From NCBI GenBank assembly GCA_047974375.1, contig JBKECF010000029.1, positions 4,099 through 68,098 on the forward strand: DNA of 64,000 nt, written 5' to 3'. The stretch is from Lachnospirales bacterium (lineage in GTDB: Bacteria; Bacillota; Clostridia; Lachnospirales; CAMZNU01). Positions 1-64,000 of this stretch are shown here, piece after piece. Made by a program: the position numbers and the translations under genes. A model generated the notes under the pieces. The model was not told the origin of the DNA. It worked only from the letters and a program-made list of their open reading frames with translations, and searched no databases. The first letter of the stretch is position 1. Each line of letters opens with the position of its first letter.

Positions 1-779
1 GAGAATTAAAAACTTTTGGCAAGGCACTAAAGATACATATAAAAGTTGACACGGGAATGAATAGAATAGGTTTTAAAACTTTATGTGAGTTTAACAAGGC
101 TTTAAAAATAATAAAAGGCTCCAAGGCGAAAATAACAGGCGTTTATACACATTTTTCCAGTGCCGACGATAGCGAAGACTTTACTAACTATCAAATTAGT
201 GCCTTTAAAGAGCATTTGCAATATATGGATGAAGATGTATTAATACATTGCCAGAATACAGCTGGTTCTTTGAATTTCCCTAATTTAAATTTTGTAAATG
301 CCATACGTCCAGGAGTTGGGATATATGGTATAAATGTAGGATTTAAAGAGATAGATCTAAGGGAATTAGTTACATTAAAAACTAACATAGTGCATATTAA
401 GGAAGTAGATAAAGGCGAGTACATTGGTTACAACAGAACTTTTAAAACAGAAAAACCAACTTTTATAGGCACAATTCCCATAGGCTATGGCGACGGCTTT
501 AAAAGGTGCTATAAGGGAACTAGAGTATTAGTAAATGGTAAACTGTTTCCCATAAGAGGGAATATTTGTATGGACCAAACAATTATAGAAGTAGATGAAT
601 ATGAAAAAACAGGAGATGTAGTTACCTTAATAGGCGAAAATATGACCATAGATATGATTAGTAAAAAAACTTATATATCGCCTTATGAAATATTAACATC
701 ATTGTCTAGCCGATTGTACAAGGAGTTTTATGTTAAGGGTAAATTGATTTTAACAGAAAATCAAATTTTGGAAAGTTAG
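1..779 (+). CDS. alr: Alanine racemase, 5'-truncated by window edge
   Basis: The frame is open from position 3 (ELKTFGKALKIHIKVDTGMNRIG). Motifs HIKVDTGMNRIG, YTHFS, IRPG, PIGYGDG and GNICMDQ are present. The ORF-track Met at 57 is internal. Confidence 0.93.
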   Translation, partial: ELKTFGKALKIHIKVDTGMNRIGFKTLCEFNKALKIIKGSKAKITGVYTHFSSADDSEDFTNYQISAFKEHLQYMDEDVLIHCQNTAGSLNFPNLNFVNAIRPGVGIYGINVGFKEIDLRELVTLKTNIVHIKEVDKGEYIGYNRTFKTEKPTFIGTIPIGYGDGFKRCYKGTRVLVNGKLFPIRGNICMDQTIIEVDEYEKTGDVVTLIGENMTIDMISKKTYISPYEILTSLSSRLYKEFYVKGKLILTENQILES

Positions 780-805
780 ATATAAATTTATATTTGTAAT
801 TATAA

Positions 806-1801
<996 letters not shown>

Positions 1802-1867
1802 ATTTTAGTTACTATATGTAGATTATTTGGTATAATATTAATATAAAAAAGAAAGCAGGTGCACAAA

Positions 1868-2956
1868 ATGGAATGGAATTCAAGTTTTTATGTTTGTCAT
1901 ATGAAAATGTTTAAATTTAACAATATGGAAAATAGGACAATACGACTTAATTTACCAAATAATTTGCAGGGAGATAAAGTTAGATTATTATTTTCAAATG
2001 AATTAGGTCAGTCTAAGGCATATGTGAAAAATATTTTGCTTAACAATGCAAAGGTAACATTTAATGGCAAGGAGGAATTGGAAATACCTGTGGGTGAAGA
2101 AATCTATTCAGACCCATTAGATTTTACATATAGTGATAACATACAAATTACTTACTTCCTACCAAAGCAAAAAATAATTTATAGTGGGAATAATACAGGG
2201 AGTTTTAGCGAACATTCTAAAAGAGGTGTAAAGGAACAGAACTTTGTTTCTACAACTGGACTGTCATTTTTGTTTGATGTAGACCATTTTTCTATTAATT
2301 CTCCTATTCCTTTGTTTAAAGCTGTGGAAATTTATGGGGAGGCAAGAGTCATTTCTTGTTTTGGGGATTCTATAACAGCAGGCTGTCAGTGGTTTGACTG
2401 CTTACAAAGGAATATATATAGTGATTTCCATAATATATCCATGGGCAATGCAGGTATATCCGGAAATAGAATGAATTCAGACTCCCCTGCTAAATTCAGG
2501 GGTCATTTAGGTAAATCTGGTATATCTCGTTTTGAAAAAGATGTATTGGAAATAAAAGGCGTAAGTCATTGTATTATTTCTATAGGTACAAATGATATAG
2601 GCTTTCCAAATACTATTTGGTCAAATGAAAAAATAATTCCAAAGCCTAAGGAGCTTATAAAGAGTTACAAAATATTAACAGATAAATGTAAGGCACAAAA
2701 CATAAAAACTATAGGTATTGGAATATTACCAAGGGATGATAAAGACTTTAGCCCTGAAAAAAATGAAATAAGGCTACAAGTTAATGAGGAGCTTTACAAT
2801 TCAGGCTTTTTTGACCTTGCCCTAAATTGCGATAAGGTCTTTGGAGCTGACAAAGTTAATAGAGATTATTATAGTAAAGACATTCTTCATTTAAGCAAAG
2901 CTGGTGGCGAAGCTTTGGGTCAATATATATATGAAAATATTAAATTTATGTTTTAA
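1868..2956 (+). CDS. SGNH/GDSL hydrolase (esterase)
   Basis: Blocks FGDSIT, NAGISGNR, IGTND and DILH. ATG at 1868 follows an AGGTG SD. Confidence 0.85.
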   Translation: MEWNSSFYVCHMKMFKFNNMENRTIRLNLPNNLQGDKVRLLFSNELGQSKAYVKNILLNNAKVTFNGKEELEIPVGEEIYSDPLDFTYSDNIQITYFLPKQKIIYSGNNTGSFSEHSKRGVKEQNFVSTTGLSFLFDVDHFSINSPIPLFKAVEIYGEARVISCFGDSITAGCQWFDCLQRNIYSDFHNISMGNAGISGNRMNSDSPAKFRGHLGKSGISRFEKDVLEIKGVSHCIISIGTNDIGFPNTIWSNEKIIPKPKELIKSYKILTDKCKAQNIKTIGIGILPRDDKDFSPEKNEIRLQVNEELYNSGFFDLALNCDKVFGADKVNRDYYSKDILHLSKAGGEALGQYIYENIKFMF

Positions 2957-2968
2957 AAGGGAGATAAT

Positions 2969-3589
2969 ATGAAAGTACTATTAATTAATGGAAGCCCAAA
3001 GGGTAAGGGCAGCACCTTTAGTGCGCTTTCAGAAGTCTGTAAAATATTTATAAAAAATGCCATAGAGTGGGAAATACTAAGTGTGGGAAGGGAGCCTATA
3101 AGGGATTGCATTGGCTGTGGTAAGTGTAGAGAACTGAAAAAATGTGCCTTTAATGATGTAGTTAATGAAATAGCTGAAAAAGCACAGGGCTTTGATGGCT
3201 TTGTATTTGGTACGCCTGTTTATTATGCGCATCCTACAGGGAGTATTCTTGCTTTATTAGATAGACTTTTTTATGCCAATTCTATAAATTTTAGGCATAA
3301 ACCGGCTGCAGCTATTGCTGTAGCCAGAAGAGCAGGGGCAGTTGCCTCTATAGATGTAATAAATAAATATTTTACCATAAGTGAAATGCCAATAGTTTCA
3401 GCCAGATATTGGAATGGTGTTTATGGAAGAGATAGCGACGATGTGCCTAAAGATGATGAGGGCATGGAAAATATGCGCATACTTGGAGAAAATATGACAT
3501 GGATGCTTAAGTGTATTGATTTAGGCAAAAGAAATAATATATTGCCACCGGTAAATAATAAAGAAAAATGGACACATTTTATACGATAA
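2969..3589 (+). CDS. Flavodoxin-fold iron-sulfur flavoprotein (NADPH-dependent FMN reductase family)
   Basis: INGSP, CIGCGKC..C and GTPVYY motifs. Confidence 0.88.
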   Translation: MKVLLINGSPKGKGSTFSALSEVCKIFIKNAIEWEILSVGREPIRDCIGCGKCRELKKCAFNDVVNEIAEKAQGFDGFVFGTPVYYAHPTGSILALLDRLFYANSINFRHKPAAAIAVARRAGAVASIDVINKYFTISEMPIVSARYWNGVYGRDSDDVPKDDEGMENMRILGENMTWMLKCIDLGKRNNILPPVNNKEKWTHFIR

Positions 3590-3593
3590 AAAA

Positions 3594-3850
3594 GGGGCTG
3601 TCGGGAAAAGAAAAAACCTTGGTGCTTTGCCCCAAGCCATTGGTCGTAAAGTCTTGATTTATTGCTTAGGCAAGCAACTATCCCCACAAGCTTTTATAAA
3701 AGTTGGTAGCAGACTTGGTTGCAGGCTGCAGGCTTGAGCAAAATTTTATTTAAAAAAGAGCGAAAACCCCATCGCTCTTTTTGTACTTTTATATAAATTT
3801 ATTAAAATTGCCTTTTAATATAGTAATATTTTTTATTTCAAGACAGTTCT
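3594..3850. repeat. Dispersed intergenic repeat, MITE-like element (copy 1), containing a bidirectional terminator hairpin at 3752-3783
   Basis: The ends GGGGCTGTCGGGAAA (3594) and TTTCAAGACAGTTCT (to 3850) are imperfect inverted repeats. The reverse complement of 3752-3850 aligns with 54144-54241. Confidence 0.6.
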
Positions 3851-3866
3851 TTTGAGGTTTTGAATT

Positions 3867-5153
3867 TTATTTGTTTGGTATAAGTTTTTCTGTGCCACCC
3901 ATATACATTTGTAGTGGCTTTGGTATATTTACACTGCCATCCTCATTTAAATTATTTTCTAAAAATGCAATTAGCATACGTGGTGGGGCTACAACTGTAT
4001 TATTTAGGGTATGGCAGAATTCTTTGCCAGATTCTCCAGCGTATTTTATATTTAATCTTCTGGCTTGAGCTTCGCCTAGGTTTGAACAGCTACCTACTTC
4101 GAAATATTTCTTCTGGCGAGGGGACCAAGCTTCTATGTCTACAGATTTAACTTTTAGATCGGCTAAGTCTCCAGAGCAACATTCCAATGTACGAACAGGC
4201 ACACCTAATGAACGGAATAAGTCTACTGTGTATTTCCACATTTTATGATACCAATCCATGCTATCATCGGCTTTACATATAACAACCATTTCTTGCTTTT
4301 CAAATTGGTGTATGCGATATACACCACGCTCTTCTATACCATGTGCGCCTTTTTCTTTTCTAAAGCATGGTGAGTAACTTGTAAGGGTATGGGGTAGAGT
4401 TTTTTCATCTACAGTTGTATCAATGTATTTACCAATCATAGAATGTTCGCTTGTGCCAATTAAAAATAAATCTTCTCCTTCAATTTTATACATCATGGAG
4501 TCCATTTCGGTAAAACTCATTACACCACTTACCACATTACTTCTAATCATAAAAGGTGGAATGCAATATGTAAAGCCGTTGTTTATCATAAAATCTCTAG
4601 CATAACTAGTCATTGCGGAATGTAATCTTGCAATATCTCCTAATAAATAGTAAAAACCATTACCAGCAACTTTTCCTGCAGACTCTAAGTCGATGCCATT
4701 AAATGTTGCCATTATATCTGTATGGTATGGGATTTCATAGCTTGGTACAACTGGTTCGCCGAATTTTTCTAGTTCCACATTTTCGCTATCATCTTTACCT
4801 ATTGGAACGCTATTATCAATTATATTAGGAATAGTCATCATTATAGTAGTTATTTTTTCGCCTACTTCTTTTTCTTGAACTTCTAGTTCGCCCAGTTTTT
4901 TTGCGAAGTCAGCTACTTGGTTTTTAATTACTTCTGCCTCTTCTTTTTTGCCTTGACCCATTAATTGGCCTATTTCTTTAGATAGGGAATTTCTTTTTGC
5001 TCGAAGTGTATCGGCTTCCGTTTGAGCGTTACGGCGAGTAATGTCTAATTCTATTACTTCATCAACTAAGTTTACTTTGCCTTCTTGAAATTTTTTCTTC
5101 ATGTTATTTTTAACTACATCGGGATTTTCTCGTATAAATTTAATATCTAACAT
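3867..5153 (-). CDS. serS: Seryl-tRNA synthetase
   Basis: MLDIKFIREN start, coiled-coil arm, GTSEH, motif 2 FRKEKGAHG..RGVYRIHQFEK and HTLNNT. Confidence 0.97.
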   Translation of the reverse strand: MLDIKFIRENPDVVKNNMKKKFQEGKVNLVDEVIELDITRRNAQTEADTLRAKRNSLSKEIGQLMGQGKKEEAEVIKNQVADFAKKLGELEVQEKEVGEKITTIMMTIPNIIDNSVPIGKDDSENVELEKFGEPVVPSYEIPYHTDIMATFNGIDLESAGKVAGNGFYYLLGDIARLHSAMTSYARDFMINNGFTYCIPPFMIRSNVVSGVMSFTEMDSMMYKIEGEDLFLIGTSEHSMIGKYIDTTVDEKTLPHTLTSYSPCFRKEKGAHGIEERGVYRIHQFEKQEMVVICKADDSMDWYHKMWKYTVDLFRSLGVPVRTLECCSGDLADLKVKSVDIEAWSPRQKKYFEVGSCSNLGEAQARRLNIKYAGESGKEFCHTLNNTVVAPPRMLIAFLENNLNEDGSVNIPKPLQMYMGGTEKLIPNK

Positions 5154-5202
5154 TTCTGCTCCTTAGGTTGTATATTTTGAATTGGTTTATCTTTCTTTTA
5201 AT

Positions 5203-5232
5203 ATTATAGTTATTGCTATTGGAAACTGTCAA
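5203..5232 (-). promoter_or_regulatory. Sigma-A promoter of serS
   Basis: TTGACA (5232-5227), 18 nt spacer, TATAAT (5208-5203) on the minus strand. Confidence 0.7.
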
Positions 5233-5369
5233 GCCTTTTATAGATTTTATCCTAGTGAAACACATGAATAAAAAACACACGAAAGATAGCAAGCAATTTA
5301 CGTTTTTTTGTGGTATAATATAAATATAAAATGGTGGGATATATTAGTTTATAGTAAGGAGGGAATAAT

Positions 5370-6101
5370 ATGAAGAAGACTATAAGTATGGCTGTTGTTT
5401 TAGCTTTGTTAATGGCAACGTATATCAGCGCAGATTGCAACAAGAATAACGTTAAAAGCAAAAAAGAAACTTCTATGAACGGAGGACATAGTTCTTTTGT
5501 CAATGCAAAAGAAGAAATCTTGATGCCTCAAGGCATACATTACCAAAGAGAGGGTAATACAACGCAAATAAGAATAATAGAACATAATCTTATAAAAGAT
5601 TATATAGAAATGAACAATCTAGAAGTACCAGAAGGCTCTACCTTAACTGAAATCATATATATTGAAAATAAACTAGAAGCACCAAAAAATAATAATAAAC
5701 AAAGTAGAGCTATAGTCGCAAAAAATGTTGTAACGAGATCTGGTTATTATGTTTATAGTGGTCAGGAAGAGTACGATATATTATACAATTACAGTACCAC
5801 AACAACAGATTTATTTACAACAGAGTATTCTCAAACAAAAGAGGCTAATTTTTCAGTAAATGCTGGTATAACTGTAGGAGTGGGATTTGCTGTTAGAGGC
5901 GAAGTAACGAATAAAAAAACATATAGCACTAAAATCCCTCCAAGAACAAAAGTTAAAATAAAAGTACAAACGAATTATTTAGTAAAAGACTTTGATATAT
6001 ACGATACTGGGCTTTTAAATGACAAATACACATACATAGGAAAGGGAGTCGCATGGACACCTGTAGGATTAATAATAGAGAAATATAAAAGTAATATATA
6101 A
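5370..6101 (+). CDS. Secreted hypothetical protein with an aerolysin/ETX-MTX2-like beta-rich C-terminus
   Basis: Strong SD AAGGAGG, signal peptide MKKTISMAVVLALLMATYISA, S/T-rich strands, alternating hairpin and IPPRTKVKIKV. Confidence 0.55.
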   Translation: MKKTISMAVVLALLMATYISADCNKNNVKSKKETSMNGGHSSFVNAKEEILMPQGIHYQREGNTTQIRIIEHNLIKDYIEMNNLEVPEGSTLTEIIYIENKLEAPKNNNKQSRAIVAKNVVTRSGYYVYSGQEEYDILYNYSTTTTDLFTTEYSQTKEANFSVNAGITVGVGFAVRGEVTNKKTYSTKIPPRTKVKIKVQTNYLVKDFDIYDTGLLNDKYTYIGKGVAWTPVGLIIEKYKSNI

Positions 6102-6131
6102 CAATGTGTATAATATAAAACTAATATTCGA

Positions 6132-6197
6132 TAAGTCAATAGACCTTTCTGTCAGTGAGGGCTTGTGCCCCCACTGACAGAAAGGTCTATTGACTTA
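6132..6197. terminator. 26-bp perfect inverted repeat between convergent genes
   Basis: TAAGTCAATAGACCTTTCTGTCAGTG (6132-6157) and its exact reverse complement (6172-6197). Confidence 0.7.
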
Positions 6198-7475
6198 CTA
6201 AAATTTATCGAAAAATTTTTTTATTACTTTAATGGTATAATTAATATCCTCTTCATTCAATGCATGAGAGATAAACATAGCTTCGTATTGTGAGGGTGAA
6301 GTATAAATTCCATTTTCTAGCATAAACCAAAAATAATCTTTATACTTTTTTGTATTTGCACAAAGGGCATCATTATAGGAATTTACTTTGTGTCTTGCAA
6401 AAAAAGGAGTAAGTAGAGAGCCTATTTGATTAACTATAACTTCTCCTTTAGAATAAAGTTCGAAAGCTTCTTTTAACCTTTCGCCTTTTATATCTAAATC
6501 TTTGTATATATCTTCATTATTTTTTAAAATATTTAAGGTTGCAATTCCTGCGGCAGTGCTTATTGGGTTTCCTGAAAGTGTTCCAGCTTGATATACGTTT
6601 CCTAAAGGTGCTATATATTCCATTATTTCCTTTTTTCCGCCAAAAGCACCAATAGGCATTCCACCGCCAACTATTTTTCCTAGAGTAATTAAATCGGTAT
6701 CTATGTCAAAATATTTAGATGCTCCACCAGTACCCAGCCTAAAACCTGTAATTACTTCGTCAAAAATAAGAAGAGAATTGTATTTTTTTGTTATTTCCCT
6801 TAAAAATTTCAAAAAATTATTATTGGGCAACACTATTCCCATATTTGCGGGAACGGGTTCTACAATTAAGCAAGCTATGTCCTGTCCATGGTTTTTAAAT
6901 AATTTTTCTACGGAATTTTGGTCATTAAAATCAGCCAATAAAGTTAGTTTTGTGTAATCTGTAGGTACTCCAGCGCTGTCAGGCAAGGAATTTGTTAGTA
7001 AACCGGAGCCGGCTTTTGCTAATAATCCATCAGAATGGCCGTGGTAGCACCCATTAAATTTTATCACTAGACTTTTTTTACTATAGGCTCTGGCAACTCT
7101 TATGGCACTCATTACTGCTTCTGTGCCAGAACTTACAAGCCTTACCATGTCCATTGAAGGAATGAGTTCAGTAATTAACTGGGCTAAAATTATTTCCTTT
7201 TCTGTTGGAGCACCATAGGTTAAGCCGTCATTGCAAGCTGCTTTTACTGCTTCGAGAACTTCGTCATTGCCATTGCCTAATATATTTGGTCCCCAAGAAG
7301 ATACATAGTCTATGTATTGGTTACCATCGGCATCATATATTTTTGATCCTTTGGCTTTAGTAATAAACAGTGGGTTTCCTCCTACGGAATTAAAAGCTCG
7401 TACAGGGCTGTTTACTCCACCTGGTATTATTTTTTTTGCCTTCTGAAAAAGTTCTAGGGAAGTTTTAGTATTCAA
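6198..7475 (-). CDS. hemL: Glutamate-1-semialdehyde 2,1-aminomutase
   Basis: PGGVNSPVRAF, SGTEAVMSAIRVAR, FDEVITGFR, LGKIVGGGMP and YQAGTLSGNP. Confidence 0.96.
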   Translation of the reverse strand: MNTKTSLELFQKAKKIIPGGVNSPVRAFNSVGGNPLFITKAKGSKIYDADGNQYIDYVSSWGPNILGNGNDEVLEAVKAACNDGLTYGAPTEKEIILAQLITELIPSMDMVRLVSSGTEAVMSAIRVARAYSKKSLVIKFNGCYHGHSDGLLAKAGSGLLTNSLPDSAGVPTDYTKLTLLADFNDQNSVEKLFKNHGQDIACLIVEPVPANMGIVLPNNNFLKFLREITKKYNSLLIFDEVITGFRLGTGGASKYFDIDTDLITLGKIVGGGMPIGAFGGKKEIMEYIAPLGNVYQAGTLSGNPISTAAGIATLNILKNNEDIYKDLDIKGERLKEAFELYSKGEVIVNQIGSLLTPFFARHKVNSYNDALCANTKKYKDYFWFMLENGIYTSPSQYEAMFISHALNEEDINYTIKVIKKFFDKF

Positions 7476-8442
7476 AATTTTCCTCCTTTATCCAGTTGGC
7501 TACTTCTATAGCGTGGTAAGTTATAATTATACTTGCACCTGCTCGTTTTATGGCTGTTAAATTTTCAAATATGATTTTTTTTGTGTCAATATATCCCATT
7601 TCGCCGGCAAGTTTTACCATGGAATATTCGCCACTTACGTTGTAGGCACAAATTGGAAGATTAAAATTGTTGCTGGCGTCTCTTATTATGTCTAAGTAGG
7701 CTAGGGCGGGTTTTATCATAACTATGTCTGCACCTTCGGCAATATCTTCTTCTATTTCTATTAGAGCTTCTTTTCTATTGCTTACATCCATTTGGTACGT
7801 TTTTCTGTCAAATAGACTTGGTGTTGAATGTGCTGCATCTCTAAAGGGTGCGTAGTATCCAGAGGCATACTTGGCACTGTATGACATTATAGGTAAGTTT
7901 TTAAAGCCATTTTCATCTAGTATACTTCTAATTGCTAGTACTCTACCATCCATCATATCCGATGGGGCTATTATATCAGCGCCTGCCTTGGCTAGGCTTA
8001 AAGCGGCTTTTGCTAACAATTCAACTGTTGCATCATTTTCAACGGTATTATCATTTATAATACCGCAATGCCCGTGAGAAGTATATTCGCAAAGGCATAC
8101 ATCTGCGACTACAAACAAAGATGGATAGTTTTCTTTTATATTTTTAATAGCCTTTTGAGTTATGCCATTTTCATTGTATGCCTCACTTCCAACTTCGTCT
8201 TTGTGGGATGGAATGCCGAATATTAGTACTCCCTTTATACCGCTTTCAACAACTCTATTTAACTCAATATTCATTGTATCTAAGGAGTATTGATTAATAC
8301 CAGGCATGGATTTTATAGGGTTTACAATATTGCTCCCTTCCATTATAAACATGGGATATATAAAATCTTTTATATTTAATGTTGTTTCTCTAACAAGGTT
8401 TCTTATATCTTTATTAATTCGTAATGGTCTTGTTCTTTTCAT
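7465..8442 (-). CDS. hemB: Porphobilinogen synthase
   Basis: DVCLCEYTSHGHCG, APSDMMDGRV, MIKPAL and AYNVSGEY. Confidence 0.96.
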   Translation of the reverse strand: MKRTRPLRINKDIRNLVRETTLNIKDFIYPMFIMEGSNIVNPIKSMPGINQYSLDTMNIELNRVVESGIKGVLIFGIPSHKDEVGSEAYNENGITQKAIKNIKENYPSLFVVADVCLCEYTSHGHCGIINDNTVENDATVELLAKAALSLAKAGADIIAPSDMMDGRVLAIRSILDENGFKNLPIMSYSAKYASGYYAPFRDAAHSTPSLFDRKTYQMDVSNRKEALIEIEEDIAEGADIVMIKPALAYLDIIRDASNNFNLPICAYNVSGEYSMVKLAGEMGYIDTKKIIFENLTAIKRAGASIIITYHAIEVANWIKEENFEY

Positions 8443-9911
8443 AATTTTCTTTCCTTTAAATCTATAATTGTGGAAACTAAACCTGCCACACTTGAGGCTT
8501 TGGCTTTGTGGACTGTATACCCATTGTTTTGGAGTTCTAGTTTTGATAGATTACCTATACAAACAATTTTACAATTTTCATTTATTTTTGCATTAGTATC
8601 TAAAAGTTCTCTAACGCTAGTTGCACTAGAAAAAGTAATAAAGTCTAATGCGTCTAATTCATTTATTCTGTTTTTTAAAACAATATCGTATATTTCGTAT
8701 TCGCTAAAATTTATATTATTTTCTTTAAATATATCAGTCAATTCGGAAGTATGTTTAGTAGCCCTAGGAATTAGTACTTTTTCTGTTGAAGATATTATTT
8801 TAGTTAATCCATTACCAAGTTCCACCGAGGAAAATGTTTCGGGGATGAAATCAGCAATAAATCCATAGTTTTTTAATACTTCCCCAGTACCAGACCCTAC
8901 ACAAGCAAATTTTATTTTACCTAGATTGCGTAAATCTATATTTGAATTTAAAAAGTTCTTAAAGGTTACATATATGGAGTTGGCACTGGTAAATACAATC
9001 CAACTAAAAGTGCCTATATGCTTTAATGCTTCAATAAATTGGTTGTTTTTAATTTCTTTTATATCGAAATCGCAAATTTCTATTACATTTGCTCCCAGTG
9101 GTTCTAATTGATTTTTTTGTCTTTCTATGAGGGATCTGGTACCTGTTAAGCCAATATTTACGCCAGATAGTATATTTTTATCTGTTAAATTAAATTTAGC
9201 CACTTCACCTATTACTAAAATAGCAGGGGCTTTTATTTGTGAATTTTCAGCAATATTTAATATGTTTTTTAAAGTTCCTCTTACTTCAAATTGTTTGTAT
9301 GTTGTTGCATTGGAAATAATGGCTACAGGAGTATTTTCGGATTTTCCATTTTTCATTAATCCATTAACAATATTTTTTAAATTACCCATGGCCATTAAAA
9401 ATACTAGAGTGTCATTTAATTTTGCTAGTACATCTAAATTATTTGGGCAAGTGTTTTCGGATTCGTTGGTATGACCAGTTATTACATGGAAGCCTCTACT
9501 TATACCTCTATGGGTTATGGGAATGCCTGCATAGCCTAAGCCTGCGATGGCAGAGGTTACTCCTGGTATTATTTTGTAAGGGATGTTATTTTCTTTAAGT
9601 TTTAAAATTTCTTCGCCGCCACGACCAAAGACAAATGGGTCGCCACCTTTAAGACGAACTACAATATTATTTTTTAATGCCTCTTGTACTATTATATTAT
9701 TTATTTCTTCTTGGTCTATTGTATGGTTTCCTACGGATTTGCCAACATAAATTTTCTTGCAACTGTTTTTTACACAATCCACTAGTTTCGGGTCTACTAG
9801 TCTGTCATAAATTAATACATTACATTCCTTTATAACTTCATAGCCTTTTTTTGTTATTAAATCAATATTACCTGGCCCTGCCCCAACTATATATACAAAA
9901 CCATTATTCAT
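8439..9911 (-). CDS. cobA: Uroporphyrinogen-III C-methyltransferase / uroporphyrinogen-III synthase fusion (CobA-HemD)
   Basis: N-terminal VGAGPG and RLKGGDPFVFGRGGEE; C-terminal HemD-like FTSANS and FSSATSV. Confidence 0.92.
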   Translation of the reverse strand: MNNGFVYIVGAGPGNIDLITKKGYEVIKECNVLIYDRLVDPKLVDCVKNSCKKIYVGKSVGNHTIDQEEINNIIVQEALKNNIVVRLKGGDPFVFGRGGEEILKLKENNIPYKIIPGVTSAIAGLGYAGIPITHRGISRGFHVITGHTNESENTCPNNLDVLAKLNDTLVFLMAMGNLKNIVNGLMKNGKSENTPVAIISNATTYKQFEVRGTLKNILNIAENSQIKAPAILVIGEVAKFNLTDKNILSGVNIGLTGTRSLIERQKNQLEPLGANVIEICDFDIKEIKNNQFIEALKHIGTFSWIVFTSANSIYVTFKNFLNSNIDLRNLGKIKFACVGSGTGEVLKNYGFIADFIPETFSSVELGNGLTKIISSTEKVLIPRATKHTSELTDIFKENNINFSEYEIYDIVLKNRINELDALDFITFSSATSVRELLDTNAKINENCKIVCIGNLSKLELQNNGYTVHKAKASSVAGLVSTIIDLKERKL

Positions 9912-10794
9912 TATTCAACAGCTCCTTTGTAAGTTTGTAAGATAATTCCATATAGTTTTTTACATCTCCTTGAATATGAGTTTTATTAACTTTACCATCT
10001 ACTTCATATATTCCATAAATATAGATTGTTTTATTTTTTATATATGAATATGCGCCAATCATTTCATGGCAACTTCCTTGAAGTTCTTTAAGTATATTCC
10101 TTTCGGTATTAAGGGCGATACTTGTATTTTCATCATTTATTGCATTAATTAAACCTTGAAGTTCATCATCAATTCTGCCTTCAATGGCTATTATGCCTTG
10201 TCCACTAGCAGGTATAAAATCATCAATATTAAAATATGTATAGGTGAATTCCTTTAAATTATGTAAATTTAGTCTATTTAAACCGGCGCTGGCTAAAATT
10301 ATTGCGTCAAATTTATTTTCTCTTAAAGCATTTAAACGTGTGGGTACATTTCCCCTTAAGTTATGGCAAGCTACGTTATATAGCTGTTTTATTTGATATT
10401 GTCGCCTTAAACTACCTGTTCCCACAGTTAGGGGGTTATTGTTTAATAGGTTTTTGTTGGAAATTAGAACATCTCTAGGGTCATCTCTTTTTAGTACACC
10501 TAAAATACCAAGACCTTGGGGTATTTCACGTGGCATATCTTTTGCGCTATGTATGGCTATGTCGATTTTTTGGTTTAATAAAGCCTTTTCGAATTCATCA
10601 ATAAATACACCTTTGCCACCAAATTCTAGTAAAGGTCTATTTAAAATTTCATCACCCTTAGTACTAATAGTTACAATTTCGAAGTCCAGTGAATTATTAA
10701 CTTTTTTAAGTTCATCTATAACTAGGTTTGTTTGTGCTAAGGCTAAATCACTTTTTCTAGTTCCTATTTTTATTGTTTTATTCATTATTTTCAT
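9904..10794 (-). CDS. hemC: Hydroxymethylbilane synthase (start may be 10785)
   Basis: IGTRKSDLALAQ, GKGVF, HSAKDMP, GTGSLRR and RGNVPTRL. Confidence 0.95.
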   Translation of the reverse strand: MKIMNKTIKIGTRKSDLALAQTNLVIDELKKVNNSLDFEIVTISTKGDEILNRPLLEFGGKGVFIDEFEKALLNQKIDIAIHSAKDMPREIPQGLGILGVLKRDDPRDVLISNKNLLNNNPLTVGTGSLRRQYQIKQLYNVACHNLRGNVPTRLNALRENKFDAIILASAGLNRLNLHNLKEFTYTYFNIDDFIPASGQGIIAIEGRIDDELQGLINAINDENTSIALNTERNILKELQGSCHEMIGAYSYIKNKTIYIYGIYEVDGKVNKTHIQGDVKNYMELSYKLTKELLNNE

Positions 10795-11404
10795 TTTCCT
10801 CGATTATTTTGTTTATTTCATCTTCACTTAAAGTTCTTTTAAGTTTAATACCCTTTTCGGATATTTTTTGTAAAATTTTTTTGCGACTTATGGGGTTTTT
10901 TATTTTATTCCTTATTTGATTTCTTACTTCCCCTAGTTGATCTGTCAAATTTCCATAAAAATCTGGAATTATATTCTCTATGTTATTTCGCATGTTACTG
11001 GCCATAATTGGGCTTTTACCAGAGGTTGTAATGCCTGTTATAATATTATTTTTCTTTACAATTGCTGGGAATAAAAAGTTGCATTTTTTCATATTATCGG
11101 CGGCGTTAATTAATATATTTTTTTCCTTGCATGCTTTATATATTGTGTTATTTACTTGTTTATCGTTGGTAGCGCATATTACAAAAAAATAATCATTTTG
11201 CAAATCTTCTATGGTTATGGGTTTTTTTATAATATTTATTTTATTTTTAAGTTTATACAATTCTGGGCAAACTTTTTTAGTAATAAGGTGGATTTCAACT
11301 TCGAATTCAAGTAGTGTTGTTATTTTTCTATAAGCAACTTTACCACCACCAATTACTAAACATTTTTTGTCTTTTACATCTATAAAAAAAGGGAAATATG
11401 CCAT
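10778..11404 (-). CDS. Precorrin-2 dehydrogenase / sirohydrochlorin ferrochelatase (SirC/Met8p, CysG N-terminal type)
   Basis: YFPFFIDV, VIGGGKVAYRK, NAAD..CNFLFP and TSGKSP. Confidence 0.88.
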   Translation of the reverse strand: MAYFPFFIDVKDKKCLVIGGGKVAYRKITTLLEFEVEIHLITKKVCPELYKLKNKINIIKKPITIEDLQNDYFFVICATNDKQVNNTIYKACKEKNILINAADNMKKCNFLFPAIVKKNNIITGITTSGKSPIMASNMRNNIENIIPDFYGNLTDQLGEVRNQIRNKIKNPISRKKILQKISEKGIKLKRTLSEDEINKIIEENENNE

Positions 11405-11410
11405 GGTACC

Positions 11411-12547
11411 TCACTTTGTCAATTTAGAAAAACTATTTAATATAGTAGCTAATTCCTCACTAGTTGAGTTATCTCGAATGTTATATAAAATATTTTCAAA
11501 CTTAGTTGTTTTAAATACATTTTTAATCTCATCTAGTTTATCTATATAATTATGAAAACATAGTTCTTTTAAAACTTCCTCTATTTGTTCATCTATTATT
11601 ATAGTGGCATATTCGACTTCTTTAAAACGTGAGGCGTTGTTTTTATTTGCAATACTTTTAAAAAAATCTATATTGTAAATTTTTGTTTCATGTATATTTG
11701 CTATTTCTGTGTCAATATCTTTTGGCACAGACAAGTCAATAAAAATCCTTTTCTTCTTTGTAGTTATATAGCCTTCTACTTCGTTTTTTACTAAAGTGTA
11801 GTGGGGGCTTTTAGTTGCGCTAATTATATAGTCTGACTCGTTTATATATTTATACCTGTCTTTATATTCTATCATTTTTATTTTTTCATAATTTGATTTA
11901 TATTGCAAAATGATGTTGTGTTGTCTAGCTGTTCCCACAATATATATATTATGCTCGTATAAGTTTTTTAAAATTTTAGTACCCATTTGACCTGTTAAGC
12001 CTATTATTAATACTTTTGATGGAAGCTCTTTTTTTCCTTCTAAAACTATATTTGCAGCTAAAGTTGCAATAGACAATGGAATTTTAGATATTTTTGTATT
12101 AGTTTTAATTTTTTTTGCACAAGTAATGGCACTTTTAAATAATGTATTTAAAAGATATTTTGTTGTGCCTAGGTTTAAAGCTAAGTTAAAAGCATTTTTT
12201 ACTTGGCCTAATATTTCGTCTTCACCAATTATCATTGATTCCAAACCGCAAGTTACATTATGCAAATGTTTTATGGCTTTGTTATTTTCATACGACAAAA
12301 AGTATTTTTTAATATTTGGATTTTCAGGAACTAAGTTAACTATCATTTTTTCTATTATACTAGTGGCCTTTTCATTACCATGGAAGTATATTTCTGTTCT
12401 ATTGCAGGTAGTTAAGTAAAGGCACTCATCAATATATTTATTTTCAGTTGCTTCTAACAAAAATTGTTTTTGTTTTTCTTCTGTTAAAGCAAATTGTTCC
12501 CTTATTTCTAGAGGCACAAATTTATGGCTAATACTTAAAATTTTCAA
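11411..12547 (-). CDS. hemA: Glutamyl-tRNA reductase (TTG start)
   Basis: LTTCNRTEIY, GLESMIIGEDEILGQVK, SATKSPH and DLSVPKDID. Confidence 0.93.
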   Translation of the reverse strand: MKILSISHKFVPLEIREQFALTEEKQKQFLLEATENKYIDECLYLTTCNRTEIYFHGNEKATSIIEKMIVNLVPENPNIKKYFLSYENNKAIKHLHNVTCGLESMIIGEDEILGQVKNAFNLALNLGTTKYLLNTLFKSAITCAKKIKTNTKISKIPLSIATLAANIVLEGKKELPSKVLIIGLTGQMGTKILKNLYEHNIYIVGTARQHNIILQYKSNYEKIKMIEYKDRYKYINESDYIISATKSPHYTLVKNEVEGYITTKKKRIFIDLSVPKDIDTEIANIHETKIYNIDFFKSIANKNNASRFKEVEYATIIIDEQIEEVLKELCFHNYIDKLDEIKNVFKTTKFENILYNIRDNSTSEELATILNSFSKLTK

Positions 12548-12571
12548 AATTAGTCCTTTCCTTTTACAATA

Positions 12572-13882
12572 CTATTTAGGCTGGTTTCTAAGTAAAAACC
12601 ACCTTAAAAAAAGTAAACAAGTAGAAATTGCTCTAAGAAAAGCAAAAATTAAAAAAGTAGATTGCAATCCGTTTAAATCCCCACCTAATTTATTATATAT
12701 GGTAATGCCAATAATTGGCATAAAAGCATTTGTAAGAACTGTTGTCATTGTATAGAAGGCTATGCTCATAGATTTATTTTTCTCTGGCAATACTTGTAAT
12801 AAACATTGTATAAAGCAAAGACCAATAGTTGCAGCTGCAAAGTTTGCTATTGGATTAAATACTAAAAAAGCATATCGCCCAATTTCTGGAGGAATATGAA
12901 GTAGGGTAAACATTATAGTACTTGATATAGTCCAGCCAACGCCTGCCATTATTATAGTAAACCTAACGCCTTTTCTCTCATTTACTTTACTCCAAAACTT
13001 AAGAGATATAAGTTGAACTATGGATGATAGCACTATATCTATACTTAGCATTGCCTCATTTAATCCCAAATATTGGGTTCTTGCAACAAAATGAACAGTC
13101 CAATCAATTTGCCATGACATATAAAAACATATTACTGTAACCATAAAAAACAAAAAGCCTTTATTATGTGAAAGGGCATGTATTGTTTCTTTAATTTGTG
13201 CAAGAGGTTTTTGTGTTGACTTAATTACAGTTACGGAACTATCATCAACTTTATAAAGTGTACGCACTTGTATAATAGAAAAAACAAAAACTAAAAAATA
13301 AAAAATTTGGTGAACAATTATTTTGCCATCATTAGTTTTTATACTAGACAACAATATACCTGTAATAAGAGGAATGGTCATACCCATAAGGAGCGAACCA
13401 CGAGTTCTTATTGTTAGGGATTTATTTCGGTATCCTAAAGGCATTACGTCTGAAAAATAAGATTGCCATGAACTATTGTAAATAGTAACAAAGCCCGCGC
13501 TTATAGATAGCATACCGACAAAAATCCAAAATCTGTTAGTTCCCATAAATGGAACAAAAACATTTACTAAGTATACAATGCCCACCATTAACATTGAAAA
13601 TGCCACTACAGGTCTTTTGCTTTTTAGTCTGTCGGTAACTATTCCTCCTGGAAGGAGCATAGCCATAGCAACGAATTGTGGAATACTCATAAGTATAGAA
13701 AGTTGTGTATCTGTTGCTCCCAGTCTTTGGGCAAATAAATTATTATTATTGTTGTATAAATTAACTAAAATTGCAAGAATTGTTCCTTCAAGTGCAAAAT
13801 AATAAATATTCCTTCTTAATTTGTTAACGAACATTCTGCCATGTAACCATTTGTATTTTTCGATTGTCTTTTTTAGATTCAT
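12572..13882 (-). CDS. MFS transporter
   Basis: About 12 hydrophobic segments; GGIVTDRLKSKR loop motif. Confidence 0.8.
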   Translation of the reverse strand: MNLKKTIEKYKWLHGRMFVNKLRRNIYYFALEGTILAILVNLYNNNNNLFAQRLGATDTQLSILMSIPQFVAMAMLLPGGIVTDRLKSKRPVVAFSMLMVGIVYLVNVFVPFMGTNRFWIFVGMLSISAGFVTIYNSSWQSYFSDVMPLGYRNKSLTIRTRGSLLMGMTIPLITGILLSSIKTNDGKIIVHQIFYFLVFVFSIIQVRTLYKVDDSSVTVIKSTQKPLAQIKETIHALSHNKGFLFFMVTVICFYMSWQIDWTVHFVARTQYLGLNEAMLSIDIVLSSIVQLISLKFWSKVNERKGVRFTIIMAGVGWTISSTIMFTLLHIPPEIGRYAFLVFNPIANFAAATIGLCFIQCLLQVLPEKNKSMSIAFYTMTTVLTNAFMPIIGITIYNKLGGDLNGLQSTFLIFAFLRAISTCLLFLRWFLLRNQPK

Positions 13883-14198
13883 ACAAACTCCTTTAAGTTT
13901 TAGTAGTGAACAAAATCAATATATTAATTTGATTATAGCAACTTAATATATTGATGTATATAAGTACATAAAAAAAACTGTATAAATATATTTTCGTATT
14001 TTGTCTACTTTATTTAATTAGAAGTGGAAAAATTTCTTTAGTTAAATATTAAACAAAAAACAATTTTTTTTTACTTAAAAACAAGTTGTTTTTGATGTTG
14101 TTTTTATATTTTAAAAAACATATCATATCAACAGAAATAAAAGTACATGAAACTTATTTTTTTAAAACTTGCATTAATTATTTTTATAAGGAGGATCT

Positions 14199-17100
14199 AT
14201 GTTTTTAGAGTTGGAAAAATGGACAAGAAGAGTAGAGGAAATAAAAAATTATATCTATAAAGAAATTAAGCCCATAGAAAATTTTATTGCAATGGAAGAT
14301 ACAGAGGAAGAAATTTTTAAAGATGTGCCAGATTTTAAAGATACATATACTTTAAGTGTAGGGGATACTTGGGTAGGAAGAGATAGATATGTGTGGCTTA
14401 CAAAGGAAATTGATGTTCCTACTAGTTGGAAAGATAAAATTATTTTAGGTTGTTTCGATTTTGGCAAAACTGGTGGTGGAACAAATTCAGGATTTGAATC
14501 CTTAGTTTATTTAAATGGCAAGGCGTATCAAGGTATGGATATGAATCATAAGGAGATTTTTATACCTAATGAACTTTGTGGCACTACTATAAATTTAACT
14601 TTTCGACTGTGGTCAGGTTTGGAAGGTGGAGGAGTTAGAACTGAGCAAGAGCATAAAATTAAAGATGCCAAACTTTGTATATTAGATAAAAAAACAGATG
14701 ATTTTTATTACAACACTAAAATAGTATTAGACACAATAAAAATTTTAGATGTAAATAGCGAGGAATATGTAGACTTATGTAAAATATTAGGTAAAGCTTT
14801 TAATATACTTAATTGGAGAAACAAAGGTTCAGAAGAATTTTATACAAGTATACATGAAGCTAATATTTTTATAGAACAGGAACTTGATAAATTCCAAAAG
14901 AAAACGGATATAACAATTACATGCGTAGGTCATACTCATATAGATGTGGCATGGCTATGGCGTTTAAAACATACAAGAGAAAAAGCTATTCGTTCTTTTT
15001 CTACAGTTCTTAGACTTATGGAGAAGTACCCAGACTATATATTTTTACAAAGTCAACCACAACTTTATGAATATATTAAAAATGACCATCCTCAGTTATT
15101 TGAAGAAATTAAGGAAAAAGTTAAAGAAGGCAGATGGGAAGTTGACGGTGCTATGTGGCTAGAAGCTGATTGCAACGTTATTTCTGGGGAATCTATGGTA
15201 AGGCAAATCCTTGTAGGAACAAATTTCGTAAAAGAAAATTTTGGCACAGACATGAGCTACTTGTGGTTACCAGATGTATTTGGTTATTCATGGGCAATGC
15301 CACAAATACTAAAAAAATCTAATATAAAAACTTTTGCTACAACTAAAATAAGTTGGAACCAATACAATAGAATGCCTAATGATACTTTTTATTGGAAAGG
15401 TATAGATGGAACAGAAATATTAACATATTTTATAACAACTCCAGAAACTGGCTTTAGCGATACAAGTTTTTTTGCAACCTACAATGGTAAAGTTACACCA
15501 AGAACTGTTTCAGGTGCATGGAAAGCTTATAGAGATAAAAAAATAAATAAAGATTTGCTAATTTCCTACGGTTATGGCGATGGCGGTGGTGGAGTAAGTA
15601 GGGATATGTTGGAACATATTAATAAAATAGATAAAATACCTTCTTTGCCAAATATTAAAACAGGTAAGGCAAGAGATTTTTTTGAAAAAGTGCATAAAGC
15701 TGTAGAATCTACAGAAGAATATGTACACACATGGGATGGCGAATTATATTTAGAGTACCATAGAGGAACATACACAACTCAAGGTTACAATAAAAAAATG
15801 AACAGAAAGCTAGAGCTTCTATACAGAAATACTGAAATGTTAAAAACTATGGAAGCTTTAAGTGGTGGTTGGAATGGATACCCTGGCAAAGAACTTTTGG
15901 AGGGTTGGAAAATAATTTTAAGAAACCAATTCCACGACATTATACCAGGATCTTCCATAAGAGAAGTATATGAGGACTCTACAATTGAATATGCACAGTG
16001 CGAGGAAATAGCTACAAAGGAAAGAAATTCTGCCCTTAAGGTTTTAGGAAGTGAAAAAAATAATAGTTATGCTATTTTTAATTCATCAAATTGGGAATAT
16101 TCTGCGCCAGTGCACATATATGATAACTTCCAAAAAATGGGCAATTGGTATGTAGATGGAAAAATAACAAGTTCCCAAAAAATAAATGACCATTGGGAAG
16201 TGTATGTAGATAAAATAAAGCCTACTAGTTTTAAAAACTTTACTTTTATTGAAGAAAGCAGAGATTATAAAGTTGAGTCACCAGATGAAATAGAAACAAA
16301 TATTTACAAAATTAAATGGAACGAAGTAGGTCAACTTACTTCAATTTATGATAAAGAATGCCATAGGGAGGTTTTAAGTAATAAAGGTAATATACTACAA
16401 ATATTTGAGGATAAGCCTATTAATTTTGACGCATGGGATATTGATATTTTCTATCAAGAAAAAATGCGAGAAATAAATGACTTAATAAGTATAGAAGTCG
16501 AAAAAGGCGATTTATGTCATGTTGTTAATTTTAAATGGAAATATGATAAATCCACAATAGAACAAACTATGGTTGTATATAATACTTCCAGAAAAATTGA
16601 ATTTAGAACAAAAGTAGATTGGCATCAAAGGCAAGAGCTTATGAAGGTAGCTTTTAATGTAGATGTAAGAGCAACAGAGGCAACTTATCAAATTCAATAT
16701 GGTAATGTAAAACGCAAAACTAATTGGAATACAAGTTGGGACTATGCCAAGTTTGAAAGCTGTGCACACCAGTGGGCGGATATTTCTGAAAAGAATTATG
16801 GTATTGCTTTAATGAACGACTGTAAATATGGATATGACATAAAGGATAGTACCTTAAGAATGTCATTGTTAAAATCCTCCATTGAGCCGGATACAGAAGC
16901 TGACCAAGGGGAACATGAATTTGTTTATGCTATTTATCCACACGAAAAAGATTTTGTTGATGGTAAAGTGGAACAAGAAGCTTGGAGCTTAAACGAAAAG
17001 TTTATAGCTGTAGAGGGTGAATATGAAGAAAAATCTCTTTTAATAATAGAAAATGAAAATATAGTTTTAGATAGTATTAAAAAGGCGGAAAACGAAGATG

Positions 17101-17285
17101 TTGTTATTGTGCGTTTCCATGAGTACACAGGCGGAAGACAAAAAGTAAAAATAAATACAGGCTTCAAAGTAAAAAAATGGGCGGAAAGCGATTTAATAGA
17201 AAACCCTATAGAGCCTTTAAAAGATTGCGAAATTGAATTGGAAGTAAAACCTTATGAAATAAAAACATTATATATTCAAGTTTAA
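14199..17285 (+). CDS. GH38 alpha-mannosidase (cytoplasmic, 2C1-like)
   Basis: GHTHIDVAWLW, WLPDVFGYS, GELYLEYHRGTYT and NQFHDIIPGSSI. Confidence 0.93.
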   Translation: MFLELEKWTRRVEEIKNYIYKEIKPIENFIAMEDTEEEIFKDVPDFKDTYTLSVGDTWVGRDRYVWLTKEIDVPTSWKDKIILGCFDFGKTGGGTNSGFESLVYLNGKAYQGMDMNHKEIFIPNELCGTTINLTFRLWSGLEGGGVRTEQEHKIKDAKLCILDKKTDDFYYNTKIVLDTIKILDVNSEEYVDLCKILGKAFNILNWRNKGSEEFYTSIHEANIFIEQELDKFQKKTDITITCVGHTHIDVAWLWRLKHTREKAIRSFSTVLRLMEKYPDYIFLQSQPQLYEYIKNDHPQLFEEIKEKVKEGRWEVDGAMWLEADCNVISGESMVRQILVGTNFVKENFGTDMSYLWLPDVFGYSWAMPQILKKSNIKTFATTKISWNQYNRMPNDTFYWKGIDGTEILTYFITTPETGFSDTSFFATYNGKVTPRTVSGAWKAYRDKKINKDLLISYGYGDGGGGVSRDMLEHINKIDKIPSLPNIKTGKARDFFEKVHKAVESTEEYVHTWDGELYLEYHRGTYTTQGYNKKMNRKLELLYRNTEMLKTMEALSGGWNGYPGKELLEGWKIILRNQFHDIIPGSSIREVYEDSTIEYAQCEEIATKERNSALKVLGSEKNNSYAIFNSSNWEYSAPVHIYDNFQKMGNWYVDGKITSSQKINDHWEVYVDKIKPTSFKNFTFIEESRDYKVESPDEIETNIYKIKWNEVGQLTSIYDKECHREVLSNKGNILQIFEDKPINFDAWDIDIFYQEKMREINDLISIEVEKGDLCHVVNFKWKYDKSTIEQTMVVYNTSRKIEFRTKVDWHQRQELMKVAFNVDVRATEATYQIQYGNVKRKTNWNTSWDYAKFESCAHQWADISEKNYGIALMNDCKYGYDIKDSTLRMSLLKSSIEPDTEADQGEHEFVYAIYPHEKDFVDGKVEQEAWSLNEKFIAVEGEYEEKSLLIIENENIVLDSIKKAENEDVVIVRFHEYTGGRQKVKINTGFKVKKWAESDLIENPIEPLKDCEIELEVKPYEIKTLYIQV

Positions 17286-17295
17286 AAAATAAAAT

Positions 17296-17320
17296 GGAAC
17301 TTTAGTAAAATTTAACCGTT
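17296..17320 (+). promoter_or_regulatory. Putative ECF-sigma promoter
   Basis: GGAAC, 16 nt, CGTT, located about 40 nt upstream of the ATG at 17358. Confidence 0.45.
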
Positions 17321-17357
17321 ATATAAGAAACAGAAAAAATTATCTATGGAGGAAATT

Positions 17358-18374
17358 ATGAAAAAATTAGTAACATTAACATTACTTGCAGCTATGTCAA
17401 CATCAACATTGGTTATGGCAGAAGGCGTAACGGCAGTTGCTACACCTAACTTACTTATTTCAAGTAATGAGAATAATTTGGTGCCAGCACGTGAGTTCGG
17501 CGAAGGTGCAGGGTATAATGTAAAATGGGACGGTAAATTACGTTCAATTACTTTTGAAAAAGAAGATGGTACTTACACTGCTTACTTAGATTCAAATGTA
17601 TATGATGTAAAAGGTGAGGAAGTTACTTTAGAGGATGAAACTGTGCTTAAGGAAGATATGGCATACATACCAAATAGCTTTAAAGATATACTTGTAGAGC
17701 CAAAGTCAACTCCTCTTATACCTCTTGAGTCAATTCCAACAGAAGAACTGGCTACATTGCCACTTGCGCCATTAGTACCATCGGAACCAGCTGAAGCAAC
17801 AACAGCACCTGTAGAAAAAATAGAAGATGCTATTATGGATGTAGATGCTGCTGAGAAAATATGTGAAACAGTTAATTTGAAAATGGAAGAGTTAACTAAG
17901 GAACAAGTAAAAGCTAACGAGGAGTACAAAACGGCATATTTAGAAACAGGAGGCACAATAGAAGAATATAAAGAGCCAAGTTATGAAGTTGGATATGAAA
18001 TTTTAGAACAAAACGAAGATTATATCTCTGTAAAAGTTTATAGATATCAAGCTTTAGCTTCCTCTTTTACAGAGGAAATATATTATAATTTTAATTCAAA
18101 AACTAGCGAAATAATAAAATTAGAAGATGTGCTAGGTTCAAAGTATGCTGAGTATGTAAAAGAATCTGTACTAATGATGGCGGCAAATAGAGAAGAAAAA
18201 GATTCAGAGAAATATAATTATGATGAAACTTTGTTAGAAGACTTAGTAATAGATGAAAATACATCTTTTTATTTAAATAAAGATGGAAATGTAGTTGTAG
18301 TATTTGATAAATACGAAATAGCTGCAGGTGCTTATGGAGCACAGGAGTTTATAATTCCAAGTGTAACTAAATAA
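17358..18374 (+). CDS. Secreted protein: copper-amine-oxidase N-terminal (stalk)-like domain, Pro-rich linker, RsiV/PdaC-like (DUF4163/DUF3298) domain
   Basis: Signal peptide; LVPAREFGEGAGYNVKWD; C-terminal FYLNKDGNVVVVFDKYEIAAGAYGAQEFII. Confidence 0.72.
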   Translation: MKKLVTLTLLAAMSTSTLVMAEGVTAVATPNLLISSNENNLVPAREFGEGAGYNVKWDGKLRSITFEKEDGTYTAYLDSNVYDVKGEEVTLEDETVLKEDMAYIPNSFKDILVEPKSTPLIPLESIPTEELATLPLAPLVPSEPAEATTAPVEKIEDAIMDVDAAEKICETVNLKMEELTKEQVKANEEYKTAYLETGGTIEEYKEPSYEVGYEILEQNEDYISVKVYRYQALASSFTEEIYYNFNSKTSEIIKLEDVLGSKYAEYVKESVLMMAANREEKDSEKYNYDETLLEDLVIDENTSFYLNKDGNVVVVFDKYEIAAGAYGAQEFIIPSVTK

Positions 18375-18389
18375 TATCATTTCCAATAA

Positions 18390-18438
18390 AAAACCCCACC
18401 TTACATAAAGTCAAAAACTTTATGTAAGGTGGGGTTTT
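18390..18438 (+). terminator. Intrinsic terminator with a 22-bp stem
   Basis: AAAACCCCACCTTACATAAAGT-CAAAA-ACTTTATGTAAGGTGGGGTTTT. Confidence 0.75.
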
Positions 18439-18517
18439 GATTTAAAGAAAATAGATTTTTAGATAAAAACATGCTATAATCCTTGGAGAAATAAATAAAA
18501 TATAAATGAGGTATAAT

Positions 18518-19270
18518 ATGAAAAAAATATTAAGATCGTTATATTGGTATGTAGGTTTTTATTTTGGTCTAGTCTGGCATTATCCGCAGATTATGGGATA
18601 TAAAAAAAAGCAAAAGGGAATGACTCTAGAGGAGTTTGATTGGCATGTTTACTATGGGGTTTCCAGTTGGGCCAATGGTTTAGTTCGACGAGCTGCAGCT
18701 AATGTAATATTGGAGGGCAATAGAAATTATCCAGATGGTCCTGTTTTATTTGTAAGTAACCATCAAAGTAATTTAGATAATGCAGTTATAATGAAGTATG
18801 TGGAAAAACCAAAAGGCTTTGTTTCTAAATTATCCATTAGAAAATCGCCAATACTTGGTACATGGATGGTTTGGATGAATTCTCTTTTTATAAATAGAGA
18901 AGACCCAAAAAAAGCTGGCAAGTCACTTTTAAAAGGGGTAGAAACTTTAAAAGAAGGACATTCCCTTGTTATATACCCAACGGGAACTAGAACTAAGTCC
19001 AATGAAATTGGGGAGTTTAAAGGTGGTGCTTTTTTAATGGCAACAAAGGCCAAAGTTCCAATTATACCTATTACTCTGTATGATACTCATATGCTTTGTG
19101 AGGGAAATGGTAATTTTATTGTTCCTCGTACTGTTAGAATTTTTATTCACGATCCAATAGAAACAAAGGATTTAACAAAAGCTGAGGGGAAAGAACTTCC
19201 AAACATTGTTCATAAACTTATGGAAGAAAAAGTTAAAGAGTTTGACTTGGAAAAAGCGTTAGAAAACTAA
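18518..19270 (+). CDS. plsC: 1-acyl-sn-glycerol-3-phosphate acyltransferase
   Basis: NHQSNLD (HX4D), FINR, YPTGTR and VPIIP. Confidence 0.85.
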   Translation: MKKILRSLYWYVGFYFGLVWHYPQIMGYKKKQKGMTLEEFDWHVYYGVSSWANGLVRRAAANVILEGNRNYPDGPVLFVSNHQSNLDNAVIMKYVEKPKGFVSKLSIRKSPILGTWMVWMNSLFINREDPKKAGKSLLKGVETLKEGHSLVIYPTGTRTKSNEIGEFKGGAFLMATKAKVPIIPITLYDTHMLCEGNGNFIVPRTVRIFIHDPIETKDLTKAEGKELPNIVHKLMEEKVKEFDLEKALEN

Positions 19271-19323
19271 ATTGTTGCACTGTCCTAAAGTATATCTTTT
19301 GGGCAGTTTTTTTAAGGAGAAAT

Positions 19324-20091
19324 ATGAAAGGAATACTAATTTACAATAAAGAGGATTATGAATTAAATGTAACTTTTGGAAAATGGCTTATTGATGAGTT
19401 CGGTGCCCTGGGCGTTGAGCTAAAAGTTGTTTTTACGGAAAATATTTATAATATGGATTTTGATTTTGCTATAAATAGAAGCCGTAATATAGATATAAGT
19501 TTGCTGTGTCAATTAAATAATATACCAGTTTTTAACAATTCCCAAATAACTCTTTTAGGAAATAATAAACTAATGGCATATAATTATGCAAAAATACTAG
19601 GATTAAATATTTTACCTGTACTTTTAAAAGATGAAGAACAAATGATAGCCAAACCAAACCACGGCCATGGAGGTGAAGGCATAAGACTAGTAAATAAAAT
19701 AAACCACGGTCTAATTTACCAGCAATACAAGAAAATAATAGGTGATGTAAGGTTTTATATAATTAATAATGAATTAATTGCCAGTGTAATACGAACAAAT
19801 AGCAATTCTATAGTAAGCAATTTTTCTAAAGGTGGAAATGTTGAAGTTTACAAGCCTACTGGAGATGAGTTAGCTATATTAAATACATTTAAAAGTCAGT
19901 TAGACATAGATTATTGCGGCATAGATTTTTTAAAAACAGAAGACGATTTTTATTTCAATGAAATAGAAGATGTTGTTGGAAGTAGAATGCTAAGTCACTT
20001 AAAAATGAATAATACAGGAACGTTATTTGCAAAACATATTTATAATAAGCTAAATACAAGGCTAAATATATATAATGAAACTAAAAAATGA
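19324..20091 (+). CDS. RimK-like ATP-grasp ligase
   Basis: KPNHGHGGEGI, DVRFY, SNFSKGG, GIDF and FNEIEDVVG. Confidence 0.78.
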   Translation: MKGILIYNKEDYELNVTFGKWLIDEFGALGVELKVVFTENIYNMDFDFAINRSRNIDISLLCQLNNIPVFNNSQITLLGNNKLMAYNYAKILGLNILPVLLKDEEQMIAKPNHGHGGEGIRLVNKINHGLIYQQYKKIIGDVRFYIINNELIASVIRTNSNSIVSNFSKGGNVEVYKPTGDELAILNTFKSQLDIDYCGIDFLKTEDDFYFNEIEDVVGSRMLSHLKMNNTGTLFAKHIYNKLNTRLNIYNETKK

Positions 20092-20218
20092 ATTTAAATC
20101 AAAAAAAAGTGCATAAATTTGTATAAAATGGTTGACCGTTCTACTTCTAACCTATATAATAAATTTCATCAAGATTTTAAAAAGATATAAAATGATTCCA
20201 AAAAAGAGGAGAAAAATA

Positions 20219-21412
20219 ATGAAATTTAAGAAAATAGGAAGTTTAGCAATTGCAAGTTTTGTGGCGGTAACATTCACGGCGTGCTCGGGTGGGGCAACTG
20301 CTGGAGGCGATGCACCTAGCGAAAATACTAGTAAAAGCGAGGCAAGTGACACATCGGCAGATGCAGAGGCAAGTACTGGTACAGAAACAATAAAAATAGG
20401 TAGTGTAGGACCTTTAACAGGACCAAATGCTCAATATGGTAACGAAACATTTAATGGTGTTAATTTAGCTTTCGAAGAAAGCGGATTAGATGTTGAATTT
20501 ATTACTTATGATGATAAGGCAGATCCTGCCGAAGCAACAAATCTTTACCAAAGGTTAGTAAGTAATGATGGAGTAAATTTATTTTTAGGTGCAGTAACTT
20601 CCGGTTCTACGGCAGCTGTAGCTAGTGCATCACAAGCTGACGGCATACCTGTTCTTTCACCAACAGCAACTCAAGATGATGTAACTTTATTAGGTGACAA
20701 TGTTTTTAGAGCTTGTTTTAAGGATTCATTCCAAGGTGAAGTATTAGCTAAATATGCTTTTGAAGAATTAGGAATAACTTCCACAGCTGTTTTATATAAC
20801 AATGCATTAGACTATTCAACAGGATTAGCAGAAGCTTTTGAAACTACTTTTGTAAGCCTTGGCGGTGAAGTAGTTGCATCTGAATCTTATTCTGATACGG
20901 ACGTTGATTTTAAAACACAACTTAATGGTATTGCGGCGAAAGAGCCCCAAGCGCTTTTCTTGCCAGACTATTACGAAAAAATCGCTTTATTAGGTAAGCA
21001 AGTACATGACTTAGGTATGGATGTTACATTATTAGGTGCTGATGGTTGGATAGGTGTTATGGATGTTGTAGAAGACCCTGCTTATTTAAATGGTGCATAT
21101 GTAGTTAATAACTTTTCAACAGAAGATGAAACTCCAATTGTACAAGAGTTTATAGCAAACTATACAGAAAAATATGGTGTTGCTCCTACAGGATTTTCTG
21201 CTTCTGGTTACGATGCAGCTAAAATCGCTTTAGATGCAATAGAGCGTGCAGGTAGCACAGATTATGACGCAATTATTAATGCCCTTAAAGAAACGAACAT
21301 TGATTCTGTAGGTGGTAATATTACATTTGACGAAAATGGTGATCCATTAAAAGGTGCTCTTATTTTAGAAGTAATAGATGGTACTATGACATTAGTAAAT
21401 AAAACTAACTAG
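20219..21412 (+). CDS. livK: Branched-chain amino acid ABC transporter substrate-binding lipoprotein
   Basis: Lipobox FTAC, KIGSVGPLTG and FRACFKDSFQG; ATG at 20219 after GAGGAG. Confidence 0.9.
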   Translation: MKFKKIGSLAIASFVAVTFTACSGGATAGGDAPSENTSKSEASDTSADAEASTGTETIKIGSVGPLTGPNAQYGNETFNGVNLAFEESGLDVEFITYDDKADPAEATNLYQRLVSNDGVNLFLGAVTSGSTAAVASASQADGIPVLSPTATQDDVTLLGDNVFRACFKDSFQGEVLAKYAFEELGITSTAVLYNNALDYSTGLAEAFETTFVSLGGEVVASESYSDTDVDFKTQLNGIAAKEPQALFLPDYYEKIALLGKQVHDLGMDVTLLGADGWIGVMDVVEDPAYLNGAYVVNNFSTEDETPIVQEFIANYTEKYGVAPTGFSASGYDAAKIALDAIERAGSTDYDAIINALKETNIDSVGGNITFDENGDPLKGALILEVIDGTMTLVNKTN

Positions 21413-21570
21413 TCTATCTTGAATAATTTACAATTTAATAAGTTTGGCTTATTAGGGATTACTTGTACATAACAGTCTTATATAGTATAGATAGGTTGTC
21501 TTTTAATGATTTTTCATTTTGGACAACCTTGTTTGTTTGTGTACAAAAAAATAAAAATATGGAGGTAATT

Positions 21571-22452
21571 ATGGAATTTATAAACCAGCTAATAAATGGC
21601 TTAAGTCTTGGTAGTATTTATGCCTTAGTTGCAATAGGCTATACCATGGTTTATGGAATAGTGCAATTAATAAATTTTGCCCATGGCGATATAATCATGC
21701 TAGGCTCATACATAATGCTGGGTATAATGATGGCAGTAGGTATGCCCTTTATTTTAGCACTTGTATTGTCTATGTTAATATGTGCATGTTTAGGTATGGC
21801 TATAGAAAAAATAGCTTACAAACCTTTAAGAAGTGCAGAAAGAATTACTGCTTTAATAACTGCTATAGGTGTAAGTATTTTTTTACAAAATGCTGTTATG
21901 CTAGTTGCAGGCTCAAGAAGCCAAACTTTTACAACGCCGTTATCTGGTTCTGTAGAAGTTTTTGGACAAAATATTTCAATAATTTCAATTATAACAATAG
22001 TGGCAGCTATGGTTTCCATGGTAGTCTTATCTTTATTTATTAAATATACAAAAATGGGAAAGGCGATGCGTGCTGTGTCGGAAGACCATGGCGCAGCAAC
22101 ATTAATGGGAGTAAATATAAATACAACTATATCAATTACTTTTGCTATTGGTTCTGCTTTAGCTGTAATAGCAGGTGCTTTATTTAGTTCTGCCTATCCG
22201 GTTTTATCACCAACTATGGGTTCTTTGTTTGGCTTAAAAGCCTTTGTAGCTGCTGTAATAGGTGGTATAGGCAATTTAGCAGGTGCTATGATAGGTGGTA
22301 TTTTATTAGGAGTATTAGAAAATACAGCTAAATTTATATTGCCATCTGATTATTCTGCATTATCTGATGCAATATCATTTTTAGTGCTTATTATAGTTTT
22401 ATTATTTAAGCCAAGTGGTATATTAGGTAAGCATATTAAAGAGAAGGTGTAG
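21571..22452 (+). CDS. livH: Branched-chain amino acid ABC permease
   Basis: GSIYALVAIGYTMVYG..INFAHG; KAFVAAVIGGIG. Confidence 0.92.
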   Translation: MEFINQLINGLSLGSIYALVAIGYTMVYGIVQLINFAHGDIIMLGSYIMLGIMMAVGMPFILALVLSMLICACLGMAIEKIAYKPLRSAERITALITAIGVSIFLQNAVMLVAGSRSQTFTTPLSGSVEVFGQNISIISIITIVAAMVSMVVLSLFIKYTKMGKAMRAVSEDHGAATLMGVNINTTISITFAIGSALAVIAGALFSSAYPVLSPTMGSLFGLKAFVAAVIGGIGNLAGAMIGGILLGVLENTAKFILPSDYSALSDAISFLVLIIVLLFKPSGILGKHIKEKV

Positions 22453-22459
22453 GTGGCAA

Positions 22460-23458
22460 ATGAAAATATTAAAATATAAAAAAGTATTGTTTTTCTTAGT
22501 AGCTTGTGCCGCTGTGTACTTTACCTTAATTACTTTAATGAGCACAGGCTATATAAATAACTTTTATCAAGGTTTGCTTATTACAATTTTTATAAATATT
22601 ATTTTAGTAGCAAGTTTAAATTTAACTATGGGATTTTTAGGGCAGTTGGCTCTAGGGCATGCAGGTTTTATGGCCGTAGGTGCCTATACATCAGCCTTAA
22701 TAATTGAACAATTTAGGAATATTTTTGGCGATGACATAAATTATATATTTTTCGACTTAGGTTTTTTTCAATTGCCTATACATTTAATGTGGTTTGGCAT
22801 TATTTTTGGTGGTTTAGTGGCTGTTGTTTTTGGTGTAATAATTGGAGTGCCAACATTAAGGCTTCATGGTGACTATTTAGCTATTGTTACTCTTGCCTTT
22901 AATGAAATAATAAAAAGCGTTTTAAATGTTCTACCTTTTACCGGTGGAGCTAAGGGTATGCTTGGTATACCTAAATATACAACTTTTAATGTATCTTTTA
23001 TAGCATGTGTTATATGTTTGTCTTCTATATTTTTATTAATAAAATCACGTCATGGACGAGCTATTATTTCCATAAGAGAAGATGAAATAGCAGCAGAGGC
23101 ATCGGGAATAAATACAGTGTATTATAAATTATTTGCATTTTGTTTCTCCGCCTTTTTTGCTGGAGTTGCTGGTAGTTTATATGCGCATTACTTTACATAC
23201 TTATCACCAAGTGATTTTGACTTTAATAAATCTATAGAAATAGCTATAATGACTGTTTTTGGTGGTTTATCAAATTTATATGGTTCTATTGTGTCAGCAA
23301 CTGTGCTTACAGCTTTACCACAAATCTTAATACCGCTACAAAAATGGCGTATGCTTATATATTCGGTAATATTAATTTTATTTATGGTACTACGTGCCAA
23401 TGGTACTCTAGACTTAATGAAGTTAAAGTTAAAAAGAAATAATAAAAAGGAGGTTTAA
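22460..23458 (+). CDS. livM: Branched-chain amino acid ABC permease
   Basis: GQLALGHAGFMAVGAY and LRLHGDYLAIVTL. Confidence 0.92.
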   Translation: MKILKYKKVLFFLVACAAVYFTLITLMSTGYINNFYQGLLITIFINIILVASLNLTMGFLGQLALGHAGFMAVGAYTSALIIEQFRNIFGDDINYIFFDLGFFQLPIHLMWFGIIFGGLVAVVFGVIIGVPTLRLHGDYLAIVTLAFNEIIKSVLNVLPFTGGAKGMLGIPKYTTFNVSFIACVICLSSIFLLIKSRHGRAIISIREDEIAAEASGINTVYYKLFAFCFSAFFAGVAGSLYAHYFTYLSPSDFDFNKSIEIAIMTVFGGLSNLYGSIVSATVLTALPQILIPLQKWRMLIYSVILILFMVLRANGTLDLMKLKLKRNNKKEV

Positions 23459-23459
23459 A

Positions 23460-24215
23460 ATGGCACTTTTAGAAGCGAAAAATATGGGAATAAAGTTTGG
23501 CGGACTTAGTGCTGTTTCAAATTTCGACTTTAAAATAGATAAAAATGAGCTAGTTGGATTAATTGGGCCAAATGGAGCTGGAAAAACTACAGCTTTTAAC
23601 TTAATAACAGGTGTTTATACTCCGACAGAGGGATCTATTACTTTTGAAGGTAAGGACATAGTTAAGTCTAAGGCTAGTAAAATAAATAGAATGGGTATAG
23701 CTCGTACTTTTCAAAATATACGACTTTTTAAAGACATGACGGTTATAGATAATGTAAAGGTTGGCTTTAATAGTAGTATGAAAAATAATCCATTAGAGGC
23801 TATTTTTAGGCTACCAAGGTATTGGAAGGACGAAAAAATATGTCATGAAAAATCTTTGGAAATTTTAGATGTATTTGATTTAGCGGAATATAAAGATGTG
23901 AAAAGTGATAATTTACCCTATGGTAAACAAAGAAAACTAGAAATAGCAAGAGCTTTGGCTACTAACCCTAGTTTATTACTTTTAGATGAGCCAGCGGCAG
24001 GAATGAACCCAAGCGAAACACAGGAATTAATGGAAACTATAGACATTATAAGACATAAGTTTAAGGTTGCAATACTACTTATAGAGCATGATATGAACTT
24101 AGTAATGGGTATATGTGAACGTTTGGTGGTTTTAGACCACGGACAAATAATAGGAAAAGGTACGCCAGAAGAAATTAGAAACAATGAGGAAGTTATACAC
24201 GCTTACTTAGGGTAA
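23460..24215 (+). CDS. livG: Branched-chain amino acid ABC ATPase
   Basis: GPNGAGKTT, LPYGKQRKLEIARA and LDEPAAG. Confidence 0.93.
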   Translation: MALLEAKNMGIKFGGLSAVSNFDFKIDKNELVGLIGPNGAGKTTAFNLITGVYTPTEGSITFEGKDIVKSKASKINRMGIARTFQNIRLFKDMTVIDNVKVGFNSSMKNNPLEAIFRLPRYWKDEKICHEKSLEILDVFDLAEYKDVKSDNLPYGKQRKLEIARALATNPSLLLLDEPAAGMNPSETQELMETIDIIRHKFKVAILLIEHDMNLVMGICERLVVLDHGQIIGKGTPEEIRNNEEVIHAYLG

Positions 24216-24227
24216 TAGGGAGGTTTT

Positions 24228-24932
24228 ATGTTAACAGTAAAAGATTTAAATGTATACTATGGCTCTATTCACGCAATTAAAGGTATATCTTTCAACGTAA
24301 ATAAAGGCGAAATAGTATCGTTAATAGGTGCTAATGGAGCAGGAAAAACAACTACATTACATGCGATATCTGGCTTAATACAGCCGGAAAGTGGATCGGT
24401 AGAATTTTTAGATAAAAATTTTGTAAATATAGCACCCCATAAAATTGTATATGAAAAAATGGCTCATGTGCCAGAGGGTCGTAGGATTTTTACAAGGCTT
24501 ACCGTTGAGGAAAATTTGGATCTTGGTGCTTTTTCTAAGGAAGATGAAAAAAGAATTGAGGAGAATTTTAAACGAGTGTATAAAATGTTTCCAAGGCTTA
24601 AGGAAAGACGTAATCAAATTTCTGGTACTTTAAGTGGTGGTGAACAACAAATGCTTGCCATTGGTAGAGCTTTAATGTCTGATCCGGAAATGCTTTTAAT
24701 GGATGAGCCTTCTATGGGTCTTGCGCCGCTTTTAGTTCAGGAAATATTTAAGATTGTAAAAAAATGTAACGATGAGGGCATGACGATACTTCTAGTTGAA
24801 CAGAATGCCAACTTAGCTTTACGAATATCCGATAGAGCCTATGTTTTAGAAACTGGTAAAGTGGTTTTGGAGGGTACTGGAGCAGAGTTATTGGAAAATA
24901 AGGCAGTTAAAAAAGCTTACTTAGGTGGGTAA
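24228..24932 (+). CDS. livF: Branched-chain amino acid ABC ATPase
   Basis: GANGAGKTT, LSGGEQQMLAIGRA and DEPSMGLAP. Confidence 0.93.
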   Translation: MLTVKDLNVYYGSIHAIKGISFNVNKGEIVSLIGANGAGKTTTLHAISGLIQPESGSVEFLDKNFVNIAPHKIVYEKMAHVPEGRRIFTRLTVEENLDLGAFSKEDEKRIEENFKRVYKMFPRLKERRNQISGTLSGGEQQMLAIGRALMSDPEMLLMDEPSMGLAPLLVQEIFKIVKKCNDEGMTILLVEQNANLALRISDRAYVLETGKVVLEGTGAELLENKAVKKAYLGG

Positions 24933-24943
24933 CAAAATTTAAG

Positions 24944-24991
24944 AAAAGGGCTATAGGGAAATGTATTTTATCATTTTCCTATAGCCCTTTT
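24944..24991. terminator. Bidirectional terminator between livF and rplT
   Basis: AAAAGGGCTATAGGGAAATG / CATTTTCCTATAGCCCTTTT stem. Confidence 0.78.
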
Positions 24992-25000
24992 GTGCTTATA

Positions 25001-25357
25001 TTATTTAATATTTGATTTAGCTATATCTACTAATTGAGTAAAAGCTGCGGCATCGTTAACAGCTAATTCAGATAGCATTTTTCTATTCATGTCTATGCCA
25101 GCTTGTTTTAAGCCGAACATAAATTTGCTATAAGAAAGTCCGTTTAAACGTGTAGCTGCATTTATTCTAGTAATCCAAAGTCTACGGTATTCTCTCTTAG
25201 TTTGCTTTCTACCAGCGAAAGAATGAGCCATAGCACGCATAACAGATTGCTTTGCAACTCTATATTTTCTACTTCTATCTCCTACATAGCCTCTAGCCAT
25301 TTTTAATACTTTTTTATGCTTTTTACGTGCATTCATAGCACCTTTAATTCTAGCCAT
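25001..25357 (-). CDS. rplT: 50S ribosomal protein L20
   Basis: MARIKGA..RKKHKKVLK; RRLWITRINAA. Confidence 0.98.
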   Translation of the reverse strand: MARIKGAMNARKKHKKVLKMARGYVGDRSRKYRVAKQSVMRAMAHSFAGRKQTKREYRRLWITRINAATRLNGLSYSKFMFGLKQAGIDMNRKMLSELAVNDAAAFTQLVDIAKSNIK

Positions 25358-25381
25358 TTACATTTCCTCCTATTCTTTATC

Positions 25382-25579
25382 CTATAAATAAGGTAGCATT
25401 TTTTTAGTTTGTTTCATGTTTGTCTTATCTACAATGTTTTGCTTTCTAAGACGTCTTTTTCTTTTAGGACTCTTTTTAGTAAGGATATGTTGTTTATTTG
25501 CTCTATTGTACTTTAATTTACCAGTACCTGTTTTAGTAAAACGCTTTGCAGCCGCTCTATTTGTTTTCATTTTAGGCAT
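25382..25579 (-). CDS. rpmI: 50S ribosomal protein L35
   Basis: [19 protein letters not shown]. Confidence 0.97.
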
Positions 25580-25700
25580 AATGTTCCTCCTTCTGTAATT
25601 AGTACGTTAAATACCTATAACATTTATTTATGATAGCCTGTAAAAGGGAATATCTATATTTATACTAAATTTATATAACAATAAACTTAGTTATTGCAAA

Positions 25701-26213
25701 CTATTTATCGGCGTGGGGTGCCAAAAACATAGCCATACTTCTTGCTTCCATTTTTGGAGCTTTTTCTACAAAACCAAATTCCTCTACGGCAGTCGCAAAG
25801 TTAGCCAGTATTTCTCTACCAAAGTCCGTATGTCCTAGCTCACGGCCTCTAAATCTAATAGTGATTTTAACTTTATCACCGGATTTTAGAAATTTTATAG
25901 CATGCTTTACCTTTACATCAACATCGTGTTTATCGATGTTTGGTGAAAGCCTAAGCTCTTTAACTTCAATAGTTTTTTGTTTTTTGCGAGCTTCTTTTGC
26001 TTTTTTTGATTGTTCAAATTTAAATTTGCTATAATCCATAATTTTACAAACCGGTGGTTTGGCATTAGGTGATATTTTAACTAAATCTAAATTTTTGTCG
26101 TAAGCTAATTCTCTAGCTTTTGCACTAGGATATATACCTAATTGTTCGCCAGTTTCACTAATTAACCTAACTTCTTTGTCTCTTATTTGATCATTGATCA
26201 TTGAATCGGGAAT
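25701..26213 (-). CDS. infC: Translation initiation factor IF-3 (ATT start)
   Basis: INDQIRDKEVRLI, PPVCKIMDYSKF and RFRGRE. SD AGGAGG lies 9 nt before an in-frame ATT at 26213. Confidence 0.95.
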   Translation of the reverse strand: MPDSMINDQIRDKEVRLISETGEQLGIYPSAKARELAYDKNLDLVKISPNAKPPVCKIMDYSKFKFEQSKKAKEARKKQKTIEVKELRLSPNIDKHDVDVKVKHAIKFLKSGDKVKITIRFRGRELGHTDFGREILANFATAVEEFGFVEKAPKMEARSMAMFLAPHADK

Positions 26214-26265
26214 AGTAGTGCACCTCCTATAATTTTTGTAGTTTACATAACCTGGCAATGGGCAT

Positions 26266-26378
26266 AAAAAAAGATGGACACAATCCACCTGCAAAGTAAT
26301 ACAAAATAGCAAAGCTATATAAAAATGTATACCATGCACCCCATTGGTTACAGGTGAGAAGCTAAGCTTCTGCTTGAA
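26266..26378 (-). ncRNA. L20 ribosomal protein leader
   Basis: Minus strand AAGCAGAAGC..CTTCTCACCT, followed by a terminator GGTGGA..TCCATC-U7, upstream of infC-rpmI-rplT. Confidence 0.8.
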
Positions 26379-26677
26379 CATATGTATACTACCTTAAAAA
26401 AAAACTTTTGTCAAACCTTTTGTTGAAAAAAATTATGGAGCTGTCTTGAAAAAAATTGAGGGGTACAAGTTTAATATAACTCCCCAATAACTCTATATTT
26501 TAAACAGATTAAACTAAACTAGTCAAAAGAATACTAAGAATAAATAGAAAAAAAGCTGTTAATAATAATATTGACAAGCGATATTATAGTGCGAAGCTTT
26601 TAATGTAATAGGCTAGTACTTTTTATTTGGAGAAGCATGTGATACAATTGTGAAACAGGCGAACGGAGGAAATGTAT

Positions 26678-27679
26678 ATGAAAGTTAAACAAGAAGATAT
26701 TGCCAAAAGACTAGGTATATCAAGGACAACAGTAGCTAGAGCGTTAAATGCTAGTGGTAGTATAAAGGAGTCTAGGCGTAACGAGATTTTAAAAGTTGCT
26801 GAAGAAATGGGATACAAAAAAAATACCCTTGGTAGTGTTTTGGCTACAAAAAAAAATAAAGTCATATATATTTTTGTAGTGAAATCTGTAAATAAATTTT
26901 ACTTAGAAGAAATTTATAAAGGTTTTGAAGCGGTGGAACATGAATATAATTACTTGAAGTTTAAGTTTAAATATGTGGAAACAGACATTTCTACTCCTCA
27001 TTTGCAAGTTACTAAATTAAAGGAAGTTTTAAAAGATAAAGATGTGGACGGAGTAATTATAACCCCCTTAATTAAAAGTGGTATAAAGGAATTAGTGGAT
27101 AAATACTCGGAAAAGGTCAGCTTTTTAATGTTAGATTCCTATTTGTGTCACGGCGTTCCCTATATTGGCTCAGACTATTTTTTTAATGCACAAATTACAG
27201 CTAGGTTTTTGGACACGGTTCTAAGGGAAAATGAGAAGATTTTGTTTTTTAATGCGCAAGATGACAATATATCTTCCATAGAATATTATAATGGATTTAA
27301 AGATTATGTGTCTAATACAAATAAAAATATAATATTCCTTGGCGATATAACAAATAACGAAGAAGAAATATATGAGGAAATAAAACCATATATAAATAAA
27401 GAAGAATATATAGGTATTTACACTCCTAGATATATAGATTTGTTGCTAAATGTATTAACAAAAAATGGCTTCAATGAAAGTCATGTCAAGGTTGTAGCTC
27501 AAAGTAAAGGAAAGACGATGGAGGAGTATTTAACCAACAATTGCGTTATTGCAATTGTTGAAGAGATGATTGATAAAGTTGCATACAAAGCAGGTAAATG
27601 TATGATAGAAAAAATATATAATAATAAAAGTTTACTTGAAATGAAAGAACATATTAAACCACAAATAACTATTTTATAA
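26678..27679 (+). CDS. LacI-family regulator of the sialic acid locus
   Basis: HTH QEDIAKRLGISRTTVARALN plus a periplasmic-binding-like domain; directly upstream of nanA. Confidence 0.85.
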   Translation: MKVKQEDIAKRLGISRTTVARALNASGSIKESRRNEILKVAEEMGYKKNTLGSVLATKKNKVIYIFVVKSVNKFYLEEIYKGFEAVEHEYNYLKFKFKYVETDISTPHLQVTKLKEVLKDKDVDGVIITPLIKSGIKELVDKYSEKVSFLMLDSYLCHGVPYIGSDYFFNAQITARFLDTVLRENEKILFFNAQDDNISSIEYYNGFKDYVSNTNKNIIFLGDITNNEEEIYEEIKPYINKEEYIGIYTPRYIDLLLNVLTKNGFNESHVKVVAQSKGKTMEEYLTNNCVIAIVEEMIDKVAYKAGKCMIEKIYNNKSLLEMKEHIKPQITIL

Positions 27680-27691
27680 TAGATTTAATAG

Positions 27692-27731
27692 AAAAAGGTT
27701 AGCCTTATTAATTTATAGGCTAGCCTTTTTT
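27692..27731 (+). terminator. Intrinsic terminator after the LacI gene
   Basis: AAAAAGGTTAGCCT..AGGCTAGCCTTTTTT. Confidence 0.7.
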
Positions 27732-27797
27732 AATACAAAAAAATGCATAAAAAAATTGATAAATTAAGTTAAATATTAACAAAGATAATGTTTTCTC

Positions 27798-27846
27798 TTG
27801 ACAAAGAGGCGTTATGCTGAGTATGATTAAATTGTTCGCGAGAACA
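27798..27846 (+). promoter_or_regulatory. nan operon promoter with a LacI-type operator
   Basis: TTGACA (27798), 18 nt, TATGAT (27822); near-palindrome TGTTCGCGAGAACA (27833-27846) at the predicted +1. Confidence 0.55.
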
Positions 27847-27876
27847 TTTGTTATTTTACATGTGGAGGGAGAAAAT

Positions 27877-28743
27877 ATGAAAGGTATATTTAGTGCTTTA
27901 TTAACAACTTTTGACAAAGATGGGGAAATTAATGAAGCAGGTTTAAGACAACTAGTAAGACATAATATTGACAATATGAAAGTTGATGGTCTATATGTTG
28001 GTGGTTCTACTGGAGAAATTTTTTTAGTTTCATTTGAGGAAAAGAAAAAAATTTTTGAAATTGTAAAAGATGAGGCAAAAGATGCTATTAAACTGATAGC
28101 CCATGTAGGCTCCATAAATTTAACAGAGGCTAAAGAGTTGGGGAAATACGCAACGGAATTAGGCTACAACTGCTTATCTGCAGTTACACCTTTTTATTAT
28201 AAGTTTAAGTTCGAAGAAATTAAAACTTACTACAACGAGATTATTGAGTATACAGGAAATGATATGATTGTTTATTCAATTCCCGTTCTTACAGGTACAT
28301 CAATGACGATCTCGCAGTTTGAGGAACTTTTTGAGAATAAAAAAATAATTGGAATAAAATATACTTCAGGTGATATGTATACGCTAGAAAGACTAAGGAA
28401 GAAATTTCCTAATCATCTCTTATATAACGGATTTGATGAGTGTTTACTATCTGCAAGTGTTTTAAATGTAGACGGTGCCATAGGTAGTACATTTAATTTA
28501 ACTGCACCTATGGCACAAGAAATCTTATATTTGATTGCCGATGGGAATGTTAAAAAAGCTCTAGAAAAGCAATCTCTATTAAATTGCTTTATTGAAGAAA
28601 GCGTTAGTAATGATTTATATCAAACTTTAAAATATATTTTATCTATTAAAGGCATTGATGCGGGATACTGCAAAAAACCTTTTACTAAATTAAATGATAT
28701 AGGGATTGAGCGAGCTGAGGAAATAAGTAGGAAATATCTATAA
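27877..28743 (+). CDS. nanA: N-acetylneuraminate lyase
   Basis: GLYVGGSTGE, SAVTPFYYKF, GIKYTS and GAIGSTFN. Confidence 0.93.
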   Translation: MKGIFSALLTTFDKDGEINEAGLRQLVRHNIDNMKVDGLYVGGSTGEIFLVSFEEKKKIFEIVKDEAKDAIKLIAHVGSINLTEAKELGKYATELGYNCLSAVTPFYYKFKFEEIKTYYNEIIEYTGNDMIVYSIPVLTGTSMTISQFEELFENKKIIGIKYTSGDMYTLERLRKKFPNHLLYNGFDECLLSASVLNVDGAIGSTFNLTAPMAQEILYLIADGNVKKALEKQSLLNCFIEESVSNDLYQTLKYILSIKGIDAGYCKKPFTKLNDIGIERAEEISRKYL

Positions 28744-28756
28744 GAAGGAGGATATT

Positions 28757-29824
28757 ATGAAAAAAATATTAGCGAGTGTGTTGGGAGTAATTTTTATATT
28801 TACATCTTGTGGGGGTGGACAAGGAAAAGACTACAAAACCGAAAATGAAAATAAAACAATAGCCACAGAAGATTCAAAAGCCGAATCTGACAGTCAGGCT
28901 GAACCTATAGAAACAATTACATTAGAATTTGGTATGACTTCAGGGGTGCAATCTAATGAATATAAGGCTGTAGAATTTTTAAAAGAAATATTAGGTGAAA
29001 AAAGTAATGGGGCGTTGGAACTTAATATATTCCCAGATGCCCAACTGGGCGATGATAGAGCCATGATTGATCAATGTATAGCTGGACAGCTAGATATAAC
29101 ATTAGGAGAAACGGGGCGTTTAGGACTATGGCTTAAAGAGGCGGAACTTTTTCAATTGCCATATGTGTTTGATGATTATGAAGACTTAAGAACTTCACTT
29201 TTTGAAACGGAAGAAGGAAAGACTCTCATACAAAAATTTGAAGACGAGCTTAATATTATTTTTGTGGACACAGCATATAATGGAACAAGACAAACTTCTT
29301 CAAATTTTCCAATTAATTCCATAGAGGACATGAAAGGAATGAAACTAAGAGTACCAAATGCTCAAGCTAACTTAGAATTTGCTACAAATATAGGGGCTTC
29401 TCCAACACCTATGGCATTTTCAGAAGTATATTTGGCTTTGCAAACAAACGCAGTTGATGGTCAGGAAAATCCGTTATCTGCTATTAAGTCTTCTAAATTT
29501 TATGAAGTACAAAGTCATATAGCTTTAACAAACCATATTTTGAATGACCAAGGTTATTTAGTATCTAAAGCAACTTTTGATACATTAACACCAGAATTAC
29601 AAAATATATTAATGGAATCTATAAAAGAGGCGGTAGAATATCATACAGAGCTTTTTGTAGAAGATGAAAAAGGTTTAATTGACTTTTTTGAAGGTGAAGG
29701 AGTAACAATAACTAAACCAAATATGTCGAAGGCTAGAGCTATGATGCAACCAAGTTATGATAGATACTTAAGTGAAAGTGGCGATGCAGGGAAAGCACTT
29801 TATGACGCGATTATAGGTAATTAG
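28757..29824 (+). CDS. siaP: Sialic acid TRAP substrate-binding lipoprotein
   Basis: Lipobox FTSC; AYNGTRQTSSN, LRVP and FSEVYLALQTNAVDGQENP; nan gene context. Confidence 0.88.
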   Translation: MKKILASVLGVIFIFTSCGGGQGKDYKTENENKTIATEDSKAESDSQAEPIETITLEFGMTSGVQSNEYKAVEFLKEILGEKSNGALELNIFPDAQLGDDRAMIDQCIAGQLDITLGETGRLGLWLKEAELFQLPYVFDDYEDLRTSLFETEEGKTLIQKFEDELNIIFVDTAYNGTRQTSSNFPINSIEDMKGMKLRVPNAQANLEFATNIGASPTPMAFSEVYLALQTNAVDGQENPLSAIKSSKFYEVQSHIALTNHILNDQGYLVSKATFDTLTPELQNILMESIKEAVEYHTELFVEDEKGLIDFFEGEGVTITKPNMSKARAMMQPSYDRYLSESGDAGKALYDAIIGN

Positions 29825-29836
29825 ACAGGTGGTTTT

Positions 29837-30292
29837 ATGAGAAAAATTATTGATAATTTTGAGGAATACATAGCGGCTTTATTATTTGCGACTATGTTCA
29901 TTGTACTTATTTTACAGATAATATTTAGGCAAATAATAGAGGTACCATTAATATGGTCAGAAGAACTTTCTACATTTTTGTTTGTTTATGTAGGTATGCT
30001 TGGTATTGTAATAGGTGTGAAACATACACAGCATGTAGCTATAGATATAATATACTCAAGGTTTTTGGGAGGAGCTAAAAAAGTTGTAGATGTACTTTTA
30101 AGTGTAGTTGTTATTATAACATTAGTTACATTAACATATATAGGAATAGTTGTTACAAAAAATAAAGCTTCTCTTGAAATATTAACATTAGGCATATCTT
30201 CGGCTTTTATGTACATGGCTCTACCTATAGGAACAACATTAATGCTTATACGGTTTATAGAAAATATAGTAAAAGGAAAAAAATTATTTTAG
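29837..30292 (+). CDS. siaQ: TRAP small permease
   Basis: WSEELS motif and 4 predicted TM segments. Confidence 0.85.
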   Translation: MRKIIDNFEEYIAALLFATMFIVLILQIIFRQIIEVPLIWSEELSTFLFVYVGMLGIVIGVKHTQHVAIDIIYSRFLGGAKKVVDVLLSVVVIITLVTLTYIGIVVTKNKASLEILTLGISSAFMYMALPIGTTLMLIRFIENIVKGKKLF

Positions 30293-30313
30293 AAAGGTTT
30301 AGGGGGTGAAGTA

Positions 30314-31594
30314 TTGGAAGTATCATTTATGTTTTTGGTATGGATAGGATTTTTAGCAATAGGATTACCTGTAGGTTATGCCTTGTTGTTTTCTCCACTG
30401 GTGTATTATTTGATTTCTGGAAACTGGTCAACAGTCATGTATACAGGTGCTTCATTAGTGGATTCTTTAAATTCATTTAGTTTGCTAGCGGTTCCATTTT
30501 TTATATTAACAGGAATATTAATGAATAGCTCAGGTATAACAGATAGAATATTTAATTTCGCTAAAGCTATGGTTGGTCATTTTACAGGAGGACTTGCCTA
30601 TGTAAATATATTAGCTAGCTTGTTATTTTCAGGCATGTCTGGTTCTGCTCTTGCTGACGCAGGTGGCCTTGGACAATTGGAAATAAAATCCATGAGAGAT
30701 GAAGGCTATGCAGATGACTATTGTGGAGGTGTAACGGCAGCTTCATGTATTATAGGACCTTTGGTGCCACCTAGTATACCCCTTGTTATTTATGGTGTAG
30801 TGGCTAATGAATCAATTTCAAAATTATTTTTAGCGGGTTTTATACCAGGGGTGTTAACGGCTGGAGTGCTTATGATTACTTCTTATTTTATAGCTAAAAA
30901 AAGGGGATATCACGGGTCGGAAAAAGCAACGTCAAAATTAAAGTTTGAAACCTTTAAACAATCTTTTTTTGCATTACTAACACCTATAATAATTATAGCA
31001 GGAATATTTTCGGGGAAGTTTACACCAACAGAAGCTTCGGTTATTGCAACTTTATATTCTCTTTTTTTAGGTTTTTTTGTATACAAAGAGTTGACGGTGC
31101 CAAAATTAATTCAAAATTTAATTGAAGCAGTAAAAATTTCTGGTGTTACAGCTCTAATGATTATAGGTGTTGGTATATTTGGTCAAGTAATAGCTAGGGA
31201 GCAAACAGCAATTCACGTTGCAAACTTTTTTGTAAGTATTGCTGATTCAAGACTAATGATTTTACTAATGATTAATATTACATTATTATTTTTAGGAATG
31301 TTTGTAGACGCTCTACCGTTACAAATTTTAGTAGTGCCTATATTTGTACCAGTTGTACAAAGTTTTGGAATAGATACCGTTTATTTTGGAATTATGGTAA
31401 TATTCAATTTAATGATAGGTATTTTAACTCCGCCTATGGGTACAGCGCTTTTTGTTGTATCAAGGGTAGGGAATATACCATCAACAACTATAATAAAAGG
31501 AATATTACCTTTTATGTTACCTTTAATATTTATGCTAATAATGTTAACGTTATTTCCTCAAATAGCTTTGTTTTTACCGTCTTTGTTAGGATAG
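30314..31594 (+). CDS. siaM: TRAP large permease
   Basis: [21 protein letters not shown] and LTPPMG. Confidence 0.9.
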
Positions 31595-31655
31595 GAAGGA
31601 ACCTTAAGTTCGTTTATATCGAACTTAAGGTTCCTTGTATAGAAAGTAGGTTATT

Positions 31656-33230
31656 ATGAAAAAAATAAAAGGTGGACTTATTGTATCTTGCCAAGCACTT
31701 GAAGAAGAGCCGTTGCATAGTAGCTATATAATGTCAAAAATGGCAATGGCTGCTGTTGAGGGAGGAGCTTGTGGTATAAGAGCTAATTCTATAAAAGATA
31801 TAATAGAAATAAAAAAAACAGTAGATGTACCAATTATCGGCATTATTAAAAAAGTTTATAGTGATAATTCCGTTTTTATCACACCTACTTTTAAAGAAGT
31901 AGAAGAACTGGTAAAAGTAGGCGTAGATATAATTGCCATGGATGGGACAAAAAGAACTCGACCAGATGGAGTTAGTCTTTGTGATTTAGTAAGAAAAATA
32001 AAAGAAAAATATCCAAAGCAAAAAATAATGGCAGACGTTTCTACAGTTGAAGAAGCTGTTTTTTGTGAGAACCTTGGATTTGACTTTATAGGGACAACCC
32101 TTGTAGGTTATACAGAATATACTAAAGAAAACAATCCCTTAGAGGTATTGCAAGAAATACTTGCAAGAGTAAAGGCTAAAGTAATTGCTGAGGGTAATAT
32201 GAATACGCCGGCTCATGTGAAAAAAGCCTATGAACTGGGCGTATATAGCGTAGTAGTAGGTTCCATGATAACAAGACCTACCTTAATTACTAAAAAGTTT
32301 GTAGAAGCTGTAAATAAGTTTAATTTTTCTAAAAGTAATAAGTACTTTGCTTTTGATATCGGTGGAACAGGTGTAAAATATGCCTTGGCCAATAGTCTTG
32401 GTGAAATGATTTTTAAAGATCAATTTCCAACAAATAATTATAAGAGCTTTAAGGACTTATGTAATAGACTCTTCACTTTATTAGAAGATTATAAAGAAGA
32501 AATAGCAGGTATAGGTATTAGTTGCACTGGCAAAATTGACGTAAAAACTGGAATAATAACAGGTGGGGTAGAAATTATGGAGGGGTGGTTAGGTGCATCT
32601 CTTAAAAAAAATTTTGAGGATAAATATAACTTACCTGTTTATGTTAATAATGATGTTAAGTGTGTTGCTTTAAGTGAATTATATACAGGCATTGGGGTCA
32701 AGTACAATAACTTTATTTGTGTTGCTATTGGAACGGGAATAGGTGGAGCTATAGTAGATGGTGGGAAATTAATTTGTGGAGAGAATAATTTCGCAGGTGA
32801 AATAGGCCACACAATCTTAGAATTTAATGGAAAAGATTGCAAGTGTGGGAAAAAAGGTTGCTTTGAGATGTATGGCTCTATGAGTGCTTTAGTAAGAGAG
32901 GTACAAAAGGCTACTGGTAAAATATACAATGGAAAAGAAATATTTGATAAAGTAAAAAATAATGAGAAAATATTTGTAGATATAGTAAATGTTTGGATCA
33001 ATAATATTGGAAAAGGTATAGCAAATTTAGTGCTATTACTTAACCCAAAAGTTATAGTTTTAGGTGGAGCTGTTTCTGTTCAAAAAGAATTATTTTTAGA
33101 TAAAGTAGAAATTGCTGTGAAAAATTATTTAACTGTGGAGCATTCTAGGGGATTGGAATTTATTTCAGCTACAAATTTTAATGACGCAGGTATGATAGGT
33201 GCTGTTTATGGAGTTATGAACTTAATATAA
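31656..33230 (+). CDS. nanE: Fused N-acetylmannosamine-6-phosphate 2-epimerase / ROK-family ManNAc kinase (NanE-NanK)
   Basis: About residues 1-222 are NanE ([23 protein letters not shown]); the rest is ROK ([29 protein letters not shown]); one continuous ORF. Confidence 0.9.
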
Positions 33231-33239
33231 GAGGTGTAT

Positions 33240-33677
33240 ATGATTTTCGATTATTTAAAGAATATAAATATATATGAAAATATCCATAGGGATTTAAAAA
33301 AGGGGTTTAAGTTTGCGCTAGCTTTAGCAGATAAACCTGTAGGGAAATATGAAGGGGAAAACTTTTTCGCTGTAGTTCAAGAGGGCGACACAAAGTATTA
33401 TAAAGAGTGTAATTTTGAGGTACATAAAAAATATATAGATGTTCAAATTATGGTTGTTGGCGAGGAAATAATGGAGTGGAATAATATAGAAAGTCTAAAA
33501 CTATCTGCAGACTATAATGATGAAAATGATGCAGCTTTTTATGAAGGGGACGGAAATTTATTTAATATAAAGAAGAATATGTTTTATATTGCATACCCTC
33601 AAGATGCGCATAAACCTTGCGTACACACTAAGTTGCAAAAGAAGTATAAAAAAATTATTTTAAAGTTAAAAATATAG
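33240..33677 (+). CDS. YhcH/YjgK/YiaL (NanQ-like) protein
   Basis: EVHKKYIDVQ and YPQDAHKP; last gene of the nan operon. Confidence 0.88.
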   Translation: MIFDYLKNINIYENIHRDLKKGFKFALALADKPVGKYEGENFFAVVQEGDTKYYKECNFEVHKKYIDVQIMVVGEEIMEWNNIESLKLSADYNDENDAAFYEGDGNLFNIKKNMFYIAYPQDAHKPCVHTKLQKKYKKIILKLKI

Positions 33678-33687
33678 CCGAATTATC

Positions 33688-33715
33688 TTGACAACTAAAT
33701 TAAATTCATTATAAT
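33688..33715 (+). promoter_or_regulatory. Sigma-A promoter of pnuC
   Basis: TTGACA (33688-33693), 16 nt, TATAAT (33710-33715). Confidence 0.65.
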
Positions 33716-33721
33716 GGATTC

Positions 33722-33872
33722 AAATGGGTAGGAAGTTTTTAAACTTTCCATCTGTAAATGTATATAGAAACTGCCACCGGGTAGTATAATGTTTAGGCAT
33801 CCGTTGCATATCGTAAGGTCTTAGAAGATATGTTGACGAGATGTCTTTCTTGACTTTAATGTGGAGGTAAAT
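33722..33872 (+). ncRNA. Candidate cis-regulatory RNA (riboswitch-like) in the pnuC leader
   Basis: Stem 33795-33812/33827-33846; its loop TAAGGTC is complementary to GACTTTA (33852-33858) next to the SD. Confidence 0.5.
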
Positions 33873-34577
33873 ATGTTTTTTCGTAACCCATTTAAAAAAT
33901 TAAGTAAATTTGAGAGGATGCTTTGGGTGACTTCTGTTGTTGTTGTAACTAGCTCATTTTTACTTGTAGGCAGTACAAGTGTACTCACTCTTATCGCGTC
34001 TTTAGTAGGTGTGACAGCTTTGATATTTGTTGCAAAAGGGGATGTATGGGGTCAAATTCTTACAGTATCTTTTAGTGTATTATATGCGATTATTTCTCTT
34101 AAATTTAAGTATTTTGGCGAAATGATAACTTATTTAGGAATGACAGCACCTATAGCTATTTTATCTATTGTATCTTGGTTGAAAAATCCTTACAATAATA
34201 GTACAGAGGTAGAGGTTAACAGTCTTACCAAAATACAAAAAACTGCTTTGCTAATTTTAACACCAACAATTACTTTTATTTTTTACTTTATACTTTTATT
34301 TTTTAATACAAATAATTTATTCTTTAGTACTGTTTCAATAGCTACAAGCTTTGCTGCTTCTTATTTAATGCTATATCGCAGCCCTTTTTATGCTTTGGCA
34401 TATGCTGCAAATGACATAGTGCTTATTACTCTTTGGGTATTGGCAGCTGCTAAAGATGCGTCCTATGTCCCTATGGTTATATGTTTCACAATGTTTTTAC
34501 TTAACGATATATATGGCTACCTTAGCTGGCTAGGTATGAAAAAAAGACAAAAAACAAAAATTATTTTAGCTGACTAA
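33873..34577 (+). CDS. pnuC: PnuC-family (nicotinamide riboside / vitamin / nucleoside) transporter
   Basis: SLVGVTALIFVAKG..WGQ, YFGEMITY, YAANDIV and NDIYGYLSW; about 7-8 TM segments. Confidence 0.82.
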   Translation: MFFRNPFKKLSKFERMLWVTSVVVVTSSFLLVGSTSVLTLIASLVGVTALIFVAKGDVWGQILTVSFSVLYAIISLKFKYFGEMITYLGMTAPIAILSIVSWLKNPYNNSTEVEVNSLTKIQKTALLILTPTITFIFYFILLFFNTNNLFFSTVSIATSFAASYLMLYRSPFYALAYAANDIVLITLWVLAAAKDASYVPMVICFTMFLLNDIYGYLSWLGMKKRQKTKIILAD

Positions 34578-34585
34578 TTTAATTC

Positions 34586-34627
34586 AAAAAATGTCGGAAA
34601 TCTTTATGTAGACTTCCGACATTTTTT
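34586..34627. terminator. Bidirectional terminator between pnuC and the Rpn gene
   Basis: AAAAAATGTCGGAA..TTCCGACATTTTTT. Confidence 0.75.
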
Positions 34628-34679
34628 AATTGAATACTTTTTTGCTTAAATTACTTCTAGGTATAATAGTAAGCATTTC

Positions 34680-35558
34680 TTATCCTGCAAGCTTTTTTAA
34701 TTGTTCTTTTAAAAAAGCTATTTCTTTATCTTTTTCAGTAACTATCTCTTTAGCCATATTCTGTGCCATATTCTGTGCCATATCATGAGCCATATCCTGA
34801 GCCAATTTTTGTGCCATATTCTGTGCCATATCCTGAGCCATAAGTTCTGCTCTTTCTTCAGCTGCTTGTCTTACTCTGTTATTTATTTCGATTTCTGCAG
34901 CATATGTTGTACCTGCCATATTCTTCCACTCCTCACTTTCTAAAAATTCATAATTGTATCCATCTTTTTTAGCTAATTCAATACTAGTTTTAACATTAAT
35001 CCCATTTCTGAAATTTTCAATTAAATGGGAGTAAAAACTCAATATAGTTTTATTATTTTTAATATCAATATCAAGATTTTTATAGTTAATATCTTTTGCC
35101 ATTACATTTATTTTTATTGCTTCGCAGGGCTCGCTAAAGTTCATGTTTAAGTTGTAGCCTGAAGTTTTCAATGTTGCCTCACCGTTATACAATACAATAA
35201 AGTCTGCACTGGGTAGTTTCATTACTTTATCAATATACTCATTTTGTCCGGTTTCATTTATATACTTATCTAATGCGTCAAAATAGTACTTTCCAAATCT
35301 ATAAGCCATATTAGGATTATTACTACTTTGATGTTCTACCATTACAAGCAATCTATTATCTGAGGTTAAAAATGACACATCATTTTCTATTGCACTTGAT
35401 ATTAATGCATCTTTTAGTTTTATACCATCAGAAAAAAGTCGTATATCCCCTTCTAGTTTCTTGTTCGTTATAATTTCATATAATTCTTTGAAATATACAG
35501 GATTTGTGAACATAAATTTGAAAAATTGGTCTTTATGGTTTCTGTTTAGTTCGTTCAT
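34680..35558 (-). CDS. Rpn/YhgA-like PD-(D/E)XK nuclease (recombination-promoting nuclease / putative transposase)
   Basis: HKDQFFKFMF, NDVSF, VMVEHQSSNNPNMAYR and FIVLYNG; repetitive helical C-terminus. Confidence 0.8.
   Translation of the reverse strand: MNELNRNHKDQFFKFMFTNPVYFKELYEIITNKKLEGDIRLFSDGIKLKDALISSAIENDVSFLTSDNRLLVMVEHQSSNNPNMAYRFGKYYFDALDKYINETGQNEYIDKVMKLPSADFIVLYNGEATLKTSGYNLNMNFSEPCEAIKINVMAKDINYKNLDIDIKNNKTILSFYSHLIENFRNGINVKTSIELAKKDGYNYEFLESEEWKNMAGTTYAAEIEINNRVRQAAEERAELMAQDMAQNMAQKLAQDMAHDMAQNMAQNMAKEIVTEKDKEIAFLKEQLKKLAG
34746..34841 (-). repeat. Eight 12-bp in-frame tandem units (ATGGCWCAGRAT consensus)
   Basis: Encodes MAQD-MAQN-MAQK-LAQD-MAHD-MAQN-MAQN-MAKE. Confidence 0.9.
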
Positions 35559-35687
35559 TACTTTCCTCCCTCTTTATTTTACCATATTTTTTTATTTTTT
35601 TCAATTACTATAGATGGATTTTCCTCCAAAAAAATGTCAGTCGCCTTTATGAGCCTTTTGACATTTACAAACTAAACTTTATTAAAC

Positions 35688-37193
35688 TTACCAATATTTT
35701 CTGTCTAAGTCCCGATATTGTACTGCCTCGCCTAAATGCAATAGAGTGATATTTTCGGAGCCTTCTATGTCAGCTATAGTTCGGGCAACTTTTAAAATTT
35801 TGTGGTATGCACGTACACTTAAGTTCATGCGGTCAAAAACGTTTTTTAATAATTCGCTACATTCGCTATTTAAGTAACAATATTTTTCAATTAGCTTTGG
35901 AGTTAAATTAGAGTTATACATAAAATTTTCATTTTTATATCGTTCTTTTTGAATTTCAATAGCCTTAGCAACTTTATTTTTCATATCCATAGAATTTATT
36001 TTAGAAATAGATATTTCATTGTATTCTAAGGAACTTGCCTCTACTTGTATATCTATTCTATCTAATAAAGGCCCTGATATTTTATTAATGTATTTATTTA
36101 TTTCTGTATCTGAACAAGTGCATTTAGTGCTTGAACCGTAATACCCACAAGGGCACGGGTTCATTGATGCAACAAGCATAAAGTTAGAAGGGTAAACAAT
36201 GTTTCCTTGAACTCTGGAAATATGAATTTCACCATCTTCCATAGGTTGCCTTAAGCCTTCCAAAGAGTTTCTATAGAATTCTGGTAATTCATCTAAAAAT
36301 AAAACTCCATTATGAGCAAGGCTCACTTCCCCCGGCTTTGGTTTTTGTCCTCCGCCTGTTAAAGCAGAATAGGAAATACTATGGTGAGGCGACCTAAAGG
36401 GACGTTTTTTTATTAAACCCGTTTCATGTAGCATATTGGAAACGCTATATATTTTTGTTACTTCTATACTTTCTTCATAAGTTAAGTTTGGCAATATAGA
36501 GGGGATGCGTTTAGCCATCATAGTTTTACCGGAACCAGGAGGACCAACCATTACTATATTGTGACCGCCTGCACAAGCAACCATTATTGCCCTTTTTACA
36601 TTATCTTGGCCAGATACGTCAGCGAAGTCCAAATATTCTTTAATAGAATATTCTTCTTCTGGGGCGTACTCTTCAAGAGGAGAATTGTATTTTATATAAT
36701 TTATAAATTCCCTTAGATTAGATACGCCAATTATTTCTATATCCTTTATTAGGCTAGCTTCTTTAATATTTTCTTTTGGAACTATGGCTTTTTTAATGCC
36801 ATTTTTTTTGGCACTGTCTATCATCGAAAGTATGCCAGATACCTTTGATATATTTCCATCTAAAGATAATTCACCGGTAAAAAATATTTCTTTAATTTGT
36901 TCATAATCTATATAGTTCATGGAACATAACAAGCCAATGGCTATAGGGAAATCGAAGGAGGGCCCTTCTTTTTTTATATTTGCTGGGGCAAGGTTTACAG
37001 TTATTTTACTTGAGGGAAAATTAATTTTTGAATTGTTTATGGCAGTATATACTCTGTCTTTGGATTCTTTTACGGCTGAGTCAGGTAGCCCTACAATGTC
37101 AAATTTCGGCATGCCGCTTGCTATATCTACTTCTACAGTTATTATATGTCCATCTACGCCGTATACAGCGCCACTGAATATTTTTGAAACCAT
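35688..37193 (-). CDS. comM: YifB/ComM Mg-chelatase-like AAA+ ATPase
   Basis: VGLPDSAVKES, GPPGSGKT, PFRSPHH, LDELPEF and MNPCPCG. Confidence 0.9.
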   Translation of the reverse strand: MVSKIFSGAVYGVDGHIITVEVDIASGMPKFDIVGLPDSAVKESKDRVYTAINNSKINFPSSKITVNLAPANIKKEGPSFDFPIAIGLLCSMNYIDYEQIKEIFFTGELSLDGNISKVSGILSMIDSAKKNGIKKAIVPKENIKEASLIKDIEIIGVSNLREFINYIKYNSPLEEYAPEEEYSIKEYLDFADVSGQDNVKRAIMVACAGGHNIVMVGPPGSGKTMMAKRIPSILPNLTYEESIEVTKIYSVSNMLHETGLIKKRPFRSPHHSISYSALTGGGQKPKPGEVSLAHNGVLFLDELPEFYRNSLEGLRQPMEDGEIHISRVQGNIVYPSNFMLVASMNPCPCGYYGSSTKCTCSDTEINKYINKISGPLLDRIDIQVEASSLEYNEISISKINSMDMKNKVAKAIEIQKERYKNENFMYNSNLTPKLIEKYCYLNSECSELLKNVFDRMNLSVRAYHKILKVARTIADIEGSENITLLHLGEAVQYRDLDRKYW

Positions 37194-37345
37194 GTTCGCT
37201 CCTTAAATTTGTTATTTTTACTAACCATACTATATTTAAGCTAGATTGTCTATTTTGTAAAAAAATATTGGTCGTAATATAATGATTCTACTACATATTA
37301 TTATGTTGACTTAAAGAGAAATTTTTTTGAATATAGGAGGGCGTT

Positions 37346-38812
37346 ATGATTTTAAAAGTAGAGGATAAAAACATTAAAGACGAATTTGGCAGAACTAGAA
37401 TTTTTAATGGCATAAATATTGTAAACAAAGGAAAAAAAGATGAGATGGCCATTGATGGAATAAGCTATGAGTATGGCCTAACAAAATCTCATTTTGAAAT
37501 ATTAAAGGACAATGGCATAAATATTATTAGGCTTGGTATAATTTGGCACGCAATTGAAAGAGAGATTGGAATTTATAACACAGAATATTTAAATTGGGTC
37601 AGGTCTATTTTAGATCTTTGCCACGAATTTGAAATAAGTGCTTTTTTAGATATGCACCAAGATTTATATAGTTGTCAATTTGGGGATGGTGCTCCTACTT
37701 GGGCAACTTTAACAGATGGTTCACCTCATACCACTGGGGAGCTTTGGTCCGATGCCTATCTTTTTAGTGATGCTGTAAATAATGCCTATAAAAATTTTTG
37801 GGACAATAAAAAAACAGAAGACGGTATAGGAATATTGGAACATTATGAAAAAACCTGGAAATATATTATAAAACTCTTTGGCAATCACCCAGCTGTAATA
37901 GGTTACGATTTTATAAATGAACCTTTTCCAGGGGAAAACTCTTTGGAAATAATGGGTAGCCTATTAATGGCATATTGTTCCTATACAGGAAAAAACAAAA
38001 CTCCGCAAGAGGCGATGGAGTTACTTAATAATGAAGAATTAAAGGTGAAACTCCTACAGGATATAGATGACACAGAGTTGTACGCAAAAATGGCTGTGGA
38101 GGGAAAAGATTTAGTTGCAAAGTTTGATGAAGGAAAACTTGCCGATTTTTATATTCGCATGACTAAAACTTTGAGAAGTATTTCGCAAGTAGGTCTGGTT
38201 TTTACAGAAAATTGCTATTTTTCAAATATGGGAATAGAATCTTCTTTAAAAAGAATAGAGGTAAATGGGGAAAAAGAGCAACTTCAAGTTTATGCACCTC
38301 ATGGTTATGATTTAGTTGTGGACACACCTTTAGTTAATATGTCGAGTAATAATAGAATGGCTGTCATACTAAATGGGCACAAGAAAGTGCAAGACCGACT
38401 TAATATGCCTGTATTATTTGGCGAGTGGGGTGCTCACTATAAGCATACTGAGGCTTTGGAACATTTGGAATTTATTATAAATTATTTCGATAAAAATAAG
38501 TGGAGTCACACTTATTGGTGTTGGTTTGATGGTTATGAGGGCTACACAAGTGCAAATATATTAAAAAGACCATACCCTATGTGTGTTGCAGGGGAAATAG
38601 TAAATTATGGCTATGACTTTAAAGCTAAAATATTTAATTTAAAATGGGAAGCGAATAAAAATATAAAAGAGCCTACTTTGATTTATGTTGAAAAAGAGCC
38701 AAAAGATATTAAATATAATGGTCAATATAAATTAATAAAAAATGGAATAAATAGTTATGTTATAGAGATTAAAAATGCTATGGCAACGGAGACAATTACT
38801 ATTACACTATAA
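37346..38812 (+). CDS. GH5 glycoside hydrolase, endoglycoceramidase-like
   Basis: GRTRIFNGIN, LDMHQD, GDGAPTWA, INEP (acid/base), FGEWG (nucleophile) and RPYP C-terminal domain. Confidence 0.78.
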   Translation: MILKVEDKNIKDEFGRTRIFNGINIVNKGKKDEMAIDGISYEYGLTKSHFEILKDNGINIIRLGIIWHAIEREIGIYNTEYLNWVRSILDLCHEFEISAFLDMHQDLYSCQFGDGAPTWATLTDGSPHTTGELWSDAYLFSDAVNNAYKNFWDNKKTEDGIGILEHYEKTWKYIIKLFGNHPAVIGYDFINEPFPGENSLEIMGSLLMAYCSYTGKNKTPQEAMELLNNEELKVKLLQDIDDTELYAKMAVEGKDLVAKFDEGKLADFYIRMTKTLRSISQVGLVFTENCYFSNMGIESSLKRIEVNGEKEQLQVYAPHGYDLVVDTPLVNMSSNNRMAVILNGHKKVQDRLNMPVLFGEWGAHYKHTEALEHLEFIINYFDKNKWSHTYWCWFDGYEGYTSANILKRPYPMCVAGEIVNYGYDFKAKIFNLKWEANKNIKEPTLIYVEKEPKDIKYNGQYKLIKNGINSYVIEIKNAMATETITITL

Positions 38813-39211
38813 ATTAAAGGATATTTTGATTTGAAACTCTATTGAAGCATAGATAGGAGTGCACTGTTGGTGGTTATGGGATTGTTCTTTTATAGCCGTC
38901 AGCTTTTTTGTACTAATATTTTAAACTAAACTTTAGAATGCTAATAAATAAGTATCTATAAAAAAACTATTAACTTTTCGATTGTATTTTTATATAGTAT
39001 GATAGAATGTCACTAGCTATTTTTTTTGGGTATATTATTAATAATAGTTGCGGCGCTATTTAATAAAATTTTTGTGAGATGAGTTAACTTACTATTTATA
39101 AATAAAATGGCAATGCTTTCATAGATGAGTATATGATGTCAAATTGGATTAGGTTTTATATTTCTAAGTGGTAGTGCTTTACACTATTTTTAAATTATGG
39201 AAGGAATTATT

Positions 39212-39462
39212 ATGAAACTAGAAAAATACTAGGAATAGCAATGGCAACAACAATGTTAATGGGTACTAGTGTGTTTGCAATATTTCAATATTTCTATGGA
39301 GAAACATTAGAATATGAGATAAAATTAAATGACGAATATTATGAACAAATAGCTGAAATTAGCACTAAAAATAGAAAAAATATGGTTGTACATAATGAAA
39401 CTAATGAATATGTTTTTATTAATATCATTAATGATATGTTGATACTGGCTAATAGCAATTAA
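39212..39462 (+). pseudogene. Frameshifted remnant of a secreted protein
   Basis: The ATG at 39212 after GGAAGGA is one base out of frame; adding one A restores the signal peptide MKTRKILGIAMATTMLMGTSVFA. Confidence 0.55.
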
Positions 39463-39603
39463 TGTTTAGATCGAATTGATGAGTATGAAGATATTTGCAT
39501 ATTAGGAAAAGTGAATAATAATTCTATAAGTTATAAGTTTAAAATTGAATTTTTTTATGCCTCGTAAATTGCAATGTTAAGTCTTGAAGGGGAAATATAA
39601 ATT

Positions 39604-39628
39604 AGAGCGAATTGTATCGCTCTTTTTT
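39604..39628 (+). terminator. Intrinsic terminator
   Basis: AGAGCGA-ATTGTA-TCGCTCT followed by a T-tract. Confidence 0.65.
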
Positions 39629-39742
39629 TGTGTTTTTATTTTGAATTTGTACTAATAAATGAAATAAATTTTAAGAAAAAAAATAGGGGCTGTACTATAA
39701 TTTACATAAGAAATTTAAAGGCTAAAATTTTTAGGAGGAGTT

Positions 39743-42433
39743 ATGAAAAAGCTAATCGGATTAATTAATAGTAAAAATAACCGAGTATCTTATGGTTTGG
39801 AACAATTAAAAAATATTTTATGCACAGATGCGAAAGTAGATTATTGTGAATATGATAAATCTAAAAAAGATTGTCTTTATATATACGGTGGTTTAACAAG
39901 TGATGCTTTTGTAAAAGAAATGGAAGAATCAGGGCTACTAGTTTACCATACTAATGCACCAAAAAACGAGGGCTATTATTTAGCAAAAATCCCAGGGCAC
40001 AATTTAATACTTTGCCTTGGGAAAAATTATAATGGTGTACTGTACGGTTTGCTAGAGCTTTGCGAAATTATAAAAAGGGGAAAAAGCATACCTATGGAAT
40101 TATCAATTTCTGATGAACCTATTTATAAACTGAGAGGGCCAGCGGTGGGAATTCAATTAACAAAAATTGAGCCACCAAGGCTAACTTATGAATATCCTGT
40201 TACCCCAAAAAGATTTCCATGGTTTTACGATAAAAAAATATGGATAGAATTTTTTGACCAAATGATGTGGAATAGGTGTAATGTAATATATTTATGGTCG
40301 GGTCAACCTTTTTCATCTTTCGTAAAATTAAAAGATTTCGAGGATTGTTTAGAAGTAACAGAAGAAGAATACAAAATGAACGTGGAAATGCTAAATTGGC
40401 TTACTAAGGAATGCGACAAAAGAGGAATTTGGCTAGTTTTCAAATTCTATAGTATTCACATACCTTTACCTCTAGCTGAAAAAAACAATATTGAGCTTTT
40501 GCAAAACCAAATAACTTCTTTAAATAGAAAATATAACTATGATGGCATTGTAGAGTTTATAAAATCTTTTCCAAATGTAGGGCTTATGGTTTGCCTTGGT
40601 GAAGCCCTAAGGGGAACTCAAAATAAAACTGACTGGTTTTTAGATACAGTTATACCTGCCGTTAAAGAGGGGGTAAAAGAAACTGGTATAAAAGACTTGC
40701 CGCCCCTTATTTTAAGGGGACATGATTGCGACCCGAATGCTATTATGGAAAAGGCAGTTCATATGTACGATAATCTTTATACAATGTGGAAATACAATGG
40801 GGAAAGCTTAACAAGTTATCACTTAACAGGAAAATGGAAAGATATTCACGAAAAGCTGTCTTCTAATGGTCAAACTCATATTATGAATGTTCACGTACTA
40901 GCCAACTTAGAGCCTTTTAGATATGCAGCAACAGAATTTATACAAAAATGTATACAAGCGGGAACGGCGAAATATGGAAATAATGGATTGCATTTATATC
41001 CTTTATTTTTCTGGGACTGGCCCTATGCTGCCGATAAATCAGAAAACAGGCTATTGCAAAAAGAAAGAGACTGGATGTGGTACAAAGCTTGGTTTAGGTA
41101 TGCCTGGAACCCCAATTTAGATGTAAATACAGAAAAATTATATTGGATAGATGTATTGTCGGAGCATTTTAACTGTGAACACAGTCTTGGGGAAAATATT
41201 TACAAGGCGTTAAATTATATAGGCGAATGTACCCCAAGAATGCTTCGTAGGTTTGGTATAACTGAAGGTAATAGACAAACTTTAAATTTAGGGATGACAA
41301 TGAGTCAACTTACTAATGCTTCTAAATATCGTCCAAATTATGAGTTGTATAAATCTGTTTCAACTCCAGGGGAACAGCTGGATGCATATTGTCGAAAAGA
41401 AATAAATGGACAGGAACATTTTGGGGAAAATCCTATAGATATGTTTAACGATGTAATATGGTATGCAAAAGAGGCATACGACAATATTTTAAAAGTAAAA
41501 AATAAAGTTAATAAAAATAATGAAGAATTAAATTATTATATTTCCGATATAGAAGCAATTTATAAGTTAGTAATGCATTTTAATTATAAAGTAAAGGCTG
41601 CGGCACAAATTTTATACTATAAATACACAATGGATGAAAATTGCGTAGGAGATGTAAGTATATTAGAAAAGGCATTACCTCTTTGGGAAGAAAGCCTTAA
41701 GTGGTATAGGGAGCTAGAGGAATTAACAAAAAATACCTATTTGTATGCAAACAGTATGCAAACACCTCAAAGGAAAATTCCATTCCCTAATGGAGAAACA
41801 TATGGTCATTGGAGTCAGTGCTTACCAGAATACGAAAAAGAATTTATTAATTTCAAGAAAAATCTTAATAATATGAAAAAAGGGATTTTTGTTGAAGATG
41901 AAATAGTTGAAGAAGACACTGTAGTTTTTACAGGTAGCAAATTTAAATTATTAAGCGAAGATTGCTATACTTATAATTTAAAAAAGGGAACAGAAATTTT
42001 TAATGATATGAAATCGGAAATAAAAACTTATGCTCCTGAGCTAGAGGGACTTACAGGTATAGGGTTTTCCTTGGGAAAGGCTATTACGGATGGCATGACT
42101 GTAAAAGTTGAACTGGAGGAAGATTCTAAAATATTGTTGGCATACATGAATGCAAAAGGCTTAGAGTGGCTACAAGTACCAGATTTAGAAACAAATACCC
42201 ATGCTGATGATAGAGGTGGACTAGCTATAGTAATAGGGAATGCAATGCAAGCTGAAGGCTGTCCAGATATGAATGTTCACGCCTTTACCTATGAAAAAGG
42301 AGTGCACGAATTATACCTTGGTACAGGTGGTTATACAATAGTAGGTATCATTCCAAAAAACACAGAAATAAAAGTGCGAAATGCTGGGCTTTTTGGTGAA
42401 ACAAAAGATAAATTAGATTGGTTGTATGAATAG
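39743..42433 (+). CDS. Glycoside hydrolase, GH138-like (alpha-galacturonidase family)
   Basis: YEYP.TP..FPWFYDK, PNVGLMVCLGEA, LRGHD, KYNGESLT, NVHVLANLEPFR and WDWPY, which I recall from the Bacteroides BT0997-type GH138; no signal peptide. Confidence 0.68.
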   Translation: MKKLIGLINSKNNRVSYGLEQLKNILCTDAKVDYCEYDKSKKDCLYIYGGLTSDAFVKEMEESGLLVYHTNAPKNEGYYLAKIPGHNLILCLGKNYNGVLYGLLELCEIIKRGKSIPMELSISDEPIYKLRGPAVGIQLTKIEPPRLTYEYPVTPKRFPWFYDKKIWIEFFDQMMWNRCNVIYLWSGQPFSSFVKLKDFEDCLEVTEEEYKMNVEMLNWLTKECDKRGIWLVFKFYSIHIPLPLAEKNNIELLQNQITSLNRKYNYDGIVEFIKSFPNVGLMVCLGEALRGTQNKTDWFLDTVIPAVKEGVKETGIKDLPPLILRGHDCDPNAIMEKAVHMYDNLYTMWKYNGESLTSYHLTGKWKDIHEKLSSNGQTHIMNVHVLANLEPFRYAATEFIQKCIQAGTAKYGNNGLHLYPLFFWDWPYAADKSENRLLQKERDWMWYKAWFRYAWNPNLDVNTEKLYWIDVLSEHFNCEHSLGENIYKALNYIGECTPRMLRRFGITEGNRQTLNLGMTMSQLTNASKYRPNYELYKSVSTPGEQLDAYCRKEINGQEHFGENPIDMFNDVIWYAKEAYDNILKVKNKVNKNNEELNYYISDIEAIYKLVMHFNYKVKAAAQILYYKYTMDENCVGDVSILEKALPLWEESLKWYRELEELTKNTYLYANSMQTPQRKIPFPNGETYGHWSQCLPEYEKEFINFKKNLNNMKKGIFVEDEIVEEDTVVFTGSKFKLLSEDCYTYNLKKGTEIFNDMKSEIKTYAPELEGLTGIGFSLGKAITDGMTVKVELEEDSKILLAYMNAKGLEWLQVPDLETNTHADDRGGLAIVIGNAMQAEGCPDMNVHAFTYEKGVHELYLGTGGYTIVGIIPKNTEIKVRNAGLFGETKDKLDWLYE

Positions 42434-42447
42434 TTTGGAGGCGTACA

Positions 42448-43530
42448 ATGGAAAAAAAATTAAGAATGGGCGTGCTAGGTCTTGGTGAAGGTAGAAGTAT
42501 TATTTCTGCAGTTATGCAAAGTGACTATTGGGAAATAGGAAATATTTGCGATTTAAATGAAGATTTATGCAAGGAACAAGCAAATGCTTTTGCCTTAAGC
42601 CAGTACACATTGGATTACGAAGAAATGTTAAAAGATGAAAATATTGATGTAATAGGCATCTATACACCAGATCAACTACATGCAGAGCATATACTCATGG
42701 CTTTAAAGGCAGGAAAAGATGTAATTTGTACTAAACCCGTTATGGTTGATTTAGATAGAGCCAATGAATTGTTGGCAGTACAAAAAGAAACTGGAAAGTT
42801 AGTGTTTATAGGGCAAAGTTCCAGATATTTCGAGCCAATGCTACATCAAAGAGCTGATTATAATGAAGGCAAACACGGCGAGTTAGTAACTATGGAAGCC
42901 CATTATATGAGTGATTCTAGATGGTTTTTGGAAAAAGCATGGAGCCATCAAAAAGGTTTTAGCTGGATGTATAACTTTATGATACATGCCGTTGACTTAA
43001 CAGCGTGGTATTTACCCAATGTAGAAGAAGTTTATGGGGCTGGTGTAGTAAGTGCAAATACAAAGGCCTTTGGCTTAAATGTACCAGATACATTAAAATT
43101 TATTCTAACAGATAAAAGTGGCATAAGTGCTACAGTTAGTGGAATTTATGCAACTCCTGCATTGGGCAATGATACAGAGGCATCAATAAATTGTACTCTT
43201 AGAGGGACCGATGGCGTAAGCCGTGCCAATTACCCTAGGTTAAAATATCTTACTAAATTTGATAAAAAACAAAAACAAGTAGACATTCATGACTTCAATG
43301 ATAAACATAAGTATTATTTTAGGTTTGAGGGTGAAAGTCACCACGCTGGGGAGTATCAAAACTATATAGAAGACTTCGCTAAATGTAAAGCTGAGGGCAA
43401 AACTCCTTTACCAGACTTAAAAGAGGCAGTGCGCACATTAGCAATAATGGAAGCTATGGAACTTTCTGTAGAAACTGGACAGGTTATAAGAGTATCAGAT
43501 GTATTAAAAAACCGTGATATAAATATTTAA
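42448..43530 (+). CDS. Gfo/Idh/MocA oxidoreductase
   Basis: GVLGLGEG, YTPDQLHAEH, ICTKP and IHAVD. Confidence 0.88.
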   Translation: MEKKLRMGVLGLGEGRSIISAVMQSDYWEIGNICDLNEDLCKEQANAFALSQYTLDYEEMLKDENIDVIGIYTPDQLHAEHILMALKAGKDVICTKPVMVDLDRANELLAVQKETGKLVFIGQSSRYFEPMLHQRADYNEGKHGELVTMEAHYMSDSRWFLEKAWSHQKGFSWMYNFMIHAVDLTAWYLPNVEEVYGAGVVSANTKAFGLNVPDTLKFILTDKSGISATVSGIYATPALGNDTEASINCTLRGTDGVSRANYPRLKYLTKFDKKQKQVDIHDFNDKHKYYFRFEGESHHAGEYQNYIEDFAKCKAEGKTPLPDLKEAVRTLAIMEAMELSVETGQVIRVSDVLKNRDINI

Positions 43531-43601
43531 ATGTCTGTCAAAGAATAAAATAAGGCTGGCGGAAATTCGTCAGTCTTTTTTTATAACACAAGGAGATGAA
43601 T

Positions 43602-44945
43602 ATGGATAAAAAAATGCCGAGAGAAATGACGGGCGCAGAGCTTAGGTCAATGTTAAAAAGTAGTATTAACTTAAAAAGTTTAGGTGGAGTTAAATGCGAG
43701 GAATTAAATCTATCTAAAGAAGATAAAAAATGGTGGAAAGACGCTAAAATTGGAATGTTTATACATTGGGGTCTATACTCAGCTTTAGGAAAAGGTGAAT
43801 GGGCAAAATACAATTTAAAAATTGATGATGAAGAGTATAACAAGCTTTCCGAAGAATTATTACAAGAAGACTTTAATGCGGAAGAGTGGGTAGAAATAGC
43901 AAAGGATTTTGGTGCAAACTACAGTGTAATGGTTACCAAGCATCATGATGGCTTTGCGCTTTGGGGTTCCAAAGGTAGCTACAATGATTTTAATTCTTGT
44001 AAAATGCCACCTCATAGAGATGTTGTTAGAGAGTTTGTAGATGGTTGCAGAAAAAATAATTTAGCTGTAGGGCTTTATTACTCTCCTATGGATTGGAGAT
44101 TTCCGGGATATTTCGACCCAGAGGGTCTGCCGGAAAATGCAAGTCTAATGAAAAAACAATGTTATTCCCAAGTGGAAGAGTTGTGCAGGGACTATGGACC
44201 TTTAGATATTCTTTGGTATGATGGAGCTTGGCTTGCACATAAGGGTAGCGATACAACAAGTGCTTGGTTTTGGGAGCCGTCAAAACTTAACAAAATGGCA
44301 AGAAAATATAATCCTAAAATGATGATTAACCCACGTTCTGGCTGGGAGGGGGATTTTTATTGTGATGAGGGTTCCCATGAAATAACAGGGCAAATAATGC
44401 CTGTGCTTTGGGAGAAAAATATGTGCGTATGCTCAGGAAGTTCATGGGGGTGGATGAAAGAGGACCCTGTTTCAGATTTTAATTGGCTTATAAAAATGAT
44501 GATAAACACAGTTTGTAGAGGTGGAAACTGGTTAGTTAATATAGGACCAGACAAAAATGGTAAAATATCTAAGGAAATAAGAAATAGAATGAAAGAAGTA
44601 GGGGACTGGTTAAGGGAATATGGTGAAAGTGTATATGCAACAGAGGGCGGGCCTATAGAACCTATCGATAATGTTTATGGCACAACTTTTAAAGAGAATA
44701 AAGTATACTTACACATATTAGATGAAGAAAAATTTAAGGAAGAGCAGTTGCCTCTTATGGAAAATAAACTAAAAAATATAAAAACTTTTCAAGGTGAAGC
44801 TGTTGACTATAGTATTTCAAACACTGGAATTAAAATTAATTTAGATAAAATTAACATGGAGTCACCAGATAGAATTTTAATTTTAGAGTTTGAGAATGAT
44901 ATTGAATTTGAAAAAGTAAGTGAAATATATTTTACAGGTAAATAA
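43602..44945 (+). CDS. GH29 alpha-L-fucosidase
   Basis: GMFIHWG, TKHHDGF, LWYDG and GGNWLVNIGP. Confidence 0.9.
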   Translation: MDKKMPREMTGAELRSMLKSSINLKSLGGVKCEELNLSKEDKKWWKDAKIGMFIHWGLYSALGKGEWAKYNLKIDDEEYNKLSEELLQEDFNAEEWVEIAKDFGANYSVMVTKHHDGFALWGSKGSYNDFNSCKMPPHRDVVREFVDGCRKNNLAVGLYYSPMDWRFPGYFDPEGLPENASLMKKQCYSQVEELCRDYGPLDILWYDGAWLAHKGSDTTSAWFWEPSKLNKMARKYNPKMMINPRSGWEGDFYCDEGSHEITGQIMPVLWEKNMCVCSGSSWGWMKEDPVSDFNWLIKMMINTVCRGGNWLVNIGPDKNGKISKEIRNRMKEVGDWLREYGESVYATEGGPIEPIDNVYGTTFKENKVYLHILDEEKFKEEQLPLMENKLKNIKTFQGEAVDYSISNTGIKINLDKINMESPDRILILEFENDIEFEKVSEIYFTGK

Positions 44946-44961
44946 ATTTTAGGAGGAAAAT

Positions 44962-46983
44962 ATGTATTACGGAACGTCCTATTACCCAGAACATAAAAAT
45001 GAAGCTGAGCTAAATCATGATATAAAGTTATTAATTGATTCAAAAATAAATACCATTAGAATGGGAGAATTTTCTTGGTGTAGAATGGAGCCGAAAGAAA
45101 ATGAATACGACTTTAATTGGCTTATAAAAGTAGTAAATAAACTTGGGGAAAATGGAATTAATACAGTACTTTGCACGCCAACGGCTTGCCCTCCTATTTG
45201 GCTTATTGAAAAATATCCAAATGTATTATATCAAGATAATAAAAGAGTAGTACGCCCCTTTGGTGGTAGAAGGCATTATTGCTATACTAATGAAAATTAT
45301 AGAAAACATTCAGAAAAAATAACAAGGGAGTTAAGCAAGGCTTTTGGTAAAAATCCCTATGTAATAGCTGTACAAATAGATAATGAACCAGCTCAAGAGG
45401 GCACAGGCCGTTGTACTTGCAAGAATTGCGAAAGTCGCTTTCACAAATGGTTAGAGGAAAAATACAAAACTATTGAAGAGTACAATAAGAGAAGTGGAAG
45501 TATTTTTTGGAGTCAAGAGTACACAAGATTTGACCAAATATCTTTTCCAGTAAACACTATAGAAGTTGGTGCACAGAATTCTATAAATGCATTTTATGAA
45601 AGTCCAACAGTAAGGTTGGATTTCGAGAATTTTGCCAGTGATATGCAAATTGAGTATCAAGACATTCAAACTAAAGTTTTAAAAGAATATTTTTCAAGTA
45701 ATGTAGAAATAACGACTAATGGTACGGGTCTAGCTACTAATAGCATAGATTACTATAAAAGTTTTAAAGATTTAGACAAATATGCTTTTGACTATTATCC
45801 AGATTTAAGAGATGCACAAGTTAGTTCTTTGCCCTATGCTTTTGGTAGAGGCATAAAGGAGGATAATGCCTTTTGGATATTGGAATTTATGTCAGGTGGT
45901 GGTCATCGTCTTAGTGGATCTGGCAGATTACAGCCTAACCCTAATGCATTAAAGCAATCAGTTTTACATTCCTTTGCTCATGGAGCACAAATGATGTTGC
46001 ATTTTCAATTTAGAACTTATCCTTTTGGTGCAGAGCAATTAAACTATGCCATTGTGGACATGGATGGAGTTCCAAGGCGAAGATATTTCGAAATGAAGGA
46101 AACAGCAGAGCTTTTAGAAAAATTAAAAGCTATAGAATATGCTGAATTTAAAAGTGAAGTAGCTATAGTATTTGACTATGAATCTCATTGGGCGTTACGT
46201 ATAAAGCCTGTAAATGATCCAGTTTTTAAGTACTTAAACTATCTTGAAAGTTTATATAAAAATTTAGAGGTAGCAGGCCTTAATGCTGACGTAATTTCTT
46301 TAAAAGGAGATTTAAATAAATACAAAGTTTTAATTTTACCTACAACGATTATTTTAAGCAGAAAAAATCAAGAAAAACTTAAAATTTACGTGAAAAATGG
46401 TGGCGTATTAATAGGTACTTTCCTTACGTCAGTTAAAAATGAAGATAATGTAGGCTACACAGATGTATTACCAGCAGGCTTAACAGAAGTATTTGCCACA
46501 ACTGTAGAAGAAGTAGAGCCAGTTTTTGAAAAAAATATAAATAAAGTTGAAATAAACTTAAACGGTGAGATAATAACATCAATGGATAGATCTTGGAGCG
46601 AGCTCCTAGGTGGCGATTCCAAAGCAGTAGGTACATATTTAGAAGATTATAAGGTTGGAGAAAAAGCAATATCTGTTAATAATTATGGAAAAGGTAAAGC
46701 GTACTATATAGGTACGGACTTAGAAGATAATGGGTATATTAATTTATTTAAACATATTGCCAAGGAAGCAAATATAAGCTGTACTTCCATTAACAGAGAG
46801 AAAAATGTAGAGGTTGTAAAAAGATTTTTAAATAATAAAGAAATAATATTTATATTTAACTTTACAGGAAAAGACCAAGAGATTAAACTAGATGAAGAAT
46901 ATACAAATTATATAAGCCAAGAAAAAGCAGTAGGAAAAATATCTATAGAGAGAAATGGAACTTTAATACTTGAGAAAATCTAG
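44962..46983 (+). CDS. GH42 beta-galactosidase-like
   Basis: YYPEH, GEFSW..MEP, TPTACPP.W, DNEP, CTCKNC and GAEQ. Confidence 0.87.
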   Translation: MYYGTSYYPEHKNEAELNHDIKLLIDSKINTIRMGEFSWCRMEPKENEYDFNWLIKVVNKLGENGINTVLCTPTACPPIWLIEKYPNVLYQDNKRVVRPFGGRRHYCYTNENYRKHSEKITRELSKAFGKNPYVIAVQIDNEPAQEGTGRCTCKNCESRFHKWLEEKYKTIEEYNKRSGSIFWSQEYTRFDQISFPVNTIEVGAQNSINAFYESPTVRLDFENFASDMQIEYQDIQTKVLKEYFSSNVEITTNGTGLATNSIDYYKSFKDLDKYAFDYYPDLRDAQVSSLPYAFGRGIKEDNAFWILEFMSGGGHRLSGSGRLQPNPNALKQSVLHSFAHGAQMMLHFQFRTYPFGAEQLNYAIVDMDGVPRRRYFEMKETAELLEKLKAIEYAEFKSEVAIVFDYESHWALRIKPVNDPVFKYLNYLESLYKNLEVAGLNADVISLKGDLNKYKVLILPTTIILSRKNQEKLKIYVKNGGVLIGTFLTSVKNEDNVGYTDVLPAGLTEVFATTVEEVEPVFEKNINKVEINLNGEIITSMDRSWSELLGGDSKAVGTYLEDYKVGEKAISVNNYGKGKAYYIGTDLEDNGYINLFKHIAKEANISCTSINREKNVEVVKRFLNNKEIIFIFNFTGKDQEIKLDEEYTNYISQEKAVGKISIERNGTLILEKI

Positions 46984-46992
46984 AGGTGCAAA

Positions 46993-48081
46993 ATGCTAAA
47001 TGAAATAAAGGATATAAAGATTTATGAAGCAACATCAGAAATATCTCAGCCTATAGCAGATTCTACCCACAATATAAGTGAAATAAGTTTTTTTGTTGTG
47101 GAAGTAATTACAGAGGAAAATATAGTTGGCCAAGGTTATTTATTATCTTTCCACTACTCTAAAAATGCCATCAAGGGTGCGCTTATAGATGGTAAAAATT
47201 TTATTTTACAACAGGGGTATAAGGTTTACGAGACTGTTAAAATGAAAAAGGAATTTGATATTGAAAGCGAATATTTTGGCAGCCTAGGTTTGCAAAGATG
47301 GGTTCAAGCTACTTTAAATGTTGCTATGTGGGATGCTTGGGCGAAAACATTAAAAATGCCAATTTGGAAAATTTTTGGAGTATCTACATATAAGATACCT
47401 GTTTATGGAAGTGGAGGATGGTTATCCTATTCCATAAATGAGCTTATTGAAGAAGTTACTAATTATAAAAAAAGTGGCTTCAAAGCTGTAAAAATAAAAG
47501 TTGGCTCGGAGTCTGTAGAAGAAGATTTAGAAAGATTGTATAAAGTTAGGGAAGCTATTGGCAATGATGTTAAAATAATGATGGATGCTAATCAAGGTAT
47601 GACGGGAATTACAGCCTTATTGTTAGCAGAAAGAGCAAAAGAAATTGGCATACATTGGTTTGAAGAGCCTGTTCTTAACACAGATTATGAAAGTTATAAA
47701 ATTCTGAAAAATAAAACAGGTATTTCCTTGGCAATGGGTGAAAGGGAGTATAATATAGAAAGCCTAAAGGCACTTATAGCTAGAAATGCTATAGACCTTT
47801 GGCAACCAGACATAATTAGAATTGGTGGAGTAGAGGAGTGGCGAAATTCAGCGGCATTAGCTAATAGTTACCATATACCTGTATTGCCTCATTATTATAA
47901 AGATTACGATGTTCCTTTATTAGCAACTGTACCAAATGGCTATGGTGCTGAATCCTTTGATTGGATAGATGGAATTATTGATAATAAAATGGTAGTAGAA
48001 GATGGATATGCACAATTAAGACAAGGCGACGGCTGGGGATTTAATTTTAAAAAAGAATTTTTAAAGGAGATTTATGTTTAA
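46993..48081 (+). CDS. Enolase-superfamily (mandelate racemase subgroup) acid-sugar dehydratase
   Basis: KIKVG, MMDAN, FEEP, GE, QPD and PH motifs. Confidence 0.85.
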   Translation: MLNEIKDIKIYEATSEISQPIADSTHNISEISFFVVEVITEENIVGQGYLLSFHYSKNAIKGALIDGKNFILQQGYKVYETVKMKKEFDIESEYFGSLGLQRWVQATLNVAMWDAWAKTLKMPIWKIFGVSTYKIPVYGSGGWLSYSINELIEEVTNYKKSGFKAVKIKVGSESVEEDLERLYKVREAIGNDVKIMMDANQGMTGITALLLAERAKEIGIHWFEEPVLNTDYESYKILKNKTGISLAMGEREYNIESLKALIARNAIDLWQPDIIRIGGVEEWRNSAALANSYHIPVLPHYYKDYDVPLLATVPNGYGAESFDWIDGIIDNKMVVEDGYAQLRQGDGWGFNFKKEFLKEIYV

Positions 48082-48814
48082 TTTAAATGGCAGAACGGGA
48101 ATTGTTACAGGTGGTTCAAGTGGTTTAGGATTAGCTATAGCAAATACATTGGCAGATGCAGGAGCTACAGTATACACAATTAGCAGAACAGGAAGAGTAA
48201 AAGACGATACTATACTTCACAAAAATATTGTAGAACTAAAGGGAGATGTGTTGGACTATGAAACATTAGAAGAAATAGTTAAAGAAGTTGGCGAAAAAAA
48301 AGGTATAGATTTCCTAATCAATAATGCTGGTATTACTGTGAAAAAGAGGGCTGAGGATTTTTCTGATGAAGACTTTGATTTAATACATAGAGTAAATGTA
48401 AGCAGTGTTTTTAAACTATCTTGTCTATGCTATCCCTATTTAAAAAAGTCAGAGCACACAGGACGTATTATTAATATTTCATCTATGGCTGCTCATTTAG
48501 GTTTTAGTCAAGTAGTACCATATTGTTCTAGTAAAGGTGCTGTATTGGGATTAACCAAGGGTCTTTCTGTAGAATGGGCTAGAGAGAATATAACAGTTAA
48601 CTCCATAGCACCAGGTTGGTTTCCATCTGAAATGAGTAAACAGGTAATGGATGAAGAACGGAAAAATAAAATATTATCAAGAATGCCATTAAATAAATTT
48701 GGTGACCCTAAAGACATTGGAGCCATGGCGCTTTTTTTAGTAAGTGATAGTGCAAAGTATATAACAGGACAAGATTACGCCGTTGATGGTGGGGCATTGT
48801 CTTTTGGTTTTTAA
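48074..48814 (+). CDS. SDR oxidoreductase (gluconate 5-dehydrogenase/KduD-like)
   Basis: TGGSSGLG, NNAG, YCSSK and VNSIAPGWF. Confidence 0.88.
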   Translation: MFNLNGRTGIVTGGSSGLGLAIANTLADAGATVYTISRTGRVKDDTILHKNIVELKGDVLDYETLEEIVKEVGEKKGIDFLINNAGITVKKRAEDFSDEDFDLIHRVNVSSVFKLSCLCYPYLKKSEHTGRIINISSMAAHLGFSQVVPYCSSKGAVLGLTKGLSVEWARENITVNSIAPGWFPSEMSKQVMDEERKNKILSRMPLNKFGDPKDIGAMALFLVSDSAKYITGQDYAVDGGALSFGF

Positions 48815-48821
48815 TGGATAT

Positions 48822-48867
48822 AAAAAACGTTTCGTTGATAGATTTTGGTCAACGAAACGTTTTTTTT
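48822..48867. terminator. Bidirectional terminator between convergent operons
   Basis: AAAAAACGTTTCGTTGA..TCAACGAAACGTTTTTT. Confidence 0.8.
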
Positions 48868-48872
48868 GTTTT

Positions 48873-49364
48873 TTATAAAGCGTAGAAACCAGATTTATTT
48901 TTACAATCTACGGTTTCTAACAAATTTTTTACATTTTCAAATTGTGAACCTAAAATTTCTTTAGTTAAAATATATCCTTCTTTTTCAGAGGTATATATAA
49001 CAAAAATACTTTTATCCTTTAAAATTCTTTTAGTATTAGTCCATTTTATTTTGTTTACGTTATTATCAAATGAAATAGTGAAATTTTTTTCATCTAAAAT
49101 AATCTTCATATTTTTAGGTAAGTTGCCTATTTGTTTTTTTAACCTTTTATATATAAAAAGGGGTTGAAATATAGGAAATGCAAATACACATAAAAATAAT
49201 AGTATTTTTGAAAAAAGTTCAAAATCAGCCCAAAACCTAAATAGTAAACTCATAGAGCCAATTGTAAAAGTAATGTTTACAACACCAACTAAAGTTTTGT
49301 ACATTGATTTTAAAGTCATTTTTGTCATAATTAAAGGATCAACATAATAATTAAACTCATACAT
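48873..49364 (-). CDS. YcxB-like membrane protein
   Basis: Two TM helices followed by a beta domain (IKWTN..FVIY..GYILTK); directly after dctM. Confidence 0.6.
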   Translation of the reverse strand: MYEFNYYVDPLIMTKMTLKSMYKTLVGVVNITFTIGSMSLLFRFWADFELFSKILLFLCVFAFPIFQPLFIYKRLKKQIGNLPKNMKIILDEKNFTISFDNNVNKIKWTNTKRILKDKSIFVIYTSEKEGYILTKEILGSQFENVKNLLETVDCKNKSGFYAL

Positions 49365-49365
49365 A

Positions 49366-50655
49366 CTAACTAAACAATTCTGGCAAAAATAGACATATTT
49401 GTGGGATAAACGTAATTAACAATAGAGTGATTATCATACAAATATAAAATGGTAGTGTTGCCTTTACAACTTTTTCCATAGGTTCTTTGGAAACGGCGGA
49501 GCCAATAAATAATACAGCTCCAACAGGTGGTGTTAATAAACCGATACCGCAGTTTAATATCATCATTATACCAAATTGTATAGGGTGTATGCCTATAGAA
49601 GTAGCTATTGGTAAAAGTATAGGAGTGGCAATTAAAATAATTGGCGCCATGTCCATTATACAACCTAACAATAGTAATATAATATTTAATAGTAGGGCTA
49701 GAATAATAGGGTTGTCTGTAACACCAATAATTGCATTAGCAGCTAAAGTTGGAACTTTTAATAAAGTTAATAAATATCCAAAAACAGCAGAAGTAGCAAT
49801 TAATATAAGTACAATTGCCAAAGTATATACACATTGATCAAATACTTTCCATACAGCTTTCCATGTAAGTCCCTTATAAATGTAAACACTAACAAATAAA
49901 CTGTATAAAACAGCAATAGCAGCAGATTCTGTTGCTGTAAATGCACCACCTATTACACCGAATACAACTATCACAATAGCGGCTAAAGCCCAAAAGGAAG
50001 TAAGAAATTGTTTTACAAAGTTTACAAAAGAAAATTTTTCACCTTTAGGATAATTTCTCTTTACAGATATTATATAAGAGCCAATCATTAAAGAGATGGC
50101 AAGCAAAGCAGCTGGAGCGTATCCGGCTAAAAATAACGAACCAACAGAAATACCACCAGCAGTTGTAGCGTAAATAATCATATTGTGGGATGGTGGAACA
50201 AGCAAACCTTCTACAGAAGATGTAACAGTAACGGCAGTAGAAAAGTCAGCGTCATAGCCTTCTTCAACCATCATAGGAATTAAAATTGAACCTAAAGATG
50301 CTGTATCAGCTGCTGCAGAACCGGATATGCCACCAAAAAAGTATGATGCAACAATATTAACCATTGCCATACCACCACGCATCCAACCTACACAGGCATT
50401 GGCTAGGGCAATAAGTTTTTCCGAGATACCACCGCTACCCATAAGTACACCCATGGTAATAAAAAACGGAACAGCCATAAGGGAATAAGAACTAATACCC
50501 TTTATCATTTGTTGGCATACTGTAGTAAGAGGTAATTCCATATAAATTAAAGTAAAAACAGATGCCAGTGCAACAGCATAGGCAATAGGAAATCTTAAAA
50601 AAATCATAATAAAGAAGGTTCCTAATAAAATAGCAATAGCAATTGTATTAATCAT
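49366..50655 (-). CDS. dctM: TRAP large permease DctM
   Basis: LMAVPFF, GGISGSAAADT, PPSHN and LLTPPVG. Confidence 0.9.
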   Translation of the reverse strand: MINTIAIAILLGTFFIMIFLRFPIAYAVALASVFTLIYMELPLTTVCQQMIKGISSYSLMAVPFFITMGVLMGSGGISEKLIALANACVGWMRGGMAMVNIVASYFFGGISGSAAADTASLGSILIPMMVEEGYDADFSTAVTVTSSVEGLLVPPSHNMIIYATTAGGISVGSLFLAGYAPAALLAISLMIGSYIISVKRNYPKGEKFSFVNFVKQFLTSFWALAAIVIVVFGVIGGAFTATESAAIAVLYSLFVSVYIYKGLTWKAVWKVFDQCVYTLAIVLILIATSAVFGYLLTLLKVPTLAANAIIGVTDNPIILALLLNIILLLLGCIMDMAPIILIATPILLPIATSIGIHPIQFGIMMILNCGIGLLTPPVGAVLFIGSAVSKEPMEKVVKATLPFYICMIITLLLITFIPQICLFLPELFS

Positions 50656-51196
50656 GTTGTACCTCCTCGTATTTAAATATTTTTTTTACATGATTGTAAA
50701 GCAGCTCTAGTTCGAAAATAATCATGGCAAAGCCGGCTAAAGGTATAGGAAAATACATCCAAAATTTGGAAACGTTAGGCATTGAAACATATGAACCTTT
50801 CCCCCCGATTGTAGTAGCGTACTTCCAACCTACTGTAATCATAATAACGGCTAGTACAAGGACTGCAACGTCAGATAGTATGTCTAAAAACAATACTAAA
50901 TTTTTTGGTAAATATCTATCAAAGGCAGTCATTCTAATGTGCGAGTTGCGTCTTATAGCTAAAGAAGCTGCTAGTACAGCCATATAGGACATACATGTTA
51001 AAACTACTTCCTCTGTCCATGCTGCATCTTTTATAAATGGCAAGATAGATGTAACTATTTCAAAACGGCCTAAAACAGCATACGTAGTAATTAAAATATC
51101 AATTACTAGTAAAATTTTACAAAAAAATAGAACAACTTTATCTACCCTATCAAATGCAGGCTTAATTTTATCAACACTTTGAAAAAAATTATTCAT
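50648..51196 (-). CDS. dctQ: TRAP small permease DctQ
   Basis: WTEEV and HIRM motifs; 4 TM segments. Confidence 0.85.
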   Translation of the reverse strand: MNNFFQSVDKIKPAFDRVDKVVLFFCKILLVIDILITTYAVLGRFEIVTSILPFIKDAAWTEEVVLTCMSYMAVLAASLAIRRNSHIRMTAFDRYLPKNLVLFLDILSDVAVLVLAVIMITVGWKYATTIGGKGSYVSMPNVSKFWMYFPIPLAGFAMIIFELELLYNHVKKIFKYEEVQHD

Positions 51197-51271
51197 TTTT
51201 CTCCTTTCGATATATTAAATTATAAAAAAGGGTTGCCGAATTTACACGACAATCCCTTGTTCTTAAGTATT

Positions 51272-52306
51272 TTATTTCATAGATATAATTTGTTCGTATA
51301 ATTCAGTGTTATCGCCAACTGCTTCTGTAACTACATCTTGTACAGCTGCAATCCATGGAGCCTTGTCTGGAACTTCTACAACATTTATACCCTCTTCTTT
51401 AAGTCCTTCTAAAACTTCAAGCTCAGCTTTTTCTGAAATTTCTTTGTTAAAAGCTGAAGTTAATTTACCAGCTTCCATCATAGCCGCTTGTTGTTCTTCA
51501 CTTAATTTAGCCCATGCCTCATCTGTAATAATAACTTGGATTGCTCCTAAAGTATGCTCGTCTAAAATTAAATTAGGTGCAACTTCTTGGAAGGCATTAG
51601 ATTTATAGTTAGAAATTGGTTGTTCTGCACCATCAACTACACCTGTTTGAATAGCTGAATATAATTCGCCAAAGTTTACAACTGTTGGTGCTGCACCAAG
51701 GCTATTTACTAAACCTTGCATAACTGGGTCGTTAGAAACACGTAATTTTAGGCCAGCCATATCTTCAATAGAGTTTACAGGTGTTGTTGTAAAGAAGCTA
51801 CGGAATCCTTCTTCGCCATAGAATAAACCTCTTATGCCAGTGCCATTTTCGCTAGGCTCCATTAAAAATTCAGAGGCTAAATCTGACTCGGCAAAGTTCC
51901 AAAAATGTTGGCGATTTTCAAAAGTATATGGTAAAGAAAGTAATTTAGATTTCTCACCACCGTAACTAGTTAAGGCAAAAGCGGATATACGTGACATGTC
52001 TACAGTGCCACCGCCACCAAGCATTGTGTCTAGAACATCACTTTCAGCACCTAAAACACCACTGGCTTGTACATCAATAATTACAGAACCTTCTGTAAGT
52101 TTTTCTACTTCTTCTTTGAATTTTAAACCTGTTTGGCCAACTATTGTGTCTGGTGGGTTTACCTCAGCATAAACTAAAGTAATAGGTTCAGTAGAACTAC
52201 CACCATCTGCTGCAGTATCACCTGCTGTATCTGCTCCTTGGCCACCACAACCTACAACGGCTATGGCACTAACTAATGCTGTTGCTAATAACTTTTTGAA
52301 TTTCAT
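51272..52306 (-). CDS. dctP: TRAP substrate-binding lipoprotein DctP (sugar-acid type)
   Basis: Lipobox VVGC; GFRSFF, LKLRV and ELYSAIQTGVVDGAEQ. Confidence 0.88.
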   Translation of the reverse strand: MKFKKLLATALVSAIAVVGCGGQGADTAGDTAADGGSSTEPITLVYAEVNPPDTIVGQTGLKFKEEVEKLTEGSVIIDVQASGVLGAESDVLDTMLGGGGTVDMSRISAFALTSYGGEKSKLLSLPYTFENRQHFWNFAESDLASEFLMEPSENGTGIRGLFYGEEGFRSFFTTTPVNSIEDMAGLKLRVSNDPVMQGLVNSLGAAPTVVNFGELYSAIQTGVVDGAEQPISNYKSNAFQEVAPNLILDEHTLGAIQVIITDEAWAKLSEEQQAAMMEAGKLTSAFNKEISEKAELEVLEGLKEEGINVVEVPDKAPWIAAVQDVVTEAVGDNTELYEQIISMK

Positions 52307-52456
52307 AACTTCCTCCTTTAAATGTGATTTTAAAACTAGATGTGTAAAATTTTTGGTAAGTATAATATTTTCGCTCTAATATAAAATCCATAGTTTTGTA
52401 GCAATTCCATTAGATTTAAATAACAAAGATGAAAAAGGGAATTGCTTTACTTTGCA

Positions 52457-52496
52457 AGTATAAGGTTTACAATGCCATGTGTCAAGTTGTATACAT
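52457..52496 (-). promoter_or_regulatory. dctP promoter with a GntR/FadR-like palindrome
   Basis: TTGACA (52485-52480), 17 nt, TATACT (52462-52457); TGTATACA palindrome at 52488-52495. Confidence 0.55.
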
Positions 52497-52749
52497 GATA
52501 AATACACTAATTTAATAGGACAAACGCCTATTTAAACGGGTTTTTATTATATAAAAAAATATTAAACAAACTAAAAAAAGCCAAGGAGAAAATAAATTTA
52601 AAAAAAGTTTTTTTACTAAAAAAGCAAAAAACTTTACATATAGTATTATTTCATTGTAAAATTAATTATAACTCGTACTGAAAATAAATAAGAATCTAAT
52701 TTGGAGTAAATCAATGTTGTTTTGTGTATAATTTCACATGAAATTTATT

Positions 52750-53343
52750 ACTATGGGTGAGAGATAGAATGTTACCAAAATAGGCTTTTATGCGTTTTAT
52801 GGTGCAGGTAATGCTGGTACTGTAAGGTTAAAATCGGTTGTTTTACCAGATACTCTAAAAGAAATAGATGATTTTGCTTTTGGTGAAACCAATTTTAGCT
52901 CGGTAGTGATTCCGGATAACGTAGTTAGCATAGGTCGAGCTAGTTTTTATAGTAATGATAATTTAGAGACTGTAGAGCTATCAGAAGGACTAAAATATAT
53001 AGGGGATTTTGCTTTTAATCAATGTGCTATAAGAGAGATAGATCTGCCGAATTCTCTAACTGAAATAGGACAAGGGGCTTTTGATGGTAATAACTTAACC
53101 ACAGTAACTATACCGACAGGCATTGAAGTATTAAAATGTGACATTTTTGTATTTAATGCTTTAGAAACTATTGAGATACCTAGCAATATACGTTATATAG
53201 GAGTTGGAGCTTTTAGTTACAATAATTTAACATCAATAAAAATACCATCAAGTATTAGTGAATTTTATTTTGAAGGTTATTGGCAAGGTAGTTTTTTTTG
53301 GTACAATGTTGTTATAGTTCCGGAGCTATTTAATGGATTTTAG
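52750..53343 (+). pseudogene. BspA-type leucine-rich repeat (LRR_5) gene remnant
   Basis: Repeats of IPxxVxxIGxxAF. The LRR frame extends upstream to 52768 (NVTKIGFYAF..LPDTLKEIDDFAF) and is cut by TAG at 52765; no signal peptide or SD-linked start. Confidence 0.7.
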
Positions 53344-53494
53344 TATATTGAATTATAAGCAAAAACTTTATTAAAATACAAAGGTTATAAATCTGGCTAT
53401 TTTATAAGGATTGAAAAATTAAATATGAATTGTATTTTATTTTTTCTAGATATAGTAATTGTAAATAATGTTAAATTGAGGAGGAATTTGTATT

Positions 53495-53868
53495 ATGAAA
53501 AAAAATATTTTATGAGTAAAAAAAATAAATTTTTATTTTTTATTCTAGGTATTATTATTATTGTTTTTTTTATAACTGTAGTACATCCATTTAATTTTAA
53601 TATTAAATTAAACAAGTATGTTACAACAGAATATAAAGATATATATACACTTGATAATAATAAAAAAAATAAAATTATGTTTTATAATTTAAATGAACAA
53701 AAAATGTATTTAACTGTGTCTAATGAAAAAGGATATATAATTATAAAAGATAGATTAATTGATAAAAATTCTAATACAAGAATTGAAGATATTGATAATT
53801 ATAATATTATTATATTTAAAATTAAATCATTTGATAAAAATGGTAATTATAGTTTTGAATTAAAGTAA
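53495..53868 (+). CDS. Small membrane-anchored hypothetical protein, possibly frameshifted at an A8 tract
   Basis: SD GAGGAGG precedes the ATG at 53495, which is out of frame unless A8 becomes A9; an in-frame ATG at 53512 lacks an SD; N-terminal TM helix. Confidence 0.45.
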
Positions 53869-54143
53869 AACGCAAAATAGAATCTTTAAAAAGAAAACCA
53901 CTTTTTTAAGATTTCCAATTAGCGTTTTTTTGCTAAAAAATTTCAACCTAGTTAGTAAACTTGATTTTGGTAAGCGTTAAAGTAACAGTGCCTTATAAAA
54001 CACAAAAAATTGTGTATAGGGAACCAGAGGTGAAAATAATTGTACAGAAATAATATTATAATCGACCCAAAAGGTATACCACAAGGCTATGTAGAAGAAG
54101 TTTGTGAAGAAAAAATATAGTGTAAGAGAATAATAATAGTAAT

Positions 54144-54241
54144 GAGGCTGTATTGGAATAAAAAATATTACCAAATTAAAAGTTGATTTTAAAAAAATAT
54201 ATAAAAATGCAAAAAGAGCGATGGGTTTTCGCTCTTTTTTT
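54144..54241 (+). repeat. Dispersed repeat copy 2 (partial); its hairpin serves as the nudF terminator
   Basis: Aligns by eye at roughly 80% with the reverse complement of 3752-3850. Confidence 0.75.
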
Positions 54242-54254
54242 GTTTCTAATTGTA

Positions 54255-54794
54255 TTATTTACAATAACTTTTGTAAAATAAAATACCAGCTATAGTTTTA
54301 CCGTCAACAATGTCGCCTTTTTTAATCATTTCCTCTGTTTCTTCCAAAGTAAACTCAGCAGTTTCTACAAATTCATCGGGGTCTAAGTTTTGGGATGTTT
54401 TAACTAAATCTTTGGCTAAATAGACATGAATAACTTCTGTGCTGTATCCCATAGTAGGATAAATTTTAAACATAAATTCTATAGAATTACATTTGTATCC
54501 TGTTTCTTCTTCGACTTCTCGTTTAGCACAATCTACGGGAATTTCGTTAGGGTCAAGTAATCCAGCTGGCAATTCCCAAGATAAATCGCCGTAGGCATGT
54601 CTATATTGTTTAACAAGTATAAGCTTATTTTCATTTGTAAGAACAACAGAGGCTGTTGCACCAATGTGTTTTAAAGTTTCACGTATTGCGCTTTTTCCAT
54701 TTGGTAAAGAGATAGTGTCTTTTTTTATATGCATTATTGAGCCTTTAAAAATATCAGTACTTTCTAGTAGTTTAAAATCTTCTTTATTTAGCAT
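54255..54794 (-). CDS. nudF: ADP-ribose pyrophosphatase (NUDIX)
   Basis: VKQYRH and Nudix box ELPAGLLDPNE...CAKREVEEETGY. Confidence 0.88.
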   Translation of the reverse strand: MLNKEDFKLLESTDIFKGSIMHIKKDTISLPNGKSAIRETLKHIGATASVVLTNENKLILVKQYRHAYGDLSWELPAGLLDPNEIPVDCAKREVEEETGYKCNSIEFMFKIYPTMGYSTEVIHVYLAKDLVKTSQNLDPDEFVETAEFTLEETEEMIKKGDIVDGKTIAGILFYKSYCK

Positions 54795-54888
54795 GATAAC
54801 TTCCTTTCGTTATGTTTTCTATAAGTAATATGTTTAGTATAATAGTTTTAGATGGAACTTTCAATTAAATTTATTAATGACTACACTA

Positions 54889-54914
54889 AAAAGGGGACAC
54901 CTTTGGTGTCCCCT
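54889..54914 (-). terminator. Terminator of the gcv-lpdA operon
   Basis: AGGGGACACC-TTT-GGTGTCCCCT with an upstream A-tract (U-tract on the minus strand). Confidence 0.72.
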
Positions 54915-54933
54915 AAATAAATATGAGTAAGGT

Positions 54934-56298
54934 TTAAGCTTCAACAGCCGATGTTATTCCCTCGCTAAAAGTAGGGTGTGGTCTAATTACCGAACGCATT
55001 TGTTCTAAAGTCATTTCACCTACCATGGCTGTTCCTATTTCACTAATCATGTCTGTGGCTCTTGCACACATCATTTGCGCACCAAGAATTTTACCTGTAC
55101 TTTCTTCAGCTACTACCTTAATAAATCCTCTTTCTTGGTTGGAAAGAATAGATTTACCATTGGAAGTTGTTACATATTTTTTGCTTATTGTTTTAATGCC
55201 GGCTTCATCTGCTTCAGCTTTAGACATTCCAATAACAGCAATTTCTGGGTTAGTATAAACACAACTAGGAACTACATTCATGTTAATATGTGGCTTTTCG
55301 TTTTTCATATGAGCAATAGCATTTATACCTTCCGCTGTTGCAACATGTGCTAATTGAATCCCGCCTATAACATCTCCTATTGCGTATATGTTTGGAATAT
55401 TTGTTTGGTAATTCTCGTTTACAAGTATCTTGCCAGATTCCATAGCAATATTTATATCATCGTTTATAAGACCATCTACATTTGCACGTCTGCCTACTGA
55501 AACTAAAACACCATCAATTTCAATTTCGTTAAGGGAATCTTTTTCAGTATAACGGCAAATTAGTTTTCCGTTTGTACCTTCTAAGATTTCTTCAACTCGT
55601 GCTTTTGTGTGTATATCTACGTTTCTTTTTTTCAAAATCACTTTTAAATTTTGGGCTATGTCTTTATCCATGTTAGCTAGAATTCTGTCTAATGCTTCAA
55701 TTACGGTAACTTTACAACCTAAAGAGCTATATATAGACGCAAATTCCATACCAATAACGCCGCCTCCGATTACAACAAGATTTTTATAAACCTTTTTTGT
55801 ATCTAAAAGGGCATCACTGTTTATTACATTTTCAAGGTTAATTCCTGGAATTGGTGGCATAACTGGAGTTGAGCCTGTAGCAATTAATATTTTATCGGTA
55901 GTTAATCTATTTACTTCTTTACCTTGTACAGTAACTTCATTAGGAGAGGTAATTGTACCAATGCCCTCGAAAACTATTATTTTATTTTTCTTCATTAACA
56001 TAGAAATTCCGCCACGTAGTTGGTTTATAACTTCTTCTTTTCTGCTTTGGATTTTTTCCATATCGTAGGAAATTTCACCTACTTGTACACCTAGGTCTTG
56101 GCACTCTTTTAGCTCCTCGTATAATTCTGTAGAATGCATAATAGTTTTGGTTGGAATACACCCGCGATTTAAACAAGTGCCACCAAGCTCTCTGCTTTCT
56201 ACAAGGGCTACAGCCATGCCTTTTTTTGCGCCTTCAATAGCAGCTTCATACCCACCTGGACCAGCCCCAATAACAATTAAATCAAATTTTTCTGTCAT
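54934..56298 (-). CDS. lpdA: Dihydrolipoyl dehydrogenase (glycine cleavage L protein)
   Basis: GAGPGG, GGTCLNRGCIPTK and HPTFSE. Confidence 0.95.
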   Translation of the reverse strand: MTEKFDLIVIGAGPGGYEAAIEGAKKGMAVALVESRELGGTCLNRGCIPTKTIMHSTELYEELKECQDLGVQVGEISYDMEKIQSRKEEVINQLRGGISMLMKKNKIIVFEGIGTITSPNEVTVQGKEVNRLTTDKILIATGSTPVMPPIPGINLENVINSDALLDTKKVYKNLVVIGGGVIGMEFASIYSSLGCKVTVIEALDRILANMDKDIAQNLKVILKKRNVDIHTKARVEEILEGTNGKLICRYTEKDSLNEIEIDGVLVSVGRRANVDGLINDDINIAMESGKILVNENYQTNIPNIYAIGDVIGGIQLAHVATAEGINAIAHMKNEKPHINMNVVPSCVYTNPEIAVIGMSKAEADEAGIKTISKKYVTTSNGKSILSNQERGFIKVVAEESTGKILGAQMMCARATDMISEIGTAMVGEMTLEQMRSVIRPHPTFSEGITSAVEA

Positions 56299-56326
56299 AT
56301 TTTCATCCTTACTGATTAAATTCGCT

Positions 56327-57751
56327 TTAAAACTCGTAGCGAAGTACTGGGTTCCTTGCAGCTTGTAAATCGTCTGGTCTGCGTATATAAGTTTTTACTG
56401 GTGATTCGTGCATAGATTCAGGGTCTGCCTGTGCTCTTTCGTAAATTTCACGGAACACACCTATTACTTCGTCCATAGTTTCTTTACTTTCAGTTTCTGT
56501 AGGTTCCACCATTAATGCCTCGTGGACAATAAGTGGGAAGTACATAGTAGGCGGATGAATTCCATAATCTAATAGAGATTTTGCAATATCCATAGCTGAT
56601 ACATTTATATCGTGTTTCATTTTTTCTAATGTCATAACAAATTCATGCATACAAATTTCATCATATGCCATTGGGTATATATCCTTAAGTTTTGCCATCA
56701 TGTAGTTGGCGTTTAATACTGCATTTTTAGAAACTTCTGGTACCCCTTCTTTTCCTAGGGTTAATATATAAGTTAATGCACGTACAACTACAAGGAAATT
56801 ACCATAAAAATCTTTCAAACTTCCCATTGTATGCTTTGGAACTGTAAAGGATAATTCTTTTTCCCCAACTACTTGTTTTCCTGGGAGGAAATCTTGCAAC
56901 AAGGCTTTGCAGCCTACTGGTCCACTACCTGGTCCACCTCCGCCATGAGGAGTAGAGAATGTTTTGTGAAGATTTAAATGGATTACATCAAATCCCATAT
57001 CCCCCGGACGAACTATTCCCATAATGGCATTTAAGTTTGCACCATCGTAATAATTTAAGCCGCCGGCTTCATGTACAATTGACGTGATTTCTAAAATGTT
57101 TTTATCGAACAAACCAACTGTATTAGGATTTGTAAGCATTAAACCTGCTGTGTCTGGTCCTACAACTTCACGTAATTTATCTAAATCTACGCAACCGTCT
57201 TCTCTGGAAGGAATGTTTATAACTGTAAAATCTGCCATTATTGCACTTGCTGGGTTAGTTCCATGAGCTGAGTCGGGAACGATTATTTTAGTTCTATTGC
57301 TGTCTTTTCTGCTAAGATGATAGGCTTTTATAAGAAGTAAGCCAGCAAGTTCACCATGGGCGCCTGCTGCAGGCTGAAAGGACATGTCGTCCATACCTGT
57401 AATTTCACAAAGTAGTTCTTTTGATGTTTTTAATACTTCCATACAACCTTGTACTGTGTGCTCTGGTTGTAATGGGTGGATTTTAGCAAAACCACCGAAA
57501 GAAGCAGCTGTATCATTAATTTTTGGATTGTACTTCATGGTACAAGAGCCTAATGGATAAAAACCATCGTTAACACCATGAACCTGTTTTGCTAATGATG
57601 TATAATGTCTGCTAACTTCATTTTCTGATAATTGTGGTAAGCGAGGTTTTTTCTCACGTTTTGGGAAAGGTAGTTTTTCCTTTGGTACGTCACATTCTGG
57701 CATAAAAGTACAATGTCTACCATCGCTACCTTTTTCAAATACTAATTTCAT
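56327..57751 (-). CDS. gcvPB: Glycine dehydrogenase subunit 2
   Basis: PLGSCTMKYNP, SAHGTNPAS and LNLHKTFSTPHGGGGPG; ATG overlaps the gcvPA stop (TAATG). Confidence 0.95.
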   Translation of the reverse strand: MKLVFEKGSDGRHCTFMPECDVPKEKLPFPKREKKPRLPQLSENEVSRHYTSLAKQVHGVNDGFYPLGSCTMKYNPKINDTAASFGGFAKIHPLQPEHTVQGCMEVLKTSKELLCEITGMDDMSFQPAAGAHGELAGLLLIKAYHLSRKDSNRTKIIVPDSAHGTNPASAIMADFTVINIPSREDGCVDLDKLREVVGPDTAGLMLTNPNTVGLFDKNILEITSIVHEAGGLNYYDGANLNAIMGIVRPGDMGFDVIHLNLHKTFSTPHGGGGPGSGPVGCKALLQDFLPGKQVVGEKELSFTVPKHTMGSLKDFYGNFLVVVRALTYILTLGKEGVPEVSKNAVLNANYMMAKLKDIYPMAYDEICMHEFVMTLEKMKHDINVSAMDIAKSLLDYGIHPPTMYFPLIVHEALMVEPTETESKETMDEVIGVFREIYERAQADPESMHESPVKTYIRRPDDLQAARNPVLRYEF

Positions 57752-59064
57752 TACAGACACACCTCCTTAACAATTGCTACTAGCTGATCTATATCGGCTT
57801 TTGTGTTTTTTTCTGTGGCACACCAAAGAATATCATTATCATTTAATGGCAGGCCGCCTAAAAAGCCTTTTTCTTCAAGGGCAGATAATATATCATTTGT
57901 TTTTAAAGATGATGTCGTCACAAATTCGTGAAAATGTGGTTGGTTGTATTTTGTTTTTAAACCTATTTTTTCTAGTTCTTTTTGAAGATAATGAGCTTTA
58001 GAATTACAAAGTTCTGCTACTTGGCTCATTCCAGTTTCACCCATAGATGACATATAAACGCCTGCAGTTAGGGCACAAAGAGCTTGATTTGAACATATGT
58101 TGCTACTAGCTTTTTCACGGCGTATATGTTGCTCTCTTGCTTGTAAAGTAAGTACAAAAGCTCTGTTGCCAACTTTATCTACAGTTTCACCTACTATTCT
58201 ACCTGGTAGCTTACGTATTGATTTTCCTGAAGCTGCCATAAATCCTAAGTAAGGGCCACCAAATGCAATTCCCATACCTAAAGGTTGACCCTCGCCTACA
58301 GCAATGTCAGCTCCGCATTCAGCTGGAGTTTTCATAACTGCTAAAGCAATAGGGTTACAACTCATTATAAATTTTGCACCGGCTTCATGGGCTATATCCC
58401 CAAGGACTTCTGCATCTTCTATGTTTCCGTAGAAGTTTGGTTGCTGTAAGTAAAAAGATGCACTATCATCTTTTAAAGCGGATTTTAAAGCTTCGGCATC
58501 TGTAACACCATCTTTTTCGGGTATTATAACTACTTGCGTTCCTGCTCCGTAGCAATATGTTTTAATTACTTCTATAACCTGTGGGCTAGTTGTTGCAGAT
58601 ATATATGTTACGGTTCTTTTTCTTTCTCTACACATTGCAACAGCCTCTGCGGCTGCTGTTGCACCATCATAAACTGATGCATTGGATACTTCCATTCCTG
58701 TAAGCTCACATATCATAGTTTGATATTCAAAAATGGATTGCAATATACCTTGGCTTATTTCTGCCTGATAGGGCGTGTATGCTGTTAAAAACTCTTCTTT
58801 CCCAGTAACACTTCCTACAATTGATGGGATATAATGATTGTACGCACCAGCCCCTCTAAATATGTGCTTAAATACTATATTTTTTTCTGCAATAGATTCC
58901 ATTTTGCTATATACTTCCATCTCGCTAAGACCTGACGGAAGGTTTAGATTTTTAACTTTTACTTCCTCAGGTATTTGAGAGAATAAAGCGTCAAAACTGT
59001 CACAACCTATGTCTTTTAACATTTCTTGTTGCTCTTTTTGTGTGCTCGCTATATAAGATCCCAT
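57751..59064 (-). CDS. gcvPA: Glycine dehydrogenase subunit 1
   Basis: TAYTPYQAEISQG and REQHIRREKASSNICSNQAL. Confidence 0.95.
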   Translation of the reverse strand: MGSYIASTQKEQQEMLKDIGCDSFDALFSQIPEEVKVKNLNLPSGLSEMEVYSKMESIAEKNIVFKHIFRGAGAYNHYIPSIVGSVTGKEEFLTAYTPYQAEISQGILQSIFEYQTMICELTGMEVSNASVYDGATAAAEAVAMCRERKRTVTYISATTSPQVIEVIKTYCYGAGTQVVIIPEKDGVTDAEALKSALKDDSASFYLQQPNFYGNIEDAEVLGDIAHEAGAKFIMSCNPIALAVMKTPAECGADIAVGEGQPLGMGIAFGGPYLGFMAASGKSIRKLPGRIVGETVDKVGNRAFVLTLQAREQHIRREKASSNICSNQALCALTAGVYMSSMGETGMSQVAELCNSKAHYLQKELEKIGLKTKYNQPHFHEFVTTSSLKTNDILSALEEKGFLGGLPLNDNDILWCATEKNTKADIDQLVAIVKEVCL

Positions 59065-59093
59065 TTATTCACCTCCTAGTTTTTTTCTTTATT

Positions 59094-59477
59094 CTACTCT
59101 GCTTCGTTCTCGACATATTCTGCATATGCGTCGGCGTCCATTAGTTCTTCAGTTTCTGTTATGTTAACAACTTTAACAAGCCATGCACCGTATGGGTCGT
59201 CGTTAATCATTTCTGGCGCATCTGCTAATTCTTCGTTAACTTCTGCTATTGTTCCCGTTACTGGAGAGTAAATATCAGATACTGCCTTTACTGACTCTAA
59301 GTCTGTAAAAGTAGTTCCTGCTGTAACGTCACTGTCTTCATCTGGAAGACTAACAAATACAATTCCTCCTAAGGCCTCTTGTGCAAAATTGCTTATACCG
59401 ATTAGTGCTGTTGTTTCATCAATAAATTTTACCCACTCATGTGATTTTCTGTATTTTAATTCTTTTGGATAGCTCAT
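59094..59477 (-). CDS. gcvH: Glycine cleavage H protein
   Basis: SHEWV, lipoyl site ESVKAVSD and NDDPYGAWL. Confidence 0.95.
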   Translation of the reverse strand: MSYPKELKYRKSHEWVKFIDETTALIGISNFAQEALGGIVFVSLPDEDSDVTAGTTFTDLESVKAVSDIYSPVTGTIAEVNEELADAPEMINDDPYGAWLVKVVNITETEELMDADAYAEYVENEAE

Positions 59478-59564
59478 ATTAATTTCCTCTCTGTCATTTT
59501 AGACCAGTTAAATTTTTTATGTTATTTTAATTTTAATGCAAGTTTTAAGTTTAAAACTTGTGGA

Positions 59565-60659
59565 CTATTTAGTTTTTTCTTTCTTATAAAATGGAAGTTT
59601 AACTACTTCAGCTTTAATGCGTCTGCCTCTAACTTCAACTTCAACTTCTGTTCCGATTTCTGTATGTTCGATTTCTAAAATAGCCATGGCTATTGGGTAG
59701 CCAAGGTAAGGGCAATGTGTGCCTGATGTGCTTTCGCCGATTGGTTCATCACCAACGTATACAGTACAATGTTCTCTTACAATACCTGCACTTGTTATTT
59801 TAAGTCCAACACGTTTTCTGGTTAATTCGAGATTTTTTTCCATTGCTGCTTTACCTATAAAACCCTCTTTATCCATTTTTACAGCAAAGTTAAGACCAGT
59901 TTCTAAAGGTGTTATAGTATCATCCATTTCATGGCCATATAAAGGCATGGCTGCTTCAAGCCTTAAAGTATCTCTTGCACCAAGTCCACAAGGGATTAAG
60001 CCTTGCTCTTCTCCTGCTTCCATTAAAACTTCCCAAAGCTTTGGTGCATCTTCTGTAGGTAAATAGATTTCAAAACCACTTTCACCTGTATATCCTGTGC
60101 GAGAAATAATACAATTTAAACCAGCTATATTACGGTTGAAAGTAGCGCTGTAAAACTTAGGTGGTATGTCTTCTTCTTTTGCAACTTTTTTAAGTATTTC
60201 TTCTGCTTTTGGGCCTTGTAGTGCTAATTGAGCAACTTCTGATGAAACATCCTTGAACTCCACATCTCCAAATTGGTGATCTTTAATCCAAGCGAAATCT
60301 TTATCTTTGTTTGAGGCATTAACTACTATTAAATAGTGATCTTCTTTTTCTTTGTAGACAATAAGGTCGTCTACCACTCCTCCATTTTCGTTACACATTG
60401 GGCTGTATCTAGCTTGTCCATCATACATTTTTGTAAAATCATTAGTTAGTAAATGATTTAAGTTTTTAATGGCATCTGGACCTACACAAGTAATTTCTCC
60501 CATGTGGGACACATCAAACAAACCACAAGCAGTACGCACTGCCATGTGCTCTGCAATAACTCCTGCCTTATATTGTACTGGAAGCAGGTATCCAGCAAAT
60601 GGTACAATTTTACCATTGTACTTTACATGTAAATCATATAGTGACGTTTTAAGTTCCAT
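59565..60659 (-). CDS. gcvT: Glycine cleavage T protein (aminomethyltransferase)
   Basis: [15 protein letters not shown] and [12 protein letters not shown]. Confidence 0.96.
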
Positions 60660-61488
60660 ATTTCACATTCCTCTCTTTATATTATTTGAATTTTGCTTTG
60701 CATTTCAAGCAAACATTTTAATGTAATACCATCAATATTATACTATTTTACATAGTAGAATTAAGCCTAAGCATTTTCGAAGAATAACAGTATTTTAAAA
60801 TTATCAAATACAAAAAAGCACATAAATATGCATATTTCATGCTATTTTATGTGCTTCGTGTAGTACATGAAATATTGTAGTGTATGCTATTTTAATCTGT
60901 TTCTTTTATCCAAGAAATTGTGTTAAAAATTTCTTTTCGTCCCCTATAGTACTAACATATTCAATCAACTATAAATATGTAAAATCTAACAAGTTTTTAA
61001 TCGATTTATTTAATTTATAATGCAAAACAAGATTTCTTATGTAAGAGTAACATATATGTTTTAAAAAGTCATTATAATTTTCTAATATAGTTAATATTTT
61101 TATGACTTCTATAATATTATGCTGAATTAAGTACAAATTGTTACTTATAAAATATATTTAGCTAGGGTATAACTATTTTAAATGTATTCTAAAAAAATTG
61201 TGTAGTGTTTAAGTTTGTAGGAGTCAAAAATATGACAAATTTTATATAAAATGAATTAATTTTAACGATAAACTTGTAAATTGAATTTTATATGTTATAT
61301 TATCATTATAGGCAATAAATCTCACTATAAAATAAAGCATCTATATAATTAATTTAGGTAGTACTAAACAATTATTAGGGTTTTGCTGAGTATTGGAATG
61401 TTAGTTATGTACATGACGGCTCTGTGTGATCAAAATTTTATAGTGATAAAATTGCAAAGTATAATTTAATTCCCTAAAGGAGGTAATT

Positions 61489-62910
61489 ATGAAGTTTAGA
61501 AAAATTGGAATAACAGCAGGAGCGATGATGTTAACTATGTCGTTATTAGCTGGATGTGCAGGCGACACTAGCAAGGCAGAAACACCAGAGGTGAAAACTG
61601 AAACGGATGAGCAAAAAGAAACGGAAACAGGTAGCGAACCTGTAGAAATTAGAATGACATTTAGAGATGATGGTATAGGTGCAGATGGCGCTAGCTACAA
61701 GCATATGGAGAGAGTTGGTAAAGAACTTACAGAATCTAACCCAAATATTATTGTGAATATATCTCCTATACAGGCATCTGAAGGTGATTATTTTGCAAAA
61801 ATAGCACTTGCGTTACAATCGCCAGATACAGCACCAGATGTTGTTACAGAAGATACATTTATGCTACCTTCAGATGTTAAAGCTGGTTACTTACATCCTC
61901 TTACGGATTATTTAGCTGAATGGGATGAATGGGGTGACTTTTACGAGTCACTTAAAGAAGGTGTAAAGGGTGAAGATGGTGTGGTTTATGCTGTGCCTTA
62001 TAATACAGACACTAGAGGTCTTTATTACAATCAGGATATATTTGATGCGGCAGGAATAGCTACTCCTTGGGAGCCTAAAAATTGGGAAGATATTTTAATA
62101 GCTAGCCGTCAAATAAAAGAAAATGTAGGCGGCAGTGTAGTACCTATTTGGTTTAATTCAGGTATTGCAACTGGCGAGGCTACATCGATGCAAACTTACG
62201 AAATGTTACTTTATGGAACAGGGGAAAGATTGCAAGATGAAAGTGGCAAGTGGATAGTAGAGAGCCAAGGCATATTAGATACTCTTACATGGATTGACAA
62301 AGTATACAAAGAACAACTGGGTCCACCTCTTTCACAAGTTTTAAATGGACAAGGTAGTAACAATGCAGCAAGAATTTATATGCCTCAAGGTAATTTAGGG
62401 ATTCAATTAGATGGTTCATGGACTACAGGAAACTACAAGGAAACAGGAGCATCCCCTTGGCCTGAATATACAGAAAAGTTAAAAATTACAAGAATGCCAA
62501 CGCAAAATGGTGACTTTGGTGGAACTGTTTCTTTAGCTGGTGGTTGGGGTTATGCAATACCTGCTAATAGTCAGCATAAAGATGAAGCGTGGGAGTATGT
62601 AAAAGCTTTAAGTAGCTTTGAAAATCTTACAGACCGTTCAATGCTTGAAAGCTCAATGACAACTAGAACGGATATTGCTTCATCTGAAGAATATTTGTCT
62701 ATACCAATTATGTCTGAAATGACAGAATTTTTAGATACATCATATTTCAGACCTAAAAATGAAAGCTATCCACAAGTATCTACTGCTATTCAATCTATGG
62801 TTGAGGCTGTTGTTACTGGTACAGCACCAGTGGATGCCATGAAAGAATATAGCGAGGCAGTGAGACGTGTTGTTGGTGATGACAATGCTGTGGCTTTGGA
62901 ATATAAGTAA
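61489..62910 (+). CDS. Carbohydrate ABC transporter substrate-binding lipoprotein
   Basis: Lipobox LAGC; PYNTDTRGLYYN, DGSW and AGGWGYAIP. Confidence 0.88.
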   Translation: MKFRKIGITAGAMMLTMSLLAGCAGDTSKAETPEVKTETDEQKETETGSEPVEIRMTFRDDGIGADGASYKHMERVGKELTESNPNIIVNISPIQASEGDYFAKIALALQSPDTAPDVVTEDTFMLPSDVKAGYLHPLTDYLAEWDEWGDFYESLKEGVKGEDGVVYAVPYNTDTRGLYYNQDIFDAAGIATPWEPKNWEDILIASRQIKENVGGSVVPIWFNSGIATGEATSMQTYEMLLYGTGERLQDESGKWIVESQGILDTLTWIDKVYKEQLGPPLSQVLNGQGSNNAARIYMPQGNLGIQLDGSWTTGNYKETGASPWPEYTEKLKITRMPTQNGDFGGTVSLAGGWGYAIPANSQHKDEAWEYVKALSSFENLTDRSMLESSMTTRTDIASSEEYLSIPIMSEMTEFLDTSYFRPKNESYPQVSTAIQSMVEAVVTGTAPVDAMKEYSEAVRRVVGDDNAVALEYK

Positions 62911-63010
62911 AATAAGTTAATATAAAATTTAGTGCCTCTTTTACAAGTAATGGGTTTGAATAAAAAACTAAAACTTGTAGACGAGGCATTTTTTAAAAAA
63001 GGAGGGAAAT

Positions 63011-63901
63011 ATGAGTCTTGTAGAAATGCGAAAATACAAAGAAACTATAAGAAGGACTTTATTGTTTTTGTTACCTGCTTTAGTGCTTTTAACATTTTTC
63101 TTCATATGGCCAATAATTCTCACTGTTTACTATTCTTTTACAAATTTATCTTTAACAGGAAGTGCTGCGCAAAATACACAATTTATTGCGCTAGAGAATT
63201 ATAAAAAAATACTAACGGATCCAGATGTAGGACCTGCTGTATGGAAAACTTTAATATTCGTAATTTTTTCAGCAGTGCTAGGGCAAACTGTTTTTGGATT
63301 TATATTAGCGATGGTTATGAAGCAGAAGAATGTAATATTTAGAAGAATAGTAGGTGCTATAATAATCGCTTGTTGGGTTACGCCGGAAATAGTTGCCGGT
63401 ATGTGCTTGTATAGTTTTTTTGGAGATTTTGGTACATTTAACTATTTGCTGAGTTTAATAGGTATAGGGCCTATTTATTGGCTTTTTGAATGGCCTATGC
63501 TATCGATTATTTTGGCAAACATATGGCGCGGAGTTGCTTTCTCTATGATAGTTTTCCAAGCAGCTTTTGACGATATACCGAAGGAAGTGGAGGAAGCGGC
63601 AACAGTGGATGGTGCAACAGGCTTTCAATCTATGGTAAATATAACTATACCTATACTGAAGGGAACAATATCTACAAATATGATGTTGGTTACTTTGCAA
63701 ACCTTAGGGGTTTTCGGATTAATATACACAATGACAGGCGGTGGCCCAGGTAACAAGACGACTACTTTGCCTATTTATATGTATAACCAAGCCTTTGTTA
63801 ACTTCCAATTAGGTTATGGAACGGCAGTTTCTATGATACTTTTATTAATTGGAGTTGTATTAAGTGTTTTTTATGTGAAATCTATGAAAGTAGAAATATA
63901 G
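63011..63901 (+). CDS. Carbohydrate ABC permease (MalF-like)
   Basis: EAA loop EEAATVDGAT and MTGGGPG. Confidence 0.9.
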   Translation: MSLVEMRKYKETIRRTLLFLLPALVLLTFFFIWPIILTVYYSFTNLSLTGSAAQNTQFIALENYKKILTDPDVGPAVWKTLIFVIFSAVLGQTVFGFILAMVMKQKNVIFRRIVGAIIIACWVTPEIVAGMCLYSFFGDFGTFNYLLSLIGIGPIYWLFEWPMLSIILANIWRGVAFSMIVFQAAFDDIPKEVEEAATVDGATGFQSMVNITIPILKGTISTNMMLVTLQTLGVFGLIYTMTGGGPGNKTTTLPIYMYNQAFVNFQLGYGTAVSMILLLIGVVLSVFYVKSMKVEI

Positions 63902-63911
63902 GAGGTGGGAT

Positions 63912-64000
63912 ATGAGCTATACAAAATTCTTAAAGATTAAAATAAAAGTTGAATATTTATTACTAATTATATTTGCTGTATGCTTTGTGCTGCCTCTGGT
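63912..64000 (+). CDS. Second ABC permease (MalG-like), truncated by window edge
   Basis: SD GGAGG, ATG at 63912, hydrophobic ..LLIIFAVCFVLPL. Confidence 0.6.
   Translation, partial: MSYTKFLKIKIKVEYLLLIIFAVCFVLPL

Follow-up and report, generated by a model that had tools for sequence, protein, structure and literature searches.

The leader at positions 33770-33851 of the window (the whole stretch of 64,000 nt from a Lachnospirales bacterium that was analysed here) is, with high confidence, a full-length guanidine-IV riboswitch (mepA motif / GGAM-1), which most likely acts as an ON switch in front of a PnuC-like gene. This class was published twice in 2020, as the mepA motif (Salvail et al., bioRxiv 10.1101/2020.10.21.349134) and as GGAM-1 (Lenkeit et al., PMC7736828). 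The class membership of the leader rests on sequence and structure, on covariation and on gene associations, and binding of guanidine by the window copy would be expected from the behaviour of other members. The original prediction of a riboswitch leader that controls a PnuC-like gene is upheld by this membership. The leader is, however, not the undescribed or highly diverged aptamer that had been proposed, but a standard guanidine-IV member with the core of the published construct 95 Lla, 450 matches in the published alignment and a match of 68.5 bits to a covariance model. The riboswitch of the window thus belongs to an ordinary, already described class and is no new vitamin or NAD sensor. 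It is a re-discovery, as the class has thousands of members and PnuC is one of its listed partners.

For the guanidine-binding construct 95 Lla, the supplement of PMC7736828 gives a P1 hairpin ACUCC-ACCG-GGAGU, a linker hairpin and the terminator loop AGUAGGUCUGAGAA. The architecture of 33770-33851 is identical to that of 95 Lla and the conserved letters are nearly so, including the loop region CC-ACCG-GG of P1, which has the same loop in both RNAs. The construct table of PMC7736828 lists point mutants for three nucleotides of 95 Lla (G66, U67 and G72), all of which are kept in the window loop. According to the main text of Lenkeit et al. 2022 (PMC9788692), one conserved nucleotide was confirmed to be required for binding. 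The P1 string of the window, CUGCCACCGGGUAG, is present 450 times in the GGAM-1 alignment (PMC7736828), beside loops of the type UUAGGUC.U.UAGAA.GAUG. In a covariance model built by us, the window copy was recovered at full length with 68.5 bits (E 6e-14), a score to be read with the window sequence being part of the model seed. The earlier view that no known consensus is present therefore does not hold, since the conserved guanidine-IV core is complete in the leader. The hairpin ACUGCC/GGUAGU, noted earlier as one of two small hairpins upstream of the long stem, is no accessory element but P1, and represents one half of the split aptamer.

The features of the leader and its surroundings are given in Table 1. 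The consensus promoter that had been noted upstream of the leader is present in all positions, and transcription would start near 33722. The minimum-free-energy fold of 33722-33880 has -41.3 kcal/mol (z -3.08) and contains both predicted upstream hairpins, GGAAGTTT/AAACTTTCC (33731-33749) and ACTGCC/GGTAGT (33770-33785), as well as the bulged stem. This stem was confirmed with AGGCATC (33795-33801) pairing with GATGTCT (33840-33846), CGTT with GACG and GCATATC (33806-33812) with GATATGT (33827-33833). The loop on top of it has 14 nt (33813-33826). A GC content higher than that of the flanks had also been described for the leader. It is indeed raised, but modestly, with 0.38 in 33750-33849 compared to 0.22-0.33 alongside. 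No conservation was seen 5' of P1 in the alignments of relatives. The U tract of the window, UUUCUU, is weaker than in most members; 95 Lla likewise ends with UUCUU (PMC7736828 supplement).

Table 1. Features of the guanidine-IV leader, the regulated gene and the upstream genes in the window
Feature	Position	Strand	Basis or remark
Sigma-70-type promoter, TTGACA (33688-33693), 16-nt spacer, TATAAT (33710-33715)	33688..33715	+	12/12 consensus positions; consensus match only
5' leader hairpin including GGAAGUUU/AAACUUUCC	33724..33755	+	-8.6 kcal/mol; genome-specific, outside the conserved motif
P1 hairpin of the guanidine-IV aptamer, ACUGCC/GGUAGU, loop ACCG (33776-33779)	33770..33785	+	Fold, covariation, 95 Lla
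ACC of the P1 loop, 5' side of the loop-loop pseudoknot	33776..33778	+	Covariation in model matches
Linker with weak 4-bp hairpin, AUGU 33789-33792 / GCAU 33797-33800	33786..33800	+	-0.5 kcal/mol in the window
Intrinsic terminator stem, 18 bp, two bulges; its loop is the 3' half of the aptamer	33795..33846	+	-18.4 kcal/mol alone
Conserved terminator loop GUAAGGUCUUAGAA, 14 nt; GGU 33817-33819 pairs with the ACC of the P1 loop	33813..33826	+	Alignments
U-rich tract after the terminator stem	33847..33851	+	Reads UUUCUU together with U33846
Shine-Dalgarno GGAGG, 5 nt 5' of ATG	33863..33867	+	Sequence
PnuC-like transporter gene, 234 aa from ATG, regulated gene	33873..34577	+	PF04973, E 7e-29
TRAP DctM permease	30314..31594	same strand as pnuC-like gene	
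Fused NanE epimerase and ROK kinase	31656..33230	same strand as pnuC-like gene	
YhcH/YjgK-family protein	33234..33677	same strand as pnuC-like gene	

For the main alignment, 124 distinct leaders were collected with a search pattern in which the P1 core and the loop were fixed. P1 and the terminator stem, the latter with 17 pairs in the covariation test, are paired in 91.4% of the cells of this alignment compared to 82.7% in shuffles, and slid controls reached 29-49%. Compensatory changes were found in 302 cells, distributed over 17 of the 24 pairs of P1 and terminator, and none of 500 shuffles matched any of these measures. The covariation in the stem across related leaders to which the original prediction looked is thus borne out by the compensatory changes of P1 and the terminator stem. 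The outer pairs of P1 covary as well, for example pair 3:18 with AU 47, UA 19, GC 10, UG 7, CG 4 and GU 3. No variation occurs in the four inner pairs of P1 or in the loops across the alignment of 124 leaders, which is by construction because the pattern fixed the P1 core and the loop; the same pairs and loops are also invariant in five sequences which were found without the pattern. In all five of these sequences from unconstrained similarity, CUGCCACCGGGUA is invariant.

The pairing between the two loops was analysed in an alignment of 41 model matches, which was fitted to our own model, the loop columns not being modelled as pairs. In these matches the A:U pair of the loop-loop helix appears as A-U in 30, G-C in 5 and G-U in 3 cases, besides two mismatches and one gap, and the two C:G pairs are held in 40/41 and 39/41 matches. 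This supports a loop-loop pseudoknot (P2 or kissing loop) formed by A33776-U33819, C33777-G33818 and C33778-G33817.

To find relatives of the leader, 33680-33900 was compared with 61 related genomes by sequence similarity. This unconstrained DNA comparison revealed the core 33771-33832 in four other genomes, all of which belong to other families. Three of these relatives are located before the same PnuC-like gene and one before a PNPOx-like gene. Their alignment has three elements in common, namely CUGCCACCGGGUA, a short hairpin in the linker and a stem that carries the loop GUUAGGUCUUAGAA and precedes a U run. A pattern derived from them detected at least 120 loci among the genome contigs, and the loci among the matches listed include records of Lachnospiraceae, Oscillospiraceae, Ruminococcus, Christensenellaceae, Veillonella, Coprobacillaceae and Treponema. 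With the covariance model of the 124 distinct leaders, one copy was found in the window's own genome, and the motif was present in 36 of 151 genomes sampled across the class. Two genomes (G136 and G043) each carry two motif copies within about 3 kb on one contig. In the first of them (G136:C20:9550-9647 and 12440-12537; L145 and L168) the copies are nearly identical and one is located before a PnuC gene. In the second (G043:C3:8570-8663 and 6170-6254; L132 and L165) the second copy is degenerate and no longer has a P1 loop.

The genes downstream of the motif were classified in two sets, both of which over-represent PnuC because they start from the subtype of the window. The first set comprises 73 downstream ORFs of at least 120 aa from the at least 120 pattern loci, the ORF of the window and 45 shorter or cut ORFs being excluded. 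Among the loci listed, these ORFs are assigned to PnuC (66), MatE (3), EamA (1), GNAT (1) and Pyridox_ox_2 (1), and one belongs to no family. In the second set, 39 ORFs downstream of covariance-model matches were analysed, from which the window and L132 (a repeat of L004) were excluded. Here, PnuC was found 22 times, MatE six times, Pyridox_ox_2 twice and NUDIX, a pseudouridine synthase and a periplasmic binding protein once each. The pseudouridine synthase is 131 nt away, the periplasmic binding protein lies 217 nt behind a weak, degenerate match, and the six ORFs without a family are short. No SugE gene occurs among the 73 and 39 ORFs of these PnuC-leaning samples. The partners published in Table S4 of PMC7736828 are SugE (31%), PnuC (25.2%), MATE (22.6%), NimA/PNPOx (10.5%), B3/B4 (5%) and GNAT. 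With the exception of SugE, the downstream genes found here agree with these guanidine-IV partners, and the PnuC gene of the window is itself one of those listed. A sensor of vitamin B6 or pyridoxal, considered because a PNPOx-like gene follows the motif in relative L002, was dropped because NimA/PNPOx is listed among the guanidine-IV partners (PMC7736828).

The search of Rfam that had been suggested for the leader was carried out with Rfam 15. At gathering thresholds it gave no match in the whole window, and with E up to 10 only chance-level matches were obtained in 33600-33950. These comprised snoRNAs, IS605-orfB-II and preQ1 (12.6 bits, inside the ORF), and all of them were rejected. The motif was also unmatched at gathering thresholds in 12 other member loci. 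The library does contain Guanidine-I, Guanidine-II and Guanidine-III as family names, and Rfam 15 appears to be without a guanidine-IV model, because the window and the 12 other member loci all remained unmatched. The suggested search could therefore not have exposed the leader as a known class. In general, the lack of an Rfam match is not proof of novelty for leaders whose 3' end is a terminator with a conserved loop, and other unmatched leaders with a conserved terminator loop may belong to guanidine-IV.

In the functional model that Salvail et al. (2020) described for this class, the P1 loop and the terminator loop each contribute one part of a split aptamer, and guanidine is bound with a KD near 64 µM. 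There, the full-length terminator stem abolishes binding, and an ON switch was proposed. Lenkeit et al. (2020, PMC7736828) reported KD values of about 190-210 µM, guanidine-dependent read-through and activation of a reporter. Selective guanidine binding and ON switching were reported for the members of L. lactis sugE, R. timonensis emrE and C. botulinum mepA. The same ON-switch model is found in a 2025 review and in a single-molecule study, according to which guanidine-IV had no atomic structure as of December 2024.

Applied to the window, transcription would begin at the consensus promoter and P1 (33770-33785) would fold first. The upper terminator stem would then display the conserved loop 33813-33826. 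If guanidinium is bound, the ACC of the P1 loop (33776-33778) is predicted to pair with the GGU of the terminator loop (33817-33819), and the resulting compact loop-loop structure would stop the closure of the lower terminator stem (33795-33805 with 33834-33846). In the PnuC-associated subgroup this step is probably assisted by the small hairpin of the linker, in which the 5' base of the terminator is held. As the lower stem would be kept open, the polymerase would read through UUUCUU (33846-33851) into the PnuC-like gene. If guanidine is missing, the full 18-bp terminator (-18.4 kcal/mol) would form and transcription would stop near 33850. The leader thus most likely switches transcription on in response to guanidine, and the PnuC-like product is presumed to export guanidine.

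In the PnuC-associated subgroup, the linker folds into a hairpin. Its consensus is GAAUGC-loop-GCAUUC, and in alignment A2 (columns 31-36/54-59) 89.3% of it is paired, with compensatory changes. One of its pairs occurs as A-U in 62, G-C in 16, G-U in 7 and as another combination in 3 cases. The 3' arm of the hairpin doubles as the 5' base of the terminator, and its column covaries with the terminator partner as well (pair 58:118), resulting in a three-way covariation of columns 32, 58 and 118. By its sequence, the linker hairpin seems to be arranged as in a classical anti-terminator. The texts of Salvail 2020, PMC7736828 and the single-molecule study describe this region as a linker of variable length or as single-stranded. 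Among the three MatE-associated members of the first gene set, L020 and L071 have other letters at the site of the linker hairpin, and L062 has hardly any linker.

The gene downstream of the leader belongs to the PnuC family, as had been predicted (PF04973, E 7e-29), and is the only PnuC-family gene in the window genome, which is 97% complete. Its product aligns with the nicotinamide riboside transporter PnuC (PDB 4QTN, E 4.6e-16). In PnuC and PnuT, the motif WxxW(x)3D/N was described as ligand-binding (PMC5749112). This motif, searched as WxxWxxx[DN], was found in none of the 66 riboswitch-associated PnuC-like proteins (that of the window and 65 relatives). Instead, 49 of the 66 match [YFW][YFW]A.[AGSC][YFW]..[ND]D at the motif site, and the other 17 are close variants. 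Since WxxW(x)3D/N is absent and [YF]AxAYxxND takes its place in this clade of PnuC/SWEET fold under the riboswitch, the sequences suggest that the substrate of the clade is other than nicotinamide riboside or thiamine. Most likely, the PnuC-like protein would be an exporter or facilitator of guanidine or guanidinium and not an importer of nicotinamide riboside. The idea that the ligand of the riboswitch reveals the substrate of this PnuC clade holds insofar as the ligand does bear on its cargo.

No SMR/SugE protein (PF00893) and neither guanidine-I nor guanidine-II riboswitches were found in the window genome at its completeness of 97%. A search of this genome with Guanidine-III (RF01763) gave no match, but the control for this family matched in no genome either. 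The PnuC-like gene is the sole guanidine-riboswitch-controlled gene detected in the window genome. As no SMR/SugE was found in addition, it is a reasonable candidate for a transport assay. In PMC7736828, movement of guanidine by PnuC-like proteins is printed as a speculation and not as a result, so that the question of guanidine transport by this clade has already been posed in print.

The surroundings of the leader were inspected as well. A sialic-acid utilisation cluster (30314-33677) is located on the same strand just upstream of the pnuC-like gene. Between the end of this cluster and the pnuC promoter no terminator was seen. The pnuC-like gene itself has a likely intrinsic terminator at 34591-34627, consisting of ATGTCGGAA (34591-34599) and TTCCGACAT (34614-34622), followed by TTTTT. 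This terminator was identified by visual inspection. The terminator scan missed it due to a loop of more than 8 nt. Further downstream, a YhgA/Transposase_31-like protein is encoded on the minus strand (34680-35558) with a weak Pfam match (E 2.8e-4). It has C-terminal repeats of the MAQ[DN] type, which correspond to repeated ATATTCTGTGCC-like units in the DNA near 34750-34800.

The original prediction assumed an undescribed aptamer for a vitamin or nucleoside with a translational off-switch, in which the loop segment TAAGGTC (33814-33820) forms an H-type pseudoknot with GACTTTA (33852-33858) next to the RBS. The complementarity of 7 bp is present, but it is at chance level, as 240 of 5000 shuffles of 33847-33872 also reach 7 bp. 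Related leaders show no enrichment over shuffles: the best pairing of this kind has a mean of 5.22 bp compared to 5.47 bp in the shuffles, and 7 bp are reached in 6 of 133 leaders. In most members the U tract passes directly into GGAGG, without a segment similar to GACTTTA. Furthermore, the pairing would compete for bases of the loop-loop helix, in which they pair with the P1 loop instead and covary with it. The RBS-proximal pairing is regarded as chance. The expression platform is not a pseudoknot over the RBS but an intrinsic terminator with antitermination via the loop-loop pseudoknot. PnuC relatives elsewhere are under the control of vitamin riboswitches. Together with the lack of an Rfam match for the leader this speaks for such an aptamer, but the motif is already described as guanidine-IV, and an undescribed class retains practically no probability. 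The same low credence is given to the reading in which pnuC is separated from the nan operon by a plain intrinsic terminator or attenuator that senses no ligand. The stem with its U-rich tract does resemble a terminator and the YhcH gene ends just upstream (33677), but the element is located 3' of its own consensus promoter. In addition, both the 14-nt loop and that of P1 show a conservation across families and phyla for which a plain terminator has no need, and the two loops covary with each other.

A different ligand on a guanidine-IV-like scaffold, such as another small cation or a guanidine derivative that is carried by the PnuC-like protein, is very improbable. That the scaffold can switch its specificity is known from Gd4v (Lenkeit et al. 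2022, PMC9788692), a look-alike of guanidine-IV with another ligand. Gd4v shares with the window the two hairpins joined by a pseudoknot, the terminator as 3' hairpin and many conserved bases. GNAT and MATE genes are among its partners too, and gut bacteria among its hosts (PMC9788692). Moreover, PnuC almost never occurs with guanidine-I, -II and -III (0.09%, 0.02% and 0%; PMC7736828 supplement), and the PnuC subgroup has its own P1 sequence and linker hairpin. The reported guanidine-binding constructs are sugE, emrE and mepA leaders, with no PnuC-associated one among those given in the reports cited here. However, the window sides with 95 Lla in every feature by which this construct differs from 95 Dsu of Gd4v. 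CC-ACCG-GG of the window corresponds to UC-ACCG-GA in 95 Dsu, AGGUC to AGGUA and AGAAG to UGAAAG, and the hairpin that 95 Dsu carries as an insertion in its terminator loop is missing from the window. The nucleotides G66, U67 and G72 of 95 Lla are conserved in the window. Position D1 is always G in guanidine-IV and never in Gd4v (PMC9788692); in the window, G is kept at the candidate positions for D1, namely those of the mutated G66 and G72 of 95 Lla and the GGG of the P1 loop. The extra hairpin D2, which Gd4v carries on the terminator hairpin, does not occur inside the 14-nt loop of the window. Gd4v was further associated with transaminases of the PRK07324 type and never with SugE (PMC9788692). 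No aminotransferase was found among the 73 and 39 downstream ORFs, and the gene of the window is PnuC. The same RNA subtype is also located before MatE, PNPOx-like and GNAT genes, which are usual partners of guanidine-IV. It is likewise improbable, if slightly less so, that the PnuC subgroup departs somewhat from the published steric model and points to an untried transporter role, a reading that builds on the covarying linker hairpin and on the replaced WxxWxxx[DN] motif. In its boldest form it would mean that this subgroup senses, and the transporter carries, something other than free guanidine. The leader is thus best described as an ordinary guanidine-IV riboswitch.

Among the known systems, Rfam holds a model for the pnuC motif, and this NAD+-II family gave no match with E up to 10 in 33600-33950. 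The NAD+-II riboswitch is also located upstream of a pnuC-family gene (PMC7749635, PMC8632094). In this Streptococcus motif, two stems flank an internal bulge and a pseudoknot is formed with the RBS, and the motif acts on translation (PMC7749635, PMC8632094). The window differs from it by another conserved core and by its terminator end. In the HMP-PP riboswitch (thiS motif), aptamer bases are also located inside an intrinsic terminator hairpin, a parallel which was drawn by Salvail et al. Its sequence, ligand and genes are different, and the aptamer of guanidine-IV is instead split between P1 and the terminator loop. Compared to guanidine-IV itself, the window shows only minor departures, namely the weak U tract, an extra non-conserved 5' hairpin (33724-33755), the linker hairpin of 4 bp and a loop with UAAGG compared to UUAGG in most of the PnuC-associated subgroup, none of which is a class-defining difference. 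With guanidine-IV the window shares P1 with CC-ACCG-GG, the terminator loop with AGGUC..AGAAG, the loop-loop pseudoknot, the U tract and the position directly 5' of a PnuC-like gene, the second commonest partner in the published table.
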